DNA of 64,000 nt from Nitrospiraceae bacterium. Lineage in GTDB: Bacteria; Nitrospirota; Nitrospiria; Nitrospirales; Nitrospiraceae. Shown one piece after another: positions 1 to 64,000 of the stretch. A program made the translations under genes and the position numbers. The stretch covers positions 1-64,000 of the forward strand of contig JBFWWG010000017.1 of assembly GCA_050246315.1 (NCBI GenBank), given 5' to 3'. The notes under the pieces were generated by a model. That model was not told the DNA's origin. It saw only the letters and a program-made list of their open reading frames with translations, and did not search any database. Numbering within the stretch: the stretch's first letter is position 1; each line of letters opens with the position of its first letter.

Positions 1-524
1 GAACGTCGCTTGCCGCGGCGCTGCTGGGCTGTACGCGCACGTTGTGGCCGACGGACGTGTCGGCCGGTCGTCTGCCGGAAGGCCGTCTGGCCCTCTGCCA
101 CGCGCATACGAATGAACGGCTGGAGGTCACTTACCGAAACGATTTCGGGCAGTACGATGCGTCCGCGCTTGAGGCGTTGAACAGTTTCATGCGATGCAAC
201 TACACCAACCGAACCGCGAGCATGGATCTTCGCGTGATTGAGTTCTTGAACAGTCTGCACAAACAGGTCGGAGGCGACAAGGAGATCATCGTGCAGTCGG
301 CCTACCGGTCTCCCGAATACCAGACCGTGCTGATTAAGCAACGGGGGCGACGGGTGGCCAGGCAGAGCTTTCACGTGACGGCCCAGGCCGTGGATTTTCA
401 TATTCCCGGCGTGCCGTTGCGCCAAATCCGACAAGCGGCGCTGCGATTAGGGCAAGGCGGGGTCGGATATTACCCGCGCCGCGGGTTCGTGCATATCGAT
501 TGCGGTCCCGTCCGCTGGTGGTGA
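1..524 (+). CDS. YcbK/DUF882-family peptidase M15 (peptidoglycan endopeptidase-like), 5' end outside window
   Basis: Motifs SAYRSPEY, SFHxxAxAVD and FVHIDCG; the frame stays open to the window edge (TSLAAALLGCTRTLWP...). Confidence 0.85.
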   Translation, partial: TSLAAALLGCTRTLWPTDVSAGRLPEGRLALCHAHTNERLEVTYRNDFGQYDASALEALNSFMRCNYTNRTASMDLRVIEFLNSLHKQVGGDKEIIVQSAYRSPEYQTVLIKQRGRRVARQSFHVTAQAVDFHIPGVPLRQIRQAALRLGQGGVGYYPRRGFVHIDCGPVRWW

Positions 525-605
525 CGGAGACGCCTCGTTCTGCCGGTTTCCATTCTCGCCGTCCCCTCCATTTTCCACCTCACGATCGACACGATCGTAT
601 TGAAT

Positions 606-744
606 CTGGCAGGATACGGAAAAACACTCCGTTCATCCTTCGAGGGCCTCAGGACGAGCGGAGCAGTTGTTGAACATGCTGGTGGTTTTCGATCCTGCTG
701 AGCCTGTCGAAGCACACACATCGAGTTTTTCCGCAGACTGCTAG
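606..744. repeat. MITE/REP-like palindromic element
   Basis: Imperfect 20-bp terminal inverted repeats (ctggcaggatacggaaaaac at 606-625; gtttttccgcagactgctag at 725-744; 16/20 match), internal hairpin CTCCGTTCATCCT/AGGACGAGCGGAG, and a ctgagcctgtcgaag motif. Confidence 0.65.
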
Positions 745-945
745 AGCTGGATAGAAGGCTTGCTCGACCAGGCGCAATGCCCGGTATTCGGATCCATGTC
801 GGCAAGCCGTCCTATCCCCCGATTGAATAGTTCCGTCCCTCAAAATTCCTGACGCTCCTGTCGAATGTCCCTACCGAAGCGGAATGGGCAGTGTGACGGG
901 TCTCTTCGATGATGGCTCCATTCATCATCACCGAGGGTCCGACAC

Positions 946-3201
946 GTGACACCGTCTGTGCGTCTCAACAGTCAACCGATTCCTGACCAACCTGCCCACA
1001 CCGAGAGGAGACCGCAAGACAATCGGACCCTTGTCGGTCTGTGGCAATGGTGCCTCCTCGCGGTCATTCTATTGAGCGGCTGTATCCCCGGAGGAGGTGG
1101 CGAGGGAGTGGCCCCTAATCCGGCCAACCTGCAGAGTCTCGAGATTGTATCAGGTACGCAGTTGTCGAAGGCCTTCGCACCGACGCCGGCATTCAACGCG
1201 GAGGTGTCCGAGTACGCCGTCACGGTGGGAAGTGAGGTCTCATCGGTCCAGATCATCCCGACCGTGGCCGACAGCCGGGCGACGGTGAAGGTCAACAACC
1301 AGCGGGCGGTGTCGGGCCAACCGTTCGGTCCGATCAATCTAGTGCTCGGCACCAACGCGCCGATCACCATCCTGGTCGATGCGCCGGGAGCGTCGAAGAC
1401 GTACACCATCACGATTACCCGCGCCGCGACCACCACGCTCTCGAATCTACTGTTGTCGGCTGGATCGCTTCAGCCGACATTCGAACCGAACAAGTTCGAG
1501 TATTCGGCGCAGGCGCCGTTCACGACCGACACAACCATCGTCACGCCGACCACCGCCGATAGTAACGCCACTGTGACCGTCAACGGCACAAGTGTCACCT
1601 CAGGGCAGCCCTCGCAGGCCATTCTCCTGTCTGTGGGCCAAACCACGATCACGATCGTCGTCAGCGCACCCTCCGTGGCGCCGACGACCTATACGGTGAC
1701 GGTGTCCAGGCTACAGGGCTCCTCAAACGCCAACCTGTCGGCACTGGTTGTGTCCCCCGGACCGTTGCAACCGGCGTTCAGTTCCTCCACGCTCTCCTAT
1801 TCCATGAATGTCAATAATCCGACGAGCAGCGTGACTGTGACGGCTACCGTGCAGGATGCCACATCCACTCTGGAAATCGATGGAAAGCCGGTGGTTTCGG
1901 GGCAACCCTTTGCTGTGAACAACATTCCGGTGGGAGCCAGCACTATCACGATCTTGGTTATTCCTCAGACCGGGACTCCCAAGGTTTACGCAGTCACCGT
2001 CAATCGAGCATTGCCGGGCAACGCCAATCTGTCCAGCGTGACCGCCAGTCTGGGAACATTCTCACCGGCCTTCAGCCCGTCCACGCTGACCTATTCGCTC
2101 AATGTCTTGAACCCAGTGGCGAGTGTGTCGCTGACCGCCACCGTCCAGGATCCGACCTCCACGATGACGATTAACGGGCAAGCCGTCGCCTCCGGCACAC
2201 CGTTCATGATCAACAATCTCGTCATCGGCAATACGACCGTGACAATCGTGGTGACGGCCAATCCGGCGGGTAACAGTCAGACCTACACGGTTACTATCGT
2301 GCGTCCGATCGCGGGCAATGCCAATCTTTCCGGCCTGACCGTGGCCCCCGGTTCTGTCACGCCGGCCTTCAATCCCGGCACGTTGATCTACAGCGTCAAT
2401 GTGCTGAATCCGGTAGCAGGCGTAACCGTGACCGCTACCGTGCAGGCCGGCGGTTCCACGATGACGATAAACGGGCAGGGGGTTGCGTCCGGCGCGCCGT
2501 TCCAGGTCAATGGACTGCTCTTGGGGCCGAATACGGTGACCATTCGCGTCACGGCGCAGCAAGGGAACTTTCAGGACTATGTGCTCACGATCAATCGCTC
2601 GCCGGCCGGCAATGCCAACCTTTCCGGCCTGACCGTGAGTGCAGGGATTCTGTCGCCGGTCTTTGCCCCATCCACGTTGCTCTATTCGGTAAGCGTCCTC
2701 AACAGTGTGACGAGCATGACCGTCACGGCGAGCATGCAGGCCGGCAGCTCCACGATGACGATCAATGGGCAGGTCGTTGCCAACGGGACGCCGTTCACGG
2801 TTAACGGATTGGTCGTGGGGGTGAACCAGATTGCGATCCGCGTGACGGCCGTAGAGGGCAACTTCCAGGACTATCTTGTGACCGTCAATCGAGCCGCGCC
2901 GGGCATCGCCAATCTGTCATTGCTGACCATCGGACCGGGAACCATGACACCCTCGTTTCTCCCGGCGACCCTCAGTTATACCGTGGCAGTGGCAAACACG
3001 GATGCGAGCGTGACGGTCACGGCAACCCTGGAGGCCTCCAGCACTTCCACCATGACCATCAACAACCAGGCCGTTGCATCGGGGACGCCACTCCTTGTGA
3101 ACCTGGGCGTGCCTGGCAGCGCTACCCCCATCTCCATCGTGGTCACCGCGCAGGCCGGCAACAGCCAGGCCTATACGGTGACCGTCAATCGGCCATTGTA
3201 A
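946..3201 (+). CDS. Lipoprotein with 7 cadherin-like beta-sandwich repeats
   Basis: Lipobox LLSG-CIP; ~95-aa repeats NANLxxLxVSxGxLxPxFxxxxxxY...VTxTxxxxxxxxxING...YTVTVNR; exact start uncertain. Confidence 0.85.
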   Translation: MTPSVRLNSQPIPDQPAHTERRPQDNRTLVGLWQWCLLAVILLSGCIPGGGGEGVAPNPANLQSLEIVSGTQLSKAFAPTPAFNAEVSEYAVTVGSEVSSVQIIPTVADSRATVKVNNQRAVSGQPFGPINLVLGTNAPITILVDAPGASKTYTITITRAATTTLSNLLLSAGSLQPTFEPNKFEYSAQAPFTTDTTIVTPTTADSNATVTVNGTSVTSGQPSQAILLSVGQTTITIVVSAPSVAPTTYTVTVSRLQGSSNANLSALVVSPGPLQPAFSSSTLSYSMNVNNPTSSVTVTATVQDATSTLEIDGKPVVSGQPFAVNNIPVGASTITILVIPQTGTPKVYAVTVNRALPGNANLSSVTASLGTFSPAFSPSTLTYSLNVLNPVASVSLTATVQDPTSTMTINGQAVASGTPFMINNLVIGNTTVTIVVTANPAGNSQTYTVTIVRPIAGNANLSGLTVAPGSVTPAFNPGTLIYSVNVLNPVAGVTVTATVQAGGSTMTINGQGVASGAPFQVNGLLLGPNTVTIRVTAQQGNFQDYVLTINRSPAGNANLSGLTVSAGILSPVFAPSTLLYSVSVLNSVTSMTVTASMQAGSSTMTINGQVVANGTPFTVNGLVVGVNQIAIRVTAVEGNFQDYLVTVNRAAPGIANLSLLTIGPGTMTPSFLPATLSYTVAVANTDASVTVTATLEASSTSTMTINNQAVASGTPLLVNLGVPGSATPISIVVTAQAGNSQAYTVTVNRPL

Positions 3202-3613
3202 ACCTTCGCCTTCATCCCTATCGTCGGCAAATCCCTACCAGCAACCGGAATAAGGAAAAGATTGCACCGTCAGTCAGGTTAATCAGAGACAGGCCATATT
3301 TCCAATGACTTATGATTGGTTTCTTGGCAGGTCCTGTCTCGGACGAGCCTTTTGAGAAGAGGTGCGGGCGCGGGAGAACCAATGCCGAATCCGCACGAGT
3401 TCCATTCCGGATAACCGGCCGTGCAAGCCGGCTCACAGGCCTCTGGAAAATATCCAATTTCTCAGGGGAGCCCTACAAAAGTGGGATGGGATTCATGTAC
3501 GGTCGTCCGCCATGATACAGCCTTCCTCGTAGTAGGAACGAAGGCAAAAGAATACAGCGTCCACTATTTTTTCCTATCCACCACTGTGTCGTGAGGCCGA
3601 GAGGAGACCCTGA

Positions 3614-6148
3614 GTGCCCAAGGTGTTGGTTGATGTAGCAGTAGGACAGAATCGTCAGGTGAAACTCAGACAATGGGGTCAGTCGGCCTGGTGGCGAGGG
3701 GGGGCCTGTTTCATTTTGCTTGTGGCAGCCCTCACGGGCTGCATTCCCAGTGACGACGCACCGCCTGGGCCGAATCGCGCGGCGGACCTAGCCAATCTGG
3801 AACTGTCCGAGGGGGCGCTTTCTCCGGCTTTCGGTCCGGACGAACTGAACTACACTGTCTCGGTCGGTAGCAATATCAGTTCAATCACCATCACCCCGAC
3901 CGTGGCTGATGCCCGCGCCACGGTCAAGGTCAACAATACTCCAGCCCAGTCAGGACAGCCGTTCGGACCAGTCAATCTTGTGTTGGGCACCAATCCACCC
4001 ATCACCATACTGGTTGATGCTCCGGGGATCTCAAAAACCTACACCCTCGTCGTCACCCGTGCGCCGAATGCGGATCTGAAGGCGCTGCAACTGTCGGCCG
4101 GCGCGCTGGCGCCAGCTTTTTCGCCCAATGTCACCAATTACATGGTTGAGACGGGCTTCAGCACGCCATCGACCACCGTCACGGCCACCGTCGCGGATGA
4201 CACCTCTACAATAACGATCAACGGAAACGCCGCGACCTCGGGTCAGCCATCGAATCCCATCACTTTGAACGTCGGTTCCGCCAACGTCATTGTAGTTAGC
4301 GTGGCGGCGGCCAATGGCGAGACCAAGGACTACCAGATCACGGTACTGAAAACCGGCACGACCAATCTGGCCAGCTTAAGCATCTCGGCCGGTCCGATTG
4401 CGCCTGCCTTCAATCCCACTACTTTGGCCTATACGGTTTCGACGGGATACCCAACCGACCAGACTACGATCACGTTGAGTACCGCGGACAGCACCGCCGC
4501 CGTCACTGTCAACGGTCAGGGGCCGATCCAGGGAGGGGGGAGCTTCACGTTCCCGCTCCCAGTGGGACAAAATATTTTCACCATCTTGGTCACGTCGCCG
4601 ACTGTAGCGTCGAAAACCTATACGGTGACGATCACCCGGCAGCCACCTTCCACCAATGCCAATCTGTTGAATCTGACGGTCAGCCAGGGAACTCTTAACC
4701 CGCCATTCAATCCAGGTACCTTTGGTTACACCGTGAACGTGGGCAATTCGGTGACGAGCATCAATGTGACGGCAACGGTGCAGGATCCAGCGGCCTCTCT
4801 TCAGATCAATAATTCATCTGCGACTTCCGGACAGCCGTTTACGGTTGGTGGGCTGGTGGTCGGAGCCAACGGAATCAATATTGTCGTGACACCTCAAAGC
4901 GGGCCCCCGCAACTGTACACCGTCACGGTGAACCGGGCCACGCCGACATCGGGCAATTCCAATCTGGGAAGCTTGGCCGTCTCACCGGGAACATTACAGC
5001 CGGCATTCAACCCGAATACAAACAACTACAATGTCTCGGTTTCGAACGCGACGACCTCTGTCGTGGTGACGGCGACCACGCAAGATGGAAGCGCCACCAT
5101 GACGATCAATGGTCAGTCTGTTCAGTCCGGACAGGCCTTCACGGTTGGCAATCTCCAAGTCGGAAACAATACGGTCACCATTCGAGTCACCGCCCCGGCC
5201 GGCAACGCAGAAAATTATGTGGTGACGGTCAACCGAGCTGCCCCGCCGTCGAGCAATGCGAATCTTTCGAATCTGACTGTGTCGCCGGGCTCTCTCTCTC
5301 CAGGATTCAGTCAGTCGACGCTGAATTACAACGTGTCCTTGCCGTTCGCCAATTCCAGCATCAATGTGACGCCGACAGCCGCCAGTGGCAGTTCCGCGAT
5401 CACCGTCAACGGGCAGGGCGTCAATTCAGGAGGCACGGTGACCGTCAGCAACCTCGTGGTCGGCAACAATGTGATCATCGTGCGCGTCACCGCACAGGCG
5501 GGGAATTTGCGCGACTATGTCATCACCGTGAATCGCGCGGCGGCGTCCGGTAATGCGTTGTTGCAAAGCCTGACGCTGTCTCCAGTCAACATCTCGGGGT
5601 TTAGTCCCAACACGTTCACCTACAATGTCAATGTCGGGTTTGGAACGACGAGCGTGGTTGTCACCGCTGCTGTGCAGACCGGCACCTCCACGATGACGGT
5701 TAACGGCCAGGCGACCGCCTCGGGGCAGCCTCGTACCATCAGCGGGCTTCAGGTCGGAAATAACACGATCACCGTGCGTGTGACGGCTCAGGCAGGGAAT
5801 TCCCAGAATTATGTCATCACGGTGAATCGAGCAGCGGGTTCAGCCAACGCGGGCCTTTCAAGCCTGACTGTGAGTACTGGAACGCTCACACCGGCCTTTG
5901 TGTCTCCTGGTACGCCCGGCACACCGGGCTATACGCTAACAAGTGTACTTCCAAACACCGTGACCAGTTTCACGGTGACAGCGGCAAAGGCTGATCCAAA
6001 CGCCACTATGACTATCAATGGCGTTGTCCGATCCTCACACACAGTCAATCCTCTGCCGGCGGGGAACACAGTCTTCACCATCGTCGTTACTGCACAAGCT
6101 GGTAGCCCAAGCCTTACATATAGCGTCACAGTTACCCGTGCCCCTTAA
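3614..6148 (+). CDS. Lipoprotein with 8 cadherin-like beta-sandwich repeats
   Basis: Lipobox ALTG-CIP; same repeat consensus; start uncertain. Confidence 0.85.
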   Translation: MPKVLVDVAVGQNRQVKLRQWGQSAWWRGGACFILLVAALTGCIPSDDAPPGPNRAADLANLELSEGALSPAFGPDELNYTVSVGSNISSITITPTVADARATVKVNNTPAQSGQPFGPVNLVLGTNPPITILVDAPGISKTYTLVVTRAPNADLKALQLSAGALAPAFSPNVTNYMVETGFSTPSTTVTATVADDTSTITINGNAATSGQPSNPITLNVGSANVIVVSVAAANGETKDYQITVLKTGTTNLASLSISAGPIAPAFNPTTLAYTVSTGYPTDQTTITLSTADSTAAVTVNGQGPIQGGGSFTFPLPVGQNIFTILVTSPTVASKTYTVTITRQPPSTNANLLNLTVSQGTLNPPFNPGTFGYTVNVGNSVTSINVTATVQDPAASLQINNSSATSGQPFTVGGLVVGANGINIVVTPQSGPPQLYTVTVNRATPTSGNSNLGSLAVSPGTLQPAFNPNTNNYNVSVSNATTSVVVTATTQDGSATMTINGQSVQSGQAFTVGNLQVGNNTVTIRVTAPAGNAENYVVTVNRAAPPSSNANLSNLTVSPGSLSPGFSQSTLNYNVSLPFANSSINVTPTAASGSSAITVNGQGVNSGGTVTVSNLVVGNNVIIVRVTAQAGNLRDYVITVNRAAASGNALLQSLTLSPVNISGFSPNTFTYNVNVGFGTTSVVVTAAVQTGTSTMTVNGQATASGQPRTISGLQVGNNTITVRVTAQAGNSQNYVITVNRAAGSANAGLSSLTVSTGTLTPAFVSPGTPGTPGYTLTSVLPNTVTSFTVTAAKADPNATMTINGVVRSSHTVNPLPAGNTVFTIVVTAQAGSPSLTYSVTVTRAP

Positions 6149-6189
6149 CATAAGAGTATTCGTTCACAACAAGTCACAAGGTCACACCC

Positions 6190-7506
6190 ATGCAACACCC
6201 CATCCGGACAGCAACCAGGTCTCGGTCTCGGACAACCTATGCCGTCATCCGGTGCGCCCTGGCATTGATGATGACGGCACTCGCTGCGGCGGGCTGCATT
6301 CCGGATGGTGATTCACCCGCCGCCGGTCCGTCACCGGCCGATCTCTCGACGATGGAAGTCTCGGCCGGCCCTCTTGATCCGTCCTTCACTCCCACGGTCA
6401 GCAGCTATGATGTGCTGACCCCAAACGGGACCAGTTCGACGACCCTCACCGCCACCGCCTCCAATGCCTCGGCCAAACTGGCGGTCAATAATGAACCGGC
6501 TGTGTCGGGTCAGCCGTTCGGCCCGATTCCCCTGGAGGTCGGCATCAATCCGGTCACGGTGCTGGTGGATGCGCCGGGCGCCACGAAGAGCTACACCGTG
6601 GTCGTCACGCGCGGCGGGCCGGCCGATCTCTTTGACCTGGAACTCTCAGCCGGGTCGCTGTCTCCGGATTTCGATCCGGCCGTGACCGGGTATGCCGTGT
6701 CCGCTCCCTCCACGACGGCGCAGACCACTGTGACGGCCACGCTCTCCGACGAGCGGGCCACGTTCAAGATCAACGGCCAAGCGGGCACCTCCGGCCAGTC
6801 CTCGAATCCGATCTCTTTGGCGACGGGCAGCACGACGATCACGATCGTCGTTACGGCGGTGAATGCCACAACCAAGACCTATACGGTGTCAGTGAACCGG
6901 GCCGGGCCCGGCAATGCGAATCTGTCAGCGCTCCAATTGTCGGCAGGCGGGTTGAGCCCCGGCTTCAACCCCAATACGGTGAACTATTCGGTGGCGACCG
7001 CGAGCACGACTGCGACTACGACAGTGACCGCGACCGTGCAGGTGGCCAGCTCGACGCTCACGATCAACGGCAGTCCTGCGGTCTCGGGCGTGCCGTTTGG
7101 GCCGATTACCCTCAATCCCTCCGGCACCACCACCAAGATCACGATCACCGTTCGGGCCCAGGACGGCGTGACCCTCAAGACCTATACGGCCACCGTGTCG
7201 CGTGGGGCTTCCTCGAACTCGAATCTGGCCGGTCTGGTCCTGTCCGCTGGTCCGCTCAAGCCAGCCTTTAGTCCGACGAGAACGAGCTATGATGTGGATG
7301 CGTCGAAGACGACCGTCTCCACCACGGTCACGGCGACCGTCCAAGATGCAGGCGAGGCGACGTTGAAGATCGAGGGGGTCCCGGCGACCTCGGGCCGGCC
7401 GTTCGGACCAATTCTGCTTTTCGGGAAGACCACCCGTATCGATATCGAGGTACGGGCGCAGAACGGAAGTACCAAGACCTATCGGGTCGATGTGGAGAGG
7501 GATTAG
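6190..7506 (+). CDS. Lipoprotein with 4 cadherin-like beta-sandwich repeats
   Basis: Lipobox AAAG-CIP; same repeat consensus. Confidence 0.85.
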   Translation: MQHPIRTATRSRSRTTYAVIRCALALMMTALAAAGCIPDGDSPAAGPSPADLSTMEVSAGPLDPSFTPTVSSYDVLTPNGTSSTTLTATASNASAKLAVNNEPAVSGQPFGPIPLEVGINPVTVLVDAPGATKSYTVVVTRGGPADLFDLELSAGSLSPDFDPAVTGYAVSAPSTTAQTTVTATLSDERATFKINGQAGTSGQSSNPISLATGSTTITIVVTAVNATTKTYTVSVNRAGPGNANLSALQLSAGGLSPGFNPNTVNYSVATASTTATTTVTATVQVASSTLTINGSPAVSGVPFGPITLNPSGTTTKITITVRAQDGVTLKTYTATVSRGASSNSNLAGLVLSAGPLKPAFSPTRTSYDVDASKTTVSTTVTATVQDAGEATLKIEGVPATSGRPFGPILLFGKTTRIDIEVRAQNGSTKTYRVDVERD

Positions 7507-7536
7507 CGGCGCGGTCAGATTCGAATACCAACCCAC

Positions 7537-8973
7537 ATGATTCCTCGTGATCGCAGGCGCTGGCTCCTGCCCCGCTCCTGCGGGTGTAGGTTTGGATGGT
7601 TTCCCCCACATATTGTGTTGTCTCTTGAAATTATGTTAAGAGCGCTGTTCGTGTCCTCTCTACGTCCTCTCAAGAAGAAAGTCTTGTGGCCACCCTGGTG
7701 GCGGGCATGCGTGTGCGTCTGCGTGGTCCTGTTGGCGCTTTCGGGCTGTATTCCAGATCCCGATTCTCCTCCGGTGTCCTCCAATCCGGCGCTTGATCTC
7801 TCGGCGCTCCAGGTGCAGGAGGGCGGACAGGATCGCCCGTTGTCTCCCGCGTTTGCTCCCACCGTCACCAGCTACGTCGCGTCGGTGTCGAATCAAACGA
7901 CGAGTGTGACGGTGACGGCCTCGCTCGCCAACCCGCAACTCGCCAAGATGAAGGTCAACAATCAGTCGGTTCCCTCCGGACAACCTGTGGGACTCACCCT
8001 CGCCCCCGGGTCCAACCCGGTGGCCGTGTTGGTGGAGGAAACGGCGCCCAGTGGGGAGACGCGGATCTACAACCTGGTCGTCAACCGTGCGGCGCCGGGG
8101 AGCAATAAACTCGCGAGCCTGGTTCTTTCCACCGGGAGTCTGACTCCGATCTTTAATGGAGATCAAACGTCCTACAGCGCCGCGGTGCCGTTCGCGACGT
8201 CGCAGATCACCGTGACGGCGACGACCGAGGATCCGGCCGCCAAAATCACGATCAATAACCAGGCGGTGCCGAGTAGTCAGCCCTCTCCGCCCATTTCCTT
8301 GAATGTCGGGGCGAACAGCATCGTCGTGGTCGTCACGGCTCAGGATGGCTCGACCCGCAGTTACACCATCGTCGTCACGAGACAGGCGAACGTCAATTTG
8401 GCGAGCCTGTCCGTCTCGGCAGGGCCGTTGAGTCCGCCGTTCAATAAGGATGTGACGGAATATCAAGTCAGTGCTCCGAACCTAACGAGCAGCACCACGA
8501 TTACCGCAACGATCGAGCAGGCCGGCTCTACTCTGGCGATCAATGGGCAACCGGTGGCTTCCGGCCAAGTCTTCGGCCCCGTGCCGCTCGTGGTCGGCCC
8601 CAATAGTTTTGCCGTATCCGTGATGGCTTCCGATCGGATCACGGTAAAGACCTACACGGTTGTGATCAACCGTGCGCCGTCCTCCAACGCCCTCCTGTCC
8701 GCGCTGACGGTCTCGCCGGGTGTCATGATCCCGACGTTTAGTTCCGGCGTCCCGACCTACACGGTCCTCAACGCGGGCCTCTTTACGCCGGCTGCGAATG
8801 TGACGGCGACAGTCCAAGAGCCGAATGCTACGATCATGATCAACGGTGCCGCGGTTGCATCCGGAACGCCGTTTCAGGTTCTCTTGCCCGCTCCATCGAC
8901 CCCTGTCAGCATCGTGGTCCGCGCCCAAGATACCGTCACGACCGCGACCTACAACGTGACGGTCAACAAATAA
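7537..8973 (+). CDS. Lipoprotein with 4 cadherin-like beta-sandwich repeats
   Basis: Lipobox ALSG-CIP; true start probably downstream of the AT-rich patch at ~7610-7640 (e.g. GTG 7651). Confidence 0.85.
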   Translation: MIPRDRRRWLLPRSCGCRFGWFPPHIVLSLEIMLRALFVSSLRPLKKKVLWPPWWRACVCVCVVLLALSGCIPDPDSPPVSSNPALDLSALQVQEGGQDRPLSPAFAPTVTSYVASVSNQTTSVTVTASLANPQLAKMKVNNQSVPSGQPVGLTLAPGSNPVAVLVEETAPSGETRIYNLVVNRAAPGSNKLASLVLSTGSLTPIFNGDQTSYSAAVPFATSQITVTATTEDPAAKITINNQAVPSSQPSPPISLNVGANSIVVVVTAQDGSTRSYTIVVTRQANVNLASLSVSAGPLSPPFNKDVTEYQVSAPNLTSSTTITATIEQAGSTLAINGQPVASGQVFGPVPLVVGPNSFAVSVMASDRITVKTYTVVINRAPSSNALLSALTVSPGVMIPTFSSGVPTYTVLNAGLFTPAANVTATVQEPNATIMINGAAVASGTPFQVLLPAPSTPVSIVVRAQDTVTTATYNVTVNK

Positions 8974-8987
8974 GTCCACACTCACAG

Positions 8988-11201
8988 ATGCCATCCGCTG
9001 CCTCATTGTGCAGTCCTCGCCAGAGCGAGGGGTTGCGTTGGGGTTGTGTCTGTCCAAGACGAAGAGCCGCCCTGGTGCTTTTGCGAGGCGTGCTGCTCGC
9101 AGCCGTGGCCGGTGGGTGCATCCCCAGCTCGGACCCTCCGGCCGGTCCTCCCGGCAGCACGCCGGGCGATCTCGCCTCATTGGTGGTATCGGCCGGCGCG
9201 CTCTCCCCGGCTTTTGATCCTGCCGTGACGAGTTATGCCGTCCTGGTCCCCAATGCCACGACCAGCACGACCGTCACGGCGACGGCGGCCGAGCGGCAGG
9301 CGAAGATCAGTGTCAATAATCAGGTTGCGACGGCTGGCCAGCCGTTCGGGCCGATCGCGCTTGCCGTCGGCCAGACCACCGTGACGGTGGTCGTGGATGG
9401 GCCGGGATTCAACAAGACCTACACCATCGTCATGACACGGGCCGCTGCGGCGATCGCCGACCTCACGAGCTTGCAGGTTTCGGCCGGAGGGATCAGTCCG
9501 CGCTTCGATCCGCAGGTGCTGGCCTATTCGGTTTTGGCCGCGAACTCCACCACGAGCACGACGATCACTGTCACGGTGGCCGATCCGACGGCGGCGGTCG
9601 CGATCAACAATCAACAGGCCGCGTCCGGTCAACCGTTTGGTCCGGTCCCGCTCGTTCTGGGACCCAATGCCATCACCATCGTGGTGACAGCTCCGGGCGG
9701 CGCGGTCAAAATTTACTCAGTTGCCATCGTCCGCGGCGCGTCCGGCATCGCCGACCTGGCCTCGCTGTCTCTATCGGCGGGCGCACTGTCCCCGGGGTTC
9801 ACGCCGGATCAAGCCAGCTACAGGATTGCGACGGGAAATTCGACGACGCAAACCACCATCACGGCTGTCGTCGCCGATGCCACGGCCACCTTGACCATCA
9901 ACGGCACCCCGGCCACCTCCGGTCAGCCATTCGGGCCGATCGGCCTGACTATCGGGGTGAATATCTTGACGGTCCGGGTGACGGCGCAGGACGGATCCGC
10001 GAAGGTCTATACGATCGAAATCACCCGCCCGCCGTCGAGCAATGCCAATTTGTCCGCGCTGGTATTGTCGGCCGGGGCTTTATCTCCGGCCTTTTCCGAA
10101 GACACCTTGGACTATAGCCTCTCGGTGCCCAGCACGACCGCGAGCACGACCGTGACCGCGACCGTCGCCGACGCAACAGCCTCGGTGCAGGTCAATGGCC
10201 AGCCTGTGGGCTCGGGGCAAGCTTCGTTGCCCATCGCGCTCAACGTCGGGACGAATCGGATCCCCATTGTCGTGACGGCGCAGAATGGGACAGCCAAGAC
10301 CTATACCGTGACCGTGGAGCGCACAGTCTCGACCAATCTCGCCGGGCTGACGGTGTCGGCTGGGTCGTTGTCGCCGGCCTTCAGTGCAGGGACGACGGCC
10401 TATAGTCTGAGCGTTCCCAATACCACGAGCAGTACGACCGTGACCGCGACGGTTCAAGATCCGACGGCGACCCTCACGATCAACGGGGCGTCGGCCAATT
10501 CAGGGCAAGCCTTCGGTCCGGTTGTCTTGAATGTCGGGCCCAATCAGGTGACGGTGATCGTGCGGGCCTTGAACGGGGCGACCAAGACCTACACGGTCAC
10601 CATTGCCAGGGCAGCCAACGTCAATCTCGGAGGTCTCAGTCTGTCGGCCGGTACACCCACACCTCCGTTCGATCCATCGGTCACCAGCTACAATCTCTCA
10701 GTCCCCAATGGGACGACGACCACGACCGTCACGGCCTCGGTACAAGATGCGACGTCCACGCTGACGATCAACGGCCAGTCGGTGCCCTCGGGTCAGGCGT
10801 TCGGGCCGATCGCGCTCGCGGTGGGGCCAAATACGGTGACTATCGTCGTCAGGGCGGTGGACACGGTGACGACCAAGACCTACTCGGTTGCCATCACCAG
10901 GGCGCCGTCCTCCAATGCGCTGCTGGCCGGGTTGCAGGTCACTCCGGGGTTCATGATTCCGGCGTTTAGTCCGGGGGGCACAACCTATGCGGTCAATGGC
11001 GTCGGCCTCTTCACCCCCGCGGTGACCGTGACGGCGACGGTGCAGGAGCCGAATGCCACGATCATGATCAACGGCGCCGCCGTCGCCTCCGGAACGCCGT
11101 TTCAAGTGCTCCTGCCCGGTCCGTCGACTCCCATCGCGATCGTCGTCCGTGCGCAAGATACGGTGACGACCGTGACCTACAACGTGACGGTGAACAAATA
11201 G
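8988..11201 (+). CDS. Lipoprotein with 7 cadherin-like beta-sandwich repeats
   Basis: Lipobox VAGG-CIP; same repeat consensus. Confidence 0.85.
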   Translation: MPSAASLCSPRQSEGLRWGCVCPRRRAALVLLRGVLLAAVAGGCIPSSDPPAGPPGSTPGDLASLVVSAGALSPAFDPAVTSYAVLVPNATTSTTVTATAAERQAKISVNNQVATAGQPFGPIALAVGQTTVTVVVDGPGFNKTYTIVMTRAAAAIADLTSLQVSAGGISPRFDPQVLAYSVLAANSTTSTTITVTVADPTAAVAINNQQAASGQPFGPVPLVLGPNAITIVVTAPGGAVKIYSVAIVRGASGIADLASLSLSAGALSPGFTPDQASYRIATGNSTTQTTITAVVADATATLTINGTPATSGQPFGPIGLTIGVNILTVRVTAQDGSAKVYTIEITRPPSSNANLSALVLSAGALSPAFSEDTLDYSLSVPSTTASTTVTATVADATASVQVNGQPVGSGQASLPIALNVGTNRIPIVVTAQNGTAKTYTVTVERTVSTNLAGLTVSAGSLSPAFSAGTTAYSLSVPNTTSSTTVTATVQDPTATLTINGASANSGQAFGPVVLNVGPNQVTVIVRALNGATKTYTVTIARAANVNLGGLSLSAGTPTPPFDPSVTSYNLSVPNGTTTTTVTASVQDATSTLTINGQSVPSGQAFGPIALAVGPNTVTIVVRAVDTVTTKTYSVAITRAPSSNALLAGLQVTPGFMIPAFSPGGTTYAVNGVGLFTPAVTVTATVQEPNATIMINGAAVASGTPFQVLLPGPSTPIAIVVRAQDTVTTVTYNVTVNK

Positions 11202-11232
11202 CAGGAGGTTAAGAAAGCCCGCCAGCTTTGTT
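11199..11232 (+). repeat. Truncated copy of the dispersed repeat family also seen at 25411 and 30796
   Basis: tagcaggaggttaagaaagcccgccagctttgtt resembles the end tcgcaggctgctgaatcagaccgccagcttttggtt. Confidence 0.4.
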
Positions 11233-11270
11233 GGGGCACCCATCGCTGCACGTTTCTGGCGCAATGCGGG

Positions 11271-12389
11271 CTAGTCATGCGAGGGCTCCCTGCGCGCTGG
11301 CTCACCCGGCGAACGTTCGGTGAACCGTTCCACGCGGACGCCCAGCAGCCGGAATGCCTTGCCTTTTGGATTGCGCCGCTTGTCCAGAAAGGGCAGAAGG
11401 AGCTTGAGGGCTTCGGCACGCACGAGCCGCACGTCCGAGGCTGGAGCATCGAGGGTGTGAGCTCGCGAGGTCGTCTCGAAATCCGAAAATCGCACCATCA
11501 CCGCCACGGTCCCGACATGGGAGAAACCCTCCGTTCGTACCCGGTCCATCACGTCCCCGCACATGCGGGCCAGATAGGTAAGTAGTTGAGTGGCGTCACG
11601 CGTGTCGGCGGCGAATGTTTCCTGTTCGCTGATCGATTTCGGCGTCCATTCTGAAGACAGCGACGATTCGTCCCGTCCTCTTGCCCTGTCGTAAAAATCA
11701 GCGCCACGTTTGCCGAATGTCGCACACAGCTCGCCGATCGAACGTGCCGCCAATTCGCTGATTCGAATGATGCCTTGTTGTGCCAGGAGCGCTTCGGTCT
11801 TCGGACCGATTCCCGGAATCATCCGAACCGGCAGCGGTGCCAGAAACGATTCGACTGCTTCCGGTCGGACGACGGTCAGGCCGTCGGGTTTCCGAAATCC
11901 CGATGCGATCTTGGCGATCAGCTTGTTTGGGCCCAATCCCACCGACATCGTGAGCCCCTCCTGTTCCCGAACCTCCTGCTTGAGCCTGTGGCAGCGGTCT
12001 TCGGCGGCTTCGAACGCTCCGGATGGGCTAAGGTCGAGGTAGGCCTCATCGATGCTGGCCTGTTCAACGAGGTCGGCATAGCACCGGCACAGGGACATGA
12101 TCGCGCCGGACACCGCCGCATACTTGGCCATGTTGGGACGCAGAAAGACGACCGGTGGCCGGCCGTGCCTCCTGGCCCGTTCGGCATCGCGCCAGGCTTG
12201 CGAGATCGGCTGTGCCGAGTGGAGACCGTAGGCCCGCGCCGCATAGTTGGCGGTGGCCACGACGCCGCGTCCGTGCCCGCCGAGGGGATCTGCGCCGATC
12301 GCGATCGGGAGGCCGCCCAACTCCGGGCGGTCGCGCTCCTCGATCGCGGCGAAGAAGGCGTCCATATCTACGTGCGCCACGAGTCGCAT
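11271..12389 (-). CDS. dinB: DNA polymerase IV (Y-family)
   Basis: MRLVAHVDMDAFFA, ANYAARAYG, SIDEAYLD, KLIAKIAS...KPDG; start set at ATG 12389. Confidence 0.93.
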   Translation of the reverse strand: MRLVAHVDMDAFFAAIEERDRPELGGLPIAIGADPLGGHGRGVVATANYAARAYGLHSAQPISQAWRDAERARRHGRPPVVFLRPNMAKYAAVSGAIMSLCRCYADLVEQASIDEAYLDLSPSGAFEAAEDRCHRLKQEVREQEGLTMSVGLGPNKLIAKIASGFRKPDGLTVVRPEAVESFLAPLPVRMIPGIGPKTEALLAQQGIIRISELAARSIGELCATFGKRGADFYDRARGRDESSLSSEWTPKSISEQETFAADTRDATQLLTYLARMCGDVMDRVRTEGFSHVGTVAVMVRFSDFETTSRAHTLDAPASDVRLVRAEALKLLLPFLDKRRNPKGKAFRLLGVRVERFTERSPGEPARREPSHD

Positions 12390-12412
12390 GGGGTGGGATG
12401 GGGTTGGGCCGG

Positions 12413-12841
12413 CTACGACGGCTGAGCCGGCGGCCCGGGCGGCATCGTCGCTTGGATGACGTGAAAATCCTTCTGCGCGATCAGGCGACGGGACATCATC
12501 AGCCGGAACTCGTACCGGCCGGGTGCGGGAAACACCAGGGCCGGGATGTTGATCCCGAAATCGGAGATCTGCAACCGGTCTCGGATCTCGACGCTCGGGA
12601 GGGAGGCGCGGCAAACGACCTGGTCGGTGTTGAGATAGACGAGCGTGATGTCGAACTGGTAGGGGCCTTGTGCGTCGGTGAGGCAGAAGTAGATGCCGAG
12701 TTGCTGATGCTGGCACGGAAACACCTGAGCCTGCAGGTGGGTGAAGAGCCCGATGAGACTTTTCTTGTGCGTGAGACTGTCTTCGATCACCGTATCGCAG
12801 ACGAGGAACGCTTGGATGCTGGGAGCTACCAGTTCTGACAT
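12413..12841 (-). CDS. Conserved hypothetical beta-sandwich protein (DUF6941-like)
   Basis: FLVCDTVIED...KKSLIGLF...FPAPGRYEFRL pattern. Confidence 0.7.
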   Translation of the reverse strand: MSELVAPSIQAFLVCDTVIEDSLTHKKSLIGLFTHLQAQVFPCQHQQLGIYFCLTDAQGPYQFDITLVYLNTDQVVCRASLPSVEIRDRLQISDFGINIPALVFPAPGRYEFRLMMSRRLIAQKDFHVIQATMPPGPPAQPS

Positions 12842-12879
12842 CGTGCGACCTCGCAGGGGCCAGTCGGATCGGAGGACCT

Positions 12880-13332
12880 TCAGCCGATGGCCGCCGACCC
12901 GCCTCGGCATTCAAACACCTCGCCGAAATGGGCGACGCCGGGGCCGATTCGGCAGACATGCGGTGTGACCTCCACGCGCTCCCCCCTATGGGTGAAGAAT
13001 CGGCCTTGGACCAGGTCGATGCGGCCTTCCGTCATGACGGCCGCTTCAACATACACCTCCCCGGTTTTCCGATCCGAGACTGTGACCCAAGGGTTGGGAC
13101 CAAAGGATGAGAGGGCGGGCGGATTGGTCTGGAGAGCAAGGCGCTGGCCCTCATTGAAGACCCACTGGTTGCGGCGCACATGCGCGACGTGGATGCCTCG
13201 CTCGTCATAGAAATCCATCGTGAGCCAGAGTTGCCCGGACCGGTATTCGAGAACGAGTTGTTCCTTGCCCTGAAACTTAAGGACGCCGTTGGAGTCCCGC
13301 ACGATGTTTGAGCCTAGTTTGATTTCCAGCAT
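12880..13332 (-). CDS. Hypothetical protein
   Basis: 150-aa ORF from MLEIKLGSN with gagg SD and protein-like composition. Confidence 0.65.
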   Translation of the reverse strand: MLEIKLGSNIVRDSNGVLKFQGKEQLVLEYRSGQLWLTMDFYDERGIHVAHVRRNQWVFNEGQRLALQTNPPALSSFGPNPWVTVSDRKTGEVYVEAAVMTEGRIDLVQGRFFTHRGERVEVTPHVCRIGPGVAHFGEVFECRGGSAAIG

Positions 13333-13649
13333 CGTGTCGCCTCGCGTGGTTCCGGATGGATCACCACCCCTCCCGCTTCGGACCGCCGGCGCCATTCGGT
13401 CGCTGCGCAAACAGGATCATGCAGGTCGATTCAGCAGGAACCCGATCGGTTGGTATCTGGGTTTCGACAGGATGATCATCACGAATGAAGAGGCTGATAT
13501 CATAGCGCAAATAGGAGATTTGCTCCATGCCCGACGACGATTCTCCCAGGGCATCACTGAACAGCTTGTGTGTGACAAGCGGCAGGCGGTGTGTGTTCGG
13601 AGGCTGCGGTAACGAGTCGGAGGAGGCCGAAAGGATCAGGGAGCAAGGA

Positions 13650-14057
13650 TCAGGGAGCAGAGCCGGCGGCTTCCAGAAAGGTCGGAGGGCCTTCTCCCGC
13701 CGAGTTGGTCGCGGTCACACAAATCTTGGCCGTGGGGCTATTACCGGCCCCCGCCGGAAGAATCACCTCCCTGGCGACCGGTCCGCCTCCTGCGACGCTC
13801 GTCGCACTGTGCTTGGTGTATTCTTTGGTTCCGGCTCCAATGTTGTAATAGATGGTCGTGTGCGAGAGGTAGTGGAGCGGCTGCCCGTTCTGTTGGAGGG
13901 TTGGCTCCGTGTATCGGATGGGAATGGTTCGGTTCGCCGGGATCGGTAGGGGAGCCGAGGGCGAGCAATCAACACGAACGGTGGTGCCTTCCGCCAAGTC
14001 GAGCAACGTGCAGGAGGAGAGCGAACTGAGCATCATGGGCAGCAGGATGGCGGCCAT
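13650..14057 (-). CDS. Putative lipoprotein with an FnIII/Ig-like domain
   Basis: Hydrophobic N-terminus ending LSS-C; YTEPT...LSHTTIYY...VTATNSAGEG. Confidence 0.6.
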   Translation of the reverse strand: MAAILLPMMLSSLSSCTLLDLAEGTTVRVDCSPSAPLPIPANRTIPIRYTEPTLQQNGQPLHYLSHTTIYYNIGAGTKEYTKHSATSVAGGGPVAREVILPAGAGNSPTAKICVTATNSAGEGPPTFLEAAGSAP

Positions 14058-14179
14058 GGACAACCTTTGCGAGCGCAGGGTCGGTCGCAGCATGTCCCAA
14101 CATTACGAGATCAAGTGGCTGGCAAGCAAGAGGGGGAACTAACTCGAAGGAGACGGCATGAACCGTACGAATCCCCCAT

Positions 14180-14209
14180 TTGAAAACTGGGAAAACCCTG
14201 TGATAGAGT
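14180..14209 (+). promoter_or_regulatory. Sigma70-type promoter of tRNA-Glu
   Basis: TTGAAA-N18-TAGAGT with extended -10 TG, followed by GC-rich ccgcc. Confidence 0.55.
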
Positions 14210-14258
14210 CCGCCTCTTGCGGCAACCGCTGTCTGATCAACCCGCTGCACGACTCGGC

Positions 14259-14336
14259 GGTCCCATCGTCTAGCCTGGCCTAGGACGGAGCCCTCTCAAG
14301 GCTCAGACACGGGTTCGAATCCCGTTGGGACCACCA
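14259..14336 (+). tRNA. tRNA-Glu (anticodon CTC)
   Basis: GGTCCCA acceptor stem, anticodon arm GAGCC-CT CTC AA-GGCTC, GGTTCGAATCC T-arm, encoded CCA. Confidence 0.96.
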
Positions 14337-14823
14337 TACCAAGCTATGGCTTGAGCCGGTCGCTCTTTTGAGCTTTATCGTCATTGACGCGACCGGAGAA
14401 ACACCTTCAGTGTCCCTTTTTTTCTTAATCCTTAACCCAACTTCGGTTGAGCCGGCGGCTCTTCAGGCGCAGCCTCTCTTCATTGGGCGGGCGGATAAAC
14501 ACCTCCAGTAAATCGCTCTCACCTACCATACCAACCTTCGGTTGAACCGCTCGCCTCTTTATCGTTTTATCGTGAGTAAGGCGAGCGGAGGAATCCTTCA
14601 GTGTCTTCATTCAATACCAAGCTACGCTTGAGCCGGCGGCTATTCTGGGCCTCATCGTAGCTGACGCCGCCAGAGGGACACCACCAGGGAATTTCGATTC
14701 TGAATCCGCACTTCGTGAGAACCGGCGGCTCATCGGGCGAAGCCCCCTCTACCAGGCTATGCCTGAACCGGCGCCTCTTCATCGCTTTCTCGTAATATGG
14801 CGGCGCCGGGAAAACATTTTCAG
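14337..14823 (+). repeat. tRNA-linked tandem array of structured degenerate repeats (5 full units, 1 partial)
   Basis: Unit = (a)tacc + small hairpin + GA + GC-rich long stem-loop + rAAACACCTTCAG-like tail; the stems covary between units. Confidence 0.75.
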
Positions 14824-14966
14824 ATTCGTGCCTGACCGGTCAACTCTCGAATTCTGAATTCTGATGATGCAGCCCGCTGCCCGGCGTCAATCCGAGCCGG
14901 TGTCTCCGCGGTTGCTGTGCAACAGGTATTTCTCGTCGTGCAACCGGACTTGTCGCGCTAACGGGG

Positions 14967-15179
14967 TCATCTGCCGTTCCCGCCACTGGTGCGACGTAAG
15001 AATGTGAGCAGCCCGAGGAGAACGATAACGGCTGCACCGAGGCCAAACCACGGCACCGCGGTCCAGGGATTGCCATTCGTCACATAACTGACAATCCAAT
15101 GCCCTGCAAACACCAGGGCCAGTATCAGCAAGGCGGCAATCACCATGGTTCCCAGTGTCGGTGGTTCGGTGGCAGGCAT
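14967..15179 (-). CDS. Small two-TM membrane protein (70 aa)
   Basis: Strong SD aaggaggg before ATG 15179; two hydrophobic helices. Confidence 0.7.
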   Translation of the reverse strand: MPATEPPTLGTMVIAALLILALVFAGHWIVSYVTNGNPWTAVPWFGLGAAVIVLLGLLTFLRRTSGGNGR

Positions 15180-15928
15180 GGCTCCCTCCTTTTTCACAAA
15201 CCCAATGCTCATCTGACGAAACATTCGAGGTAGGCCAACTGGGGCTGGTCCTCGCCTAGCCGCATCATGACTCATGATCGGCCGATGTAACGATCGGTGG
15301 GGCGAGGGTCTGGCCTCCGAACGAATCAAAGCGCTTTTTGTAGATATGCGCACGCTTCCACCTAACAGCGTGCTGAACCTTCGCCACTTCACAACCAGTC
15401 CGTCCCCACCAGTAGGGCTGATGGCGATGGTGATGGTGGCACTCCGGCCTTCGAACCACGGGTGGTCATGCCGAAGCGCTCGGGGCTGAGACTCTAATTC
15501 AGGTCAAGACGCTTCTCAAGTCTCAAGTAGCTGCCTTCCGAAATATCGCCATCGACGGCAAGGTCATTGGGGAGAGATGGGGCAGCATCGGGCCATAGCA
15601 TAAGCGCTCTCCTGGTCCGGTTGTAACGAGTTCGGCATGGGCGGATGTCATCGGAAAGGACCGCTATGAGAACCAGATGGGCATAGGTCCAGTTTGATCC
15701 AACCATTCAGCCGATGTCATAGGAGTGCCTGGATTCTACCCAGCCGTTCACCGATCTGTTAAGAGTCTGCCCACGTCATTCCTCCGTTGCGGCAGGATGG
15801 CGAAGCATCGAACAAGCTCCCAGAGCCGGCGCGGCTGCTCGCATAGGTCCAAGAGTCGTTGGATCCGACAAGCCCGTTCTATCTGAGGCCGGGATTCTCT
15901 TGCCGGCACTGGAGGGAAGAGGGGATAC

Positions 15929-16186
15929 ATGCCGTTGGACCAGGAGGGGCGGATCAGAATGAGGCTGCTGAGATTCTTGCGTGATCGGCACGGCACGATG
16001 GGCGAGGAAGAAACGATCCTGATTGATTCGGGGATCATTCGCCTCGATCCATACCTTCGGCAGCTCCTCGCCGAGGGACATATCCGCCGCGATGAAAAGG
16101 CAAAGGTCTATCGCGTGACTGAAACCGGCCGAGATGAACTGACGCGCCTGCAGCAAGCCGATCAAGACGTCGAGGATGGCAAGTAA
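15929..16186 (+). CDS. Small winged-helix-like protein (85 aa)
   Basis: SD gagggg; LxxLLAEGHI...KVYRVTETGR wing motif. Confidence 0.7.
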   Translation: MPLDQEGRIRMRLLRFLRDRHGTMGEEETILIDSGIIRLDPYLRQLLAEGHIRRDEKAKVYRVTETGRDELTRLQQADQDVEDGK

Positions 16187-16373
16187 TCGGTTCTTGTCCA
16201 GCACGTGACGGTTGCGAACCGCTCGCTTCGACTGACCTGAGCCCACCTCCTCCACCTCCGCATCGTTGTCGTCACCGAAACGTGTTTGGACTTGGCAGAC
16301 CGTTCGTTCTGCGGCAACGCCCGGCCATTCGCGATTGATGCATCAGAACTGTCATCCAGTCCCATTCCTCGAA

Positions 16374-16403
16374 TTGACGCTCTCCGGCAGGGTTGTGTAT
16401 AAC
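16374..16403 (+). promoter_or_regulatory. Putative sigma70 promoter of the polyamine cluster
   Basis: TTGACG-N18-TATAAC. Confidence 0.45.
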
Positions 16404-16449
16404 CATAGTTCGTCCGATCCTTTTCGATTGTCAGCAGCGGAGAAACCCC

Positions 16450-17634
16450 GTGCAGGGACGTGAATTCAGAGATGGCGCTGAAGACGGGCTGGATGCGCTG
16501 GAGCCGCTCGACCCGGACCGCATCGGATCGTTTGCCGATCTGATCGCCGCGATGCGGAAGACCGCGTTCGGCGGGCGCCGGGTGGGAGAGGCGTTTGACG
16601 TGCTCTGCGCCATGGTCGACGATCCCGATTGCATGGTCGTGATGACCCTGTCCGGCGCCATGACGATCGCCAAGATGGGCACGATCATCAGCCGGATGAT
16701 CGACGAGGGGATGGTCCAGGTCGTCATCTCGACCGGTGCGCTGGTGGCGCATGGGTTGAGTGAATCGACGGGCAAGCAGCATTATCGGCATGACCCGACG
16801 ATGAGCGACGTGGAATTGTTTCGCAAGGGCTACAACCGGGTATACGACACCTTGGAGATGGAGGCCAACCTCAACTATGTCGAGCATGTGGTCACGCAGA
16901 CTCTGAAGCGGCTGGACCACGACACGCCCCTCTCGTCGGAACGCCTCACCTACGAACTCGGCAGGACCCTGCACGAAGAATTCGAAGGAACCGGGATTCT
17001 CAAGAGTGCCTATGAACAGGGGGTGCCGGTCTATATTCCGGCCTTTACCGATTCTGAGATGGGCTTGGATGTCGGCATCTGGGCGATGCGGGAATCGCTG
17101 GACAAGGCACGCGCAGAGGCTTCCAAACGGGATGGCGATCTGGGAGTGCTGAAGGCGCTGCATCGGTATCTGCCTTCGTACAATCCGTATTTGGATTTGA
17201 ACAGCTACACCGACAAGATCATGTCGGCCAAGCGCTTGGGGATCTTTACGATCGGCGGCGGGGTGCCTCGGAATTGGGCGCAACAGGTCGGACCCTATAT
17301 CGAAATCGGCAATTTGCGGCTGGGGCTCGACGCCAAAGCCCCTCGCTTCCAATACGGTGTGCGGATCTGTCCTGAACCGGACTATTGGGGCGGGCTCAGC
17401 GGCTGTACCTACCAGGAAGGCATTTCCTGGGGCAAGTTTGTGCCGCCGTCCGATGGCGGTCGATTTGCCGAAGTGCTCAGCGATGCCACGGTGGTGTGGC
17501 CGCTGTTGATGATGGGGCTGCTGGAGCATCGGCGGGCGCGTCGACGGAAACCTTCGGCCGATGAAGACCGTTCCATTCGGTCCGCCCGGTCGTCTCGCAC
17601 CAAACGGAGAGGGGTCGCCGGCCGTCTTCGTTGA
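16450..17634 (+). CDS. Deoxyhypusine synthase-like protein (probable homospermidine synthase)
   Basis: STGALVAH, PAFTDSEMG, IGGGVPRNW, GGLSGCTYQEGISWGK (catalytic Lys present). Confidence 0.9.
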   Translation: MQGREFRDGAEDGLDALEPLDPDRIGSFADLIAAMRKTAFGGRRVGEAFDVLCAMVDDPDCMVVMTLSGAMTIAKMGTIISRMIDEGMVQVVISTGALVAHGLSESTGKQHYRHDPTMSDVELFRKGYNRVYDTLEMEANLNYVEHVVTQTLKRLDHDTPLSSERLTYELGRTLHEEFEGTGILKSAYEQGVPVYIPAFTDSEMGLDVGIWAMRESLDKARAEASKRDGDLGVLKALHRYLPSYNPYLDLNSYTDKIMSAKRLGIFTIGGGVPRNWAQQVGPYIEIGNLRLGLDAKAPRFQYGVRICPEPDYWGGLSGCTYQEGISWGKFVPPSDGGRFAEVLSDATVVWPLLMMGLLEHRRARRRKPSADEDRSIRSARSSRTKRRGVAGRLR

Positions 17635-17658
17635 TCGGTCGCTTCTGAAGGATGTCGA

Positions 17659-18429
17659 ATGGATCTCGTACGGTTAGAGAGAGCCACATGGGTCCGCCGC
17701 TCGGTGCTGATAGCGTTGGGAATCCTGGCGCTCGGATGGAGCGGTATCCTGAGCGGGGAAACACCGGCTGCGTCCTCGCCTGATGACCGGGTGCGGGGCA
17801 ATCCGCGTGCGCCGGTCACGATCATCGAGTATTCGGATTTCACCTGCGGGTATTGCGTGAAATTCTTCCGTGAAACTTGGCCGCTGTTGCAGGCGAAATA
17901 CGTCGATGCGGGGAAGGTGCGGTTTCTGTATCGCGACTATCCGCGCGCCGACCAGGGCGTCGGAGTCGAGGCGGCCCTGGCCGCACGCTGTGCTGGCGAA
18001 CAGGGCCGTTACTGGGCGATGCACGACCGGTTGTTTGCGCAGGGACCGCGGCTTGATGCCTCGCAGTTTTCCGACTATGCCAAGGCGATCGGTCTCAAAC
18101 CGGATCGTTACAATGCCTGCGTGCGACAGGAAACGTATCTGGAGTCGATCTTCAATGATCGTCAGGAAGCCAACCGCTGGGGATTTCGCGGCACGCCGGG
18201 GTTTGTGCTCTTCTTGACGAACGATATGTCTGGACGGGTGGAGACGCCGGTCACCGTGCCCGGCGCGTTTCCCTTCAACGTCTTTCAGGAACAAATCGAG
18301 CGTCTGTTGCGTCGCGCGGGGGCGACGGAAGCTCCTCCACAGTCGAGCCTGCAGACCAAGCCGCCGCTCCTGGCGGCCTCATGGAGTCCAGGCCTAACCG
18401 ACCCGCCGCCGAAGGTGAACGAGCCATGA
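17659..18429 (+). CDS. DsbA/BdbD-family thioredoxin-fold protein
   Basis: N-terminal TM; GNPRAPVTIIEYSDFTCGYC; GTPGF cis-Pro loop. Confidence 0.88.
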   Translation: MDLVRLERATWVRRSVLIALGILALGWSGILSGETPAASSPDDRVRGNPRAPVTIIEYSDFTCGYCVKFFRETWPLLQAKYVDAGKVRFLYRDYPRADQGVGVEAALAARCAGEQGRYWAMHDRLFAQGPRLDASQFSDYAKAIGLKPDRYNACVRQETYLESIFNDRQEANRWGFRGTPGFVLFLTNDMSGRVETPVTVPGAFPFNVFQEQIERLLRRAGATEAPPQSSLQTKPPLLAASWSPGLTDPPPKVNEP

Positions 18430-18686
18430 CAACCACGCAGCACTTCTGGTCCGTGCCCGCGAATCCCGGCGATCCGGATCTGTGGGTCTGCCTGTCCTGC
18501 CTGAAGGAAGTCTATCGACAAAAAGTGCCTCGTCCGAATTGTCCATCCTGTCAAGGCGTCTCCACCTATGAGGCCTTCACGCTGCAGGCGATCCAGGATT
18601 GGGGGACAGACGAATTGATCGCCAAGGCGCAGGCTGCGGCCGATTCGGCCGACGCGCATCCGGTGCAAGCGGCCGACGCCGTCTAA
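18426..18686 (+). CDS. Small zinc-ribbon protein
   Basis: CLSC...CPSC; ATGA overlap with the upstream gene. Confidence 0.7.
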   Translation: MTTTQHFWSVPANPGDPDLWVCLSCLKEVYRQKVPRPNCPSCQGVSTYEAFTLQAIQDWGTDELIAKAQAAADSADAHPVQAADAV

Positions 18687-18720
18687 CCGATTGACCATTC
18701 CGCCAGCCGGAGCCTCAGAC

Positions 18721-20157
18721 ATGACTCAACCCCGCCCGCTGCTTATCGGGGGGAAGCAGCGCTCGACCTCCCTCCGAGATGTCATTCGCAACCCGTATAA
18801 CGGTGAGGTGATCGCCGAGGTCTGCTTGGCGGATGACGCGGCCGTGGAGGACGCGGTCCGTTCAGTCGAAAGGGCGTCGCAGGCGATGAAACAGCTCCCG
18901 GCCCATGCCCGCGCCGCTGCCTGTGCCACGATCGCAGAGGCGTTGCGACAACGGCAGGAAGATTTCGCGCAGGTGATGGTGGCCGAGGCCGGCAAACCCA
19001 TTGCAGACGCCCGGCGCGAGGTGTTGCGCGCCATTCAGACGTTCCTGGTTGCCAGTGAGGAGGCGAAACGGGTCGGGGGAGAAGTGATCCCACTGGACTG
19101 GACGCCAGGCATGGATCGATACCTCGGGTTGACCCGTCGCGTCCCCGTCGGTCCGGTACTCGGGATCACGCCCTTCAATTTTCCGCTCAATCTAGTCGCG
19201 CACAAGGTGGCGCCCGCGTTGGCGATAGGGACGGCCATCCTCATCAAACCGGCTCCGCAGACTCCCTTGACGGCGCTGCTGCTGGGCGAGGTGGCCTTGG
19301 AAGCAGGATTGCCTCCGGGTGCGTTGAGTGTCCTGCCCTGCGACAACGTGGTGGCGCAGCGGTTGGTCGAGGACGCCCGATTCAGCGTCTTGAGCTTCAC
19401 GGGCAGCGCTGCGGTTGGTTGGATGTTGAAGGGCAAGGCCGGGAAAAAGCGGGTGCTGTTGGAACTCGGCGGCAACGCCGGGGTCATTGTCGAGCCGGAT
19501 GCGGACCTGGACTTGGCCGCGCGGCGCTGCGCCACGGGCGGCTACGGCTATGCGGGACAAACCTGCATCTCGGTCCAGCGCATTCTGGTTCAGGAATCCG
19601 TGTCGGCGGTCTTTACCGAGAAACTGCTGGCGTTGGTTCGAGCTCTCAAGGCTGGCGATCCCCGCCGTGAAGAAACGGTCGTCGGTCCGGTGATCAACCA
19701 GGCTGCGGTCTCACGAATCGAACAGTGGATTCAGGAAGCGGTCCAGCACGGCGCGCGCCGGCTTCTCGGCGGGGGAAGGACCGGCAACGTCTTCGATCCG
19801 GTCGTGCTGGCCGATGTCGCGCCAGAGATGAAGGTCTCGTGCGAGGAAGTGTTCGGGCCTTTGGTGTCCGTGATTTCCTACCGGACCTTCGAGGATGCGC
19901 TCCGGATGCTCAACGACTCCCAATATGGGCTCCAAGCGGGCGTATTTACCCGCGATGTGAATCGAATTTTCCAGGCGTTTCGCGAGCTGGAGGTCGGAGC
20001 GGTGCTCGCCAACGAGATTCCGACGTTTCGGGCGGATCACATGCCCTACGGGGGCGTCAAGGATTCGGGACTCGGTCGGGAAGGCGTCCGCTACGCGATG
20101 GAGGAGTTGTCGGAACTGCGGCTGCTCGTTATCAATCAAGGTGAGACACGATCCTAA
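18721..20157 (+). CDS. Aldehyde dehydrogenase
   Basis: ITPFNFP, FTGS, LELGGN, GQTCIS, EEVFGP, PYGGVKDSG. Confidence 0.95.
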   Translation: MTQPRPLLIGGKQRSTSLRDVIRNPYNGEVIAEVCLADDAAVEDAVRSVERASQAMKQLPAHARAAACATIAEALRQRQEDFAQVMVAEAGKPIADARREVLRAIQTFLVASEEAKRVGGEVIPLDWTPGMDRYLGLTRRVPVGPVLGITPFNFPLNLVAHKVAPALAIGTAILIKPAPQTPLTALLLGEVALEAGLPPGALSVLPCDNVVAQRLVEDARFSVLSFTGSAAVGWMLKGKAGKKRVLLELGGNAGVIVEPDADLDLAARRCATGGYGYAGQTCISVQRILVQESVSAVFTEKLLALVRALKAGDPRREETVVGPVINQAAVSRIEQWIQEAVQHGARRLLGGGRTGNVFDPVVLADVAPEMKVSCEEVFGPLVSVISYRTFEDALRMLNDSQYGLQAGVFTRDVNRIFQAFRELEVGAVLANEIPTFRADHMPYGGVKDSGLGREGVRYAMEELSELRLLVINQGETRS

Positions 20158-20327
20158 TCGCATGCCGCCGCGATGATTCGCGACAGTTGCTGCGAACCAG
20201 TTGCGAAAGCACGATTAAGTTGGTACAACTGCGTCCCGCGTGCCGCTCACACGAGCAACCGCGTTCGCTCCTCATGTGAGCCTCAACCACGTCAGCGTGA
20301 TCGCCGAGGCCGGCGAGAAGGGGGATT

Positions 20328-20894
20328 ATGGTTCCGACACATCTGTTTCTCACACGCGGCGTGGGGGTGCATCGCGAAAAACTGGCGTCGTTCGAGCAAG
20401 CCTTGCGTTCTGCGGGTGTCGCCTATTGTAACTTGGTGAGCGTCTCCTCGATCCTGCCGCCCAATTGCAAGATCATCCCGCGCAAGCGCGGCGAGAAACT
20501 CCTAAATCCGGGGGAGATCACATTTTGTGTGATGGCGCGGTCGGAGACCAACGAACGGAACCGGCTCGTGTCCGCCTCCATCGGCTTGGCCATTCCGACG
20601 GATCGGCGCACCTATGGGTACCTGTCCGAACACCATGCCCACGGCGAAACCGACGAAGAAACCGGTGAGTATACCGAGGATTTGGCGGCGCAGATGTTGG
20701 CCACCACGCTCGGCGTCGAGTTCGACCCGAATTTGGCCTGGAAAGAACGCGAGCAGGTCTTCAAAATGGGCGGGAAGATCGTGCGGACGTTGAACATTAC
20801 CCAGTCGGCCATCGGTAAGGCCAATCGGTGGACGACTGTCGTGGCCTTGGCCGTGTTCATCCCGCCGGAGAATCTGCCGAAGCGGCGCCGATAA
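20328..20894 (+). CDS. pdaD: Pyruvoyl-dependent arginine decarboxylase
   Basis: [20 protein letters not shown] (Ser-Ser autocleavage site), GYLSEHH. Confidence 0.9.
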
Positions 20895-20962
20895 AGGCCC
20901 GCTGGATCGCCCGATCGGCCAAGGCAATCGAGCGCAGGCTCTGCCGTGACACTGACGGAACC

Positions 20963-21907
20963 ATGGCTCTCCCTTCAGGTTGGCTCTCGATCGAACAGAA
21001 CTTCTTGGGTTTGGACGAACCGTGGTGCCATCCGGACCAAGCGGGCGTCCACATCCTTCCGGCCCCCTATGAACATACGTCGAGCTATATCCAAGGCTCC
21101 GACCATGGGCCGACCGCCGTCATCGCCGCCTCCCAACAGGTGGAACTCTATGACGAGGTGCTACGGTGCGAGCCGTACCGTGAATGGAAGGGGGTGGCCA
21201 CTGCGGCACCGATCGACCTGGCGGGAAAAGTGGACAAGGACGCGGTGGAGGCCATCCAGGCTTTTGTCACCCCTTCGGTCGAAGCTGGGCGGTTTACCGT
21301 CACCCTGACGGGCGAGCATACCGGTGCCTTGGGCGCGATCCGTGCCCACGCACGGCGCCATCCCGATCTGTGCGTGGTGCAGATCGACGCGCATGGCGAT
21401 TTGCGCCAGGCTTATCAGGGCAATCCCTACAGCCACGCCAGCGTGATGGCGCGCGTGGTACAGGACAATCTACCGCTGGTTCAGGTGGGGGTGCGGTCTA
21501 TCTGTCCAGAGGAGATCGCGTTGATCGAGCGAACTCGGCGGATCACAACCTTCTTTGCCGCAAATATTCTAGATGCCTGCGGCCCCTATGAGGGCCGCGC
21601 CGCGCGATGGATTCCGGACGTTGTGAAGGCCTGCACCGGGCCGGTGTATCTGACGTTCGATTGCGATGGGCTGGATCCTTCCATTGTGCCGGCCTTGGGA
21701 ACGCCGGAACCGGGTGGGCTCGGCTGGTACGATACGTTGAATCTGGTCCGTGCTCTGGCTGACGGCCCAGGCATCATCGGACTGGATGTCAGCGAAATCG
21801 CCCCGATCGAAGGATTCGCCGCACCGCAGTTTTCGATCGCCCGGCTGATCTATCGCATGTTGGGGCTGATCCACGTGGGGCGTCGTCGATCAGCGAGCGT
21901 CGGATAA
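20963..21907 (+). CDS. speB: Agmatinase (ureohydrolase)
   Basis: GEHT, DAHGDL, SHAS, TFDCDGLDPS...GTPEPGG. Confidence 0.9.
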   Translation: MALPSGWLSIEQNFLGLDEPWCHPDQAGVHILPAPYEHTSSYIQGSDHGPTAVIAASQQVELYDEVLRCEPYREWKGVATAAPIDLAGKVDKDAVEAIQAFVTPSVEAGRFTVTLTGEHTGALGAIRAHARRHPDLCVVQIDAHGDLRQAYQGNPYSHASVMARVVQDNLPLVQVGVRSICPEEIALIERTRRITTFFAANILDACGPYEGRAARWIPDVVKACTGPVYLTFDCDGLDPSIVPALGTPEPGGLGWYDTLNLVRALADGPGIIGLDVSEIAPIEGFAAPQFSIARLIYRMLGLIHVGRRRSASVG

Positions 21908-21992
21908 GTCCACCTCCGCTCTACCGCGACCTCACGATCGTCCGCAATCGGGGCTGATAACACCGTCGAGATCCACGTCGAGGAATCCGGTC

Positions 21993-22775
21993 ATGGCCCC
22001 TGCATCATCCCGCCGCTCGGAGCCGGGCAGCATCCGCATCAATAAATTTTTTACGGAACAGGGGATCTGCTCTCGGCGGGATGCGGATCAACTGGTTGAA
22101 GAGAGGCGCGTCATGGTGAACGGCCGACGTGCCGTCTTGGGCGACGTGGTCACTCCCTGCGACCGGGTCGAGCTTGATGGCCGTCTGATTCCATGGGGAT
22201 CGCGCCGGGTCTACATCCGGTACCACAAGCCGGTCGGCATCACGACGACCAGCGAGCCGGACGTTCCCGGCAACATCATTGCCGCCATCAATCATTCCGA
22301 GCGCATTTTTCCCATTGGGCGATTGGACAAGGACTCTTCCGGACTGATACTGCTGACGAACGACGGGGACATCGTCAACGAGATCCTGCGGGTCGAGCAC
22401 AGCCATGAGCGCGAGTATGTGGTGCGCGTGGACCGTCCGTTCGACCGGGAATTCATAGAACGTATGGCGGCGGGCGTGCTCGTATTAGGCCGTCCAACGT
22501 TGCCCTGTCGAGTCCGGAGAGAAACGGCCGATCGATTCCGCATCGTCCTGATCGAAGGGCGCAACCGTCAGATCCGTCGTATGTGTCAGGCGCTCGGCTA
22601 TCGAGTGATAGCCCTTCAGCGCGTGCGCATTATGCACCTGACGTTGGACGGATTGCCCGTCGGGCGGTGGCGAGATTTGACGGCAACAGAGCGGGATGAA
22701 CTGTTTCGGGCGGTCGGGCGTGCTGCGGTTTCCACGGAGCCGAATCGACCGCCCGGGCCGTTGTTGAGTGGATAA
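21993..22775 (+). CDS. rRNA pseudouridine synthase, RsuA/RluB/RluF family
   Basis: S4 domain, GRLDKDSSGL, EGRNRQIRRM. Confidence 0.92.
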   Translation: MAPASSRRSEPGSIRINKFFTEQGICSRRDADQLVEERRVMVNGRRAVLGDVVTPCDRVELDGRLIPWGSRRVYIRYHKPVGITTTSEPDVPGNIIAAINHSERIFPIGRLDKDSSGLILLTNDGDIVNEILRVEHSHEREYVVRVDRPFDREFIERMAAGVLVLGRPTLPCRVRRETADRFRIVLIEGRNRQIRRMCQALGYRVIALQRVRIMHLTLDGLPVGRWRDLTATERDELFRAVGRAAVSTEPNRPPGPLLSG

Positions 22776-22786
22776 AGAGAAGGTTT

Positions 22787-23575
22787 CTACTCGGAGCCGG
22801 CGAGCTTGCTGTCCGCAGGAGCGAATGCCAATCCGGCGTCCGCAGTCATGCTCGAACGGCTCGATGACGATGCGGCCTGTCGCTTTCGAGCCGCGGCGCT
22901 CCGCATGGCAACCAGGAGATTCAGAACCGCCAGAAACGTGCTCCCGAAGAACAGCCATGCACTCGTGATGCGGATTGTCCTCGTCCCCTGATCTCGCATG
23001 TCTTTCGCCACATCCGCCACCGTTTCCAACAGACGATCTAGGGCGATGCTGACCTCAACGACCTTCGGCCCGGCGTTTTCCGCGGCGTGCACTTCGGCCT
23101 GCCGTCGAAACTGCACCGCCTGCGCCGAGGAGGGGGCGGTCCACTCCAAGAGCAAGAGGTCTGTGGTCTTCCCCGCGCTGTGGAAGTAATCATCCAGGCT
23201 GAGACGGACCGCCTGAAGATCCTCCGGCTCGCTCCGGCCGCTTCGGGAGACCCGAAGGCTGGCAGCGGCGTATCGATCGATCGAATGTTGGATTTGCGCG
23301 CGAAGCTCAGGCAGGCCCCCCGTAATCCGATCGAATTCTTTCTTGTTGTCGGCCTCCAGCGCTCGAACGACCGTAGATCGATAGCGCATCACGTCCGCCA
23401 TGACGTGGGCCAGGTCGGTGGCGCCCAAGGTGTATTCGGTGTACATCACGCGCAAGTCCTGATCGACCTTGCTCAACTCCTGTCCGCCCAACCAGCCCAG
23501 GCCGATGATCAGCAGGCTCAGCGCGAGCTGCGGAAAACCGATTTCGCGAAGACTGAGGCCTCTAAAGAATTTCAC
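22787..23575 (-). CDS. Stand-alone MCP four-helix-bundle sensor-domain membrane protein
   Basis: TM - helical periplasmic 4HB (LRVMYTEYTLGATDL) - TM - short tail; no cytoplasmic signalling domain. Confidence 0.7.
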   Translation of the reverse strand: MKFFRGLSLREIGFPQLALSLLIIGLGWLGGQELSKVDQDLRVMYTEYTLGATDLAHVMADVMRYRSTVVRALEADNKKEFDRITGGLPELRAQIQHSIDRYAAASLRVSRSGRSEPEDLQAVRLSLDDYFHSAGKTTDLLLLEWTAPSSAQAVQFRRQAEVHAAENAGPKVVEVSIALDRLLETVADVAKDMRDQGTRTIRITSAWLFFGSTFLAVLNLLVAMRSAAARKRQAASSSSRSSMTADAGLAFAPADSKLAGSE

Positions 23576-23588
23576 GGGGGCTCGCTCG

Positions 23589-25271
23589 TTACCCGATCTC
23601 GATGCGGCGGTCGATATAGGGTGTCAAAATCGGGTCGTTGGAGATGAAGACCACCGACCAGGGTTCCTCTTTGGAGCAGAGGCGGCGGAGAAGTGTTTCG
23701 CGCTGGATCGGGTGCATATTATGCAAAAGTCCGTCGAAGATCAGGATGTGCGGACGAGTGACGATCGCGCGCGCCACCAGCATCTTCTGAATGCGCGCGG
23801 GGGAAAAAACGGCTCCTTCGGCCCGCACATGGGTCTTGATGCCCTGCGGCAGAGCATCGATCTCTTCCTCAAGGTCTGTAAAGCGTAGGGCCCACCGTAG
23901 ATCGCTGTACGCGATCGAGGGCCGGCCCAATGAAATATTGTCCTCCACCGTGCCCTCGAACAGGGTGAGCCTGGAATCCAGCACCAAGCCGCGGTAGGTA
24001 TTGATGCTGTCCATGTCGAGGTGGCGGAGATCCACGCCGTTGTAGCGGACGACGCCCGAGGCGGGATGCTCGAGACCGGCCAGTACGCGCGCCAAGGTGG
24101 TCTTGGCCTGATTGGACATGGTCAGAATCCCGACCTTTTCACCCGGCGTGATTTCCAGCTCGAAGTGCTCGAATAGGGCTGCGCCGTGCTCCGGTTCGCC
24201 CAAGCCCACGTCCCGACAGGTCAAGCGGATTCCATGAATAGTCGGGTCCGGCAGGGGGACCGACATGACCGCTCGATGCTCATCCTTGGGGAGCGAAAAC
24301 ACAAAATCCAGCTCGGTTAGAGCCGTGAAGAAATAAAAGACGTGCCCCATCTTCTTCACGAGCGACTCAAAACTGAACAGCAGGCGGCCGACGATCACCT
24401 GTGCGGCCACCAACTGACCGAGTGTCAGTTGCCCAATCGAGAGCAGCCACCCGGCCGTGGCAATGATGCCGCCGTGGCCCAAGGCCTGCCAGACGACCGA
24501 GCCGAGATATTGCCGCATCAGCACCGCGAATCGCGTCCGTCTGGCTTCCATATAGCGATCGACCAGCTCATCCGTGCGGCGCAAAAGATAGGGTTTGGAG
24601 GTGGTTGCCTTAAAGTGCAGGAGGTTGTAGGCGATCTCCTGCAGCCAATGCATCGTGCTGTATTTCCAATGCGAGACCTCCAGCGTCGCCTTGAGTCCTC
24701 CCTGACTCAGAAGCACGAAGACCAGGGCGCCGCCGCCGAACAGCACGATGTTGAAGCCGAGGAAATAGGGGTGGTAGAAGACCAATAGGGTCATCCCAAC
24801 GATCCCGCCGATCACGACGTCGATGAAATCGATCAGCAGACCGGAAAGCGCGCGCTGCATGAACACGGCTTCCGTGAAGTAGTTGGCGTACCGCGGTCTG
24901 AACCCCGCAATTCGCACGTCGGGGAAATGGTGAGTCATCCCCAGCGCGACCCGTGCAAACAGGCGCCGTTGCAGAACCTCTTCCGCATAGACCTGGAAAG
25001 CTTTGAAGGCACCGACGAACAGAAGGCTGGCCAGAATGATGATCGAGAGCGTGACGATCGTAATGGGTTGGATGGCAAAGGCGAAGGTGTTGACCAGCTC
25101 CTGGACAGTCAACGGGACGATCAAGGAGAACAACCCGATCGCGAGCGCGTAGGAAAAAATGAGTCCGAGCACGCGGCGTTCAGCCCGGAACAACACTCCC
25201 AAGCGGGACATGATGTCGCGGATCGCAAGGGACGGGCGAGGCTGCTGGTTATGATCCTGTGCCGAATCCAT
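23589..25271 (-). CDS. T1SS-type ABC transporter permease with a degenerate ATPase domain
   Basis: 6-TM ABC membrane domain (LTLGQLVAA); NBD fold with altered Walker A, signature and Walker B. Confidence 0.85.
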   Translation of the reverse strand: MDSAQDHNQQPRPSLAIRDIMSRLGVLFRAERRVLGLIFSYALAIGLFSLIVPLTVQELVNTFAFAIQPITIVTLSIIILASLLFVGAFKAFQVYAEEVLQRRLFARVALGMTHHFPDVRIAGFRPRYANYFTEAVFMQRALSGLLIDFIDVVIGGIVGMTLLVFYHPYFLGFNIVLFGGGALVFVLLSQGGLKATLEVSHWKYSTMHWLQEIAYNLLHFKATTSKPYLLRRTDELVDRYMEARRTRFAVLMRQYLGSVVWQALGHGGIIATAGWLLSIGQLTLGQLVAAQVIVGRLLFSFESLVKKMGHVFYFFTALTELDFVFSLPKDEHRAVMSVPLPDPTIHGIRLTCRDVGLGEPEHGAALFEHFELEITPGEKVGILTMSNQAKTTLARVLAGLEHPASGVVRYNGVDLRHLDMDSINTYRGLVLDSRLTLFEGTVEDNISLGRPSIAYSDLRWALRFTDLEEEIDALPQGIKTHVRAEGAVFSPARIQKMLVARAIVTRPHILIFDGLLHNMHPIQRETLLRRLCSKEEPWSVVFISNDPILTPYIDRRIEIG

Positions 25272-25410
25272 CAGTCAGGTTCGCACTCTCCAGCAGAGAA
25301 CAAACCAGCGGAGAACAAGACCTGACCGCCAGTCTGGCCAGTGCCCAGACTGGCGGCCCAGGAGCTACCAACGCATTACCCTATCAAAGGAGGATCAAAA
25401 AAACTACTCC

Positions 25411-25525
25411 TCGCAGGCTGCTGAATCAGACCGCCAGCTTTTGGTTCTCGCGTCGTTCAGAGGCTCAACGTACGGAAAGACGTACGGCCTTCGCCTCTTC
25501 GCTCGCTGCGGCCGCGCTGGCGGTC
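25411..25525 (+). repeat. Dispersed MITE-like repeat (inverted homologue at 30796-30904)
   Basis: ...ccagctt..gttctcgc..gttcagaggctcaacgtacggaaa..gtacg..cttcgcctc.tcgctcgctgcgg shared with the reverse complement of 30796-30904. Confidence 0.7.
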
Positions 25526-25635
25526 CTATGGATCATCCTGTGCCGCGCGGTACCGTTGTCCGATGCCCGCTTCTGGTGACCTCAGGGGTAGAAAGCAGCT
25601 TTTCGCAACCTCCCACAGCCTGTGGCACGGCTCCC

Positions 25636-27120
25636 TTACCGGACCTGTCGGTAGCTGACCGGCACTGCGCCGGGTTCGCTCTTGGCCCAGGCGCCGATGG
25701 CCCATTGGTATAGAGCCAGGGCTTTCTGATAGTCGGCTTTGGACCGGATCAGTTGGATCTCCGAATCGACGCTGTTCCGCTCCCGCAAGTTGACGAAAAG
25801 AACGCTGGTCGCACCGAGACTGAACCGAAACCGCTCGCCCTCTTCGAGCGTTTTCGCCAACCGGAGCGAATCGGTGGCAGCCATGATCCGTTCCTTGGCC
25901 CGTTCGATAGCCGACAAGGCATTATCCACATCGACGATGACCTGTTGTTCCCGATACTTTTGAAGTAGTACCAGTCGGTCGGCTTTGCCCTGCGCTTCCA
26001 GGACCTCACCACGGCCCCTCCTCTGCAGAATGGGAACCCGCAGTTCCAGCCCAAATTTATACCCGAGGCCAAGGACGAACTTTTCCGGGCTACGCGCGGG
26101 GGTGGCGTCGGCATCCAGGCTGGGGAGGAGGTTGTTCTTGGCCAATTCGAGGTCGATGTTGTTGAGCTTGGCTTCGATCCCGATCTCGCGCACTTCGGGG
26201 CGATCTGCCTTGGCCTGCACCTTGTTGGCCTTGACCACCTCTGGGCCAGGCGTGGTCCGGTGGGCAGGGAATTCCGGAACCCGGTCGATGGTCGGCGTGA
26301 CCGGTTCATTCTTCTCCCAAAGGAACAAGGACATCTTGAACTGTTCCTGCTCCACCAGCCGTTGGGCAGCGATCGCTGATTCTCGGCGCCGCTGGACTTC
26401 CTGGTTGGCTTCGACCGCATCCAAGGGGGCGACCGCTCCGGACTTAGCCCGTTGCTCGATCTGCTTCATCCGATCTTCGGCGACCTTCTGCGCCCGTTGA
26501 GCTACATCGGCAAATTTGGCGGCAGCCACCCAGTCCCATAACTGGCTGGCCGCCGCCAGGAACAGCCCTTGACGAGTTTCGGCGATCTTCACTTCGGCCC
26601 GAGGATCGGCCAACTCGGATCGCTGGAGTTCGGCGGCATCCGGATTGATCATGAGCCCACGGAGCAAGGGGATGGAGGCCCCCACCAGTAACTGGCTGTT
26701 CTTCCCAAACAGTTCGAGATCCGGGATGATCGAAGTACCAATGGAATGGCGATAGCCGGCAATCCCCTTGATCCCCGAAGGATGCCGGAAGTCTAGGAAG
26801 GTGTCGTTGAAGCCTCCGGTCTGAGTCCCAAGATCCGGTTTCGAGCTGGAGATAAAGCGCTCGACCTCCGTATCGTTCACCAATGTTGGCTCAAAGGCTC
26901 CCAAGGCTTTGAGCAGACGGCCGCGCGCCACGATTTTCTCTGTGCCGGCGCTCTTCAGCAGAGGATGCGCGCGATCCACCCAGGCGAAGACTTCTTCCAG
27001 CGACAATGGAATCGGAGGCAGCGGTTTCGATTTCGGCTCCTCCGCAAAGGAGGGAGTCCCCGACAGCACAACGGTCCACAGCCAGATGGCCGTGCCCAAG
27101 AGTCGAGCGTGTGATCTCAT
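25636..27120 (-). CDS. TolC-family outer membrane efflux protein
   Basis: Signal peptide; two OEP helical repeats; ERFRFSLGATS. Confidence 0.9.
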   Translation of the reverse strand: MRSHARLLGTAIWLWTVVLSGTPSFAEEPKSKPLPPIPLSLEEVFAWVDRAHPLLKSAGTEKIVARGRLLKALGAFEPTLVNDTEVERFISSSKPDLGTQTGGFNDTFLDFRHPSGIKGIAGYRHSIGTSIIPDLELFGKNSQLLVGASIPLLRGLMINPDAAELQRSELADPRAEVKIAETRQGLFLAAASQLWDWVAAAKFADVAQRAQKVAEDRMKQIEQRAKSGAVAPLDAVEANQEVQRRRESAIAAQRLVEQEQFKMSLFLWEKNEPVTPTIDRVPEFPAHRTTPGPEVVKANKVQAKADRPEVREIGIEAKLNNIDLELAKNNLLPSLDADATPARSPEKFVLGLGYKFGLELRVPILQRRGRGEVLEAQGKADRLVLLQKYREQQVIVDVDNALSAIERAKERIMAATDSLRLAKTLEEGERFRFSLGATSVLFVNLRERNSVDSEIQLIRSKADYQKALALYQWAIGAWAKSEPGAVPVSYRQVR

Positions 27121-27234
27121 GATGCACTCCTTTCTGAGCGAACGCTCACCACAAAAAACGGCATGACAATAATCGAGAATGCGGACAGGATGCAGGCTGT
27201 CGTCCAGACGAACGTGAGCCGGTGGAGGGCCGGG

Positions 27235-28677
27235 TCACTTGGTGTTGGTGCCTGCTTTCGGAAGGAGCGTGTCGATCAAGGTGGGCGGCCGTTCCTGAAA
27301 ATCGGGGGGGAAGAGGTTAAATCGCCGCCACAATTCGTACCAGAGTGGGACACGATTCAGAATGACCCACCCCATCGTTTTGGTTCCCTGCCGTACGTGT
27401 GCCTGATCTGGCCATGGACGGTCCTCGGGGTCCGGCACGACCCAGAAACGGAAGTTTCCCTTCCCGTCGTCCACTTGATCGATCACCTTGATGATGCCGC
27501 CGTAGGTGCCGGCCATCACCTCAGGCCAGGCCGGCAGTGGAATCGCGGGAATGCCGTAAAATAACAGGCGGACCTTTCGACCGACGTTCAGGAGCGGCGC
27601 ATCGATCCCGTCGGCAACCATCTCGATCGCCTTGTCCATACTGGTAGGAGAAATTCTGACCAGTCTGTCGCCCTGTTTCACGGTTTCACCAGGCCCGACC
27701 TGTGTCATTCTGACAACGGTTCCGTCCACCGGGGCGTAGATGTGTCCGGCCAGGCGCCGCTGTGTGGCGTTTGACAGGCGCAGTTCGACGTCCGCCAACT
27801 CGTTGGCCGCCTTGGCCGCTTCGGCGTAGGATCCGTCTCTGGCCGCCTCAGCCTCCATGAGTCGCTGCAGCACTTCGGCGCTGACCTGTTCCTTGCCATA
27901 ACTCAACGCCATCATAGCCTGTTGTGCCGCCTTGAGTCCGGCTTGGGCCCCCTCGAGATCGGCCTTGGTGGCGATGGCCGCCTGGATGGTGAGCTCGAGC
28001 TCGCGCTGAGAGACCAACCCTTGCTCGGCCAACTGTTTATGGCGGTCGACGTTGAGTTCGGCCGTCGCCACGGCAATCTTGGCTGCCTCCACCTTCTGCA
28101 TCGCTTCGCGGACCTTGCTTTCCGCCTCCACCACGCGCGCGGTTGCGGAAGGAACGGCCGCCTTCACGAGCTTCTGCATCTCCTTGATGCGATGATCCAA
28201 CTGATCCGCGCGTTCCAGGGCGGCCTTGCGCGTTTGATCGAGAGCTGCTTTGCGTTCTTCAAGTCGGGCCAACAGATCGGGTGCCATGAAGTTCGGATCG
28301 TAGTCGTCGAGTTCGACAATCAAATCCCCATGTTTAACTCGCACACCTTCGTAGATGTGCCACTTTTTGATGCGTCCGGTGATCTGAGATTCGATCCATT
28401 GCGGCCGTTCGTAGGGAGAATAGGCCGATAGTTGGCCGGTGACTGTGATCGTTTGGGTCCAGGGCACGAAGGCGATGATGATCAGGAATGCGAGAAGCAG
28501 TTTGATGGCGAGGCGGGAGGAAAACCGCAGCCGATCCGGAATCTGAACGGCTTCCCAGGATTGGAGCTTGCTTGAGACGGCCAGATCATCCACGACCAGT
28601 TCGTCCAAACCGGTCGGTTGATCCACGAAGGATCGGATCTGCCCGCGGAGCCCTACTTTTTCAGGTTCCGTCGCCAT
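27235..28677 (-). CDS. HlyD-family membrane fusion protein
   Basis: TM followed by PWTQTITVTG, long coiled coil, IYAPVDGTV lipoyl half-motif; alternative start 28722. Confidence 0.9.
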   Translation of the reverse strand: MATEPEKVGLRGQIRSFVDQPTGLDELVVDDLAVSSKLQSWEAVQIPDRLRFSSRLAIKLLLAFLIIIAFVPWTQTITVTGQLSAYSPYERPQWIESQITGRIKKWHIYEGVRVKHGDLIVELDDYDPNFMAPDLLARLEERKAALDQTRKAALERADQLDHRIKEMQKLVKAAVPSATARVVEAESKVREAMQKVEAAKIAVATAELNVDRHKQLAEQGLVSQRELELTIQAAIATKADLEGAQAGLKAAQQAMMALSYGKEQVSAEVLQRLMEAEAARDGSYAEAAKAANELADVELRLSNATQRRLAGHIYAPVDGTVVRMTQVGPGETVKQGDRLVRISPTSMDKAIEMVADGIDAPLLNVGRKVRLLFYGIPAIPLPAWPEVMAGTYGGIIKVIDQVDDGKGNFRFWVVPDPEDRPWPDQAHVRQGTKTMGWVILNRVPLWYELWRRFNLFPPDFQERPPTLIDTLLPKAGTNTK

Positions 28678-28784
28678 CGGTGAGCGGGCGGGGCTTTTCA
28701 GCCTCCAGCCGCTCCTGATCATAAGCCAACCGGAGGGAAGGGGTCAATTTCGTGTGAGGAACCGTCCGGTTGGCCCGGTGGTTC

Positions 28785-28813
28785 TTGACGGGGTCCTGAC
28801 CTCACGCTAAGGT
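28785..28813 (+). promoter_or_regulatory. Putative sigma70 promoter of purEK
   Basis: TTGACG-N17-TAAGGT. Confidence 0.5.
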
Positions 28814-28883
28814 GTGCGCGTCTGCAGGAAGAGATGTGAAATTTTCGAGAACCGGGAAGACCAACGAAAAAAGGATCGGGACT

Positions 28884-29426
28884 ATGCCGGAACGTCCTCT
28901 GGTCGGTGTGCTCGGCGGCAGCAAGAGCGACTTCCCGATCTTGGAGAAGGCGGTCGCGATGCTCACCCAGTTGGGTATTGCGAACGAACTGCTTGTCGTC
29001 TCGGCCCACCGGACCCCTGACCGGCTCTTTGCCTATGCCGAACAGGCGGTGGGAAGAGGCATTGAAGTCATCATCGCAGGGGCCGGAGGGGCGGCCCATT
29101 TGCCCGGCATGTTGGCGGCCAAGACCCATTTGCCTGTGATCGGCGTTCCGATCCCGACCGAGCATCTGAAGGGATTGGACTCCCTGCTCTCGATCGTCCA
29201 GATGCCGAGGGGTGTTCCGGTGGCTACCGTTGCCATCGGGGGGGCCGAGAACGCCGGCCTGCTGGCGGCGCAGATTCTGGCCGGCCGACACGACTCTATC
29301 CGTAAACGGTTGCTTCAATTCCGAAAAGAGCAGACCGACAGAGTGGCTGCCGAGCAACCGGTGTTTTTGGCCGAGCATGCCCGTTCCTCCGTCTCGACCC
29401 GCCGCCCGTCCGGCCGGTCACGCTGA
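28884..29426 (+). CDS. purE: N5-CAIR mutase
   Basis: [35 protein letters not shown]. Confidence 0.96.
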
Positions 29427-29430
29427 CGAA

Positions 29431-30624
29431 ATGTCAGAATTGCTGATCGACCCAGGTTCCTGTCTCGGCCTGTTGGGCGGGGGGCAGTTGGGCGCGATGT
29501 TCGTCATGGCTGCGCGGCGATTAGGCTATCGAACCGCCGTGTGGGACCCCGATACTCAGGCTCCGGCCCATCGCATTGCCGATCGATCCGTGATTCGAGC
29601 CTTCGAGGATCAGGCGGCGCGTACCGACTTCATGCGGGACCTCGCGGCCATCACCTACGAGTGGGAGAATGTCCCCGCCGAGGTTGTGCTGGCGCTTGAG
29701 CGACAAACGCCGGTCCGTCCCAGTGGACGAGTGCTTGAGCTCATCCAAGATCGCCTCGTCCAAAAACGGTTTCTTCAGCAACGGGGGTTTCCCGTTGCGG
29801 CCTTCCGCGAGGTGAGATCGTTCGCTGACCTTTCATCCGCTGCAGAACTAGGATTTCCTTGTCTCTGCAAGACGGCGACGGCCGGGTATGACGGTAAGGG
29901 GCAGTGGCGCCTCAATGACGCCCGCGAGGTGGAACGTCTGCGGGGCATTGTTCCCTCTCGACCTGAACCCTCACGCGCCTGGATCTTGGAACAACACATC
30001 GCATTTGATTGCGAACTGTCTGTGTTGGCCGTCAGAGGGAGCGACGGCCAACATGTCGTGTATCCCGTCGCGGCCAACGAGCATGAAGCCGGGATCCTCC
30101 GCCGGACCACGGTCCCGGCTCCCATTGAACCTGGGACGACCCGGCGTGTCCAGGACCTCGCGGTCGCCGTCGTGGATGCGCTGTCGGGTGTCGGAGTCTT
30201 TTGCGTGGAACTATTCCATACGCCTGCCGGCGAACTGCTGGTGAACGAGGTTGCGCCCCGTCCCCATAATTCGGGCCACTACACGCTGGATGCCTGCACC
30301 GTGTCGCAGTTTGAGCAGCAGGTGCGCGCCGTTTGTGGGCTTCCCCTGGGGGAAGCCCGCCTCCTGAGCCCGGCTGTGATGGTGAATATCCTCGGAGAGG
30401 AAGTGGTTCGTCTCTGTCGCGGCACGCCACTGCGTGCGCTGTTGGCGCGATCGGGCGTCCATCTGCATTTGTACGGGAAAGTGGGGATCCGTCCCGGCCG
30501 AAAGCTGGGTCATATCACGGTGACGGCTGAGACCATACAGGATGCGGCGGATCTGGCGAGCCACATCGCCCGGCAGGCGACCGAATCGCGAGGCTTGTCC
30601 GCTCCAGGGGGGACTGAATACTAG
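29431..30624 (+). CDS. purK: N5-CAIR synthase
   Basis: GGGQLG, TYEWEN, GYDGKGQ, NEVAPRPHNSGH, RPGRKLGH. Confidence 0.96.
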   Translation: MSELLIDPGSCLGLLGGGQLGAMFVMAARRLGYRTAVWDPDTQAPAHRIADRSVIRAFEDQAARTDFMRDLAAITYEWENVPAEVVLALERQTPVRPSGRVLELIQDRLVQKRFLQQRGFPVAAFREVRSFADLSSAAELGFPCLCKTATAGYDGKGQWRLNDAREVERLRGIVPSRPEPSRAWILEQHIAFDCELSVLAVRGSDGQHVVYPVAANEHEAGILRRTTVPAPIEPGTTRRVQDLAVAVVDALSGVGVFCVELFHTPAGELLVNEVAPRPHNSGHYTLDACTVSQFEQQVRAVCGLPLGEARLLSPAVMVNILGEEVVRLCRGTPLRALLARSGVHLHLYGKVGIRPGRKLGHITVTAETIQDAADLASHIARQATESRGLSAPGGTEY

Positions 30625-30646
30625 CCTGCCCGGATCACGTTCCGAA

Positions 30647-30775
30647 CCCACATTATTCATGGTGGTTCGTGATGAACCAGCATAGACGCCAGGTCTTGGA
30701 CTCCTAGCTTCGACCCCTTGCACAGCGGAGAGTAAAGGGTACTCCGTCGCAATGGATACCTCCACCCGAAGCATG
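30647..30775 (+). repeat. Dispersed intergenic repeat, copy 1 (core 30707-30758)
   Basis: 52-nt core matches 34908-34959 at 47/52 positions. Confidence 0.75.
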
Positions 30776-30795
30776 GGGACTGACACCCTTCCCCG

Positions 30796-30904
30796 CGTCT
30801 GCCTGCCCGCAGCGAGCGAGGAGGCGAAGCGTACTCTTTTCCGTACGTTGAGTCTCTGAGCAATGTGAGAACAAAGCTGCCGGACTTTTTCAATATCCTG
30901 TTAG
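30796..30904 (-). repeat. Dispersed MITE-like repeat (homologue of 25411-25525)
   Basis: Reverse complement ctaacaggatattgaaaaagtccggcagctttgttctc...ctcaacgtacggaaaagagtacgcttcgcctcctcgctcgctgcgg. Confidence 0.7.
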
Positions 30905-31175
30905 TCCCAAGACAGTGTGTCGACCGACCGAGCGGTCTGTCTGCGGTGTCTGGCACAGGCAGGCGAGCCTGCCCGCTTGGATGCGGAAATCCGGTCCGTC
31001 CGTACTTTTTTGTCGGGATCGAGCGGCTCCACAGACAGACGTGTCCGGATCTGTCATGAAAATACTAGGTATCTCATGTAGTTACGTGGCGTTCACCGGG
31101 TACACCCATTGCTTCCCTCCACGCCGCGCAAGGGTTGTGCGGCGGACCGATTTCCTTAGCCACGAGGTTACTTTG

Positions 31176-33068
31176 ATGAATCCATCGGCAAGTCTGTCGA
31201 TTTCTGATTCCCAATCTCTCCCGACTCCGTCCGGTCTGATGGCCCGGCTCTCGGTGCCTCGCTCCCGGTATGTGGTGTTGCAGGCTCTGGTGGGTATCGG
31301 TCTGTCCTATGAGTTGCTGTTTGGGGATGATGTCATTGTTACCTCGACGGTCGCGCATCTGATCGTGGCGGGCTTGCTGCTCATCACCATCGGGATTGTC
31401 CTGACTCCTTCGCGGTGGCTGGCCGAACCCTGGTTTACAAATGGGCTGGTGGGAGCCAATACGCTGATGGCCATGGCCATCGTGTATGTGTCCGGGAATG
31501 CGCAGGGAGAGTTTTACCTGGCGTTCTTTCTCCTGATGCTGGTGGCCAGTTCGGTGCGGACGCTTGGGCACATGCTGAGTCTCTCGCTGGTCTTGTGTCT
31601 CGGGTATGCGATGCTGTTGGCCCAGGGTGTTCTGATCACGGGGAGCCTCTCCGTCGGCCAACTCATGGGGTTACCAGTATTGATCATGATGGCGATTTTT
31701 TATGGGCTCACGTTGGATGAGCTGGCCGGGGAGCGTCAGCGAAGCGAGACGCTCTGTCACCGATTAGCGGAACTGCGTTTTGAGGAGGAAGCCTTACTCC
31801 TCACCAGAGATCGGCTCATGCATGAAGTCAAACGTCTTCGGGCAAAGCTGGAGTCGACCAGCTCGACGCCGACCCCGTCCGCGCGCGAAGGCAGGCCGGC
31901 GGCGCCCCCGGTCCGTGGCCTGCCGACCGTCTCCACGAAAGATCCATCCACGGATCATGACGTCCCCCATCTGGCGGCATGGCTGTCGGGATCACTACGC
32001 GAACAAGTGCGCGACATCGGGCGCGAGGTTGGACAGCTCCGTGCCTCTCTCCCGCGAGGAGATGAGGCTCACAAGCATGTTGATCAGATGCTGTTGGTCG
32101 GTGAGAAGCTCGCAGCGCTCGGGACTCATCTGGAGTTCTGGAGAGGGGCAGGTCCGATGCCGCGTTCGATCCACTCCCTCGACAGGATTCTGCAGCACCT
32201 GGCCCCGATGATTCGCAGCAGTCTCCCAGTTTCCACGGAGCTGCTCCTCCAAGCGGACCCGAATACGCCACTCGTGGCGGCCGAAGAAGGGGCTATTGAG
32301 CAAATCGTGCTGCAGCTCGTCCTGAATTCCCGCAATGCGATGGGGGAGGGCGGCTATCTGACGATCAGAGCGGAGACTGCCTCGGCAGAGGTCGCGAGGC
32401 GCGTGGCCGCAGAGCAAACTGTGTCCTTCGCAATGCTGACGGTCACCGACACGGGAATCGGCATGACGCCGGAGCAGCGGACCCGTGCACTTAATCCTTT
32501 TCATGAGGGTGGTACGCCGGGGACCGGCAGACAGATGGGGCTCGCCATGGTGGTGCGAGCAATCAAGAACCTGGGCGGCGAGGTTGCATTCGAAAGCCGA
32601 AAGGGGCGGGGGACCGAGGTGACGATCCTGTTGCCCGAATCCAAGCCGGCGGGCAATCAGCATCGACAGGAGCGAACCTTCGACCCGGCGTTGTTGGCGC
32701 AGGGAACGGAGACCGTGCTCGTCGTGATGGAGGACGAATGGCAGAGAAAATGCGCGGCGGCCGCTCTCCATCGAGTCCAGTATCAGGTCCTGGAGGCTGC
32801 CTCGGGCGTCGAGGCTTTGATGGTTGCCCGTGAGCATTCCGGCGGGATCCAGATTCTGGTGAGCGATCTGGCGATGGCGGAGATGTCGGGGGCCGAACTG
32901 GCCGAGCGATTATTGGCGGAGCGAAGGACGATGAAGGCAATCTTCGTCTCCGGCTATCCTGACGAGGTCATGGTCCGGCACCGGATCGCTCCGCGCTGCC
33001 ACGTACAAAAACCTCTACGAACAGAAGATCTTCTGAGGCGGGTGCGTGCGGTGCTCGATCACTCGTAG
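31176..33068 (+). CDS. Membrane hybrid sensor kinase/receiver with a degenerate H-box
   Basis: Multi-TM N-terminus; HATPase (QIVLQLVLNSRNAM, DTGIGM); receiver domain (SDLAM, SGY, QKP). Confidence 0.85.
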   Translation: MNPSASLSISDSQSLPTPSGLMARLSVPRSRYVVLQALVGIGLSYELLFGDDVIVTSTVAHLIVAGLLLITIGIVLTPSRWLAEPWFTNGLVGANTLMAMAIVYVSGNAQGEFYLAFFLLMLVASSVRTLGHMLSLSLVLCLGYAMLLAQGVLITGSLSVGQLMGLPVLIMMAIFYGLTLDELAGERQRSETLCHRLAELRFEEEALLLTRDRLMHEVKRLRAKLESTSSTPTPSAREGRPAAPPVRGLPTVSTKDPSTDHDVPHLAAWLSGSLREQVRDIGREVGQLRASLPRGDEAHKHVDQMLLVGEKLAALGTHLEFWRGAGPMPRSIHSLDRILQHLAPMIRSSLPVSTELLLQADPNTPLVAAEEGAIEQIVLQLVLNSRNAMGEGGYLTIRAETASAEVARRVAAEQTVSFAMLTVTDTGIGMTPEQRTRALNPFHEGGTPGTGRQMGLAMVVRAIKNLGGEVAFESRKGRGTEVTILLPESKPAGNQHRQERTFDPALLAQGTETVLVVMEDEWQRKCAAAALHRVQYQVLEAASGVEALMVAREHSGGIQILVSDLAMAEMSGAELAERLLAERRTMKAIFVSGYPDEVMVRHRIAPRCHVQKPLRTEDLLRRVRAVLDHS

Positions 33069-33104
33069 GACAGCCGAAGGTCCCAACAACTACCGGCCTC
33101 CGCT

Positions 33105-33833
33105 TCACCAGCCTGCCCGTTCCCATGGTCGGTGGTGGGCCGGGGCGAAGAGCCGGACTGCTCGCCGCTTGAACAGTGGAATGAGGAGCATTCCGACGAC
33201 AAATCCTCCGATATGGGCGAAGAAAGCCACCCCGCCCCCGCCCTCCGGTCGGCCGAGGCTCGATCCTCCGCTCAACAGTTGCATGGCGAACCAGAAGCCA
33301 AGGACCATCCAGGCCGGTACGTAGAAAGTTCTCGCGATGAAGCCGAACGGGATCAGCACGAGAACTTGCGCGTGCGGAAACAGGAGGAGATAGGCGCCCA
33401 GCACGCCAGAGATCGCTCCGCTGGCCCCGACCATCGGGATCGTGGATGCCGGATCGATCAGGACATGCGACAGTGCCGCGAGAACCCCGGAAAGCCCATA
33501 GAACAGAATGAAGCGCAGATGGCCCATCGCATCTTCGACGTTATTGCCGAAAATCCAGAGATAGAGCATGTTGCCGATCAAATGCATCCACCCGCCATGG
33601 AGAAACATGCTGGTTAGAAGGGTGACAGAGGCAGGAAGTCCCGTCAGGTCAGGAGGGAGCGACGAGCGGCCGGTCACCACGGCTGGGATCGCACCGTACT
33701 GGAAAACAAAGGCTTCGCTCGGCCGCTCCGGCAGGCTGACCTGGTAGAGAAACACGGCGGTACAAGTTGCAATTGCTGAAATCGTAATGATGGGAGGCCG
33801 GTCGGTCGGGTTATCGTCCGACAGCGGGATCAT
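33105..33833 (-). CDS. Rhomboid intramembrane serine protease
   Basis: MIPLSDDNP, HGGWMHLIGNM, GASGA, AHIGG. Confidence 0.93.
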   Translation of the reverse strand: MIPLSDDNPTDRPPIITISAIATCTAVFLYQVSLPERPSEAFVFQYGAIPAVVTGRSSLPPDLTGLPASVTLLTSMFLHGGWMHLIGNMLYLWIFGNNVEDAMGHLRFILFYGLSGVLAALSHVLIDPASTIPMVGASGAISGVLGAYLLLFPHAQVLVLIPFGFIARTFYVPAWMVLGFWFAMQLLSGGSSLGRPEGGGGVAFFAHIGGFVVGMLLIPLFKRRAVRLFAPAHHRPWERAGW

Positions 33834-34753
33834 GTCTTGCGGGGTTTTTCTGAGGCATCTCGCGAGAGAGAGGAATCCTCGGCAACTGGCTCTTCCTTGG
33901 TCGGTTCGACCGGAGGGCCGACAAACTTGAGGCCTGGGGGCGGATCGCCGTCCGGTCTCAGAGGGACCGAACATCCCGCCGCGTGGGTGTGTCCGCCTCC
34001 GCCGAGTGAGGCGGCGAGGCTGCCGACGTCCACTCCGTCCTCCCGAGAGCGAAAGCTGCAATAGCGACGGCCGTTCCTATCGTGCCAGATGATGCAGAAG
34101 GGATGGCCGGCCGACAGGTGTTCACCGATCTGACTGGTCAGGACCGCACTCTGCACGGCGGGAACGCGGTACCCGTGGAAGGTGACCAGGACAGCATGTG
34201 CAGCGATCTTGCCGACCAGTTCCCGCTCGTAGCGCAAGATCGCGGTGCCTTCCTGAATCAGCCGTTCCTGGTCGAAGCGATCCCACGTGTGGAAATCGTA
34301 CGGATAGGCGGCGATGGCGGCGCTGACTTCTCGGCTCCATGGTAATGCCCACTCCCAAAGGTCCTTATCCTGGATGTAGGAGAGCACCCAGGGCGCAGGG
34401 ATTCCGTGTGCCCATTCCCATGCCAACACCGCTCCGGATTTGCGTTGGTCAAAATAGGCATAGGCGAGACCCTGCAGCGCCTGTTGCGCCGTGATGTGAT
34501 GGTCCAGGATGAGAAAGGCTTTACTGTCTGCGGCGAGGGCTTCCAAGATCGGACGGGGATAGCTGAAATCGACCATCACCACCTTCAGGCCTGACAGACC
34601 GGACGGCGGCGGCTCCCCATGCTTGACTGGAAGAAATCGTGCGCTCGGGTACCGCTTCCAGATCGCCCAAGCGGCGCCGAATCCGTCGGCACACTCGGCG
34701 TGATAGAGTACGATATCGGGCGCGAACGTCGGGACGGTGTCAATCTCTGTCAT
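33830..34753 (-). CDS. DHH/DHHA1-family phosphoesterase
   Basis: YHAECADG, MVDFS, LDHH, GGGGHTHAAG; stop overlaps the rhomboid ATG. Confidence 0.88.
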   Translation of the reverse strand: MTEIDTVPTFAPDIVLYHAECADGFGAAWAIWKRYPSARFLPVKHGEPPPSGLSGLKVVMVDFSYPRPILEALAADSKAFLILDHHITAQQALQGLAYAYFDQRKSGAVLAWEWAHGIPAPWVLSYIQDKDLWEWALPWSREVSAAIAAYPYDFHTWDRFDQERLIQEGTAILRYERELVGKIAAHAVLVTFHGYRVPAVQSAVLTSQIGEHLSAGHPFCIIWHDRNGRRYCSFRSREDGVDVGSLAASLGGGGHTHAAGCSVPLRPDGDPPPGLKFVGPPVEPTKEEPVAEDSSLSRDASEKPRKT

Positions 34754-34846
34754 GTTTGAAGGGCAGCTTATCACGCGGCGTGCCAAACGCCAACCCATGG
34801 AGCGCCCGCCTGACGTTGATGGAGTTGGCGTGACGCGAAAGGCTAG

Positions 34847-34975
34847 CCCACGCTTTTCATGACGGTTTGTCGCGACATTGAAGAGTCGCCATACGTTTGG
34901 ACCCGTTGCTTCGACCCCTTGTACAGGGGAGAGCAAGGGGTACTCCATCGCAATGGATAGTCGCGCCCGGAGCCG
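34847..34975 (+). repeat. Dispersed intergenic repeat, copy 2 (core 34908-34959)
   Basis: Matches 30707-30758; contains perfect stem ACCCCTTG/CAAGGGGT. Confidence 0.75.
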
Positions 34976-35198
34976 TGAGGAAGGGAGGCAGACCTGAAAC
35001 AGTCTGTTGTCAGACTGAGCGGCGAGCCCGCCCGCCATACCAAGGTTCACTTGAACCGCCACCTTCGATCCTATCGCGGCGGAGAGCCACTTGGCCTTCG
35101 ACTTCGCAGGTTGGCATATCGCAGCGACGAATCGAGGCGCCCGTTGCTCTCTTGTTTTAATGGGCCAAGGCAGCAGAAGCGCTGATGAATAAGGTGGG

Positions 35199-36230
35199 CT
35201 AGGGCAGTCTGTTGAGGTGGTCGATGAGCTGGCGCAACCGCCCAGCGCTCCGCCGGTTGAAGGCAAAGACGAGCCGCGGGAGGTTGGAGAGGGCCGGTTC
35301 GTCCAATTCCTCCGGCAAGGCACTCCGCTGCTGGAACTGCCCGTCGGCCAACAGGTCAGCGAATTGGTTCTGGAGCGCCGCGACCTGGTCATCGGTGATG
35401 GGACGCTGGAGGCGCATGGCGAGCTGGCGGCCGACGAAGCGCAACGAGTGATAGGCCCGGTAAAATAACTGGATTTCACTGACCGCCTCGTCTTCCGATT
35501 CGACGATGCGGAAGAGGCTCAAATCCTCGTGATTGATCAAGCCTCGCCGGAGAAGGTCATCCTGAATAAAGTCATGCCAGCGATGCCAATAGGTGCAACC
35601 GGGTGCCTGAAGGCAGACGATCGGTTTGGGGTCGCTTTTTCCTGTTTGCGCCAGGGTCAGGACTTCGAATCCTTCATCGTGGGTGCCGAATCCTCCGGGG
35701 AACAGGGCAATGGCGTTGGCTTCCTTTTGGAACATCAGTTTTCGGGTAAAGAAGTATTTGAACGTGATCAACTTGGGATCGTCGGCGATTGTCGAGTTTG
35801 CACCTTGCTCGAAGGGAAGCATGATGTTTACCCCGAAACTGTGCTCGCGGCCCGCGCCCTCCTGCGCGGCACGCATGATGCCGTCCGCGCCGCCGGTGAT
35901 GACCATGTAACCGTGGGCCACGATTCGTTGTGCGAAGCGGGAGGCCAGTTGGTACAGTGGGTCATCGGCCGGTGTCCGTGCCGATCCGAACACGCTGACC
36001 TTTGGGCGATTGCGATAGTCCCGAAAGACCGCGAACGCATGGCGGAGTTCCTTCATCGCTCGAGTAAGGATTTTCAGATCCAGTAGATCCAGTTGGGCGT
36101 CGTGCAGTTTGAGGACATTGGCGACGATCTCCCGCATGAGAGACGCGCGGAGATCATCCTCGCGACCGTCCAACAACGTCCCCAGTTGCGAGAGCATCTC
36201 TTCCTTCGAAGGCAACACTCTTGAGCGCAT
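35199..36230 (-). CDS. LOG-family nucleotide phosphoribohydrolase
   Basis: FGSART, TGGADGIM, YFFTRK, PGGFGTHDE. Confidence 0.9.
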   Translation of the reverse strand: MRSRVLPSKEEMLSQLGTLLDGREDDLRASLMREIVANVLKLHDAQLDLLDLKILTRAMKELRHAFAVFRDYRNRPKVSVFGSARTPADDPLYQLASRFAQRIVAHGYMVITGGADGIMRAAQEGAGREHSFGVNIMLPFEQGANSTIADDPKLITFKYFFTRKLMFQKEANAIALFPGGFGTHDEGFEVLTLAQTGKSDPKPIVCLQAPGCTYWHRWHDFIQDDLLRRGLINHEDLSLFRIVESEDEAVSEIQLFYRAYHSLRFVGRQLAMRLQRPITDDQVAALQNQFADLLADGQFQQRSALPEELDEPALSNLPRLVFAFNRRSAGRLRQLIDHLNRLP

Positions 36231-36363
36231 TGCTACATCCTTATCTGTCTAAATGGCTATGAGTCGTCATGTTGATACCACCGAGATAGCTTGAGCGATT
36301 CATTCTACCAGGTGGAAGGGCGACTTCAAGAAAAGATCTTGTGCAGGCCCGCGGTGCGGCCGG

Positions 36364-37098
36364 TCAGGAATCGGATGCGGGTTGCAGGGATACCCACTCC
36401 CGAATTCGAGTTTGATCGGAGGCATTCAAGTGCGTAAATCGGACGGTGAAGGTCACACCGCGCGAGGCCTCGGGTGGTCCTTCGTCGGGTGCGGACGCGA
36501 CCTTTCCATACACGGTCATAAAGTCGGAGGTATCGGGTAAGGCGAACGCGAGCATCACCTGCGTTCCCTGAGTCAGCATCAACGGGCACTCAACTGTGGC
36601 CGCCAGGTGACTCACATGAGTCAGGGTGGCTTGATGCTTGGAACCGTCCGACTTGTTGTCAATGAGTGTCACGACGGCCGGAATTCGCACCATGCACCGT
36701 TTGGCGACGTAGACCAGGTCGCGCGCTCGGACAATGCCGACCGGCTGTTGATCTTTCGTCACCACGAGCAAGGCCACTCCTGTGGCGGCCATCATCGTAG
36801 AGGCGGCGTCCAGGGGCCGATCATATTCGATGGATTGAACCGGCCGCGACATGATCGATCGCACTTGGACATCTTGGGGTTCCAATCCTTGCGCCACGAC
36901 TTTCTTGACGATGTCCGTATACGTCATGATGCCGACCCGCGCGTCCGCGTCCTTCACCAGGAGGCAGGGCGTCTGTTCTTTCTGCATCAGGAAGGCCGCC
37001 TTCGCGACCGTGATATCGCCGGGAACCTGGATGATGCCGGGAGTCATCATGTGCGAAACCGACGTTGAAGCGCTTCCCTCGGTCGAGTGCGACGTCAT
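36364..37098 (-). CDS. CBS-pair plus PilZ-like domain protein
   Basis: Two CBS repeats, then KRCMVR...HVSHLA...GTQVMLAFALP...VRFTHL. Confidence 0.75.
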   Translation of the reverse strand: MTSHSTEGSASTSVSHMMTPGIIQVPGDITVAKAAFLMQKEQTPCLLVKDADARVGIMTYTDIVKKVVAQGLEPQDVQVRSIMSRPVQSIEYDRPLDAASTMMAATGVALLVVTKDQQPVGIVRARDLVYVAKRCMVRIPAVVTLIDNKSDGSKHQATLTHVSHLAATVECPLMLTQGTQVMLAFALPDTSDFMTVYGKVASAPDEGPPEASRGVTFTVRFTHLNASDQTRIREWVSLQPASDS

Positions 37099-37302
37099 AG
37101 TGCCAGCCGATTTCTTCACAGGAACTTCGTGCCGGCGAAGGCCCGTCCGGAGACGATCAGAGGCTGATCGACGCTGTCGTAGAGACAGTATATCAGACGA
37201 GAACCCGCGACCCCTTTGGCGGGTGTGCCTTGCGGACGAGCCCGGTTCGCCTTTAGACTTCGCCTGTTCGAGGGACCGAACAGGTTGGGTGCGAAGTCGT
37301 CC

Positions 37303-38811
37303 ATGAAGACTGTCATAACCGAATTTCGTCAACGAGTCGAGGGAATTGCATTCCAGGGAATCGGTCTGTCTGTCGATGCCTACTCACCGGACATCTTCGA
37401 ACTCATGGACCTGCTCACAGACGAGTCAATGGCACCCGGCTATCTGGAAGTGTTCAGGGCCGCGACGCCCATGCTGGCGGCTATCCGGCGTCGCTATCCG
37501 TCCGTCTCGCTGCCCTACCATGCCGAGGGGCTGTGGTGGACGGAGCCGGACTGGCTTGAACAGACCGGAATGGCGAGCGAACTTGAGTTTGTCGTCGAGC
37601 AGGCCTGCGCATTGGCTAGCCCTTGGATCAATCACGAATGTGCGAGTAAGCGCCTTGGGCCCTATGTGGTTGGGACCTACCTGCCTCCCTTATTCACGAG
37701 TCACACCGCGCGTCTCGTTGCGCGCCACGTTGTGATTGTTCAGCAGACACTGGATCGCACATTGGGGGGTGGACGGGGAGGCGGACCGTTGGTGTTGCTG
37801 GAACTGCCGCCGCTGACGTATTTTCGCGTCGGCGATCTGAGCGCGGCCGCCTTCTTCGCCGAGATCGCGCAGGCCTGTTCTTGCGGGCTCGTCTTGGACA
37901 TCGGGCACCTCTGGACCCACTACCGATACAGCCCCGCGACGAGCCGCGGTGCCCTTAGGGAATTCGTGGCCGGATTTCTGGAGGAATTTCCGCTCGAACG
38001 CGTGGTTGAAATTCACGTGGCAGGTCTCTCATCGCATCCCGTGGTTCCGAGTGATCCGATCGCGCTTCATGCTGAGCTTCCGCTGTGGTTGGACGACCAC
38101 GCGGCGCCTATTCCAGAGATCTTGTTTGAAATGTTGGAACAGGTGCTCAGCCGGCCAAATCTGAATTCTCTCAGAGGCGTTGCGTTGGAAGTGGATACCA
38201 AGCCGGTGACATTGATCGGTCATGAATTCGAACAATTCCTCTTGCGATTCGGCAACAGCGTGGACGCGCAGCGAAACCATGCCTCGATGGAGCATCAACT
38301 CGGTGAACCGAGAGCACCGAGTTTCATGACCGGCGCCGACGAGGCGCTCGTGTCCGATGAAGGCCTGTTGGAGCCATCCCGTCGCTATGCGGATCTGATT
38401 GTCGGGCTGCCGGGGGCGAATGGTACGACACCGATGCTGCCCGAGTGCGATGTGGCGCCGCTGCGTTGGTATCGCGAAAGTTACCTGCCCTATGAAATTC
38501 TCTTCTGGGGCGGCGATCTCCGCTCCATGTTCCCTCGGACCTGCGAACTCCTGGGCGAAGCCGCCCTCCCCTTGGAAGATTTCATCTCATTCTGGTTGGC
38601 CTGTCACGAAGAGCCGGCGGCTCCGTTCGATTTCTTTCTGCTTAAGCTGGAGCGATTCACCCGTTTCGTGATTACCCATTGTCCTCAGGCTGGGGAGGTT
38701 GTGCGTCAGGAGGCGGCGGAACTGCACGCGGCGTATGAGGCGGCCAATCTTCCGTCGAGAGACGAGTCGGCGCGACCCCGAAGGGGCCGTGAGACTGAGG
38801 CAGGTCGATGA
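37303..38811 (+). CDS. DUF692-family multinuclear non-heme iron oxidative enzyme with a C-terminal extension
   Basis: YHAEGL, WINHE, LLELPP, LVLDIGHL, VVEIHVAG, LDDHAAP, VALEVD. Confidence 0.82.
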   Translation: MKTVITEFRQRVEGIAFQGIGLSVDAYSPDIFELMDLLTDESMAPGYLEVFRAATPMLAAIRRRYPSVSLPYHAEGLWWTEPDWLEQTGMASELEFVVEQACALASPWINHECASKRLGPYVVGTYLPPLFTSHTARLVARHVVIVQQTLDRTLGGGRGGGPLVLLELPPLTYFRVGDLSAAAFFAEIAQACSCGLVLDIGHLWTHYRYSPATSRGALREFVAGFLEEFPLERVVEIHVAGLSSHPVVPSDPIALHAELPLWLDDHAAPIPEILFEMLEQVLSRPNLNSLRGVALEVDTKPVTLIGHEFEQFLLRFGNSVDAQRNHASMEHQLGEPRAPSFMTGADEALVSDEGLLEPSRRYADLIVGLPGANGTTPMLPECDVAPLRWYRESYLPYEILFWGGDLRSMFPRTCELLGEAALPLEDFISFWLACHEEPAAPFDFFLLKLERFTRFVITHCPQAGEVVRQEAAELHAAYEAANLPSRDESARPRRGRETEAGR

Positions 38812-39989
38812 ACTTCTGGCATGCCTTGCCCAGGCCTATTTTTGGACTTGCCCCGATGGATGGTGTTACCGATGCCGCGTTCCGGTGCATTGTCGCGCAA
38901 CAGGGCCCGCCGGATGTGATGTTTACCGAATTTACCCATGTCACAGATGTCTGCCGTGGAGCGGACGTGACAATGATGCCGCTGATATACGGAGAGAGGG
39001 AGCGTCCCATCGTGGCCCAGCTCTACGGGAAAGACCCGGATCTGTTTTATGTGGCGGTCCAAGTCGTCTGTGAGTTGGGGTTCGACGGCATCGACCTCAA
39101 TATGGGTTGCCCTTCACGCTGCGTCGCCTCCTCCGGATCTGGCGCGGGGTTGATCCGCACGCCGGCTCTGGCGCGGACCATTATCCGAGCCTCTCAACAA
39201 GGCATTGAGGATTGGGCAGAGGGACAGAGCCTGAGAGGTCTGGGGCTCAAACCATCCCGGCTTTCGTTACTTGAACGGATGAATCAGGTGCGGGGCGGCG
39301 CGCCGCCAGCGCGCCGCCGCCTGCCCCTGTCGATCAAGACCCGGCTGGGGTGTGATGATGTGGTCATTGATCAGTGGATCGGGCTTTTACTCGATGAATC
39401 CCCGGCGGCCATTACCATTCACGGGCGCACACTCGCGCAAATGTACCGCGGCGAGGCCGACTGGCGGGCCATCGCACGGGCGGCGGAGGCGGCTCGCGTG
39501 ACGTCCACGCTGATTCTCGGCAACGGAGACATCCGTTCGCTGGATGACGCGGTGCGCCGGATCGACGACAGCGGGGTCCAGGGTGTGCTCGTGGGACGGG
39601 GCACACTCGGAGAGCCGTGGCTGTTTCGGGACAAAGAGACGGCGAGGTGGGGCTTGACCGAACGGAATTCTAGCGACCCACGCCGAAACCTGCATCATCA
39701 AGTATTGCTTACGGAACGGCTTCAGGTTCTCCTGGCTCATGCGCAGGTCTTTGAAGAGCTGTTCGGTCGGTCGCGCTTTCCACATATGCGAAAGCACCTC
39801 GGGTGGTACTGTAAGGGGTTCCCCCATGCGGCCGCCATGCGCGCGCGGATGGTACGAATGAACGGCGCCGACGAGGTGGCTGCCGCGCTCGCCGACCTTA
39901 ATTCCCAGGGCCTCCTTCCGGGCACCTTCGAATGCCGCCACAGGGCCGATCCGGACGCGAAGGAACTCGCGTCGGTTTGTCCAAGCTGA
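38808..39989 (+). CDS. dus: tRNA-dihydrouridine synthase
   Basis: LAPMDGVTD, DLNMGCP, SIKTRLG, IHGRT, GNGDI, MRKHLGWY. Confidence 0.93.
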   Translation: MNFWHALPRPIFGLAPMDGVTDAAFRCIVAQQGPPDVMFTEFTHVTDVCRGADVTMMPLIYGERERPIVAQLYGKDPDLFYVAVQVVCELGFDGIDLNMGCPSRCVASSGSGAGLIRTPALARTIIRASQQGIEDWAEGQSLRGLGLKPSRLSLLERMNQVRGGAPPARRRLPLSIKTRLGCDDVVIDQWIGLLLDESPAAITIHGRTLAQMYRGEADWRAIARAAEAARVTSTLILGNGDIRSLDDAVRRIDDSGVQGVLVGRGTLGEPWLFRDKETARWGLTERNSSDPRRNLHHQVLLTERLQVLLAHAQVFEELFGRSRFPHMRKHLGWYCKGFPHAAAMRARMVRMNGADEVAAALADLNSQGLLPGTFECRHRADPDAKELASVCPS

Positions 39990-39995
39990 GTATCG

Positions 39996-40625
39996 ATGCG
40001 AGTGATTCTGGCTTCTACGTCTCCCCGCCGGCGTGAGCTGCTGGCGTTGTTGGGGCTTCCCTTCGACGTGCAGGCGCCGGCGTTCGATGAGCAGATCATC
40101 CCCGGCCTGTCGGTGATGGACCTGGCTCTAGAGTTTGCACGGAGCAAGGCCCGCGCCGTCGCGCGGCACGCGTCCGGTGCCGCCGTCATTGGGAGCGATA
40201 CCTTGATCGAAATCGATGAGGAAGCCGTGGGGAAGCCCGGGACGATCGCGGATGCACGGGTCATGCTCCGGAGGCTGAAGGGGCGGGAACATCGGATCGT
40301 ATCTGCGGTGGCGGTCTGCCTGTTCGACCGTCGGTTCGAGGAAGCCGCGGTCTCCACGGTACGGGTTTGGATGAAAGACTTGGACGACGCCGATCTGGAT
40401 CGCTACCTCGCTTCACAAGAATGGATCGGGAAAGCCGGCGCCTATGCGATCCAGGGATTCGGGTGTCGATTGATCGAACGGATTGAAGGCGACTATACGG
40501 CCGCTGTGGGGCTTCCGTTGCGCGAGACCGCTGGACTGTTGGAGAAATGCGGGTTGTCCGTTCCGATCGACCTCCGTCAACTGTATCGCTCCCGTCCTTA
40601 TCCCAACTGGTCCCGTTTCGCCTGA
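39996..40625 (+). CDS. maf: Maf-family nucleoside triphosphate pyrophosphatase
   Basis: ILASTSPRRRELL, GSDT, GKP, KAGAYAIQG, VGLP. Confidence 0.95.
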   Translation: MRVILASTSPRRRELLALLGLPFDVQAPAFDEQIIPGLSVMDLALEFARSKARAVARHASGAAVIGSDTLIEIDEEAVGKPGTIADARVMLRRLKGREHRIVSAVAVCLFDRRFEEAAVSTVRVWMKDLDDADLDRYLASQEWIGKAGAYAIQGFGCRLIERIEGDYTAAVGLPLRETAGLLEKCGLSVPIDLRQLYRSRPYPNWSRFA

Positions 40626-40760
40626 GGATTCCGCTGCCGATCCGGCCGGTGTTGGCGGTGCCAGCCACGTTGCAACCCTCACGCTCTTCCCCTACAATGC
40701 GCGCGATTTCATCGGCTGCTCACCTGACTGGTGAGGAGTCTCCAGCCAGGGGAGGCAAGC

Positions 40761-41441
40761 ATGTGCGCTGAGAAGTCTCGACGATCAGATTTATTGGTCG
40801 GCCATGTGTCTGCGGTGTTGTCCGGACTCGCGATCCTGATCGGCGGACTCACGCCGGTTCACGCCATTGACGTGAAATTGTCCATGGCGGAGGCCAAGAA
40901 GGCGTTGGAGGAAGGCCGCGAGCCGATGGAGAAGGCCAATACCGAGGATGAGGTGAAGAAGGTCATGCAACATGCGTCCATGGCCACTCGCGTGGGAGCC
41001 GATCCCGAGAAGGAACCGTGCGGGACGAGCGCGATCTTGCGGACGAAGCGATTCTGGCTGGAGTCGTTCGGCCGGAAGGAAGCCACGGAATCCAAGAAGC
41101 AAAAGACCGAGGTTCGGATGCCGGATGACAAGATTCAGAAGTACCTCGATATGCCGAATTTGGAGGTTGAGGTTCAGTTGTGTGGTCACGATGAATACTT
41201 CGCTGAAGGCGTTCAGGTGGCATTCGGGCAGGGCGCCAAGAACATCACACCGGTAGACATCAGTCCGGCCGAGCGGGGGCGCAAGATCGAATTGGCGGAC
41301 AAAAGCTCGGCCTTTCGGTCTCGGTTCACAGCCCGATTCGCCTATGACACATTTGATCCCAACGCAAAGACGAAAGTGTTTGTGATCTTCCCAGACGGCA
41401 AGATGACCGAGATCGACGCGGATTTTTCGAAAGTGAAATAG
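40761..41441 (+). CDS. Exported hypothetical protein
   Basis: SD ggagg; signal peptide ending VHA; two Cys; Lys/Glu-rich. Confidence 0.75.
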   Translation: MCAEKSRRSDLLVGHVSAVLSGLAILIGGLTPVHAIDVKLSMAEAKKALEEGREPMEKANTEDEVKKVMQHASMATRVGADPEKEPCGTSAILRTKRFWLESFGRKEATESKKQKTEVRMPDDKIQKYLDMPNLEVEVQLCGHDEYFAEGVQVAFGQGAKNITPVDISPAERGRKIELADKSSAFRSRFTARFAYDTFDPNAKTKVFVIFPDGKMTEIDADFSKVK

Positions 41442-41468
41442 GCGCGGTTGTTCCGACGGGTGTTCGGC

Positions 41469-41759
41469 ATGAATGTGCGGCCCCATGTCCAGATGATCAG
41501 CATCGGAACTGCAGTAACCGTCGTGTGTTTGTGCTTGGGTATCCTGATGCAGCTCTTAGGCGTGCCCACCACGTTGTGGGAACTCACCCTTGATCAGGAT
41601 CTCAGTGAAACGGCCTCGCCGGAGGAATTCACGATCCTTCCGAGTGTTCCCGGTCCGCCCTCGACCGACAGTGGTCCTCGGATTGAGGAAATACCCAAAC
41701 GCTTCGCGAATCGGATGTTTGACCTCTCCGTGTTTCGTCCACCTTGTCCCGCCACATAA
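41469..41759 (+). CDS. Small TM protein ending in FRPP (possible arrest/leader peptide)
   Basis: One N-terminal TM, Pro/acid-rich linker, C-terminal SVFRPPCPAT. Confidence 0.55.
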   Translation: MNVRPHVQMISIGTAVTVVCLCLGILMQLLGVPTTLWELTLDQDLSETASPEEFTILPSVPGPPSTDSGPRIEEIPKRFANRMFDLSVFRPPCPAT

Positions 41760-42346
41760 TTGAGTCCGGCAGAGTCGAGTCTGCAGGTTCGTTCCAGCCA
41801 CAGTTCCGTCGGCGGCTGCTGAACGAGAATTCGTCTCGCGCCCGAGGGGCGGTGCGGGTAACAGATCAGTGGCCAGGCCTCTACTGGCAGGTGCGACTCA
41901 GGCACCAGGAGATCAATGAGTGGCGGAGTGCCATGACGGGATCGCGTCAAATAGCTGGGGCACCCGATTTTCGGCGAACACACGTCGCGATACGTCTTCT
42001 CGACGCTTGGTCAGCCATGTATGGTGCATGACATCATGGGACGGAAAGTGCTCTAAGCGATTGACCTGGACGGGATGCTTTCGGAGGGAGCCGATGATTC
42101 GCAGATCGGAGCGCTCCCACCGGGATTGCCCCACAAACGGGTGGCGATGATGGATCTCATGTTGAAACTCAGGCTCAACGCTGCTCCCTACCTGGGTGAT
42201 CCGGAGGTTAGAGCGGATTTGTTGGACCTGACCGATCGGCCGAGCTTTGGACCGTCGGCGCGCCGAAGGCGACAGGCGGGTGCGAGGGGCCATATTCGCT
42301 TTCTCAACTTTCTCCACGGATGTGAAAAGCTGAAAGGAGATCGGTC

Positions 42347-42574
42347 ATGGGGGGGCTTCACCAGGTGTTGTACTGCTCGCTTTGTCGAAAAGTCAGAGAC
42401 ATTCAGGTGGATCAGGTCGATGGCGGAGCGTGGTCCGATCTCGAACCGTACCTCGACCGATATGAGACCCGGTTTTCGGACCTCGTCTTGTCCGAGACGT
42501 TTTGTCCGGGCTGTCTGGTGTTTTATGACCAATTGATGACGTATGGAAAGCCGAGCCATCCAGAAATAGTCTGA
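42347..42574 (+). CDS. Small CxxC...CxxC zinc-binding protein
   Basis: SD aaggaga; CSLCRKVRD...WSDLEPYL...SETFCPGC. Confidence 0.7.
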   Translation: MGGLHQVLYCSLCRKVRDIQVDQVDGGAWSDLEPYLDRYETRFSDLVLSETFCPGCLVFYDQLMTYGKPSHPEIV

Positions 42575-43169
42575 ATGAACCTGTGGTGCTCTGGCCCACG
42601 AGGTGGTGTACGACGCCCCTGTGTCAAGCGGCCGCGATCTGAGCACTGTGGCTGACGAGATGTTGGTGTTCAACATGGTACGGTGTCCGATCATCGAGCA
42701 CGGACCGCAAGTCGTGCCTGTTGGACCATTCGATCCGAGCCCCGATCGCCGGTTCCATCTCCAGCGAGCTGATCAACTGGCGCAGACCCGCCGCTCTGTC
42801 TCCAGCGTGCGCCTCAGGCGGTCCGTATCTGCATTCTCCCATCGATGGTTGTGTCTGGTGATGACCTCGGTGAGGTCCAAGCTTGCCAAGGCCTTCCTGA
42901 CCGTACCGGTGGGGGCTGAGAGCCGGTGGCACTCTTCAGGTGCAGGCCGTGGCCGCGGCTTCCGTGGAGGCCCTGGTGCTGCGCAGCTGCATCGGGTGTG
43001 GCCTGCCACTGCACCCTCTTGGTCTGGAAGCCCGCAGAGTAGCCGCCGATCTTTTTCGTGCCTCAGGCCGAAGGGGTGAGACAGACACCTGGCTGAGGGG
43101 ACAACCGGCACCACTCATGCGGACGGCGCTGCGCGCACCTCTGATTCTGAGCATTCGACTACAACAAGG

Positions 43170-43609
43170 TACGGCCACTGATCTGCAAGCGGTGGTTGAG
43201 GACTTTCGTAGGGTGGCTGAGATTACAGGTGTGCGCGTTCTACGGAACGACCTGCTTGTCGGAAGGCTTCCCGACACCGCACAAGCCGCCGTCCTTGCTA
43301 CCGCGAAGAAAGAGAGTGCTCGGCATGTTCGAGTGGAAGGGCCAGTGATTGAAGGTCGGCTCTGTCGATCCGAAGAGCCAGGCTCGCTACACGAGCGAGC
43401 ACTACGGTCCATCCAGCTCGAACATTCATTTGAGGATGGCTGTGCTCGCGGGTCGTGATGAGCGCGGCATTGCTAGCGTGCCCGAATCCAATGTGAGCGA
43501 TTGGATGGAGCCGACTGCTCGACTTCGAGAGCAGTATCTCCGCCCTCATACTGATCGAGCCCTTCCTTCATCGCCGGTTGAGGTCGTGGTTTGGAAAGTC
43601 GAGAGTTAA
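43170..43609 (+). pseudogene. Frameshifted/nonsense remnant of a possible GIY-YIG-like protein
   Basis: LQAVVEDFRRVAEITG...GRL, frameshift near 43270, then PTPHKPPS...GMFEWKGQ*(TGA 43346)LKVGSVDPKSQARYTSEHY. Confidence 0.5.
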
Positions 43610-43688
43610 TGATGATGTTGCAGCCGAACCTGGCAGTCGGCCGGACGGATAGGAAGCTCGGTGCACTCGGATGGGCGGCTGATTGCCC

Positions 43689-45428
43689 TCATGCGGGGCG
43701 AAGGTCGTCCCCGGTTTGCCGGAGCGTAGAGAGGTAGTGGTAGAGCCCTCGCCGTTCGATCAGTTCCGCATGCGTGCCGGTCTCGACGACGGCGCCTTTA
43801 TCCAGCACGATGATCCGATGGGCTTTCTGTACGGTCGTGAGCCGATGGGCCACGACGAACGTGGTCCGTCCGGTCATCAAACGATCGAGCGCCTGCTGCA
43901 CTAACCGTTCGGATTCGGTGTCGAGCGCAGAGGTTGCCTCATCGAGCAGGAGGACCCGCGGATTCTTGAGAATAGCCCGCGCAATCGCGATCCGCTGCCG
44001 CTGGCCTCCTGAGAGGTTGACGCCCTTCTCGCCGACCACGGTCTGATACCCGTCTGGGAGGCGTGCGATGAACTCGTCCGCCAATGCTGCTTCGCTGGCC
44101 GCCAGCACATCCGCGTCGGTCGCTTCCTCACGCCCGTATCGAATGTTGTCCAAGACCGTCCCGCCGAAGAGCACGGTCTCCTGAGGGACCAGCGCGACCT
44201 GCCGGTACCAACTGTCCAGCCGGATGTGCCTCAGGTCGTGCCCGTCGATGGTGATGGCGCCGCCAGAGGGATCATAAAACCGATGCAGCAGGTTGATCAC
44301 AGTGGTCTTGCCCCCGCCTGTCGGCCCGACCAAGGCGACCACCTCGCCTGGGTTGGCCTCGAAACTCACGTCATGCAGAATGACTTGGCGCGGGTCATAT
44401 TGGAACGAGACATGCTCGAGCCGTATCTCTCCCTGGACTGAAGGCAAATCACAGGCCGTGGGACTGTCTCGTACCTCTGGCTCTGTATCGAGAATCTCGA
44501 AGACTCGCTGCATGGCTCCTTGCGCTTCTTTAACTTGGGCGAACACTCGTGCAGCCGCGCCGAACGGTCCGATGAGTATGCCCGCAAACAGAACGAACGC
44601 GAAGAGGTCGCCGGGAGAGACCTGCCCTTGGATGACCTGCCGGCCTCCGTACCAGAGCACGGCGGCTCCCGCCGCAAACGTGAGCAGGGTGATCGTCGGT
44701 ACGAACACGGCCATGACGACCGCTCGCTTGAGAGCCATGCGGACGACGGCATCCAACGTGGCAGCGAACCGAGCCTCTTCCCAGGATGTCCGGACGAACG
44801 ATTTGACCACGCGGATGCCGGATAACACCTCTTCGATGATCGTTGAGAGTGTGGCCGTGCGATCCTGAATGTTCGTCGAGAGCCGCTTGAGTCGACGTCC
44901 AAAGAATTTGGCCACTACAACCAGCGCGGGAAGCAGCAGGAGTATCAAGACGCAGAGCTGCCAATTGGTCATGAGCAGAAAGGCGATGCCGCCGATCAAG
45001 GTCACGGTCTGCTTGGCCAGGTCGATCGGCGTTTCGGTCGCAATGTTCTGGATGACGCCGATATCGTTCATCAATCTGGATAACAGCTCGCCGGTCCTGC
45101 GTTTGGCGAAAAATCCGAGCGACAGTCCTTCGAGGTGGCGAAAAACATGGCGCCGAAAATCCGCGGTCAGATGCTGCGAAATCCACGCCGCCAGATAGCC
45201 GTGTCCGACTGAAAAGACGCCTTGCACCAGAACGAGCAGGAGAAACAGTGCCAAGAGATGATTCATCTCGGCTTCGTCTCGCTGCACGGTGACGACGTCC
45301 CACAGCCGTCCCACCAGTCGAATCAGCACCAGGTTCACGATCGCGACGACGGCGATCAGGCCCGTGGCCGCGAGCATGCTTGGGACATAGGGCTTGAGAA
45401 ACGGTAGGAACCGACGGTAGTAACTCAT
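43689..45428 (-). CDS. MsbA-like ABC exporter (permease plus ATPase)
   Basis: GPTGGGKTT, LSGGQRQR, LLLDEATSALD, VAHRL. Confidence 0.93.
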   Translation of the reverse strand: MSYYRRFLPFLKPYVPSMLAATGLIAVVAIVNLVLIRLVGRLWDVVTVQRDEAEMNHLLALFLLLVLVQGVFSVGHGYLAAWISQHLTADFRRHVFRHLEGLSLGFFAKRRTGELLSRLMNDIGVIQNIATETPIDLAKQTVTLIGGIAFLLMTNWQLCVLILLLLPALVVVAKFFGRRLKRLSTNIQDRTATLSTIIEEVLSGIRVVKSFVRTSWEEARFAATLDAVVRMALKRAVVMAVFVPTITLLTFAAGAAVLWYGGRQVIQGQVSPGDLFAFVLFAGILIGPFGAAARVFAQVKEAQGAMQRVFEILDTEPEVRDSPTACDLPSVQGEIRLEHVSFQYDPRQVILHDVSFEANPGEVVALVGPTGGGKTTVINLLHRFYDPSGGAITIDGHDLRHIRLDSWYRQVALVPQETVLFGGTVLDNIRYGREEATDADVLAASEAALADEFIARLPDGYQTVVGEKGVNLSGGQRQRIAIARAILKNPRVLLLDEATSALDTESERLVQQALDRLMTGRTTFVVAHRLTTVQKAHRIIVLDKGAVVETGTHAELIERRGLYHYLSTLRQTGDDLRPA

Positions 45429-45530
45429 GCGGTGATCCGGTAGGCCTCGACGGTAGGCGGAGGATGCGGTGGAAAAGGACCGGGATCGGATGCTCGACGC
45501 GGGGGGGATGGCTCGAGCCGGGAGAGCGCC

Positions 45531-45749
45531 TTACAGTTGCGCGATCGACTCGATCAGGTTCTTGTTGATGGCAACGAAATCAGCCTTGTCCTTATCGTTG
45601 ATGAGGACATCCGTCAAGCTGATGAACAGGCGCTGCTCCTCGTTGATAGCATCCGAGACTCGATTGCGCATCGGGGGAATCAGGAAATCGCCGACGTAGG
45701 TGCAATTCACGGTCTTGACCCGGATACGGACCTTCTTCCCTTCAGGCAC
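45531..45749 (-). CDS. Small conserved protein (DUF6812-like)
   Basis: SD gaggaggg before GTG; RVSDAIN...FISLTDV...FVAINK. Confidence 0.7.
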   Translation of the reverse strand: MPEGKKVRIRVKTVNCTYVGDFLIPPMRNRVSDAINEEQRLFISLTDVLINDKDKADFVAINKNLIESIAQL

Positions 45750-45777
45750 GGGACACCCTCCTCTGTAGACCGATGGG

Positions 45778-45873
45778 TTAGCCCTTCCGCCGCAAGAACT
45801 TCTGCTTCTTCCGAAGCTTCTTGTATTTATGCTTCCGCATCTTCTTGCGGCGCTTCTTCAGCACACTCGACAT
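45778..45873 (-). CDS. bS22/AURKAIP1-COX24-type small basic ribosomal protein (31 aa; absent from the ORF track)
   Basis: MSSVLKKRRKKMRKHKYKKLRKKQKFLRRKG with SD gaggag. Confidence 0.88.
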   Translation of the reverse strand: MSSVLKKRRKKMRKHKYKKLRKKQKFLRRKG

Positions 45874-46040
45874 GATCGGCTCCTCGACTAGGGTTACGCT
45901 ATCGGCTTCGGACGGGAAAAGCAAGCAACTCACGAAAGCACGTCCGGCTGCCGAAGGCGGCGTTTGGCGCCGGATGAGGTATCACAGTGCCGGAGTGCTG
46001 TCAAGAAAACGGCGGAGATGGTTCGCGGGGTGTCGCTCCC

Positions 46041-46070
46041 TTGACCCTGCGCAGAAGCGGTTTCTATACT
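46041..46070 (+). promoter_or_regulatory. Sigma70 promoter of the lipoprotein-nadB unit
   Basis: TTGACC-N18-TATACT. Confidence 0.6.
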
Positions 46071-46075
46071 GCCGT

Positions 46076-46594
46076 ATGCCCGGCCGGTTGTCGCGTTCTC
46101 TGCGCCGCGTTCTCTGTCGCTGTGTCGGATTCAGCCTCATTTCTGTTCTCGTCGCGGGATGTGGGAGCAAGGGCCCGGTTTATCAGGAAGATCATCTGCG
46201 CTTCACGCGGATCTATAACGCGGTCGAGTCGCTGCGAAAGGACTACGTCGAGAAGGATCTTCCGGGAATCCGCGATCTCCTTTTGTCCTCCGATCAACTG
46301 GATCAACTCCTGACCGACGCAGAAGCGGATTTCCGTGCCTATGATGCAATTGTGCTGGACCTTGCGATCGAACGGATTCTGATCGACGGGGACCATATCG
46401 ATATGTACGTGCATTGGCAAGGGCAGTGGAAACCGCCCAGTCTGGACGTGCCGATCCGAGAAAGAGGCCACGGGCGCCTCCAATGGGTGGGGAATCAATC
46501 CATCCTCTTGAGGGCCGTAGACGGCGATTTGCCGTTCGGTATGGGCACGCGGCAGATGCGTCTCAATCGGTCCGCTCCACCCGCCGTCAGATAG
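46076..46594 (+). CDS. Hypothetical lipoprotein
   Basis: Lipobox LVAG-C. Confidence 0.75.
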   Translation: MPGRLSRSLRRVLCRCVGFSLISVLVAGCGSKGPVYQEDHLRFTRIYNAVESLRKDYVEKDLPGIRDLLLSSDQLDQLLTDAEADFRAYDAIVLDLAIERILIDGDHIDMYVHWQGQWKPPSLDVPIRERGHGRLQWVGNQSILLRAVDGDLPFGMGTRQMRLNRSAPPAVR

Positions 46595-46616
46595 GATAGG
46601 GATTTTCCCACTCGTG

Positions 46617-48296
46617 ATGACCGGGACGCAGGCCCCAATCACACAGACCGATTTCCTCGTGATCGGCAGCGGCGTGGCCGGCTTGCGCGCAGCTCTGGAA
46701 TTCGGACGAGCCGGGCGCGTACTCATGGTGACGAAGGGCCTCCCGTTTGAGAGCAGCTCCATTTACGCCCAGGGGGGAGTGGCGGTAGCCTTGAGCGAGG
46801 AGGACGATGTCGCCGTCCATCTGCGTGATACGCTTAAGGCCGGTCACGGACTCTGCCGCAAGGAGGCGGTGCGAGTGCTCGTCGAGGAAGGCCCAGCCCG
46901 GATTCACGAGCTGATCCGCTGGGGCGCGCAATTCGATAAGGCGGGAGGCCAGTTTGCCTTTGCTCGAGAGGCGGCCCACAGTCGCAGCCGAATCCTGCGG
47001 GCACGCGGCGATGCCACCGGGAACGAGATGGTCCGGGTGCTCATGGCCGAAGCCCGGCGGTCTCCGCATATCCAATCGATCGACCATTTTTTTACCGTGG
47101 ACTTGGTGGTGGTCGATGGAGGCTGTCGCGGTGCAATCGTGCTGAACGAACTGACCGGAGAAAAATCCGTGATCCCCGCCCGCGCCGTGGTGCTGGCCAC
47201 CGGAGGAGCCGGGCAGGTGTATGCGCGCACCACCAATCCCGCCAGTGCCACCGGAGACGGGATGGCCATGGCGTCTCGCGCCGGTGCGCTGCTGGAGGAT
47301 ATGGAGTTCGTCCAGTTTCATCCGACCGCGCTGTATCTGCCTTCCAGTCCGCCGTTCCTGCTGTCGGAGGCGATCCGCGGAGAGGGGGGGCAATTGCGCA
47401 ACAGCACCGGCGAGCTGTTTATGCATCGCTATCATCCCGACGGCGCACTGGCTCCGCGCGATATCGTGGCGAGAGCCATCTGGGCCGAGATGGCCGCTAC
47501 CCGGGCACGGCATGTCTATCTGGACGTGACGCACTTAAACCCGGACTTCGTCAAACAACGATTTCCGACCATCTACGCCACCTGCCTGCGATACGACATC
47601 GACATGACCGAGGAATGGATTCCGGTCTCACCAAGCGCCCACTATATGATGGGCGGTGTGCGAACGGACCTGAACGGGGCGACGACTGTGCCGGGATTGT
47701 TCGCGGCCGGGGAGGTAGCCTGTAGCGGCGTCCATGGGGCCAATCGACTCGCCAGCAATTCATTGTTGGAGGGGCTGGTGTTTGGAGCGAGGGCGGCGCG
47801 AGCGGCGTTGGCGTCGGCGCGGTTGCCGGTTTCTGCACTTCCGTCTGTCCAGGAGCTGGAGGGTGCCACCCAAGCTCGGCTGGATGACGCTGAAAAATTG
47901 CGCAGCTCTCTGCGGCGGCTTATGTGGGGACGGGTGGGCATCGTTCGAGTAGGTGAGTCATTGGCTAAGGCGGTCGCCCAGCTAACCCGTTGGTCTAAAC
48001 AGGTGGCGAGACCCTTCGGCACGAGGGTCGAGCTCGAGGTGAAAAATCTCGTCCAGGTGGCCTCCTGTATTGGGGAGGCGGCGCTCTGGCGCGAGAACAG
48101 CATCGGGGCGCACTATCGGGCGGATCATCCTCAGGGGCCGAAGGCCAATCCTCACCTGCACAGCCGGATAGTCGATTTGAAGGATGATGCACCTGCTGAA
48201 AGAGGTAGGTCGCGGCCGCCTGCGCCGATTGTCACGCTGCGTAGGCCGCGCACGGACGGTCGGTCAGGGCGTCGGGGGCGTCGGATGGATGGGTGA
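46617..48296 (+). CDS. nadB: L-aspartate oxidase
   Basis: GSGVAG, AQGG, EAAHSRSRI, QFHPT, LSEAIRGEG, GVHGANRLASNSLLE. Confidence 0.95.
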   Translation: MTGTQAPITQTDFLVIGSGVAGLRAALEFGRAGRVLMVTKGLPFESSSIYAQGGVAVALSEEDDVAVHLRDTLKAGHGLCRKEAVRVLVEEGPARIHELIRWGAQFDKAGGQFAFAREAAHSRSRILRARGDATGNEMVRVLMAEARRSPHIQSIDHFFTVDLVVVDGGCRGAIVLNELTGEKSVIPARAVVLATGGAGQVYARTTNPASATGDGMAMASRAGALLEDMEFVQFHPTALYLPSSPPFLLSEAIRGEGGQLRNSTGELFMHRYHPDGALAPRDIVARAIWAEMAATRARHVYLDVTHLNPDFVKQRFPTIYATCLRYDIDMTEEWIPVSPSAHYMMGGVRTDLNGATTVPGLFAAGEVACSGVHGANRLASNSLLEGLVFGARAARAALASARLPVSALPSVQELEGATQARLDDAEKLRSSLRRLMWGRVGIVRVGESLAKAVAQLTRWSKQVARPFGTRVELEVKNLVQVASCIGEAALWRENSIGAHYRADHPQGPKANPHLHSRIVDLKDDAPAERGRSRPPAPIVTLRRPRTDGRSGRRGRRMDG

Positions 48297-48896
48297 GGGC
48301 GTGAGCAAGAATCTCCGATAGAACCGCAGCACCTTCTGCACATACCGCCTGGTTTCGCTGATAGGGGGCAGCGCCTGATAACGATCCACGGCCTGCTCAC
48401 CGGCATTATAGGCTGCCAGCGCCAGCGGTAGATTCCCGTGGAACCGGTCCAGCAGGTATCGCAAGTGTTTCGTTCCTCCGGCAATGTTCTCTTCCGGGTC
48501 AAAGGCATCACGAACGTTGTGTTGAATGGCCGTGTTTGGCATGAGCTGCATCAAGCCCAGCGCACCGGCCCGCGAGACGGCACGCGGGTCGAAATCCGAT
48601 TCCGCCTTGATGATGGCACGGACCAGGGCCGGATGAAGCCGGTGGAGGCGTGCAGACCTTGTAATCACACGATCGAGTTCCTGCACGGGGATCGGGCTAT
48701 GCGAGATCTGAGAAAGAGTCAGGTCGATCCGCCTATAGCGGGCATCGGTCGGGACATTCGTGAGCGAAATCACTCCACGAGCATCGATGTACTGATACAC
48801 CTCTGAGTAGACAGGATCAGCAGAAAGCGGCAACTCTCCCACAGCGATCGAGCAGATGATGGAGAGATGGAGGGTCCACGGCCTTGCATGTGCCAT
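48264..48896 (-). CDS. Lytic transglycosylase (SLT) with a DUF4124-like N-terminus
   Basis: IKAESDF, GALGLMQLMP, AAYNAG, ETRRYV. Confidence 0.92.
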   Translation of the reverse strand: MAHARPWTLHLSIICSIAVGELPLSADPVYSEVYQYIDARGVISLTNVPTDARYRRIDLTLSQISHSPIPVQELDRVITRSARLHRLHPALVRAIIKAESDFDPRAVSRAGALGLMQLMPNTAIQHNVRDAFDPEENIAGGTKHLRYLLDRFHGNLPLALAAYNAGEQAVDRYQALPPISETRRYVQKVLRFYRRFLLTPSPIHPTPPTP

Positions 48897-49027
48897 AGAT
48901 CTTGATCGGGAAGGTTTCGAGGATGTTTGGGCGCTCTCTCAAAGGTAGCATGCGACGAATTGCTGTCAAAGGCTTGATAAAACAATGAATTCAATGAAGC
49001 AGCCTCTTGAGAGGCTGAGCCTCAGCA

Positions 49028-49897
49028 TCAGGGAAGGGCCGCAATATAGGTCTGAAAAAGGCGCTGCAGGCGGGCGGTCACGGGACCGGAGGGGCTTGAA
49101 GGCAGGTGAACGCCATCCACAGATCGAACGGGCAGGATCTCCGAGCTCGTATTGGTGAGAAAACATTCTTCTGCCTCTCGAAGGAGTGCGGGCAGGAAAT
49201 GTCCCTCCTCGCTCTCGATGCCGTCCCGGCGCGCCAGTTGAAGTACGAGATGGCGAGTGAGCCCATCGAGGATGCCGCAATCGATCGAGGGGGTGAGCAA
49301 CCGCCCCCTACATACCAGGAACAGATTGCTTGTCGTGCATTCGGCCAGTACTCCATCCGGATTCAACATGATCGCATCGAAGGCCTTTGCCTGAATCGCA
49401 TCGCGCTTGGCCAGGATATTGTTCAAAAAGTTCAGCGATTTGATCTGCGGGGGCAGGGCGGAGGGATGGTTGCGCCGGATCGTCGCCGTCACCAGGTCCA
49501 CCCCCGTCTGATATAGGTGCTCCGCCTGACGCATCAGCGGTTTGGTCAACACCACGATGGTGGGCATGGGACACAGCGCCGGATCGAGTCCGATGTCGCC
49601 GGGTCCGCGCGAAATTGTAATGCGGAGGTAGGCGTCCCGTCCTGGCTGTCCCACGTGGTTCCGCTGCATTGCCTCGGCGAGGATCGGTGGCCAAGCCCCT
49701 TCATCCAACGGAATCGTCAGACCGATCAGGTCCGCGGATCGGTAGAGCCGCCGGAGATGCTCACGCATCAGAAATATGTGGGAGCCGTAAGACCGAAGCG
49801 TTTCGTAGACGCCGTCGCCGTAGAGGAACCCATGATCGAAAACCGAAATCAGTGCGTCCTCTTTCCGCACAAACCGGTCATTGAGGAAAATCCACAT
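49028..49897 (-). CDS. Class IV PLP aminotransferase (IlvE/PabC-like)
   Basis: DHGFLYGDGVYET, IKSLNFL, ECTTSN, GILDGLTR. Confidence 0.9.
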   Translation of the reverse strand: MWIFLNDRFVRKEDALISVFDHGFLYGDGVYETLRSYGSHIFLMREHLRRLYRSADLIGLTIPLDEGAWPPILAEAMQRNHVGQPGRDAYLRITISRGPGDIGLDPALCPMPTIVVLTKPLMRQAEHLYQTGVDLVTATIRRNHPSALPPQIKSLNFLNNILAKRDAIQAKAFDAIMLNPDGVLAECTTSNLFLVCRGRLLTPSIDCGILDGLTRHLVLQLARRDGIESEEGHFLPALLREAEECFLTNTSSEILPVRSVDGVHLPSSPSGPVTARLQRLFQTYIAALP

Positions 49898-49905
49898 TTT
49901 ACTAT

Positions 49906-51426
49906 TTATGAGCCGTGTAGGGCGGTGAAAAAGGCCTGGGCTTTATCCAGCGTCTCTTGGTACTCCCTGGCCGGATCGGAATCCGCCACGATCCCGGCGC
50001 CCACCTGAAGATAGGCCGAGTGTCCTGTCAGCACCATCGTGCGGATGATAATGTTCAGGTCGATCGCCCCTGTCCGGCTGAAGTAGCCCAGTGAGCCGGT
50101 GTAAGGGCCACGCCGGACCGGTTCCAGCTCCTCGATGATCTGCATACACCGAATCTTGGGCACGCCCGTAACGGTTCCCCCAGGGAAGACGGATTTGACG
50201 ATCTCCAGCCGCGGGACGTCCGATTTCAGGAGGCCTATGACGTTCGACACAAGATGGCGCACATGGGAATAGTCCTCGACCGTCATGAATTCGTTGACCC
50301 GGACGGATCCATATCGGCAGATCCGCCCCAGGTCATTTCGTTCAAGGTCTACCAGCATGATGTGTTCGGCCCGCTCCTTGGCGTTGGCCAACAGCTCTTT
50401 CCGGAAGCGTTCGTCCTGGGCCGGTGCTCCGCTTCGCGGTCTGGTGCCGGCGATGGGTCTGGTTTCCACGGTCTGGCCATGAACGCGCATGAGACGTTCG
50501 GGCGAACAACTCACCAGGGTCAGGTCGTCGAAGCTCAGCAAGGCGGAGAACGGCGAGGGATTAACGAGCCGCAGCCGCTCATAGATCGTCCGTCCCACGT
50601 TCTGGTGCTGGGATGACAATCCGGCCGATGACTCCAAGGCGAAGTGAAATCGATGAGAAAGGTTGGCCTGATAGATATCTCCGGCCCGGATGTACTCCTG
50701 GCAGCGCTCGACTCGTTCGATGTAATCATCCCCAGATTGTCCTGGCATCGCCGGGCCGATCGCTCTCCTGACCCATTCCTCCGACGGTTCTTCCGAACCC
50801 ATCGCCGTCTGTCCGATCATGTGTGCACGGAAGGATTCCAGGCGAGCTAACCCCTCTATAAACAATTTTTCGCGATCCTCGCCGGCGAATCGATCCCATG
50901 ACGGTGAGAATATCAAGTGAAGCCTCTGCCGATGATGGTCGATTGCGGCGACGAGATCGAAGAATCCCACCAGCACGTCCGGCAAATTCAAGTCGTTGAC
51001 GGCCTGGTTGGGAAGAGGTTCGTAATGACGAATGAGGTCGTAGCCCAAATAGCCGACAGCTCCTCCGATGAATGGAGGAAGATCCTCCGTGGGACTCAGG
51101 GTCGGCTGAGACAACAAGCTGGACAGGGCTGCCAGGGATGTGGTGACCGCGCAGGTGCGCCGATCGGCATCGATCAAGTTGGCGTGACCGCTCCTCCCAC
51201 GGAGCACATGCGAGGGGGAAGACCCAAAGAACGAATAGCGGGCAGCGGACGTGGTAGGGGCTCCGCTCTCAAGCAGGAATGACACCTCTCCTACTCGGGC
51301 GATCCGACAGTACAATCGGTATGGGTCAGCCGCAGGAAGTGGACAGGTTAGCACCAACGGCTGTGGAGGGCCCGACAAGAAGGCGGCTCTGGATGGGAAG
51401 ATCGTGGTGGTCCGTGAGTTGTTCAT
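49906..51426 (-). CDS. Chorismate-binding enzyme (aminodeoxychorismate/anthranilate synthase component I)
   Basis: FLLES, GDIYQANLS, SPERL, RPIAGTRPR, KERAEHIMLVDLERND, GAGIVADS. Confidence 0.92.
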   Translation of the reverse strand: MNNSRTTTIFPSRAAFLSGPPQPLVLTCPLPAADPYRLYCRIARVGEVSFLLESGAPTTSAARYSFFGSSPSHVLRGRSGHANLIDADRRTCAVTTSLAALSSLLSQPTLSPTEDLPPFIGGAVGYLGYDLIRHYEPLPNQAVNDLNLPDVLVGFFDLVAAIDHHRQRLHLIFSPSWDRFAGEDREKLFIEGLARLESFRAHMIGQTAMGSEEPSEEWVRRAIGPAMPGQSGDDYIERVERCQEYIRAGDIYQANLSHRFHFALESSAGLSSQHQNVGRTIYERLRLVNPSPFSALLSFDDLTLVSCSPERLMRVHGQTVETRPIAGTRPRSGAPAQDERFRKELLANAKERAEHIMLVDLERNDLGRICRYGSVRVNEFMTVEDYSHVRHLVSNVIGLLKSDVPRLEIVKSVFPGGTVTGVPKIRCMQIIEELEPVRRGPYTGSLGYFSRTGAIDLNIIIRTMVLTGHSAYLQVGAGIVADSDPAREYQETLDKAQAFFTALHGS

Positions 51427-51639
51427 TTAGGGCTACGGATGTTGCTGGATGCGCTGCCTGAACGATTCGTCTCCCCAAATTCTGCCACACAAGGTTTGGT
51501 ATACGCCAGCGAAGGAGAACAAGTGTTGGGGGGCGGTTCGAGGAATGGGGTGCTTTCCGGCGAGGCGGTCGGAGGCGAACCGACCCGCTGCGGGTGCTGG
51601 ATCACGTCGCGAGGACGGTGCCGAGCCCGGCGACTTCCC

Positions 51640-51669
51640 TTGACAAACGAACCGAAGATTTGGTTGAAT
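51640..51669 (+). promoter_or_regulatory. Putative promoter of the F0 operon
   Basis: TTGACA-N18-TTGAAT with extended TG, followed by GC-rich ggcgcgcc. Confidence 0.45.
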
Positions 51670-51731
51670 GGCGCGCCTTTCGTTGACTGCGCCTGGGTAT
51701 GGGTGTGTGACGTAGTTGACGAAACGATGTG

Positions 51732-51950
51732 ATGCCCCCCTCGACGGATCCCTTCTATGCGGGCCTGGGTCAGGCGCTTCGCGTGGGAACCGAGGTGCTC
51801 GCCGCCTTGATTGTGGGCGGTGGACTCGGGTGGGTGGCCGATACCTACCTGTTCAACACGAGCCCCTGGGGCATGGTGGTTGGATTGGTGCTCGGCGGCG
51901 CGGCGGGCGTGCGCAATGCATACCGGGCTGCACAGCGGTGGCCGTCCTAG
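51732..51950 (+). CDS. AtpZ/AtpI-type F0-associated membrane protein
   Basis: GGGLGWVADTYLFNTSPWG motif upstream of atpB. Confidence 0.85.
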   Translation: MPPSTDPFYAGLGQALRVGTEVLAALIVGGGLGWVADTYLFNTSPWGMVVGLVLGGAAGVRNAYRAAQRWPS

Positions 51951-51985
51951 ACCGGGCGTGATATCACGGGAAAGGGTGGGTGCTC

Positions 51986-52738
51986 TTGGAAGAAAGTCCG
52001 CTCCATCCGTTTGAGCTGCACGAGATTATTCCGATCTCGCTGTTTGGATTTGATATTTCGATCAACAAGGCCGTGATTTGGATGTGGATCGTCGTGGCCT
52101 TGGTGTCGATCCTTCTCATTGCCGCTGCCAGGTCCCGGAGTCTGGTGCCCTCGAAACTTCAGAGTTTGGCCGAGGTGCTGGTGGATTTCATACGGAACAT
52201 CATTCTGGATACGATTGGGCCGGAGGGTATGAAGTTTTTTCCGTTTGTTGCGACTCTGTTCCTGTTCATTCTCTTCAGCAACCTGTTGGGGCTGATCCCC
52301 GGCTCCTATACGGTTACCAGCCAGTTGATCGTGACGGCGGTCTTCGCGCTCGCCGTGTATGGCCTGAGTATCGTGCTGGGATTCGTGCTGCACGGCGGAA
52401 AGTTTCTGGGTATTCTGGTCCCCCCGGGGACTCCAGGCTGGTTGTTGCCGCTGATGGTCCCGATTGAACTGGTGAGCCAATTGGCGAGGCCCGTGTCGTT
52501 GGCGGTGCGTTTGTTTGCCAATATGACGGCTGGCCACGTGATTCTGGGCGTGCTCTTCAGCTTGGCGATCAGCGGAGGGCTCTTGATCGGCTGGCTGCCC
52601 TTCGCATTCACGATCGCCATGAACGGGTTGGAGTTCGGTATCGCGTTCATCCAAGCGTATATTTTCACCGTGCTGACCTGTGTGTACCTGGGCGACGCCG
52701 TGACGCTCCATGGACATGGGGACGAGCATGCACACTGA
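51986..52738 (+). CDS. atpB: ATP synthase F0 subunit a
   Basis: RPVSLAVRLFANMTAGH, IQAYIF. Confidence 0.96.
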   Translation: MEESPLHPFELHEIIPISLFGFDISINKAVIWMWIVVALVSILLIAAARSRSLVPSKLQSLAEVLVDFIRNIILDTIGPEGMKFFPFVATLFLFILFSNLLGLIPGSYTVTSQLIVTAVFALAVYGLSIVLGFVLHGGKFLGILVPPGTPGWLLPLMVPIELVSQLARPVSLAVRLFANMTAGHVILGVLFSLAISGGLLIGWLPFAFTIAMNGLEFGIAFIQAYIFTVLTCVYLGDAVTLHGHGDEHAH

Positions 52739-52775
52739 GTCGTCGGGTTGCTAGATTAAAGGAGGAGAGACCATC

Positions 52776-53006
52776 ATGGATTCCGCAGCAGCAGCATTGT
52801 TGGGAATGGGATTGGCGGCGGCTGGGTTTGCCGGAGCCGGCGTGGGGATCGGCTATATCTTCGGCAAGATGATCGAGGCGGTAGCGCGCCAGCCTGAGGC
52901 GGAAGGTCGGGTCGGCAAGTACATGTGGATCGGGTTCGCCCTGGTGGAAGCGATTGCCTTGTACGGGTTGGTCATTGCCTTCATCATCATGGGACTCCGC
53001 AAGTAA
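52776..53006 (+). CDS. atpE: ATP synthase F0 subunit c
   Basis: GAGVGIG, ARQPEA, ALVEAIALY. Confidence 0.97.
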   Translation: MDSAAAALLGMGLAAAGFAGAGVGIGYIFGKMIEAVARQPEAEGRVGKYMWIGFALVEAIALYGLVIAFIIMGLRK

Positions 53007-53155
53007 GCGTGACGCTGAAAATGGCCGCCACCTTTGTTCTGGAGCTCTCGAATCCCTCGACGTACCGACCATACGTATGCCTCGGGGTCCAAACGCTCTG
53101 CGGCCGCGCTGGATGACCGTGTTGGGCATCACGATAGCAAGGTAGGATCATAGCC

Positions 53156-53665
53156 ATGCCGCAATTTGAGAGCCATTTCTTCTCCTCGCTCATTTTCTGG
53201 GAAGTCGTCTCGTTCGCGATCCTCTTTTGGGTGCTCTACAAGTTTGCGTTTCCGGCCATTCTCGAAACCCTGGAAACGAGGGAGCGCAAGATTCGGGAGT
53301 CGCTCGATCAAGCGGAACGCCAGCGGGCGGAGGCGGAGCGGGTCCTGCGTGAGTACGAGGCCAAACTCAACCAATCATCCAAGGAAGCGGAGACCTTGCT
53401 GGGACAGGCGAAGGAGCGCGCGCAGCGACTGCTTGAGGAGAACGAACAGCGCCTAACTGCCGAAGCCGAGCGGATTAAGGCCGAATCCACCAGAGAAATC
53501 GAGCAGGCTCGGAGACAAGCCGTTCAGGACATCCGAACCCATACGACAGAACTGGCGTTGATGGTTGCGGAAAAGCTGGTGGAACGGAGCCTGACCGACG
53601 TCGATCACAAACGTTTTGTCGATGAGGCTATGGAGGCAGTGGCCCGCTCTCACGGGCAGGGGTAG
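53156..53665 (+). CDS. atpF: ATP synthase F0 subunit b
   Basis: N-terminal TM (FWEVVSFAIL) followed by a charged coiled coil. Confidence 0.95.
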   Translation: MPQFESHFFSSLIFWEVVSFAILFWVLYKFAFPAILETLETRERKIRESLDQAERQRAEAERVLREYEAKLNQSSKEAETLLGQAKERAQRLLEENEQRLTAEAERIKAESTREIEQARRQAVQDIRTHTTELALMVAEKLVERSLTDVDHKRFVDEAMEAVARSHGQG

Positions 53666-53721
53666 CCCTATAGGGAACGGTGAGCAAGACGACCTGGCTT
53701 CATTTAGCGCCTCATCCGTCC

Positions 53722-54543
53722 CTACAACACTGACACTCGATTCGCCTTGCCTGGCCGGTATCCTTCAGGATCGATCTCCACCGAGTCGAATCCCAGGGTT
53801 CGGATCTCCTCGGCGATCGGTATATGGCGGGCGTATTCGACAAGCCTGCTGACTTCGTCCCGCCCGACTTCGAGGGTGGCCTTCCTGCCGTCAGACCGCA
53901 CTCGAACCTGACGGAACCCGGCATTGCGTAGGATCTTTTCTGCCCCTTCCACAAGAGACAACGTCATACGGTCAATCGGAATACCACGCGGAATCCGTGA
54001 GGAAAGGCAGGCGGCGGCGGGTTTGTCCCAGTTGGAGAGACCCAACGAGCGCGCGAGCCTTCTGACCTCTTCCTTGCCCAGTCCCACCTCTGCAAGGGGG
54101 CTACGCACGGCCCATTCCTTAGCCGAGATCAGCCCCGGACGATCATCCTGAAGATCATCCGCCTGCACCCCGTTCACCGTGGTTCGAAAACCGAGTTCCA
54201 GCCGAATCCGATCCAGCGCGCTGTAGAGATCCGTCTTGCAGTGGTAGCAGCGAGACGCGTCGTTCCGGGCGAAATCCGGGATCGCAAGCTGGTCCGTCCG
54301 GTGCAGGAGCAGGCGGGTGCCGATCTCGTCGGCAAGCCGTCGGCAGTCTTTCAACTCCTCCTCGGGAAGGGTGGGGGAGACCGCGGTGACCGCCACGGTT
54401 TGAGGCCCGAGACGGTCGTGGGCGAGCTGCAGGACGAGCGTGCTGTCGATCCCGCCTGAAAAGGCGACGACGGCAGACTCCAGCGAATCGATTATTGCCT
54501 GGAGCTGATCAAATTTGGCGCGCAGTGTCGGGTTCAGCGTCAT
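53722..54543 (-). CDS. larE: ATP-dependent sulfur transferase LarE
   Basis: PP-loop SGGIDS, RCYHCK, DDRPG, WDKPAAACLSSRIP, QVRVR. Confidence 0.9.
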   Translation of the reverse strand: MTLNPTLRAKFDQLQAIIDSLESAVVAFSGGIDSTLVLQLAHDRLGPQTVAVTAVSPTLPEEELKDCRRLADEIGTRLLLHRTDQLAIPDFARNDASRCYHCKTDLYSALDRIRLELGFRTTVNGVQADDLQDDRPGLISAKEWAVRSPLAEVGLGKEEVRRLARSLGLSNWDKPAAACLSSRIPRGIPIDRMTLSLVEGAEKILRNAGFRQVRVRSDGRKATLEVGRDEVSRLVEYARHIPIAEEIRTLGFDSVEIDPEGYRPGKANRVSVL

Positions 54544-55940
54544 GGCTTGGGCTCCAAACGGACCTTCGCCTTGCCTTGGTCGCCGACGACGATCAGTGCT
54601 ACGCGTTGAGGATCGAGGTATTGCTTGGCGACGCGCAGGACATCTTCCTTGGTGATCCGTTCGATCCATTGCGGATAGTGGTTGAAATAATCAAGGCCGA
54701 GATTATGGAATTCCACCAACCCCAACGTCTGAGCCAACTTTGAAGTGGTGTCGAGTCGCAGGGCGAAGCTGCCCATGAGGTAGGCCTTTGCGTCAGCCAG
54801 TTCCTGATCGGAGACCGGCGCCTCGCGCATCGCCCGCAGTTCGTACAGGACGCCGGCGATGGCTTGATTGGTCGCTTCCGTTCTGGTTTGCAGCGTGACG
54901 TAAAAGGGTCCCGGCACCAGCCTGGCATCAAAGAGGCTCATGACACCATAGGCCAATCCTTGTTTGTCCCGGATGTTGTCCATCAGTCGAGACCCAAAGC
55001 CGCCAGATCCAAGGATCTGGTTCATGACCGAGACCGCATAGTAATCAGGATTGGATCGGCTGATCCCTACATGTCCGATGATGATGCTCGATTGGGTCAA
55101 TTCCTTATCGATGAGTTTCACGGCCGCCCGTTCCAGGGCATGCGGCTTGGGCAATTTAGGACTCGACGCCGTGCCTCGCTTCCATGGACCGAAATACTTG
55201 GCCGCCAGGGAAGCGGCTTCATCCTGGGACAGATCCCCGACGATACTGAGGATCGTCTGGTTGGGGAAATAGTATTGGCTGTGGAATGCCACGATATCCT
55301 GATGCGAGATCTTGCTCAGCGTCTCTTCACCGCCGGTTACCGGCCAGCGATAGGGGTGACCCATGAACACCGTGTGGTTGAACGCTTTCATTGCCACGGC
55401 TCCGGGTTCGTCCTTCTCACTAATCACCTGGCCGATCACCTCGCTCCGCACGCGTTCAAATTCATGTTTAGGGAACGACGGCTTCTGGAGAATGTCCGCA
55501 AGGAGGGACAGCCCCAGATCGACATCCTTCTTGAGGATCCGAACCGTTGCGGACGTGTAATCTTCCGACGTCCGCGCGCCGATCGAGCCTCCCACAAACT
55601 CAATCTGTTCCGCGATCTGCGCGCTGCTGTGAGTCGCCGTGCCTTCGTCGAGTAGGCTGGATACCAGATTCGCCACTCCGGCCTTCTCGGGAGGGTCCTG
55701 GGCCGATCCGATACGAACCAACGCATGCGCCTCCACGATCGGCAAGGCGCGTTGTTCGAGAAACAGTACGGTCAAGCCGTTGGGCAGAGCGAACCGAACG
55801 GGGCGCAACTCCGCAGACACGACAGGCGTGGCCCAGCAGATCGCGATCCATCCCGACAGGCACAGGCAGAATCGAATGATGGTCGAATGGCGCCCTGGCG
55901 TTGAGACGAGCCTGCCGATGCTGTGCCGAAACAGGTTCAT
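54540..55940 (-). CDS. M16 peptidase, non-catalytic subunit
   Basis: HxxEH replaced by NLVSS; R/Y motif IRDKQGLAY. Confidence 0.9.
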   Translation of the reverse strand: MNLFRHSIGRLVSTPGRHSTIIRFCLCLSGWIAICWATPVVSAELRPVRFALPNGLTVLFLEQRALPIVEAHALVRIGSAQDPPEKAGVANLVSSLLDEGTATHSSAQIAEQIEFVGGSIGARTSEDYTSATVRILKKDVDLGLSLLADILQKPSFPKHEFERVRSEVIGQVISEKDEPGAVAMKAFNHTVFMGHPYRWPVTGGEETLSKISHQDIVAFHSQYYFPNQTILSIVGDLSQDEAASLAAKYFGPWKRGTASSPKLPKPHALERAAVKLIDKELTQSSIIIGHVGISRSNPDYYAVSVMNQILGSGGFGSRLMDNIRDKQGLAYGVMSLFDARLVPGPFYVTLQTRTEATNQAIAGVLYELRAMREAPVSDQELADAKAYLMGSFALRLDTTSKLAQTLGLVEFHNLGLDYFNHYPQWIERITKEDVLRVAKQYLDPQRVALIVVGDQGKAKVRLEPKP

Positions 55941-57361
55941 CGCGAGGCCTCGCGTTCGTCCGGCGCCGATGCGCGATCATCGGTTCGAGGTGGGAGTGGC
56001 AGCAGGATGCCGACGGTGCGGGCGTCCTCGACCAGATATTTCTGGGCCACTCTCTGCACGTCTTTGGCCGTGACGCTCCGGATACGGTCCACGAAGCGGC
56101 CGACGCTTCGCCATCCTGCCCCGACGGTTTCGGCTTCTCCCAACAACATCGCATGGCGAAAGTTGGAATCCTGCTGAAAGATGTAAGCGGCTTCCACGTT
56201 GTTCTTCGCCCGTTGGAGTTCAAGATCCGACGGCGGCTCGGTTTGGATCCTCTGAATCTCCTTGAGCAGCGCTTCCTCGATGACCTCTACCTTCTGTCCC
56301 GGCTTCACGATCGTGTAGAAATAAAAGAGTCCTGGGTCGGCTTGCATGAGCGTGTATTCGGCACCGACCGCCAATCCCAGTTGCTGTTCGTAAACCAAGC
56401 TACGATACAGGCGGCCACTTTTTCCGTGCGACAGGACGGATTCCAGCACGGACAGTGCATAGGCGTCGTCACTGGTGAAGTTCGGGGTTCGATAGCCCAC
56501 CATCACGAACGGCAGTTGCGCCTCTCGCTTGACGAGGACCCGGCGTTCTCCGCGCTGCTCCGGTTCCTGGCCGACCACGGGAGGCGGCGACGGTCCGCGC
56601 GGAATGGGTTCGAACAAGTGCCGAACCTGGGGCAGCACGGCCTCGGCCTTGATGTCACCCACGACGATCAACGTCGCATTGTTCGGCGAATAATACGTAT
56701 CGTAATGGCGTTGGAGGTCGTCCAACGTCATCGCATTCAGATCGCTCATCCAGCCGATGATCGGCCAATGGTAGGGATGGCTGAGATAAATCTGCGCGTA
56801 GAGTGTTTCGACCAGGTATGCCTGCGGGTCATCGTCAATTCGCAGGCGCCGCTCCTCCTTGACCACTTCGCGCTCGCGCTGGAACTCCTCGCGGTTCAAC
56901 GTCAAGCCCTGCATGCGGTCGGCCTCCAGTTCCAAAGCCAGTTCCACACGGTCCGCGGAGAGGTTCTCGAAGTACGCAGTAAAATCCTGGCTGGTGAACG
57001 CATTGTCCACGCCGCCGTTCTTTTTGATCAGACGGGAGAAGGTTCCTTTGGGATATTTGGCCGTGCCGTTAAACATCATATGTTCGAGCATGTGGGAGAG
57101 GCCGGCTCGACCCATGACTTCGTTCCGCGAGCCGACTTTGTACCAAACCTGAACGGTGACCACCGGAGCTTTGGGCACCTCCACCAGGAGGACCTTCATG
57201 CCGTTGCTGAGCAGAAATTCACGAGGCTCTGGGGCCGGGTTCGCGAGCGCGAATGTGGTGGCGATGCAAAGAAGGAGAGCCAATAGGAGGCTCGCACCGA
57301 TGAGTCGAGAGACGGAGGATCTGAGGCTCATGCGGTGGACAATACTCCTCAACGAAGTCAT
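55937..57361 (-). CDS. M16 zinc peptidase, catalytic subunit
   Basis: GLSHMLEHM, NAFTS, EREVVKEERR. Confidence 0.93.
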   Translation of the reverse strand: MTSLRSIVHRMSLRSSVSRLIGASLLLALLLCIATTFALANPAPEPREFLLSNGMKVLLVEVPKAPVVTVQVWYKVGSRNEVMGRAGLSHMLEHMMFNGTAKYPKGTFSRLIKKNGGVDNAFTSQDFTAYFENLSADRVELALELEADRMQGLTLNREEFQREREVVKEERRLRIDDDPQAYLVETLYAQIYLSHPYHWPIIGWMSDLNAMTLDDLQRHYDTYYSPNNATLIVVGDIKAEAVLPQVRHLFEPIPRGPSPPPVVGQEPEQRGERRVLVKREAQLPFVMVGYRTPNFTSDDAYALSVLESVLSHGKSGRLYRSLVYEQQLGLAVGAEYTLMQADPGLFYFYTIVKPGQKVEVIEEALLKEIQRIQTEPPSDLELQRAKNNVEAAYIFQQDSNFRHAMLLGEAETVGAGWRSVGRFVDRIRSVTAKDVQRVAQKYLVEDARTVGILLPLPPRTDDRASAPDEREASR

Positions 57362-57362
57362 G

Positions 57363-58493
57363 CTAGCAATCGTGCGCGAGGGGAGTCAAGGCAATGGGCG
57401 TCGGCTCCGGCCTGACGCCGAGTTGCCCACAGGCGCCTAGAACATCCGGCCCTTTGCTCTTCCGAATCAAGGCGTTGATGCGGGCCCCACGCAAGATCGT
57501 TTGAAACGCCAGCACAGATCGGTCGGAGGGACGACGGAAGCGATTCACGGGGAATTCGTTAAAGGGGATGAGATTCACCTTGCAGCGAAAGCCCCGCAAG
57601 AGTTTGACCAGCCGTGCGGCGTCCTCCGGCGAGTCGTTGACGCCGGCCAACAGGACATACTCGAACGTTAGGCGTGCCCGTGCAGACAGGGGAAATCGAC
57701 GGCACGCATTCAGCAAGGACGACAATGGATGGAGATGCTCGACGCCAGGCATAATCTCCGCGCGTTGACTGGCGGTCGTGGCATTCAAGGAGACGGCCAA
57801 CCGTACCCCCAATCCCGCGACCTCGGGAATTTTGGATGCGAGCCCCGCCGTCGAGACCGTGATTCGCCTGGGCGAGAGTCCGACTCCCCACTCCTCGTTG
57901 CACAGGCGCCGGATCGCTGCACGGACGGCGTCGAGATTCGCCAGCGGTTCTCCCATGCCCATGAAGACCAGATTGCTAATTCGGTCGCCCGCTGGGAGAG
58001 CATCTTGCACGGACAGCATCTGGTCGACGATCTCGTGAGGCTTGAGGTTGCGTCTTAACCCCATGGTGCCGGTCAGGCAAAACTGGCAATCAAAAGTGCA
58101 CCCCACCTGTGAGGAGAGGCAGAGGGTCAGGCGTCGGCCATCAGGGATCAGGACGCTTTCCACAATCAACCCATCATCGAGGCAGAAGAGAAATTTCCGT
58201 GTTCCGTCCGTCGCCACCCGTACCGCTGGCGGCGGTAGGCGGACAATCGTCGCGTGTTCGTGCAGCCTGGAGCGGTCACGGAGCGAAAGGTCGGTCATCT
58301 GGTCAATGCTGCGGACCCGCCGCGCATACAGCCAGCGCAGGATCTGGTGCGCACGGTATCGTGGCCATCCCCATTCCTTTGTCAGGTGCTCCACCTCGTC
58401 TGGGTCGAGGGCGAACAGATTGGGGAGAACTGAATCGACGTGGAGGAGGCGCCTGGCAGGTTGCTCAGCGGGACTCATATGGGAAGCTACCAT
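57363..58493 (-). CDS. rlmN: 23S rRNA/tRNA m2A methyltransferase (radical SAM)
   Basis: SSQVGCTFDCQFC, MGMGEP, NLIPFN, ACGQL. Confidence 0.95.
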   Translation of the reverse strand: MVASHMSPAEQPARRLLHVDSVLPNLFALDPDEVEHLTKEWGWPRYRAHQILRWLYARRVRSIDQMTDLSLRDRSRLHEHATIVRLPPPAVRVATDGTRKFLFCLDDGLIVESVLIPDGRRLTLCLSSQVGCTFDCQFCLTGTMGLRRNLKPHEIVDQMLSVQDALPAGDRISNLVFMGMGEPLANLDAVRAAIRRLCNEEWGVGLSPRRITVSTAGLASKIPEVAGLGVRLAVSLNATTASQRAEIMPGVEHLHPLSSLLNACRRFPLSARARLTFEYVLLAGVNDSPEDAARLVKLLRGFRCKVNLIPFNEFPVNRFRRPSDRSVLAFQTILRGARINALIRKSKGPDVLGACGQLGVRPEPTPIALTPLAHDC

Positions 58494-58651
58494 AGCCCAT
58501 TTCAGCGAGACAAGGCGAATAGGCTACTGAAACGATTTCCCGGACTTCCGCCGGATATCGTCCGGGCAACGCTCCGTTCTTTGGCATTAATATCGCTGAC
58601 TCAGTAGACCAAAAGGCGTGATTCAATCGAGGAGATGAACCGGGGAACTAC

Positions 58652-58768
58652 TTAGCGGAGCTTGCGGGCTCTCTTCTGCTTCTTGGGCGCTTCCTTCTTG
58701 CCCACCTTTGGCGCGCTCAGAACCACCTTCAAAGCTTCTTTGAATTTTGTGAATGGCGATGGGTCCAT
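58652..58768 (-). CDS. IS passenger: 38-aa basic peptide (absent from the ORF track)
   Basis: MDPSPFTKFKEALKVVLSAPKVGKKEAPKKQKRARKLR; SD ggagg; upstream TTGACA-N18-TAAAAT. Confidence 0.65.
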   Translation of the reverse strand: MDPSPFTKFKEALKVVLSAPKVGKKEAPKKQKRARKLR

Positions 58769-58828
58769 TGCGTCCTCCGTCGAGGGCACCCTACCACAAA
58801 GCCATCTGGACCTCAAAAAAAGCGCGCC

Positions 58829-58858
58829 ATTTTAGCCCTCATCCTTGACGCATGTCAA
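58829..58858 (-). promoter_or_regulatory. Leftward sigma70 promoter inside the IS
   Basis: TTGACA-N18-TAAAAT; the -35 lies in the near-palindrome TTGACGCATGTCAA. Confidence 0.6.
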
Positions 58859-58902
58859 TTAAGTGGCATATGCGGCATGATGCATGGCTGCCATTTTGCT
58901 CT

Positions 58903-58931
58903 TTGACTTCGTGCCGCGATTTTAGTAACAT
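58903..58931 (+). promoter_or_regulatory. Rightward sigma70 promoter inside the IS
   Basis: TTGACT-N17-TAACAT. Confidence 0.55.
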
Positions 58932-58982
58932 CGCATATGTTGTTGCTGCCGGCCATCCGCATTCGATATGGAGGGTATCCAT

Positions 58983-59366
58983 ATGGGAACCGCGATTGAT
59001 GAGATTAGAAAGCAGATCAGTACAAAGGAAGTGGAACTCGCTCGCGTGCAGCAGGAACTGGACGTATTGCGCCGCGCACTAACCATTATGAGCGGACGGC
59101 GCATGGATGTAGCAGAAGGTGGGCCGAAAATTCCAGACCTGCTCCGTGAGGTTATGGCCGAATCCAACGGTCAAATTAGCGCCGATGAAATCGTTCTGAG
59201 GGTTAAGGCCAAAGGCAGTCAGGCAACGCGACAAACCATCCTTGGCGCAGCTTATAGATGTGCGAAAGAAGGACGTTGGATCAAGATCGTCTCAAAGGGT
59301 GTTTTCGGCACAATTGAGGAGGAGGAAGACCATCTTGTGAAGCTAAGAGCACTCTGTAGCTCATGA
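58983..59366 (+). CDS. IS passenger: coiled-coil plus winged-HTH-like protein
   Basis: SD ggagg; N-terminal heptads; ISADEIVLRV...TRQTILGAAYR...KIVSKGVF. Confidence 0.7.
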   Translation: MGTAIDEIRKQISTKEVELARVQQELDVLRRALTIMSGRRMDVAEGGPKIPDLLREVMAESNGQISADEIVLRVKAKGSQATRQTILGAAYRCAKEGRWIKIVSKGVFGTIEEEEDHLVKLRALCSS

Positions 59367-59424
59367 TGCACGAACGCCCTACCACCCACGCAAGAGGAAG
59401 TAGGGCGCTCGCTTCACCCAGTAT

Positions 59425-59521
59425 GGCCAGGCAACCCTAGCGGCAACTAGGGCGGCGGAATCGCAAACCGTTGAGCCATGTTAGCGCATGGCTTGGGGCT
59501 CAACCCCCCGCCTGGCCTCCA
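59425..59521 (+). ncRNA. Allo-tRNA-like RNA (8-bp acceptor/4-bp T-stem, long variable arm, anticodon CGC, U73, CCA)
   Basis: GGCCAGGC/GCCTGGCC-T-CCA; D stem CCCTAG/CTAGGG; anticodon arm GGCGG-AATCGCAAA-CCGTT; variable arm GAGCCATG/CATGGCTT; T arm GGGG-CTCAACC-CCCC. Confidence 0.8.
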
Positions 59522-59567
59522 TCACTACCGTAGGAGGGTAGTAATGGTGTCTCTAAAATGCATTCAC

Positions 59568-59596
59568 ACTCTACCTAGACCCCCACCAGTTGTCAA
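59568..59596 (-). promoter_or_regulatory. Antisense sigma70 promoter pointing into the tRNA-like gene
   Basis: TTGACA-N17-TAGAGT on the minus strand. Confidence 0.6.
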
Positions 59597-59725
59597 GCGA
59601 GCGAGCCCTAAGCAGAGGCGATAACTGTCTCCTGGCCGGAGAGGTGCCCCCTGCTTAGCCCTCGCTCGATCAGAGTCTACCAGAGGCAAAACTAAAATAA
59701 CTACATGCATTCGAAGGAGTTAAAC

Positions 59726-59866
59726 ATGGCAAGGAAGGATCAGACCAGTACGCTGAAGGGTCGAGATGCCCGAAGCGGTCAGTTTATCCCGGTCGAGGAA
59801 GCCAGGAAGCGGCCTAGCACGACTGTTGTTGAGCGTGTCCCGCTTCCTGGGAAGGGAGGTAAATAA
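59726..59866 (+). CDS. IS passenger: 46-aa basic protein (absent from the ORF track)
   Basis: MARKDQTSTLKGRDARSGQFIPVEEARKRPSTTVVERVPLPGKGGK; SD aaggag. Confidence 0.75.
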   Translation: MARKDQTSTLKGRDARSGQFIPVEEARKRPSTTVVERVPLPGKGGK

Positions 59867-60118
59867 TCACCGCCTTAGCACGGTGATTTTCTCAATACTG
59901 GCTGTGGGGATCGTGAGGTCCCCACAGCCTTGCAGCATGATTTCACCATTCTTCTCACCCGCCATGTGAGGCACCAAGACCTTACAGTCTTTACGATCCG
60001 CCACAAGCCAACCGACCGAACGACAATAAAGCGGTTCGGCCGCTCGCTCTATTTGCTCAGTTGTTTGCCAACCGCGCCCAGCATGGGAATCGAGCCATTC
60101 TATAAGCACCAGCTTCAT
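59867..60118 (-). CDS. IS passenger: 83-aa beta-rich hypothetical protein
   Basis: SD ggagg; LVLIEWLDS...CRSVGWLV...IPTASIEKI; directly downstream of the transposase. Confidence 0.75.
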   Translation of the reverse strand: MKLVLIEWLDSHAGRGWQTTEQIERAAEPLYCRSVGWLVADRKDCKVLVPHMAGEKNGEIMLQGCGDLTIPTASIEKITVLRR

Positions 60119-60169
60119 AGATCCTCCTATCCTCGCTTCCCTCGTTTTTGTCGCCTTCCAAAGGCCTGT

Positions 60170-61108
60170 TTATGATGGAAGGCTCGTAAGGTGCTGATAG
60201 GTGAGCCGACGCCCATGAATGGTTGAAAGGGCCTGGATAAATCGGTCTTGGTCCGTCTGCTTGCGAGCATTGAAACGGTAGGTTTGCTCATCGAGATACC
60301 GGAACAAGTGGAACGGCTCAACGCTCACATAGGTTCCCTTGATCCCGCGCTTCAGAAGGCTCCAAAAGTTCTCGATAGTGTTGGTATGCACATTCCCTTT
60401 CACGTAGGTTTCAGCATGATTAATGACGCGATGGGCATAATCCAGCCCAACCTGTTTATAGCCTGCCCACTGGTCAGTGTAGACCGTTGACCCAGATTCG
60501 ACATGGTCTCGAATGGTGCTGTTGAGCAATCGCGCGGAGGCAGTGTTTAGAACTGTTGCGCGAACCTCTCCCTTTCGCTCGATCATGCCCATCACAACGG
60601 CCTTTCGGAAGCTCCCTTCCGCCTTCACGATCTTCTTTTGTTTGTCATAGTGCATATTGCGGGCTTTCCCGCCGATATAGGTTTCATCGGCTTCCACTTC
60701 GCCAGATAGCTTGGTCTCGAAAGACTTGTTATGGAGAGCCAAGCGAAGCCGATGCAGCATGAACCAGGCAGTTTTCTGAGTCACGCCAAGGGATCGTCCC
60801 ACTTCATACGAGCTAATCCCATTCTTGCAGTTCACCAGCATCCAAAGCGCACAGAGCCACTTATCGAGCTTGATCGGACTATCCTCAAAGATAGTGCCGA
60901 CCTTCACACTGTACTGCTTCTTGCAGCCTTTGCATTCCCACAGTGAGCGAGTCTTGATGAAACGATATTCTTTTGAAGCGCAGCGCGGGCACACTGGACC
61001 GTCAGGCCAACGGAGTTGCACAACCAGATCAAGGCAGGTTTGTTGATCCGAGAAGTATTGGATGGCTTCTTGAAGAGTGTGGGGCAGTTTGTGTGAGTCC
61101 TTCATCAT
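60170..61108 (-). CDS. IS1595-family DDE transposase
   Basis: Zn ribbon CPRC...CKGC, SVKVGTIFEDS, VEADETYIGG, YTDQW, HTNTIENFWS, GRRLTY. Confidence 0.95.
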   Translation of the reverse strand: MMKDSHKLPHTLQEAIQYFSDQQTCLDLVVQLRWPDGPVCPRCASKEYRFIKTRSLWECKGCKKQYSVKVGTIFEDSPIKLDKWLCALWMLVNCKNGISSYEVGRSLGVTQKTAWFMLHRLRLALHNKSFETKLSGEVEADETYIGGKARNMHYDKQKKIVKAEGSFRKAVVMGMIERKGEVRATVLNTASARLLNSTIRDHVESGSTVYTDQWAGYKQVGLDYAHRVINHAETYVKGNVHTNTIENFWSLLKRGIKGTYVSVEPFHLFRYLDEQTYRFNARKQTDQDRFIQALSTIHGRRLTYQHLTSLPS

Positions 61109-61134
61109 CGTTCCTCCGTGGCTTGATAATGAGG

Positions 61135-61163
61135 ATTCTACACGGTTCAGCCTACTGAGTCAA
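61135..61163 (-). promoter_or_regulatory. Transposase promoter overlapping the terminal inverted repeat
   Basis: TTGACT-N17-TAGAAT; the -35 lies inside the TIR. Confidence 0.7.
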
Positions 61164-61264
61164 GTATATTAATGCCCGTTCTTTCAGGCGAGAGTTCCGT
61201 TGAAAGCTGCTATAATCCGCAGAGTCTTCCCTCGTCTCATCCGATCATCCCAAGAGTCAACTCC

Positions 61265-63541
61265 ATGGGTGCCGTTCCACCGACCAATTCGACCTCTCCA
61301 TTGATCCGAGTCATCGGAGCGACGGTCCTGGCCGTCGGAGTCGGGGCGGGAACAGTCCTGGCCCTGTCCAACAACGATATCTCTCAGGGATCTGATTCCT
61401 CCAGTTGTGTCGATGCCGAAGGTTGTTTTCGAGCGGCGTTGTCGGAGCCGAAGAATGAGCCTCAACCGGCCCGCAATGGCGCCGATGGGTCGTCGAGAAT
61501 GGATGCGCAGCTTGATCGTCTGCATGTCCTGATGGAGCAACATCCCGGCTCCGTTTGGGCTAAACGCGCGGGATTGGTCATGGGTGTGCAGTTGCGTGAG
61601 CGGGACCCCGGCCGTGCCATCCAGCATCTGCGGTCGGCACGACGGGACTTCCCCCTTCTGGAAGATTATCTGCGGCTTTGGATGGGGCAGGCACTGTTGA
61701 AACATGGCGATATCGCGGAGGCGGCCGCGCTGATGGAATCCATTCGGGATGTCGCACCAGACAGTCCCCTGGCGACCAGGGCTGCCTATGAAGCGGCGGA
61801 AGCCTGGTATCGCGCAGGGCAATGTGATCGAGCTGTCGACCTCTTCGCACTGGCCCTGCGGGCAGATGAGAAGGAATCCGTGGCTCCAGTCGGCTGGCTC
61901 CACCTCGCCGACTGCCACATGCAACTGAACCAACCGGCTGATGCCTGGACGGTGCTTCGCCAGCTCTGGGTCAAACTCCCGGGTACGCTGGAAGCGCGTG
62001 AGGCCTACGCCCGCTTGACCGGATCCTCGGCCAACGGCCAGTCCTGGCGCCCGACTGCCGAGGAACGATATCAACGGGCGAAGGAGTTTCATGCGCAGGC
62101 GCTTCATGAAGAGGCGGTCGAAGAGTTTCGGCAGTTTCTTTCTATGGCGAATGGGGACCAGCGCATCGCCGATGCCAAGTATCGATTGGGACTTTCGCTG
62201 GTTCGTCTCAAACGGTATGAACAGGCCAAGCACGTATTTCAGGAGGTAGTCGCCGGGCGGACTGCCGAAGCGGGCGAAGCGACGGTGTGGCTGGCTCGAG
62301 TCTACCTTCGCCAATCGGAGGGTGACCAACTGGTGGCCATGAGTCAGGCTCCTCCTAAAGTCATCCTGACCCAAGAGCAACGGGCCATGCTCAACATCCT
62401 CCGGGGGGTGTGGTTGGAGGATCAGGGTCAGGTGGAACAAGCGATTGCAGCCTATCGGAAAGTCGATAGCCCGGAGGCGGGCATCCACCGCATGGAAGGG
62501 CTGTGGAAGATGGCGTGGGCTCGGTATCAGGCTGGACAGTGGAAGGAAATGATTGCCGCGCTACAACGTCTCATCGAGGCCAAGGAGAGTGAGGCGCTCG
62601 TTCCACAGGCGTTGTATTGGATGGCGCGGGCCTCGGATCGGCTACAAGACAACAACGGAGATTCGCTACGCATCCGACTGTGCGTTCGGTATCCCGTCAC
62701 CTATTATTGCCAACTCGTTCGACAGGCCGGCCAGACTCCGACCGATGGGTCGATCAAGATGGACTCGGAGGCGGTCCTGTTGGGACCCGAGCAACTTCCC
62801 CCCGATAAACGAGAGGAAATCACGCGTGACCGGGCCTATCGTCGTGCGGTCGAGCTTCGGCTACTGGGGATGGGGTCTGAAGCCGCGAAGGAGCTTGCGG
62901 TCCTGACTCGTCGCTATGGGAAGGATCCCGCGGTGGTCCTCGCATTGTCGCGCCTCCTCAGTGAAGCTGGGGCGCATGGTCAGGCGTTGCGGCTTGCGCG
63001 CCTTCACTTCCGGGAGGATTTGGAATTGCGCGGCCATGTGCCGTCTCCTGCCCTGTGGCGGGTCGGGTATCCGACCGCCTTTGTGCCTGCTCACGCGGTC
63101 CAAGGGGTGGATCCGAACCTGGTGTCGGCGATCATCCGAGAGGAAAGCCAATATGACGCCCGGGCGGTCTCCCGAGTCGGTGCGCTGGGCTTGATGCAGG
63201 TGATGCCGGCGACCGCGAACACCGTCGCAAAGAAACTGGGGATGGCCGAAGTCACGCGTGATGATCTTTTTGACGAGGAGATCAACGTCCGGATCGGTGC
63301 TCGATATGTGGCTCAATTACTGGAACAGTTCTCGGGTAACCTCATCTACACGGTAGCGGCGTACAATGCCGGTCCCCAGGCCGTGAACGGATGGATAGCC
63401 AAACATGGATGGCGGGAGTCGGATGAATTCGTCGAGTTGATTCCCTATCAGGAGACGCGGCTGTACGTGAAACGTGTGTTACGCAGCTACCGGGAGTATC
63501 AGCGGCTTCGCGAGGCGTCGTTTCAGGGTCAGGGTGCATAG
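61265..63541 (+). CDS. slt: Soluble lytic murein transglycosylase (TPR plus SLT, Slt70-like)
   Basis: TPR helices; IIREESQY, GALGLMQVMP, AAYNAGP, IPYQETRLYV. Confidence 0.92.
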   Translation: MGAVPPTNSTSPLIRVIGATVLAVGVGAGTVLALSNNDISQGSDSSSCVDAEGCFRAALSEPKNEPQPARNGADGSSRMDAQLDRLHVLMEQHPGSVWAKRAGLVMGVQLRERDPGRAIQHLRSARRDFPLLEDYLRLWMGQALLKHGDIAEAAALMESIRDVAPDSPLATRAAYEAAEAWYRAGQCDRAVDLFALALRADEKESVAPVGWLHLADCHMQLNQPADAWTVLRQLWVKLPGTLEAREAYARLTGSSANGQSWRPTAEERYQRAKEFHAQALHEEAVEEFRQFLSMANGDQRIADAKYRLGLSLVRLKRYEQAKHVFQEVVAGRTAEAGEATVWLARVYLRQSEGDQLVAMSQAPPKVILTQEQRAMLNILRGVWLEDQGQVEQAIAAYRKVDSPEAGIHRMEGLWKMAWARYQAGQWKEMIAALQRLIEAKESEALVPQALYWMARASDRLQDNNGDSLRIRLCVRYPVTYYCQLVRQAGQTPTDGSIKMDSEAVLLGPEQLPPDKREEITRDRAYRRAVELRLLGMGSEAAKELAVLTRRYGKDPAVVLALSRLLSEAGAHGQALRLARLHFREDLELRGHVPSPALWRVGYPTAFVPAHAVQGVDPNLVSAIIREESQYDARAVSRVGALGLMQVMPATANTVAKKLGMAEVTRDDLFDEEINVRIGARYVAQLLEQFSGNLIYTVAAYNAGPQAVNGWIAKHGWRESDEFVELIPYQETRLYVKRVLRSYREYQRLREASFQGQGA

Positions 63542-63562
63542 GGTCTCCGCGTACGTCATTTC

Positions 63563-63592
63563 TTGACAGATCATGGGCGCGGCCACTATAGT
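63563..63592 (+). promoter_or_regulatory. Sigma70 promoter of zapB-zapA
   Basis: TTGACA-N18-TATAGT. Confidence 0.65.
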
Positions 63593-63640
63593 TTGCCAAT
63601 CCTTCCTCACAAAATCCTACGCAGGAATGAAGGCGTCACC

Positions 63641-63895
63641 ATGGCGCTCGACAAACTCGAAGCTTTAGAAAGCCGAGTCAAAGACCTCGTCAAGGCCCTT
63701 CACGACCTCCGTCAGAAAAACCAGTTGTTGGAGCAGGACTTGCGTGCGGCGCGAGCGCGCCTCTTCGCCCAGGAGGAAGCCAATCGACGTTGGGAGCGCG
63801 AGCGGGCGGGGATTAAGACCAGAGTGGAGAAGGTCTTGGGGGAGGTTGAGTTGCTCGAGTGCTGGGAGGACTCAAAGGAGGTGGCTCTTGGCTAA
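63641..63895 (+). CDS. zapB: Cell division coiled-coil protein ZapB-like
   Basis: MALDKLEALESRVK... coiled coil directly upstream of zapA. Confidence 0.8.
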   Translation: MALDKLEALESRVKDLVKALHDLRQKNQLLEQDLRAARARLFAQEEANRRWERERAGIKTRVEKVLGEVELLECWEDSKEVALG

Positions 63896-64000
63896 GACCG
63901 TCGAGGTCGAGATCTACGGGCAGCGGTATACGCTACGGGGCGATGCAGATGAACAATATGTGAAGCGCATCGCACAGTTCGTGGATGATCATATGAAAGC
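63888..64000 (+). CDS. zapA: Cell division protein ZapA (3' end outside window)
   Basis: TTG start with SD aaggaggt; KTVEVEIYGQRYTLRGDADEQYVKRIAQFVDDHMK. Confidence 0.88.
   Translation, partial: MAKTVEVEIYGQRYTLRGDADEQYVKRIAQFVDDHMK

Follow-up and report, generated by a model that had tools for sequence, protein, structure and literature searches.

What kind of element is the row of structured units that directly follows a tRNA gene in this Nitrospiraceae genome? The window, meaning the whole 64,000-nt stretch of DNA that was analysed, carries a single tRNA, tRNA-Glu(CTC), called by ARAGORN at 14259-14336 on the plus strand. A first-pass annotation had described tandem units behind this gene and read them either as a co-transcribed non-coding RNA or as an array of single-stranded-DNA recombination sites. 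The units, hairpins, stem-2 arms, tails and 7-T run that it listed behind the tRNA are all present in the sequence, as is ACCATACCA ahead of unit 3. Nothing lies between the tRNA and the array, which consists of five full units and one half unit with heads at 14336, 14433, 14528, 14614, 14703 (the half unit) and 14749. The placement of the units stands, with the junction shifted: it had been set one base too late, since the A at the junction is both the last base of the tRNA (the end of CCA) and the first base of the head ATACC. The partial unit reported near 14708 is also real, with its head corrected to 14703. It is a unit split in its loop by the following unit, like the nesting seen at other loci. 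The features of the locus, and one isolated unit elsewhere in the window, are:

14180..14209, plus strand: predicted sigma-70-like promoter 5' of the tRNA (consensus match TTGAAA-18-TAGAGT with TG)
14259..14336, plus strand: tRNA-Glu(CTC), CCA encoded (ARAGORN; Rfam RF00005)
14331..14340, plus strand: array junction, target CCACC and then head ATACC (from the sequence, the target logo of 223 heads and empty orthologues)
14336..14432, plus strand: unit 1, open-loop type, with tail and T-rich linker (78.5 bits)
14433..14527, plus strand: unit 2, inner-hairpin type, head decayed and two mismatches in stem 2 (72.5 bits)
14528..14613, plus strand: unit 3, open-loop type (63.2 bits; its orthologue is the first unit behind tRNA-Glu in the related genome G002)
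14614..14702, plus strand: unit 4, open-loop type (68.1 bits)
14703..14748, plus strand: left half of an inner-hairpin unit (HMM positions 5-45; ends after CCTCT, where the next unit starts)
14749..14826, plus strand: last unit, unit 5 (61.7 bits)
35038..35099, plus strand: isolated short-loop unit within a MITE-like repeat (21.2 bits, E 2.5e-5; junction CCGCC/ATACC)

The proposed covariance model, trained on 64 copies, gives each of the five full units 62-79 bits (E 4e-26 to 5e-20), values that are partly circular since the five are among those copies. The proposed Rfam search, at gathering and E-value thresholds, returns the tRNA as the sole match, with array matches at E above 3. The 7-T run at 14417-14423 belongs to the linker of unit 1 and is not called by a terminator scan. 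Between 0.31 and 0.57 of sampled words of 13900-15300 are present in six RNA runs from three studies, a signal that is not specific to the array or to a strand. The tRNA region is flanked by a DinB/Pol IV-family polymerase gene (11271-12959, minus strand) and a deoxyhypusine-synthase-family gene (16393-17634, plus strand). Further upstream, 3614-11201 on the plus strand holds four tandem long ORFs (438-844 aa) with repeated cadherin-like beta-sandwich modules and lipoprotein-like starts, as judged by eye.

The unit is about 90-100 nt long and non-coding, and no ORF is conserved among the units. From the head ATACC, a full unit runs through a 5-bp hairpin and a junction of 2 nt into the 8-bp stem 2, followed by a purine tail (GGAGAAA-CACCNCCAG) and a pyrimidine-rich linker. 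The loop of stem 2 is variable, 25-30 nt long, and often includes an inner 4-bp hairpin. Mean pairwise identity between units is 65%, and only 12 of 6216 unit pairs are at least 97% identical. Two features picked out by eye were dropped since neither is kept across units: a small ORF on the minus strand of unit 1 and some similarity to domain V of group II introns.

The covariation of both stems claimed for this array is real, and structure is kept while sequence varies. Across 64 distinct copies from the genome of the window (G000) and its relatives, 93.6% of cells are paired and both-side changes occur at 11 of 17 pairs. Cells changed on both sides number 128 versus 38 in shuffles, and 0 of 500 shuffles reach as high, with the relatedness of copies inflating the counts. 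Sliding the register drops pairing to 26-46%, far below the true register. Several pairs occur in three Watson-Crick types, which agrees with the covariation, as do the highest ranks by mutual information. On either strand, units 1, 3 and 5 are more stably folded than their shuffles (z about -3.1 to -3.8) and units 2 and 4 are not (z +0.8 to -0.9). The folding energies of the two strands are close.

The hairpin loops are mostly C(GNA)G, with C-G closure in 105 of 112. Among 223 first hairpins, 184 show GNA when read on the minus strand; for the inner hairpins it is the plus strand that reads GNA, in 76 of 87. Such d(GNA) loops closed by C-G are unusually stable in DNA (PMC3201870). Wobble pairs favour no strand consistently. 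Counted on the plus strand, hairpin 1 has 34 G-T versus 10 A-C, with 25 of the 34 G-T at a single position, and the inner hairpin has 23 versus 10; stem 2 leans the opposite way with 19 G-T versus 32 A-C (p 0.09).

The unit is widely dispersed. Searching G000 gives 65 matches, and an iterated profile gives 159 matches in 98 arrays, a lower bound since short-loop variants are missed by the profile. None of the 98 arrays mixes strands. Scored candidates are positive in 132 of 150 cases in G000, 138 of 150 in G001, 88 of 150 in G007 and 66 of 150 in G050. Within the family, the covariance model matches 99 of 111 genomes (up to 41 candidates scored per genome), and copy number per genome spans none found to more than 130. 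A phylum sample has matches in 15 of 18 family members versus 2 of 102 others, both borderline. The exact pattern occurs at 59 loci among species genomes, 58 of them in genomes named Nitrospira, Nitrospiraceae or Nitrospirota and one in a genome named otherwise, which points to this host group. Viral contigs hold 0 matches to one exact 31-letter pattern, and blastn finds no match in plasmid and phage collections. A head follows tRNA-Glu at 44 metagenome loci (3 duplicates), where the first unit varies by lineage.

This dispersal, with the unit in sense at tRNAs and antisense at ribosome-binding sites, speaks against the tRNA-Glu-specific co-transcribed RNA of the first-pass annotation, as do the lack of a consistent wobble strand and base pairs that break about as fast as other intergenic sequence changes. 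Its second option fares better, since single-stranded-DNA sites remain a live possibility. The scatter across the genome that it had named as grounds against its own reading is indeed seen (98 arrays), although the units match no described REP or MITE family. The literature searched, which included little of the subscription literature, holds no description of the unit family. On balance, we read the array as stacked copies of a mobile repeat of Nitrospiraceae that is non-coding and non-autonomous, and the unit family is most likely a small selfish DNA element.

Where do the copies land? The arrays all begin at one junction, C-C-N-C-Y/ATACC, and C stands at -5, -4, -2 and -1 in 73, 77, 82 and 82% of 223 distinct heads. 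Sorted by our own pattern rules, 18 of the 98 G000 arrays start in sense at tRNA/tmRNA 3' ends (16 direct and 2 displaced tRNA ends), one in antisense at a tRNA 5' end, 27 in antisense against Shine-Dalgarno sites, 48 within MITE-like repeats (23 in M1 and 25 in M2) and four in no assigned class. Units also nest in their own loop (CCTCT), their own stem (CCGCC) and the M1 hairpin loop.

M1 and M2 are our labels for two MITE-like repeats with terminal inverted repeats, which have at least 36 and at least 43 pattern matches in G000. Each has a hypervariable, compensated internal hairpin slot that a unit can replace. Copies of these repeats in the window lie at 25513 (minus strand), 30805 (plus strand) and 34990-35203 (plus strand).

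At tRNAs, the first A of the unit completes the CCA. Genes with a unit no more than 15 nt from the CCA number 16 of 47 in G000, 11 of 47 in G001 and 16 of 46 in G002, an assembly that is 9% contaminated and some of whose loci are identical to G001 loci. In G000, no units are found behind rRNA-operon tRNAs and several presumably abundant tRNAs, and they are common behind minor ones. At Shine-Dalgarno sites, units end 6-13 nt short of the start codon. Nineteen such loci were compared, 12 filled and 7 empty in G000, and six of the seven empty orthologues read CCTCC and then T, so the A belongs to the unit and the unit does not bring the core of the site. An antisense array sits directly against base 1 of tRNA-Ser(TGA), as it does in relatives (L069, L126); read on the opposite strand, the start of this gene is CCTCC.

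The 5-base target does not account for site choice. By our own crude gene calls, CCTCC is used at 20 of 732 Shine-Dalgarno sites versus 5 of 2824 intergenic occurrences elsewhere and 1 of 12395 in coding sequence (odds ratio 16, p 3e-10). CCACC is used at 16 of 47 tRNA/tmRNA ends versus 5 of 2084 intergenic occurrences.

The arrays are polar. The first unit outscores the last in 27 of 28 arrays, on a score from a model trained on the same matches, and the head is intact in 65 of 98 first units versus 22 of 78 inner units. No unit was found upstream of a head in the 98 arrays. At the tRNA-Glu locus, unit 3 of the window is the first unit in G002, so units 1 and 2 were either gained at the CCA or lost there. 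G001 has a different array about 3 kb from tRNA-Glu, behind a partial tRNA copy, and is without a unit directly behind the gene because other DNA displaced the array. Arrays behind partial tRNA copies occur at L075, G000:C2:515477 and G000:C11:162063 (Glu, Ser and Lys). Such positions show that islands which had entered at the tRNA moved the array away, and the units mark old attachment sites.

Of 53 arrays in relatives, 29 are filled in G000, 14 are without an alignable orthologue and 10 were called empty, two of which hold units missed by the HMM. Most sites are old and common to the genus (29 of 39 alignable). Sites confined to one lineage turn up in several genera, and all of them have this same precise junction. 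At C11:93745, no more than about 5 nt separate the junction from the point where the flank picks up again, and similar pyrimidine 5-mers stand at both ends, a pattern that fits insertion or precise loss. In two filled/empty pairs checked for target-site duplication, the pyrimidine 5-mers of the two ends are similar and not identical. Loss through microhomology could account for the clean empty sites. All units of the C11:93745 array have a common hairpin-1 variant and its extra unit is a copy of its neighbour, so recombination clearly operates inside arrays. At L308 the extra unit resembles an in-array duplication, and in the tRNA-Ala array the unit bodies are replaced and the linkers retained.

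Once installed, copies decay almost neutrally, and weak constraint remains compatible with the data. Among 28 units orthologous between G000 and G002, stems change at 5.5% versus 7.3% for other intergenic sequence (p 0.08) and 4.0% for coding sequence, so that the stems are slightly better kept than their surroundings. Of the 35 pairs that changed in these units, 26 show one change into or out of a non-Watson-Crick state. Compensated double changes number just two and were discounted, since they come from aligning window unit 1, which has no counterpart at the same position in G002, to a non-orthologous unit.

With moderate confidence, we propose that the unit is a non-autonomous element that moves as folded single-stranded DNA and is cut and joined in trans. 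The precise single junction, the nesting, the polarity, the DNA-type loops and the orientation-blind placement favour this model. An enzyme supplied in trans would read the hairpins, cut at the head junction and join the head to a site ending in CC; an HUH-like nick-and-join chemistry is our guess by analogy. Since the junction survives insertion, each later unit would insert there again and displace the older ones outward, with neighbouring units recombining so that copies are duplicated, deleted and homogenised. The covariation would then reflect selection on copies still being copied, not on function in place. Insertion keeps the CCA and the Shine-Dalgarno sequence intact, so such sites would be tolerated.

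The excess at tRNA ends and ribosome-binding sites is left over by the single-stranded-DNA model. A rather unlikely reading is that the repeats find their sites by RNA landmarks (CCA ends and ribosome-binding sites) and not by DNA sequence alone, forming polarised arrays with a self-regenerating junction through a host or unrecognised enzyme, possibly a reverse transcriptase (RT) whose template jumping links RNA ends. If true, such site choice would be a new targeting logic. A specific scheme of RNA-end capture, which we judge distinctly improbable, has an RT jump from a primer with a terminal A to the 3' end of the minus-strand unit RNA and copy that RNA; the primer would be the CCA of a tRNA itself or a cDNA newly arrived at the 5' end of a processed mRNA or of a tRNA. 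The mRNA would be trimmed to the ribosome-protected Shine-Dalgarno site and the chimera would recombine into the matching gene. This accounts for the excess at tRNA ends and Shine-Dalgarno sites, unlike the 5-base target, and for the antisense array at the first base of tRNA-Ser(TGA) here and in relatives, although that start also reads CCTCC on the opposite strand. One precise and one ragged end are what target-primed copying gives. An RT is present in all four genomes of this genus, but both in G000 belong to diversity-generating cassettes, and an RT match exists in only 39 of 111 genomes and in none of G007, G050 and G047. Moreover, the nested and MITE sites are not RNA ends, the loops are of DNA type, and the integration step is left without explanation. 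A host-maintained structured RNA, acting either behind tRNAs as a trailer that directs 3' maturation or is processed into small RNAs, or before a ribosome-binding site as a leader that tunes translation, seems to us quite unlikely. It would explain the strong covariation, the presence in 99 of 111 family genomes and at the same tRNAs across the genus, the 44 metagenome loci with a head after tRNA-Glu, and a unit tail that resembles the anti-Shine-Dalgarno end of the G000 16S gene. The plus-strand excess of G-T over A-C in hairpin 1 (34:10) and the inner hairpin (23:10) points the same way, but stem 2 has the opposite lean and a single position supplies 25 of the 34 hairpin-1 G-T pairs. Opposite unit strands would be transcribed at tRNAs and at ribosome-binding sites, about half of the arrays lie within MITE-like repeats, copy number runs from none found to more than 130, and G001, with its array displaced, has no unit behind tRNA-Glu. 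The neighbouring genes have no function in common, and decay is near-neutral.

Exact tandem copies, a hairpin-1 variant common to a whole array and the tRNA-Ala bodies replaced between retained linkers could all arise with no present mover. An ancient element would have seeded the sites, arrays would since have changed by recombination, slippage and gene conversion, MITEs would carry some copies as passengers, and hairpin-templated repair would yield the compensated changes. The 29 of 39 alignable sites common to the genus and the failure to find an enzyme agree with this; we nevertheless think it unlikely, as lineage-specific sites with the same precise junction occur in several genera, nesting at new internal CCGCC and CCTCT points needs no long homology, and the origin of the sites is left without explanation. 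It is very unlikely that the unit is a conventional MITE or an IS110-derived mini-element moved by a DDE or bridge-RNA recombinase. Two filled/empty pairs whose ends carry near-duplicated pyrimidine 5-mers, and the IS110 genes of G000 and G001, would suit such a mover, but the unit has no terminal inverted repeats, its head and tail are not complementary, and the 5-mers at inner junctions are not copies of each array's target. No unit lies near the IS110 genes, and IS110 is not found in 58 of 111 genomes, including G007, G047 and G050.

For the favoured element moving as single-stranded DNA, a partner enzyme was sought. The profiles used were Y1, IS110, RT and Y2. Judged on assemblies, the 111 family genomes have Y1 in 75, IS110 in 53, RT in 39 and Y2 in 6, and none of these tracks with the unit. 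The Y2 matches (PF04986) include none of this genus. The high-copy genomes G007 and G050 have no Y1, IS110, RT or Y2 profile match in their assemblies, and the units may outlive their enzyme. In G000, no unit lies near the eight Y1 genes, the four IS110 matches or the two RTs, and relatives have none in 30 Y1 loci (the best 30 of about 200 matches) or 20 IS110 loci. Split left and right unit ends do not surround any ORF. A Pfam scan of 123 ORFs (116 of 150 beside exact-pattern loci, plus the 7 window ORFs) and an all-against-all comparison of 234 G000 neighbours yield no recurring family or shared function and no recurring mobile-element-like group, respectively. The arrays have no leading or lagging strand bias (40 of 87), unlike IS608-type elements, which do show a replication-strand bias (PMC6006769).

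Y1 (RAYT-like) genes whose products are about 300-330 aa long and extended at the C-terminus are found repeatedly in the family, with no units beside them (for example L011, G000:C20). Both G000 RTs lie within diversity-generating cassettes at G000:C5:66359-69997 (L023) and G000:C3:243662-247303 (L024), which comprise a small ORF, the RT, a repeat and a sulfatase-modifying-factor-like gene. We take these to be diversity-generating retroelements from their gene order and motifs.

The units work like REP/BIME elements or MIRUs and belong to neither, nor to TLR, REP2, CRISPR or attC sequences. REP/BIME (REPIN) elements with their RAYT and the ends of IS200/IS605 are likewise short, non-coding, intergenic, hairpin-based, clustered and present in many copies. 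REP/BIME elements are thought to be moved in trans as single-stranded DNA (PMC6006769). The units differ in their length of about 90-100 nt with three modules, in their direct head-to-tail order without inverted doublets within an array (0 of 98 mixed), and in a marked preference for tRNA ends and Shine-Dalgarno sites. Facing arrays in other genera (L239) start from separate junctions, unlike the inverted doublets of REP/BIME. The column profile of 112 units shows no GT(A/G)G-type tetranucleotide at the 5' foot of a hairpin on either strand, unlike REP, and no RAYT/Y1 gene is flanked by units at the eight G000 Y1 loci or at the best 30 of about 200 in relatives.

MIRUs form tandem arrays, as do these units. 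They are likewise 40-100 bp long, occur in dozens of copies within operons with filled and empty sites, and have no known transposase (PMC3184786). MIRUs have ORFs overlapping their neighbours and 4-bp direct repeats (PMC3184786), whereas no ORF is conserved in these units, which also settle at tRNA ends. The TLR of E. coli likewise consists of tandem units directly 3' of tRNA genes (PMC8144298). However, TLRs end in an 18-19-bp copy of the 3' end of their own tRNA and are confined to tRNA/rRNA operons (PMC8144298), whereas here only ACCA (4 nt) precedes unit 3 and 19 of 98 arrays are at tRNA/tmRNA ends. Each TLR belongs to its own tRNA, and the Nitrospiraceae unit is one family behind many tRNAs.

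Neisseria REP2 and Borrelia IR-A/B likewise have two stem-loops and no terminal inverted repeats, and lie directly 5' of many genes (PMC3184786). REP2 itself holds promoter and ribosome-binding site together with an ATG (PMC3184786), whereas here CCTCC pre-exists in six of seven empty sites and the start codon is outside the unit. The multicopy nucleotide sequences of Geobacter and Pelobacter are likewise lineage-specific, intergenic, palindromic and non-randomly clustered (PMC2996986). The available text of that source describes no tRNA-end or Shine-Dalgarno rule for them (PMC2996986), and they are set apart here by description and not by compared alignments.

Other classes of repeat were considered and rejected. 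The array is no CRISPR, as the first-pass annotation had also held, given the mean identity of 65%, the lack of an Rfam CRISPR match and the absence of a Cas family from seven nearby window ORFs. A TIR-type MITE does not fit, since head and tail are not complementary, and an IS91-like rolling-circle element does not fit because PF04986 occurs in 6 of 111 genomes and in none of this genus. Integron attC sites carry RYYYAAC ... GTTRRRY boxes in every site. AAC/GTT occurs here in one hairpin-1 variant only, the others being AGC/GCT or CAC/GTG, which rejects a cassette array.

No mover is known for most small bacterial repeats. Here, the base-precise junction, the two unusual safe harbours (CCA end and Shine-Dalgarno site) and the covarying structure make the mechanism directly testable. 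The units also serve as a warning for structured-RNA screens, as they covary like riboswitches or small RNAs and occupy the positions typical of such RNAs. Insertions next to ribosome-binding sites in operons could alter expression, a point that matters for nitrifier biology.

Two further sites were recorded. In G001, a three-unit array (L294) stands between a stop codon and the next ribosome-binding site, where the genes overlap in G000 (G000:C9:135982); the flanking genes are presumably rsmH and ftsL. In three genomes (L127, L133, L138), units lie behind a conserved non-tRNA sequence ending in GGCGTCC, possibly the end of another small RNA.

Follow-up and report, generated by a model that had tools for sequence, protein, structure and literature searches.

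The window (the whole stretch of 64,000 nucleotides analysed here) carries an IS1595 transporter element, which was inserted recently, is polymorphic within its population, and contains an allo-tRNA-like gene among four small ORFs. To this cargo we attach a tentative function, with a probability of roughly one in three: a switchable growth-arrest cassette, in which a missense tRNA would be silenced by a cis-antisense RNA.

The element and its insertion site

The element is 2594 bp long, has a GC content of 0.52 against 0.60 for the genome, and lies between the divergent genes rlmN and slt (Table 1). IS1595 family members have imperfect TIRs of about 25 bp and generate an 8-bp target duplication. 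Ends of this type were found here: the TIRs are 88% (22/25) complementary, forming the second-longest and top-scoring of 117 long inverted pairs, and an 8-bp duplication encloses them. The transposase is of the Zn-ribbon plus DDE type typical of the family, matching PF12760, PF12762, and NF033547 (190 bits, cut-off 75). Sigma70-like sites number five in the element versus 1.7 ± 1.3 in shuffled sequences, and one of them lies inside the right TIR.

Table 1. Features of the element, with positions in the window.
Feature	Position	Strand	Basis
Left target-site duplication CGTTCTTT	58575..58582	.	sequence; 1 copy at empty site
Left terminal inverted repeat, 25 bp	58583..58607	.	inverted-repeat search
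ORF38, basic peptide	58652..58768	-	BLAST cluster, family HMM
Sigma70-like promoter match for ORF38, 11/12	58829..58858	-	site scan
Sigma70-like promoter match for ORF127 and tRNA, 9/12	58903..58931	+	site scan
ORF127, predicted N-terminal coiled coil and winged helix (HARE-HTH/Rok-like)	58983..59366	+	AF2 model
GC hairpin upstream of tRNA, z -3.4	59371..59411	+	fold; counterparts in L223, L237, L102
Allo-tRNA-like gene	59425..59521	+	fold, comparison with L223, L237
Hairpin, tRNA CCA end paired with SD/AUG of 26-codon ORF	59519..59547	+	fold
Candidate 26-aa leader ORF with RPPP	59544..59624	+	SD, ATG
Sigma70-like promoter match pointing antisense into tRNA	59568..59596	-	site scan
Long hairpin in ORF46 leader, z -3.2	59598..59668	+	fold; conserved in L102, L109
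ORF46, basic small protein (GRDAxTGxFIP...VVERVPLPG), no known family	59726..59866	+	homolog comparison
ORF83, predicted Sm/Hfq/SH3-like barrel, uncharacterised phage-associated family	59867..60118	-	structure model
IS1595-family DDE transposase, 312 aa, intact	60170..61108	-	profile matches
Transposase promoter match, -35 within right TIR	61135..61163	-	sigma70-like site scan
Right terminal inverted repeat, 25 bp	61152..61176	.	inverted-repeat search
Right target-site duplication CGTTCTTT, 8 bp	61177..61184	.	sequence

Passenger genes lie between the TIRs and there is one transposase only, which makes the element a transporter IS, a kind already known. Transporter IS of the IS1595 family were reportedly described by Siguier, Gagnevin and Chandler in 2009. 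As defined in the available part of the TnCentral paper (bioRxiv 10.1101/2021.05.26.445724), they have the single IS1595 transposase, TIRs, 8-bp duplication, and passenger genes seen here. In our element, however, the passenger genes encode an irregular tRNA and small uncharacterised proteins, not resistance or metabolic functions.

In all three same-genus genomes the site is empty and holds a single copy of the 8-mer. Filled and empty alleles occur side by side in two DNA runs, where reads jump exactly 2602 bp, that is, the element and one TSD. The empty alleles are common, and hence there is no sign of addiction. Further copies were not found in the host genome; nor was a circular-junction joint found in eight runs of contigs, a result that carries no evidential weight. 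An intact and recently mobile IS1595 element, with a promoter match in its TIR and with four ORFs preceded by SD sequences, a tRNA-like gene, promoter matches, and hairpins as cargo, had been proposed in a preliminary description, and our analysis confirms it; the SD of each ORF is GGAG(G).

Cargo of related elements

All 43 TSD-bounded relatives carry cargo, and their TSDs measure 8–9 bp. Two whole-element homologs, L102 and L109, share the gene order of the window element: the transposases of the three are 70–72% identical, and the same four ORFs are intact and in the same order within about 2.6 kb. The cargo components do co-occur elsewhere, contrary to the finding that would have refuted the preliminary description. 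The tRNA slot differs among these three elements; L109 has another tRNA, while L102 retains the hairpin and the facing promoter despite the absence of an intact tRNA.

Among 58 transposase relatives, a clear tRNA-like gene was present in three, ORF46 or ORF83 in none, and an ORF127 homolog in one, distant relatives of ORF127 and ORF46 being under-sampled. Sister elements carry, among other cargo, RelA/SpoT, PIN, Panacea, and weakly matching DUF3800 proteins. The ORF38 BLAST cluster is present in 49 of the 59 delimited elements, and its family HMM matches 54 of them, a partly circular count. By these comparisons ORF38 is a core gene of its IS1595 clade, and we found no clade-wide basic peptide gene like it in the accessible literature on transporter IS. 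The cargo as a whole is modular: ORF38 is tied to the transposon clade, whereas the tRNA cassette and ORF46/ORF83 each travel apart on other mobile elements. The one self-contained module that had been suggested finds no support in this pattern or in the varying tRNA slot.

Two of six ORF127 family members match PF05066, and Foldseek returned weak winged-helix matches including Rok (E 0.056); from its model, ORF127 is likely a regulator. No relatives were found on viral contigs. Profile matches in 116 of 400 phylum genomes were set aside as a distant chromosomal gene with coiled coil and HARE-HTH (one inspected), not cargo. A 118-aa ORF at the L237 locus was also rejected as a homolog, the match being weak (probability 5%, E 0.007) and only the predicted layout shared.

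The ORF46/ORF83 pair

ORF46 and ORF83 are convergent, and their stop codons abut. ORF46 accompanies ORF83 at 59 of 102 loci; after clustering at 90% identity the count is 44 of 71. The two converge in 58 of the 59, with a stop-to-stop gap of -24 to +5 nt (median 0, 40 measured). ORF46 is missing by tblastn in 26 of the 69 clusters with sufficient downstream sequence. The pair occurs on IS1595, on viral contigs, and beside IS1-type transposases (9 of 20 scanned neighbours, each below the model cut-off).

ORF83 has no Pfam match. Its predicted small beta-barrel aligns with several Hfq/LSm chains (Z 6–7.3, rmsd 1.2–2.8 over 46–59 residues), but it is without the N-terminal Hfq helix, and such middling scores are shared with other SH3-like barrels, an unrelated one of which is the top match (Z 8.4). 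The structures closest to it belong to unnamed phage proteins (E 5.5e-5). A hairpin inside ORF83 (59897–59931) was discarded as lineage-limited: only a minority of 67 segments form it strongly, and its 7.8 of 13 pairs exceed the 6.7 of synonymous controls by a modest margin.

Searches of Pfam, NCBIfam, and PHROGs linked none of the cargo proteins to a known family of toxins or antitoxins, and the addiction or anti-phage role once suggested for the cargo found no support there. Type II toxin-antitoxin operons are not normally built from convergent genes; with convergent genes and no family match, the pair was rejected as such a system.

The tRNA-like gene

The cloverleaf (z -3.25) has an 8/4 branch, 6-bp D and anticodon stems, a 9-nt anticodon loop, a long V arm with a 7-bp stem, U73, and encoded CCA, and lacks G3:U70. 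Its D stem can be capped by a 6-nt loop or, if a mismatched pair is allowed to close it, by a 4-nt loop. The anticodon is probably CGC. Neither ARAGORN nor Rfam recognised a tRNA or other RNA family within the element (best Rfam E 0.58).

This RNA has two relatives, L223 and L237, one in an integrase island and the other beside an IS1 transposase; the IS1-type element surrounding L237 showed no TIR or TSD. The window RNA and L223 both have the 8-bp acceptor and 4-bp T stem of allo-tRNAs, with 61 of 61 cells paired in the 8/4 fold. Between them, two D-stem pairs have changed on both sides, and an indel in the V arm is paired; the comparison is of two sequences, and 119 of 500 shuffles reach its score. 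L237 is 7/5. Its 6-bp anticodon stem differs yet pairs perfectly, and it shares the NNUCGCAAA loop, whose UU-CGC-AA is identical to the loop of the host tRNA-Ala(CGC); it also has U73, CCA, and a V loop of the form YUAGCR.

To our knowledge, no natural role of allo-tRNAs has come to light since 2017. In the available text of Mukai et al. (PMC5389517), allo-tRNAs that combine Ser identity with a non-Ser anticodon mistranslate in E. coli and stop its growth or kill it, genes of allo-tRNAs are often neighbours of toxin-antitoxin and transposon genes, and six of six tested amber variants of allo-tRNA(UAU) were inactive in a reporter. That text has no mention of IS1595 or of a facing antisense promoter, and the 5′ end and D-arm words of the window RNA are absent from its supplement table. 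The branch, the 6-bp anticodon stem, the non-Ser anticodon, and the association with mobile and toxin-antitoxin genes are those of (8/4) allo-tRNAs, as are a long D stem and a long V arm with U73; the window RNA differs in its 9-nt anticodon loop, C54, encoded CCA, and a D loop that may be of 6 nt instead of a tetraloop. This anatomy makes the translation-modulating role proposed earlier plausible.

Can such an RNA decode? In the anticodon arm, every one of the three copies has a 31–39 mismatch and two have A32; with C54 in the T loop of the window RNA as well, it may not translate. With 46 tRNAs and a tRNA-Ala(CGC) of its own, the host has no decoding gap to fill. The deepest contig of one RNA run is the tRNA stretch (130 versus 4–6); RNA contigs carry no strand, and this one may represent copies of a single molecule, but if it is sense RNA, then the tRNA is not silenced. 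Uncovered stretches in the RNA runs are no sign of silence.

On viral contigs, one tRNA pattern had no match and a second had 11, none tRNA-like. BLAST of the RNA region against phage and plasmid sequences gave no match, and the two-sequence RNA model failed to recover the other irregular tRNAs in 61 sources. Of its 19 weaker genome matches, the eight inspected were seven ordinary tRNA-Ser and one other tRNA. At 9 of 44 ORF46 loci the slot upstream of ORF46 is occupied by irregular unrelated tRNAs, and 35 are without one; controls gave 0 on the opposite strand, 0.05 in shuffles, and 0/29 at a distant position.

Hairpins, candidate leader, and facing promoter match

The GC hairpin upstream of the tRNA is likely a processing site or terminator. 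The SD, ATG, and RPPP(V/L)VK of the candidate leader recur in L102 and L109, and it overlaps the antisense promoter match; we assign this leader ORF, which the preliminary description did not list, with low confidence. In L109 a similar pairing of CCA end and SD was seen by eye.

The facing site, defined as TTGACN-16..18-TANNNT at most 120 nt from the tRNA, was detected at all three loci of the CGC family and at 6 of 14 tRNA-like loci, against a background of 51 in 6064 cargo windows (0.8%) and 0 of 46 host tRNAs; the motif was picked after the window had been seen and is absent from eight of the 14. Upstream hairpin, tRNA, and facing promoter match recur together on three kinds of mobile DNA. 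The openly accessible literature held nothing relevant on antisense RNA with a tRNA toxin, on IS1595 with tRNA, cargo, or toxin-antitoxin, or on a decoy or anti-phage role.

Possible functions of the cargo

In the proposed cassette, the allo-type tRNA would be charged with serine, an identity suggested by the long V arm, U73, and missing G3:U70 under the rules in the available text of Mukai et al. (PMC5389517). It would then read alanine GCG codons and place the wrong amino acid in proteins. An antisense RNA of about 190 nt, started at the facing promoter and ending at the upstream hairpin, would hold the tRNA silent until control fails; ORF127 may regulate the sense promoter as a winged-helix protein, and the Sm-like ORF83 may assist as an RNA-binding helper. 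The benefit could be stress- or phage-induced dormancy, or maintenance of the element. In favour of this reading are the toxicity of Ser-identity allo-tRNAs, the host's lack of a decoding gap, the recurring facing site, and sister cargo such as RelA/SpoT and PIN; against it stand the anticodon-arm mismatch and C54, the acceptor pairs shared with tRNA-Cys, the eight tRNA-like loci lacking the site, the deep tRNA contig if it is sense RNA, the tRNA slots of L102 and L109, and the common empty alleles. In a wider form, which we consider rather unlikely, IS1595, IS1-type elements, and integrase islands would all spread an RNA-only, type VIII-like toxin-antitoxin with a missense tRNA as toxin (Ser at Ala GCG), a cis-antisense antitoxin, and, optionally, the winged-helix regulator and the pair with the Sm-like protein. 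By inference this resembles CreTA as presented in the available text of PMC8501985, where a translation-disturbing RNA is restrained by another RNA on selfish DNA. There, however, CreT sequesters a tRNA or blocks initiation and CreA works via Cascade, whereas here the candidate toxin is the tRNA itself and the candidate antitoxin a cis-antisense transcript.

The RNA may possibly not decode at all, and instead be structural or regulatory, either a decoy for tRNA-attacking nucleases or a processing switch, in which maturation of the 3′ end would release the 26-codon leader and activate ORF46. The conserved 31–39 mismatch, the variable D arm, and the hairpin tying the CCA end to the leader SD/AUG favour this, as do the irregular tRNAs upstream of ORF46, since unrelated tRNAs in one slot suggest that shape counts more than anticodon. 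On the other hand, the anticodon loop is kept in three copies with differing acceptor and D stems, L223 and L237 lack both ORF46 and ORF83, and most ORF46 loci have no tRNA-like gene upstream. It is somewhat doubtful that ORF46/ORF83 is the active module, as effector and antidote or as anti-phage genes that silence each other through overlapping antisense transcripts, with the tRNA cassette an independent passenger. Its nearly constant convergence and its presence on several kinds of mobile DNA fit such a module, but its layout, its many loci without ORF46, and the lack of a toxin or antitoxin family match do not.

Fast cargo turnover among the transposase relatives would agree with a near-neutral mosaic of phage-derived cassettes, the clade needing only ends, transposase, and ORF38. 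We judge this improbable: three elements keep the four ORFs intact and in order, and the RNA stems covary. Very improbable is a harmless cognate selC*-like tRNA-Cys, with the loop taken in the GCA register. The host tRNA-Cys has the same first three acceptor pairs (G1-C72, G2-C71, C3-G70) and U73, and selC* tRNAs in the available text of PMC5389517 carry U73, a long V arm, and GCA; but the selC* rows there have 7-nt loops and are tied to Sec-system genomes, not IS cargo. The GCA register in our 9-nt loop demands C33, in place of U33, and two additional 5′ loop bases, and L237 has the canonical loop and no C3-G70.

The abutting genes ORF46 and ORF83 form a widespread, unnamed two-gene unit that occurs on ISs and phages alike. 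ORF38 is a candidate for an accessory gene, likewise unnamed, in IS1595 transposition. For the antisense-controlled cassette, an allo-type tRNA is available in a compact, intact element together with a candidate control RNA, and because the element is polymorphic within one population, filled and empty cells provide a natural control. The antisense model predicts that mutation of one promoter would cause mistranslation or arrest. If the RNA-only cassette is real, it would represent programmed mistranslation as a selfish or defensive switch.

Structure, Setting and Mobility of the Element

The preliminary description listed TIRs, a target duplication, a transposase, ORFs with SD sequences and promoters, and all of these are present in the sequence (see the table). 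The transposase (312 aa) scores above the IS1595 cut-offs, SD sequences precede all four cargo ORFs, named here by their length in aa, and five promoter matches lie within the element against 1.7 expected. The host genome carries one copy, together with two further, distant IS1595 transposases (37% and 28%); the five nearest transposases come from records labelled Nitrospira, which suggests a Nitrospira-like host. The insertion point is about 26 nt upstream of an extended -10 match preceding slt, which is retained in three sister genomes, and both neighbouring genes were spared.

Features of the element and its flank (window positions)
Feature	Position	Strand	Remark
Whole element	58575..61184		including target duplications
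TIRs	58583-58607 + 61152-61176		22/25 matching
Target duplication	both flanks of element		CGTTCTTT
ORF38	58652..58768	-	
ORF127	58983..59366	+	
Upstream hairpin	59371-59411		CGCAA in loop
Allo-tRNA-like gene	59425-59521	+	8-bp acceptor, 6-bp D stem, 7-bp V stem, 4-bp T stem, U73, CCA
ORF46	59726..59866	+	
ORF83	59867..60118	-	
13-bp palindrome inside ORF83	59897-59931		encodes GCGDLTIPTA; 30 nt beyond ORF46 stop
Extended -10 match	61208-61216		TG-n-TATAAT

The vehicle is a mobile IS1595 element. Its recent mobility, proposed earlier, is borne out by relatives: in 3/3 same-genus genomes the flanks are present, the element is missing and the 8-mer occurs once. Two DNA sequencing runs contained an element-spanning contig alongside a junction skipping 2602 bp, at depths of 22.6 and 34.8 in X3 and of 17.2 and 34.1 in X7, and the flanks showed no listed substitutions; contig depth does not equal the share of cells, and these runs and X1, which had the filled form only, may be the window's own source. 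The empty junction was also found in RNA runs X16 and X18. Because the sister genomes are empty and both forms coexist in runs, the insertion is recent and not fixed.

The IS1595 Clade and Its Cargo

IS1595 transporter elements are a kind already described in TnCentral (bioRxiv 10.1101/2021.05.26.445724). From 80 transposase relatives and two further loci, 58 elements were delimitable by TIRs. The 43 delimited elements with an 8-9-bp TSD measure 1.8-5.2 kb (median 2.6 kb), and therefore cargo is the rule in the clade. Many clade TSDs resemble the palindrome CTAATTAG, but those of five Nitrospira-labelled elements and of the window do not.

Homologs of ORF38 form one BLAST cluster in 49/59 elements, a few members being spurious, and an HMM trained on 47 of these members matches 54/59 elements, a partly circular count; the hits lie at one or the other end and in either orientation. 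Since these matches extend across most clade elements, ORF38 is part of the vehicle. The other cargo varies: among six representatives scanned, three gave RelA/SpoT, PIN and Panacea, one a weak DUF3800 match and two no match. An ORF127 homolog was detected in 1/58 delimited relatives (L068). Clear tRNA-like genes occur in 4/59 clade cargoes, the window counted; a fifth match is probably spurious.

Whole-element homologs were found at two comparison loci, L102 and L109, with transposases of 70-72%, the four ORFs in window order, about 2.6 kb in length and a perfect 8-bp TSD on each. ORF46 and ORF83 were found in 0/58 delimited transposase relatives. At L102:2953-7766 two different clade elements lie in tandem, with the same 8-mer between them and on both sides (three copies), the result of a second insertion into the target duplication of the first; the second element carries a DUF3800-like gene.

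The ORF46/ORF83 Pair

ORF83 has 196 homologs. Its AF2 model (pLDDT 87) is a small beta-barrel whose nearest matches are unnamed phage proteins, and the predicted fold shows middling similarity to Hfq/LSm. The internal palindrome is strong in some of the homologs and shows one compensatory change. Among 102 ORF83 loci (80 metagenomic, 20 viral, 2 genomic), ORF46 is present in 59, or in 44/71 clusters after 90% dereplication. The two genes converge in 58/59, and in 40 measured cases the distance between their stop codons ranges from -24 to +5 nt, with a median of 0. An IS1595 transposase occurs at 11/102 loci; 20 hand-picked neighbour proteins included nine IS1-transposase-like (below cut-off), one tyrosine recombinase and one terminase.

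Within 600 nt upstream of ORF46, unrelated irregular tRNAs of about six types were detected in 9/44 loci, while controls were empty. L109 has a 7/5 tRNA-like gene (variable region of ~45 nt, encoded CCA) 198 nt upstream, in the slot of the window tRNA. In L114, L144, L178 and L098/L099 the IS1595 cargo includes, upstream of ORF46, short tRNA-like genes (~70 nt) whose D arm is degenerate; the first three have CUA-containing loops, possibly amber-type. Upstream of ORF46 in L125 lies a gene of the allo-tRNA(UAU) type, which has a long V arm and adjoins an IS1-type transposase.

The Allo-tRNA-like Gene

The window RNA shares the anatomy of the 8/4 allo-tRNAs of Mukai et al. (PMC5389517), where their location near mobile genes is also already reported. 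Its anticodon arm has a 6-bp stem and the loop AAUCGCAAA. Searching the DNA of 371 family genomes turned up one relative, L223, which lies in an island that also has a phage-type integrase, adjoining a tRNA-His-like gene (read from an opposite-strand translation). Pairing is kept at 61/61 cells between the two, with two compensatory D-stem changes, statistically weak at n=2. A two-sequence model of both, run on 150 genomes, found a third member, L237, flanked by a small ORF and an IS1-type transposase; 134 genomes of its genus yielded no additional member. L237 differs in being 7/5 and in its anticodon stem, and has in common with the window the loop NNUCGCAAA, V loop, U73 and CCA. This loop, shared despite the different stem, favours anticodon CGC over GCA. 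The word CGCAA of the anticodon loop recurs in the upstream hairpin loop of the window and L237 (1437-1482) and is absent in L223 (2/3 loci). A tRNA in another family genome (L256:1501-1595, minus strand) combines the anticodon UAU with a long variable arm.

G3:U70 is the established identity rule for tRNA-Ala. It is absent from the window tRNA, whose body is therefore unlike tRNA-Ala; the host encodes its own tRNA-Ala(CGC).

The window, L223 and L237 (3/3) all have a GC hairpin upstream of the tRNA and, 20-75 nt downstream, a TTGACA...TANNNT match directed back into it. This facing promoter match, also present in L109 and L102, occurs at 6/14 tRNA-like loci, compared with 0.8% of cargo windows of 120 nt and 0/46 host tRNAs; the motif was picked after the window was seen, and L109 is closely related to it. 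Beyond this match in the window, the first minus-strand gene preceded by an SD is ORF38, 800 nt off with its own promoter match.

Parts of ORF127, the tRNA region, the ORF46 leader, ORF83 and the transposase are represented by RNA-library contigs of depth 2-6, which could come from DNA carry-over. A 130-nt contig across the tRNA (59407-59536) reached depth 130 in run X18, and another begins at 59408 in X17, from a different study. These contigs, which carry no strand or level and of which one end is an adapter, only hint at expression.

Possible Function of the Cargo

We read the cargo as a regulated missense tRNA, with a probability of about 0.35. ORF127, a predicted coiled coil plus winged helix, would govern sense transcription, the upstream hairpin would free the pre-tRNA, and the tRNA, once charged by SerRS, would put serine in at GCG. 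Antisense RNA from the facing promoter would eliminate the tRNA; if stress or host shut-off abolished this antisense RNA, translation would be slowed. Three points weigh against this reading: the anticodon arm contains a mismatch, L102 has lost the tRNA, and the RNA may be abundant.

Of the alternative readings, a regulatory or decoy RNA that does not decode is unlikely, though the most probable among them, and ORF46 and ORF83 as the real effector pair are slightly less likely. Neutral cargo seems improbable, and a cognate Cys tRNA very improbable.

In the open-access literature we found no CGC-loop tRNA family on three element kinds, no facing promoter of such a family and no abutting ORF46/ORF83 pair.

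A conserved chromosomal gene for a coiled coil plus HARE-HTH, distantly similar to ORF127, is present at L203:1225-1743 and in 115 other genomes, covering most genomes of the host's family; a search of the host's own genome did not turn it up. The element-borne ORF127 might substitute for this gene, or mimic it in other hosts.

Follow-up and report, generated by a model that had tools for sequence, protein, structure and literature searches.

The question raised by this locus is whether a tRNA-like gene inside an insertion sequence, with an alanine anticodon and without the alanine identity pair, is a genuine RNA gene, and what such an RNA might do for the mobile DNA that carries it. The gene lies in the window, i.e. 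the whole analysed stretch of 64,000 nucleotides, within an element composed of the following features (with the basis of each assignment):

58575..58582, no strand: left copy of the target-site duplication, 8 bp, CGTTCTTT; read directly, same 8 bases at 61177-61184
58583..58607, no strand: left terminal inverted repeat of the IS1595-family element; repeat search, 25 nt, 88% complementary to 61152-61176
58652..58768, minus: small basic ORF, 38 aa; ORF reading, with a candidate promoter-like site at 58858-58829 (minus), 11 of 12 consensus matches
58903..58931, plus: promoter-like site TTGACT-17-TAACAT upstream of ORF A; consensus scan, 9 of 12
58983..59366, plus: ORF A, 127 aa, predicted long N-terminal helix and C-terminal winged helix; AlphaFold2 model, match to the L045 ORF, family profile
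59371..59411, no strand: GC-rich hairpin in the interval between ORF A and the tRNA-like gene, bidirectional terminator-like; repeat search, conserved with L029
59425..59521, plus: 8/4 allo-tRNA-like gene, 97 nt; fold, covariance-model homologues, pair counts, RNA contigs in three of four RNA runs
59568..59596, minus: antisense promoter-like site TTGACA-17-TAGAGT, aimed into the tRNA-like gene; consensus scan, 10 of 12
59597..59731, presumably plus: structured stretch with a 21-bp hairpin (59598-59668), probably the ORF B leader; repeat search, RNA contigs
59726..59866, plus: ORF B, 46 aa; ORF reading, AGGAG before the ATG
59867..60118, minus: ORF C, 83 aa, well-conserved hypothetical-protein family; protein search
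60170..61108, minus: IS1595-family transposase, 312 aa; PF12762 (1.1e-40), PF12760 (2.7e-16), NF033547 (5e-56, 190 bits against a cut-off of 75)
61152..61176, no strand: right terminal inverted repeat; repeat search
61177..61184, no strand: right copy of the target-site duplication, CGTTCTTT; read directly

The DDE_Tnp_IS1595 transposase with its N-terminal zinc ribbon, the inverted repeats and the 8-bp target duplication place the 2594-bp element with its 25-nt inverted ends in the IS1595 family. Moreover, one RNA-library contig links 58573 to 61176, omitting 2602 nt, and represents the empty site; the element is polymorphic in nature. The initial annotation had placed the tRNA-like gene inside an IS, and the ends, the duplication and the empty-site contig confirm it as IS1595 cargo. 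The search with ORF C retrieved 196 proteins at E<=1e-3; the 120 matches listed are, the window's own protein excepted, 66-84% identical and invariably named 'hypothetical', and one relative's protein is recorded under Nitrospira sp. In Pfam and NCBIfam nothing above cut-off was found for the small basic ORF and ORFs A, B and C or for the two ORFs of a related cassette (L012, see below), and PADLOC gave no match at E<=0.1 for the same six ORFs. No recognised toxin-antitoxin or defence protein family is thus apparent in any passenger ORF with these three resources.

The acceptor stem of the tRNA-like gene, GGCCAGGC / GCCUGGCC, consists of eight Watson-Crick pairs and is followed by the linker AA and a D arm with a 6-bp stem (CCCUAG / CUAGGG) and a 6-nt loop (CGGCAA). 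The anticodon stem CGGCGG / CCGUUG comprises six pairs, two of them G.U, and an A.A flanks the sequence AUCGCAA, which contains the anticodon CGC at 59462-59464 and, one base further on, the triplet GCA. The variable arm, AGCCAUGU / GCAUGGCU, is built up of seven Watson-Crick pairs and one U.G around a 4-nt loop (UAGC); a single U, a 4-bp T stem (GGGG / CCCC), the T loop CUCAACC, the discriminator U73 at 59518 and an encoded CCA complete the molecule. Pair 3-70 is C3-G70, so that the gene is devoid of G3.U70, the identity pair of AlaRS (PMC5389517); the host tRNA-Ala genes start with GGGG. The minimum free energy structure calculated by RNAfold for 59425-59521 is this cloverleaf (-51.2 kcal/mol, z -3.69, none of 200 shuffles equally stable), its sole departure being a T stem slid by two Cs; a comparison of minimum free energies did not distinguish the sense from the antisense strand. 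Direct reading and RNAfold thereby corroborate the 97-nt cloverleaf that had been annotated, with its stems, U73, CCA and CGC plus out-of-register GCA, as well as the proposed mismatch between an alanine anticodon and an identity characterized by the missing G3.U70, the long variable arm and U73.

Standard searches pass over this gene, as the initial annotation had warned. ARAGORN called a single tRNA in the window, tRNA-Glu at 14259, which was also the only Rfam match at gathering cut-offs, and when Rfam was applied to 59300-59650 at E<=10 the four weak matches obtained included neither tRNA (RF00005) nor tRNA-Sec (RF01852). A minus-strand match to SymR (E 0.051, 22.1 bits where the gathering score is 61) is regarded as a chance match. 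The gene also falls outside the bacterial tRNA-Sec class, which has a 13-bp (8/5) branch and the anticodon UCA instead of the 8/4 branch and CGC found here. It occurs once in its own genome, whose set of 46 tRNAs is complete without it and includes its own tRNA-Ala(CGC) and a tRNA-Cys with the end UCCA and the loop CUGCAAA. RlmN of this genome shows identities of 80% inside its genus, 62% inside its family and 54-59% inside its order, and of 57% to the metagenome-assembled genome titled Nitrospira; two members of the family have amoA. At most, these values and the Nitrospira sp. label of the ORF C relative hint at a Nitrospira-like lineage.

Besides the window copy, the family comprises three 8/4 copies and five relatives of 7/5 build, i.e. 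nine loci in all. The 8/4 copies were recognised by the covariance model with 105.8 bits (L045, on a metagenome contig), 90.6 bits (L058, identical to G535) and 80 bits (L029, in a metagenome-assembled genome titled Nitrospira sp.), and ARAGORN calls four 7/5 relatives as tRNA-Ala cgc (L012 and L068), tRNA-Ala tgc (L059) and tRNA-Thr ggt (L096). When the four 8/4 copies are aligned by MAFFT without regard to structure, 98.4% of the cells pair, against 34-52% in slid controls. Six pairs are changed on both sides, a number reached by 2 of 500 shuffles, and adding L012 raises it to 15 (0 of 500). The variable arm has two compensatory pairs relative to L045 and the D stem two relative to L029, and the stem cells contain 11 G.U but one C.A. 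The gene is more than a chance fold, because its homologues preserve the pairing by compensatory changes, the opposite of the lack of covarying homologues that the initial annotation had named as grounds for refutation. The 8/4 architecture claimed there stands as well, the homologues preferring it over 7/5: position 8 pairs with G in all four 8/4 copies (C-G three times, U.G once), whereas the alternative fifth T pair of a 7/5 build would be U.G three times and A.G once. Relative to L045 the RNA is 89% identical over 100 nt, but the neighbouring protein ORF A only 28%. The plus strand of 59425-59521 encodes a true RNA whose cloverleaf, of the 8/4 allo-tRNA type, is maintained by selection.

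Conservation extends to unpaired positions. U73 is common to all nine members and the UCCA end to eight, the exception being L045, which ends in CCU; the anticodon-loop core UCGCAA is invariant, and seven of the nine anticodons lie in the alanine box (six CGC, one UGC). The 8/4 build has a 6-bp anticodon stem and a loop of nine unpaired nucleotides, or of seven closed by A.A or C.A; L012 and L058 carry the 7-nt loop UUCGCAA, identical to that of the tRNA-Ala(CGC) of genome G000. The D loop measures 6 nt in all four 8/4 copies. Since the first T-loop position is C instead of U in three of these copies and GG is missing from the D loop in two, the elbow may be weak. The 7/5 relatives have canonical T loops and a GG in the D loop.

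BLAST with the 97 nt against 401 genomes of the phylum gave partial matches of 25-39 nt only, and against plasmids and phages no match. The 8/4-specific model R3 detected the window copy and G104 and no others among 151 genomes of the phylum; model R2 also catches ordinary tRNA-Ser (36-48 bits), and hence the 111 of the 151 genomes that it tallies do not represent a family count. A pattern scan of viral contigs yielded one locus, on the contig of L046, which the covariance model does not match, and 15 of 16 pattern-scan loci from genomes and 22 of 23 from metagenomes were judged by the model to be chance.

The 8/4 allo-tRNAs (reviewed in PMC7609411) decode in E. coli, insert serine according to identity and not anticodon, and arrest growth when induced (Mukai 2017, Nucleic Acids Res, PMC5389517). 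The gene described here shares with them the 12-bp branch split 8/4, the 6-bp D and anticodon stems, the long variable arm, U73 as one of the two named discriminators (G73 or U73), an anticodon unrelated to the likely identity and the neglect by standard finders; for the published set an association with transposable elements and toxin-antitoxin loci has already been noted (PMC5389517). It deviates in the 6-nt D loop in place of their tetraloop, in an anticodon loop of 9 nt, one layer longer than the published 7-nt loop, and in a T loop starting with C. With the 'major' allo-tRNA type no sequence likeness beyond architecture was seen in the supplementary rows compared by eye, and the motif TCGCAAAC is nowhere in that supplement. 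No anticodon CGC was found in its 8/4-9/3 sheet (sheet 1) among 38 of the 142 'CGC' places, including the last rows of that sheet, those in sheet 1 all lying in the codon column of the codon-sorted table. The locus combines an intact tRNA-like gene of 8/4 build with an anticodon that, over the places compared, has no precedent in the class. The taxa named for allo-tRNAs are Clostridia, Proteobacteria and Acidobacteria; one copy of the present family is from the genome titled Nitrospira. An antisense promoter and a winged-helix partner are not described in the parts of the paper compared. The irregular polycistronic tRNA0 (7/5, U73, CGC) and tRNA1 (GGU or GCU) of supplementary sheet 2 resemble our family in U73, in CGC and GGU anticodons, in irregular builds and in soil and mobile contexts, the 7/5 relatives L012, L068 and L096 sharing U73-CCA and the CGC/GGU anticodons with them; however, the published tRNA0 rows are ca. 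70 nt long without a long variable arm, while the members here are 95-97 nt and class-II-like. The selC* tRNA-Cys (PMC5389517) agrees in the 8/4-type branch, long variable arm and U73, but its GCA or UCA anticodon is absent here in the canonical register, as is the A51a bulge.

The tRNA-like gene belongs, as the RNA component, to a small mobile cassette that also encodes a coiled-coil/winged-helix protein and contains a hairpin and an antisense promoter convergent with the gene. In relatives the cassette travels as a passenger of IS1-like elements, or adjoins an integrase, and an IS1-like transposon is its commoner carrier compared with the IS1595-family element; the G104 unit has inverted ends and an 8-bp duplication, CGTGAATC. 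The idea that the gene is a constant part of the IS1-like element was rejected, as it is present in only five of the best 30 loci; DNA similarity among the IS1-like copies begins just 35-50 nt ahead of the ATG. The AlphaFold2 model of ORF A (mean pLDDT 78.3) predicts a helix at residues 2-36 and a winged-helix unit at 50-110, for which Foldseek returned weak generic winged-helix matches only (Fur/Zur/CRP, best E 4.9e-3). ORF A matches the ORF that precedes the L045 copy, with an E value of 3.6e-10, and its family profile collects 186 clusters at E<=1e-3. BLASTP between ORF A and the L012 ORF was not significant, and their kinship is based on the L045 link, the shared architecture and the profile search. 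The hairpin at 59371..59411 shows, read by eye, two compensatory pairs relative to L029; the blastn similarity to that locus, which is reduced to hairpin, tRNA-like gene and promoter, begins at 59369. In L058 and L107 the corresponding hairpins, directly beyond the 5' end of the tRNA, are scored as intrinsic terminators of the minus strand.

At all nine loci the strand opposite the tRNA-like gene carries a near-consensus sigma-70 promoter-like site (10-11 of 12 matches) aimed into that gene, and the consensus scan detected no sense-strand site within ca. 150 nt upstream at any of them. The site at 58903..58931 is the likely source of sense transcription through the gene, a use suggested by its position. 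RNA contigs cover the whole tRNA-like gene in three of four RNA runs, from three studies, and in run X17 the contig reaches a depth of 129.8 compared with 4.4-5.7 in its neighbours (ca. 25 times). The initial annotation had named the lack of a processed RNA as a refuting outcome; the region is represented in RNA libraries, but the abundant contig spans 59407-59536 and not the 97 nt of 59425-59521. The read-1 adapter side of the X17 contig would indicate minus-strand RNA, provided that the library is of the dUTP type, RNA contigs as such settling neither the strand nor the true RNA ends. Further contigs lie near ORF A (58968-59123 and 59025-59321), at 59597-59731 (X16, adapter letters on both sides; an X18 contig also begins at 59597) and across the ORF C region (59760-60117). 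The transposase is without a contig in the four runs, although absence of a contig is not evidence of silence.

Based on these features the RNA is best read as a new branch of the allo-tRNAs already described, probably as a missense tRNA that reads GCG and that antisense transcription holds in check. The sense RNA would be made by read-through from the ORF A promoter, processed like a tRNA and charged irrespective of its anticodon. Serine is the most likely amino acid, given that SerRS recognises the long variable arm and accepts U73 (Mukai 2017); C3-G70 rules out AlaRS. Once charged, it would read GCG, a codon that accounts for 92 of 222 alanine codons (ca. 41%) in four neighbouring host genes and, in the genes of the IS, for 10 of 42. 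Since GCG is frequent in the host, which also possesses a tRNA-Ala(CGC), alanine-to-serine errors throughout the proteome would be the consequence of an abundant copy. The conserved opposite-strand promoter suggests that a potentially harmful mis-decoding tRNA is kept restrained: the strong antisense promoter of all nine loci and the winged-helix protein would hold the tRNA level low, which would render the cassette toxin-like or addiction-like and aid the persistence of its carrier. The toxin/antitoxin-RNA idea of the initial annotation gains indirect support from the conserved promoter, which that annotation had overlooked, as it had the conserved cassette with a winged-helix protein. Taken jointly, a selected 8/4 RNA gene in a mobile cassette, a serine-charged GCG reader, antisense plus winged-helix restraint and an addiction-like module form our best explanation, to which we give somewhat less than an even chance. 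The idea that the tRNA matches a fixed rare codon of its transposase is unsupported. In at least three of four CGC-linked IS1-like transposases GCG coincides in one alignment column only, where tRNA-less homologues also have alanine; the alignment is 582 columns long, from which some of its ORFs appear poorly chosen, and GCG, common and not rare in the four host genes counted, counts against the idea.

The conserved cloverleaf might instead be a tRNA mimic that is not used in decoding and serves the mobile element as a decoy, sensor or regulator, an explanation that we rank as a considerable possibility but rather unlikely. Its tRNA shape, its anticodon loop resembling that of tRNA-Ala(CGC) and its UCCA end could be recognised by a synthetase, by a tRNA-modifying or tRNA-cleaving enzyme, by RNase P/Z as a processing signal or by the winged-helix protein of the cassette. 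The irregular elbow, the 9-nt anticodon loop and the missing match to the Rfam tRNA models even at E<=10 are all consistent with a mimic, and so are published precedents: allo-tRNA(UAU), of which six species are inactive in E. coli, and the G-1 tRNA1 species are inactive in translation, and non-translational roles linked to transposons or toxin-antitoxin loci were proposed for them (PMC5389517). The 7/5 relatives of the same cassette, however, are regular enough for ARAGORN, and their canonical T loops and D-loop GG argue against mimicry; the predominance of alanine-box anticodons fits codon reading and mimicry equally. The functional product might also be the minus-strand RNA, a ca. 150-200 nt cloverleaf complement delimited by promoter and terminator, with the tRNA strand as target or leftover. 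This is improbable in our estimation, even though the promoter occurs on that strand at nine of nine loci and a nearby sense-strand one at none, clear minus-strand terminators are present in L058 and L107, the L029 copy retains just hairpin, tRNA-like gene and promoter, and the X17 adapter orientation would agree. Divergent members conserve unpaired sense signatures, namely UCCA, UUCGA-type T loops, U33, A37 and the GG of the 7/5 D loops, and therefore an antisense-only gene, which would not preserve such features, is disfavoured. The excess of G.U over C.A cells points in the same direction; moreover, the side on which the complement carries its long arm does not fit a tRNA, and nothing else in the own genome could serve such an RNA as a target.

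A different decoding is conceivable if U73 and the GCA at loop positions 35-37 recruit CysRS, or if the 9-nt loop reads a four-base codon and shifts the frame. CysRS depends chiefly on U73 and GCA for identity, and recognition by HisRS of a triplet one base off has been suggested for irregular tRNAs (PMC5389517); in addition, NGCAA is kept in the CGC and UGC members, and the host tRNA-Cys shares the UCCA end and the GCA-containing loop. U33 and A37 agree, however, with the CGC register, L096 has GGU without GCA, three 7/5 members have ordinary 7-nt loops, and the linked transposases contain neither a frameshift site nor a fixed cognate codon. We thus judge this decoding quite improbable. Least credible is an inert relic of a captured tRNA gene, which the single copy and the complete host tRNA set would allow. 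Its stems have stayed intact through compensatory changes while the flanks diverged past DNA recognition, the promoter and hairpin architecture is conserved at nine of nine loci, and RNA libraries contain the region, with local enrichment; such a relic, already disfavoured, has a very small chance indeed.

Cis-antisense control is familiar from mobile DNA, as in type I toxin-antitoxin systems such as hok/sok and in the RNA-OUT of IS10. The present cassette resembles these in the strong opposite-strand promoter, the fully complementary RNA and the location on a mobile element; it differs in that the controlled RNA would be tRNA-like and not an mRNA, and that antisense RNA and control are putative, deduced from sequence. 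Extending the missense-tRNA reading, we speculate about a mobile RNA-toxin cassette, whose toxin would be a class-II-shaped missense tRNA (alanine anticodon, non-alanine identity, 8/4 or 7/5 build) checked by a complementary antisense RNA and a small winged-helix protein, the ca. 0.7-kb module moving among no fewer than three types of mobile DNA (IS1595-family, IS1-like, integrase island). We consider this scenario unlikely as a whole; if true, it would constitute a type-I-like toxin-antitoxin system acting by proteome-wide mistranslation and provide a natural function for allo-tRNAs.

The locus is a well-delimited natural case of an allo-tRNA, with exact element ends and a known empty site, and as 7/5 sister genes occur in the same cassette, a single lineage is enough to study the change from 7/5 to 8/4. 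The protein partner is conserved and the antisense promoter is found in every copy, and the latter sharpens the hitherto vague association with transposons and toxin-antitoxin loci into a testable model of a tRNA toxin restrained by an antisense RNA and a repressor. tRNA finders and Rfam overlook expressed tRNA-like genes in well-studied environmental bacteria, and such genes matter when codon usage and mistranslation are read from these genomes.

The gene at window positions 59425-59521 (+) encodes a 97-nt RNA with the 8/4 build of allo-tRNAs (8-bp acceptor and 4-bp T stem) and the anticodon CGC. Direct reading matches exactly the parts list of the initial annotation, and the minimum-free-energy structure calculated with RNAfold is this cloverleaf (-51.2 kcal/mol, z = -3.69; none of 200 shuffles as stable).

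Parts of the tRNA-like gene (59425-59521, +), read directly from the sequence
Acceptor stem: 8 bp, GGCCAGGC / GCCUGGCC
Acceptor-D linker: 2 bases
D arm: 6-bp stem, 6-nt loop
Anticodon stem: 6 bp, including two G.U pairs
Anticodon loop: A.A apposition enclosing AUCGCAA, with CGC at 59462-59464
Variable arm: 8 bp, followed by one linker base
T arm: 4-bp stem, loop CUCAACC
3' end: U73, then CCA

In the window, ARAGORN called a single tRNA, which is not this gene. Rfam gave no match to it at gathering cut-offs and, at E<=10, four weak matches, none of them to the tRNA or tRNA-Sec models. The expectation of the initial annotation that standard finders would miss the gene was therefore right. For homologues, BLAST yielded nothing useful. 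A single-sequence covariance model revealed a weak relative (49 bits) at locus L012 in a genome of the same family (G104), and the two loops common to both RNAs served as pattern for scanning larger collections. One of 16 matches in genome contigs (L029, from a MAG titled Nitrospira sp., 80 bits) and one of 23 in metagenome contigs (L045, 105.8 bits) were real. A four-sequence model added L058 from a different family within the same order (G535, 90.6 bits) as well as the 7/5 relatives L068 and L059, and the loci gathered by their linked transposase contributed L096 and L107, which gives a nine-member set including the window gene. Four members (window, L045, L029 and L058) are of the 8/4 type, none of them called by ARAGORN; four 7/5 copies of 95-97 nt are called tRNA-Ala (cgc, cgc and tgc) and tRNA-Thr (ggt), and the ninth is an irregular copy of 77 nt. 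U73 is present in all nine and the CCA end in eight. The cassette relative at L096:1258-1352 is a 95-nt class-II-like RNA with the anticodon GGU (Thr), and that at L107:1282-1358 (77 nt, labelled 'tRNA-???' by ARAGORN) has an anticodon loop of just 6 nt. A further genome of the window's family carries a 93-nt 7/5 tRNA with a long variable arm, A73 and the anticodon UAU (L013:1501-1593 (-) = G417:C271:2055-2147), called tRNA-Ile tat by ARAGORN and thus combining a class-II body with an isoleucine anticodon; BLASTP comparison detected no IS1-like transposase ORF within its 3-kb locus.

When the four 8/4 copies are aligned with MAFFT, blind to structure, 98.4% of the pair cells hold standard pairs, and sliding the partner by 1-3 columns reduces pairing to 34-52%. 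Both partners have changed in six pairs (two in each of acceptor stem, D stem and variable arm), a number reached by only 2 of 500 column shuffles; inclusion of L012 raises it to 15 in an alignment that is fitted to the model. The anticodon-loop sequence UCGCAAA is invariant in the four copies and the D loop is different in each. In each of the four, position 8 is paired with the G following the T stem (three C-G, one U.G), the alternative partner of this G in a 7/5 fold being U three times and A once; for these copies the 8/4 reading is preferred on the basis of the aligned sequences. Between the window and L045 the RNAs are 89% identical over 100 nt and the upstream proteins 28% identical, and no similarity is detectable in the flanking DNA.

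As initially annotated, the gene lies inside an IS1595-family element, which is bounded by inverted ends of 25 nt (58583-58607 and 61152-61176), each flanked by CGTTCTTT, and encodes a clear IS1595-family transposase (60170-61108, -). The inverted ends with CGTTCTTT on either side define a size of 2594 bp, and the insertion point lies between rlmN and a TPR/SLT gene. One RNA-library contig, which connects 58573 straight to 61176, represents the target site without insertion; the element is therefore carried by some cells and missing from others. It is single-copy in its genome and has a G+C content of 52.3% versus 59.8% for the window. No second tRNA-like copy was found in that genome, which also harbours IS1-like transposase copies broken at contig ends (G000:C11:2-748 (-) and G000:C21:1-207). 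A further passenger, ORF C (59867-60118, -; 83 aa), represents a tightly conserved family of 196 proteins at E<=1e-3. Among the matches listed, the window's own excluded, relatives are 66-84% identical, many lie on short contigs and none bears a functional name; this IS1595 subgroup may regularly carry ORF C as an accessory gene.

All-against-all BLASTP of the ORFs around the copies revealed a recurring order consisting of a small basic protein of ~90 aa, a protein of 110-160 aa with an N-terminal coiled coil, the tRNA-like gene and an IS1-like transposase of ~280 aa (PF03400, 8.5e-08; NF033558, 68 bits, under its cut-off of 100). ORF A (58983-59366), the 127-aa protein encoded upstream of the window gene, belongs by sequence comparison to the coiled-coil family because of a link to the L045 protein (E 3.6e-10), the common architecture and a profile search, with 186 clusters matched by the family profile at E<=1e-3, including 22 at E<=1e-10. 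In its predicted structure, a long helix precedes a winged helix. The small basic proteins (L012:667-939, L068:2417-2704 (-), L058:464-712, L059:597-887 and L096:347-637) have a common C-terminal motif of the form ...AAVALGxxGGxxRAxKLSxxxRxxIAxKAAxxRW; the one scanned, L012:667-939, matched no Pfam or NCBIfam family.

Of 401 genomes of the order, 80 contain the IS1-like transposase; only 5 of its 30 best loci have the tRNA-like gene, and similarity between its copies begins just ahead of the ATG. In G104 the four-gene unit possesses inverted ends of its own (637-669 and 2573-2605), an 8-bp duplication, CGTGAATC, and an inner end-like repeat near 1697; the ends and the duplication identify the cassette there as transposon passenger DNA, too. 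In this IS1-like element (L012:637-2605), located between ATP-synthase gamma-like and alpha-like genes, the left end can thus lie either at 637 (outer) or near 1697 (inner), which shows how the cassette turned into passenger DNA. At L029 the RNA follows a tyrosine-recombinase gene and ORF A is absent. Its IS1595-family, IS1-like and tyrosine-recombinase contexts thus link the RNA to no fewer than three kinds of mobile element.

A consensus scan found a promoter-like site with 10-11 of 12 consensus matches antisense to the tRNA-like gene in all nine loci, 15-50 nt past its 3' end and directed into the gene; shuffles give 0.2-0.8 sites per scanned region. Six of the nine sites read TTGACA-16-TGnTATAGT, and that of the window is:

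59596-59568 (-): antisense promoter-like site, TTGACA-17-TAGAGT

Within ~150 nt upstream of the gene, no locus has a promoter-like site on the sense strand. A GC-rich hairpin precedes the tRNA 5' end by 13-25 nt; the window copy (59371-59411) covaries with that of L029, and those of L058 and L107 score as intrinsic terminators of the opposite strand, so that an antisense transcription unit appears to overlap the gene. This universal polarity would suit an antisense RNA that is itself the product rather than a regulator. However, the features kept across very divergent members all reside on the sense strand, namely UCCA, UUCGA-type T loops, U33 and A37 and, in the 7/5 members, GG in the D loops, and the stems contain 11 G.U cells versus one C.A cell. 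Because of this strand bias, we conclude from the sequences that the sense RNA is the probable structured product and the antisense RNA a putative regulator; the reverse assignment is a less likely alternative.

The DNA occurs in 14 runs from six studies whose labels read wastewater, bioreactor or landfill metagenome; each run is flagged as a possible source of this DNA. Contigs of four RNA runs were compared with the element; in three, from three studies, they cover the whole tRNA-like gene (59406-59727, 59407-59536 and 59404-59622), and in none the transposase gene. Contigs cannot give strand, ends or level, and RNA libraries can contain DNA. The contig 59407-59536 of run X17 has a depth of 129.8 versus 4.4-5.7 in neighbouring contigs. 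This uneven coverage argues for RNA rather than DNA origin. Adapter letters directly adjoin 59407 in X17; lying on the read-1 side, they would indicate minus-strand RNA if the library is of the dUTP type. The segment 59597-59731, containing a 21-bp hairpin (59598-59668), appears in the RNA libraries as a discrete piece: the X16 contig has adapters on both sides, an X18 contig begins at 59597, and contigs of three runs end at 59727-59734, adjoining the ATG (59726) of the 46-aa ORF B. The segment probably represents either a structured leader or an independent small RNA.

With the published 8/4 allo-tRNAs the gene shares the 8/4 branch, the long variable arm, the long D stem and U73; it differs in its 6-nt D loop, 9-nt anticodon loop and T loop starting with C. 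Among the matches listed from the codon-sorted sheet of Mukai et al. 2017 (PMC5389517; 38 of 142 'CGC' places), no 8/4 or 9/3 row carries the anticodon CGC, and the anticodon column of the supplement has, among those listed, only three CGC entries, all short 7/5 'tRNA0' species. This supplement does not contain the loop motif, and no title among the literature matches listed for tRNA-like passengers of insertion sequences or transposases describes an IS-borne tRNA.

The host genome encodes 46 tRNAs (ARAGORN), including tRNA-Ala(CGC) with the loop UUCGCAA, tRNA-Cys and four tRNA-Ser with G73; decoding therefore does not require the tRNA-like gene. The pair C3-G70 rules out AlaRS identity. According to Mukai et al. 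(PMC5389517), serine acceptors are recognizable by a long variable arm combined with G73 or U73, and at the codon matching its anticodon an allo-tRNA inserts whichever amino acid its identity specifies; induced allo-tRNA expression arrested growth of E. coli. In four host genes, 92 of 222 alanine codons are GCG, versus 10 of 42 in the element's own genes, so that a CGC tRNA charged with serine would chiefly affect the host. A fixed cognate codon was also searched for in the linked transposases, and none was found. These data establish the structure and conservation of the RNA, its status as cargo, the architecture of its promoters and its occurrence in RNA libraries. For its role we favour a scenario to which we assign somewhat less than even probability: The sense RNA would be made by read-through transcription and processed, charged with serine, and would decode GCG, causing potentially toxic missense incorporation; convergent antisense transcription and the winged-helix regulator would restrain it, and the cassette would serve the persistence of its carriers.

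The tRNA-like gene is real; rather than a novel type of system, it represents a new lineage within a class known since 2017. Most valuable among the new aspects are that the cassette is conserved, that it contains both 7/5 and 8/4 sisters and that the antisense promoter is universal.
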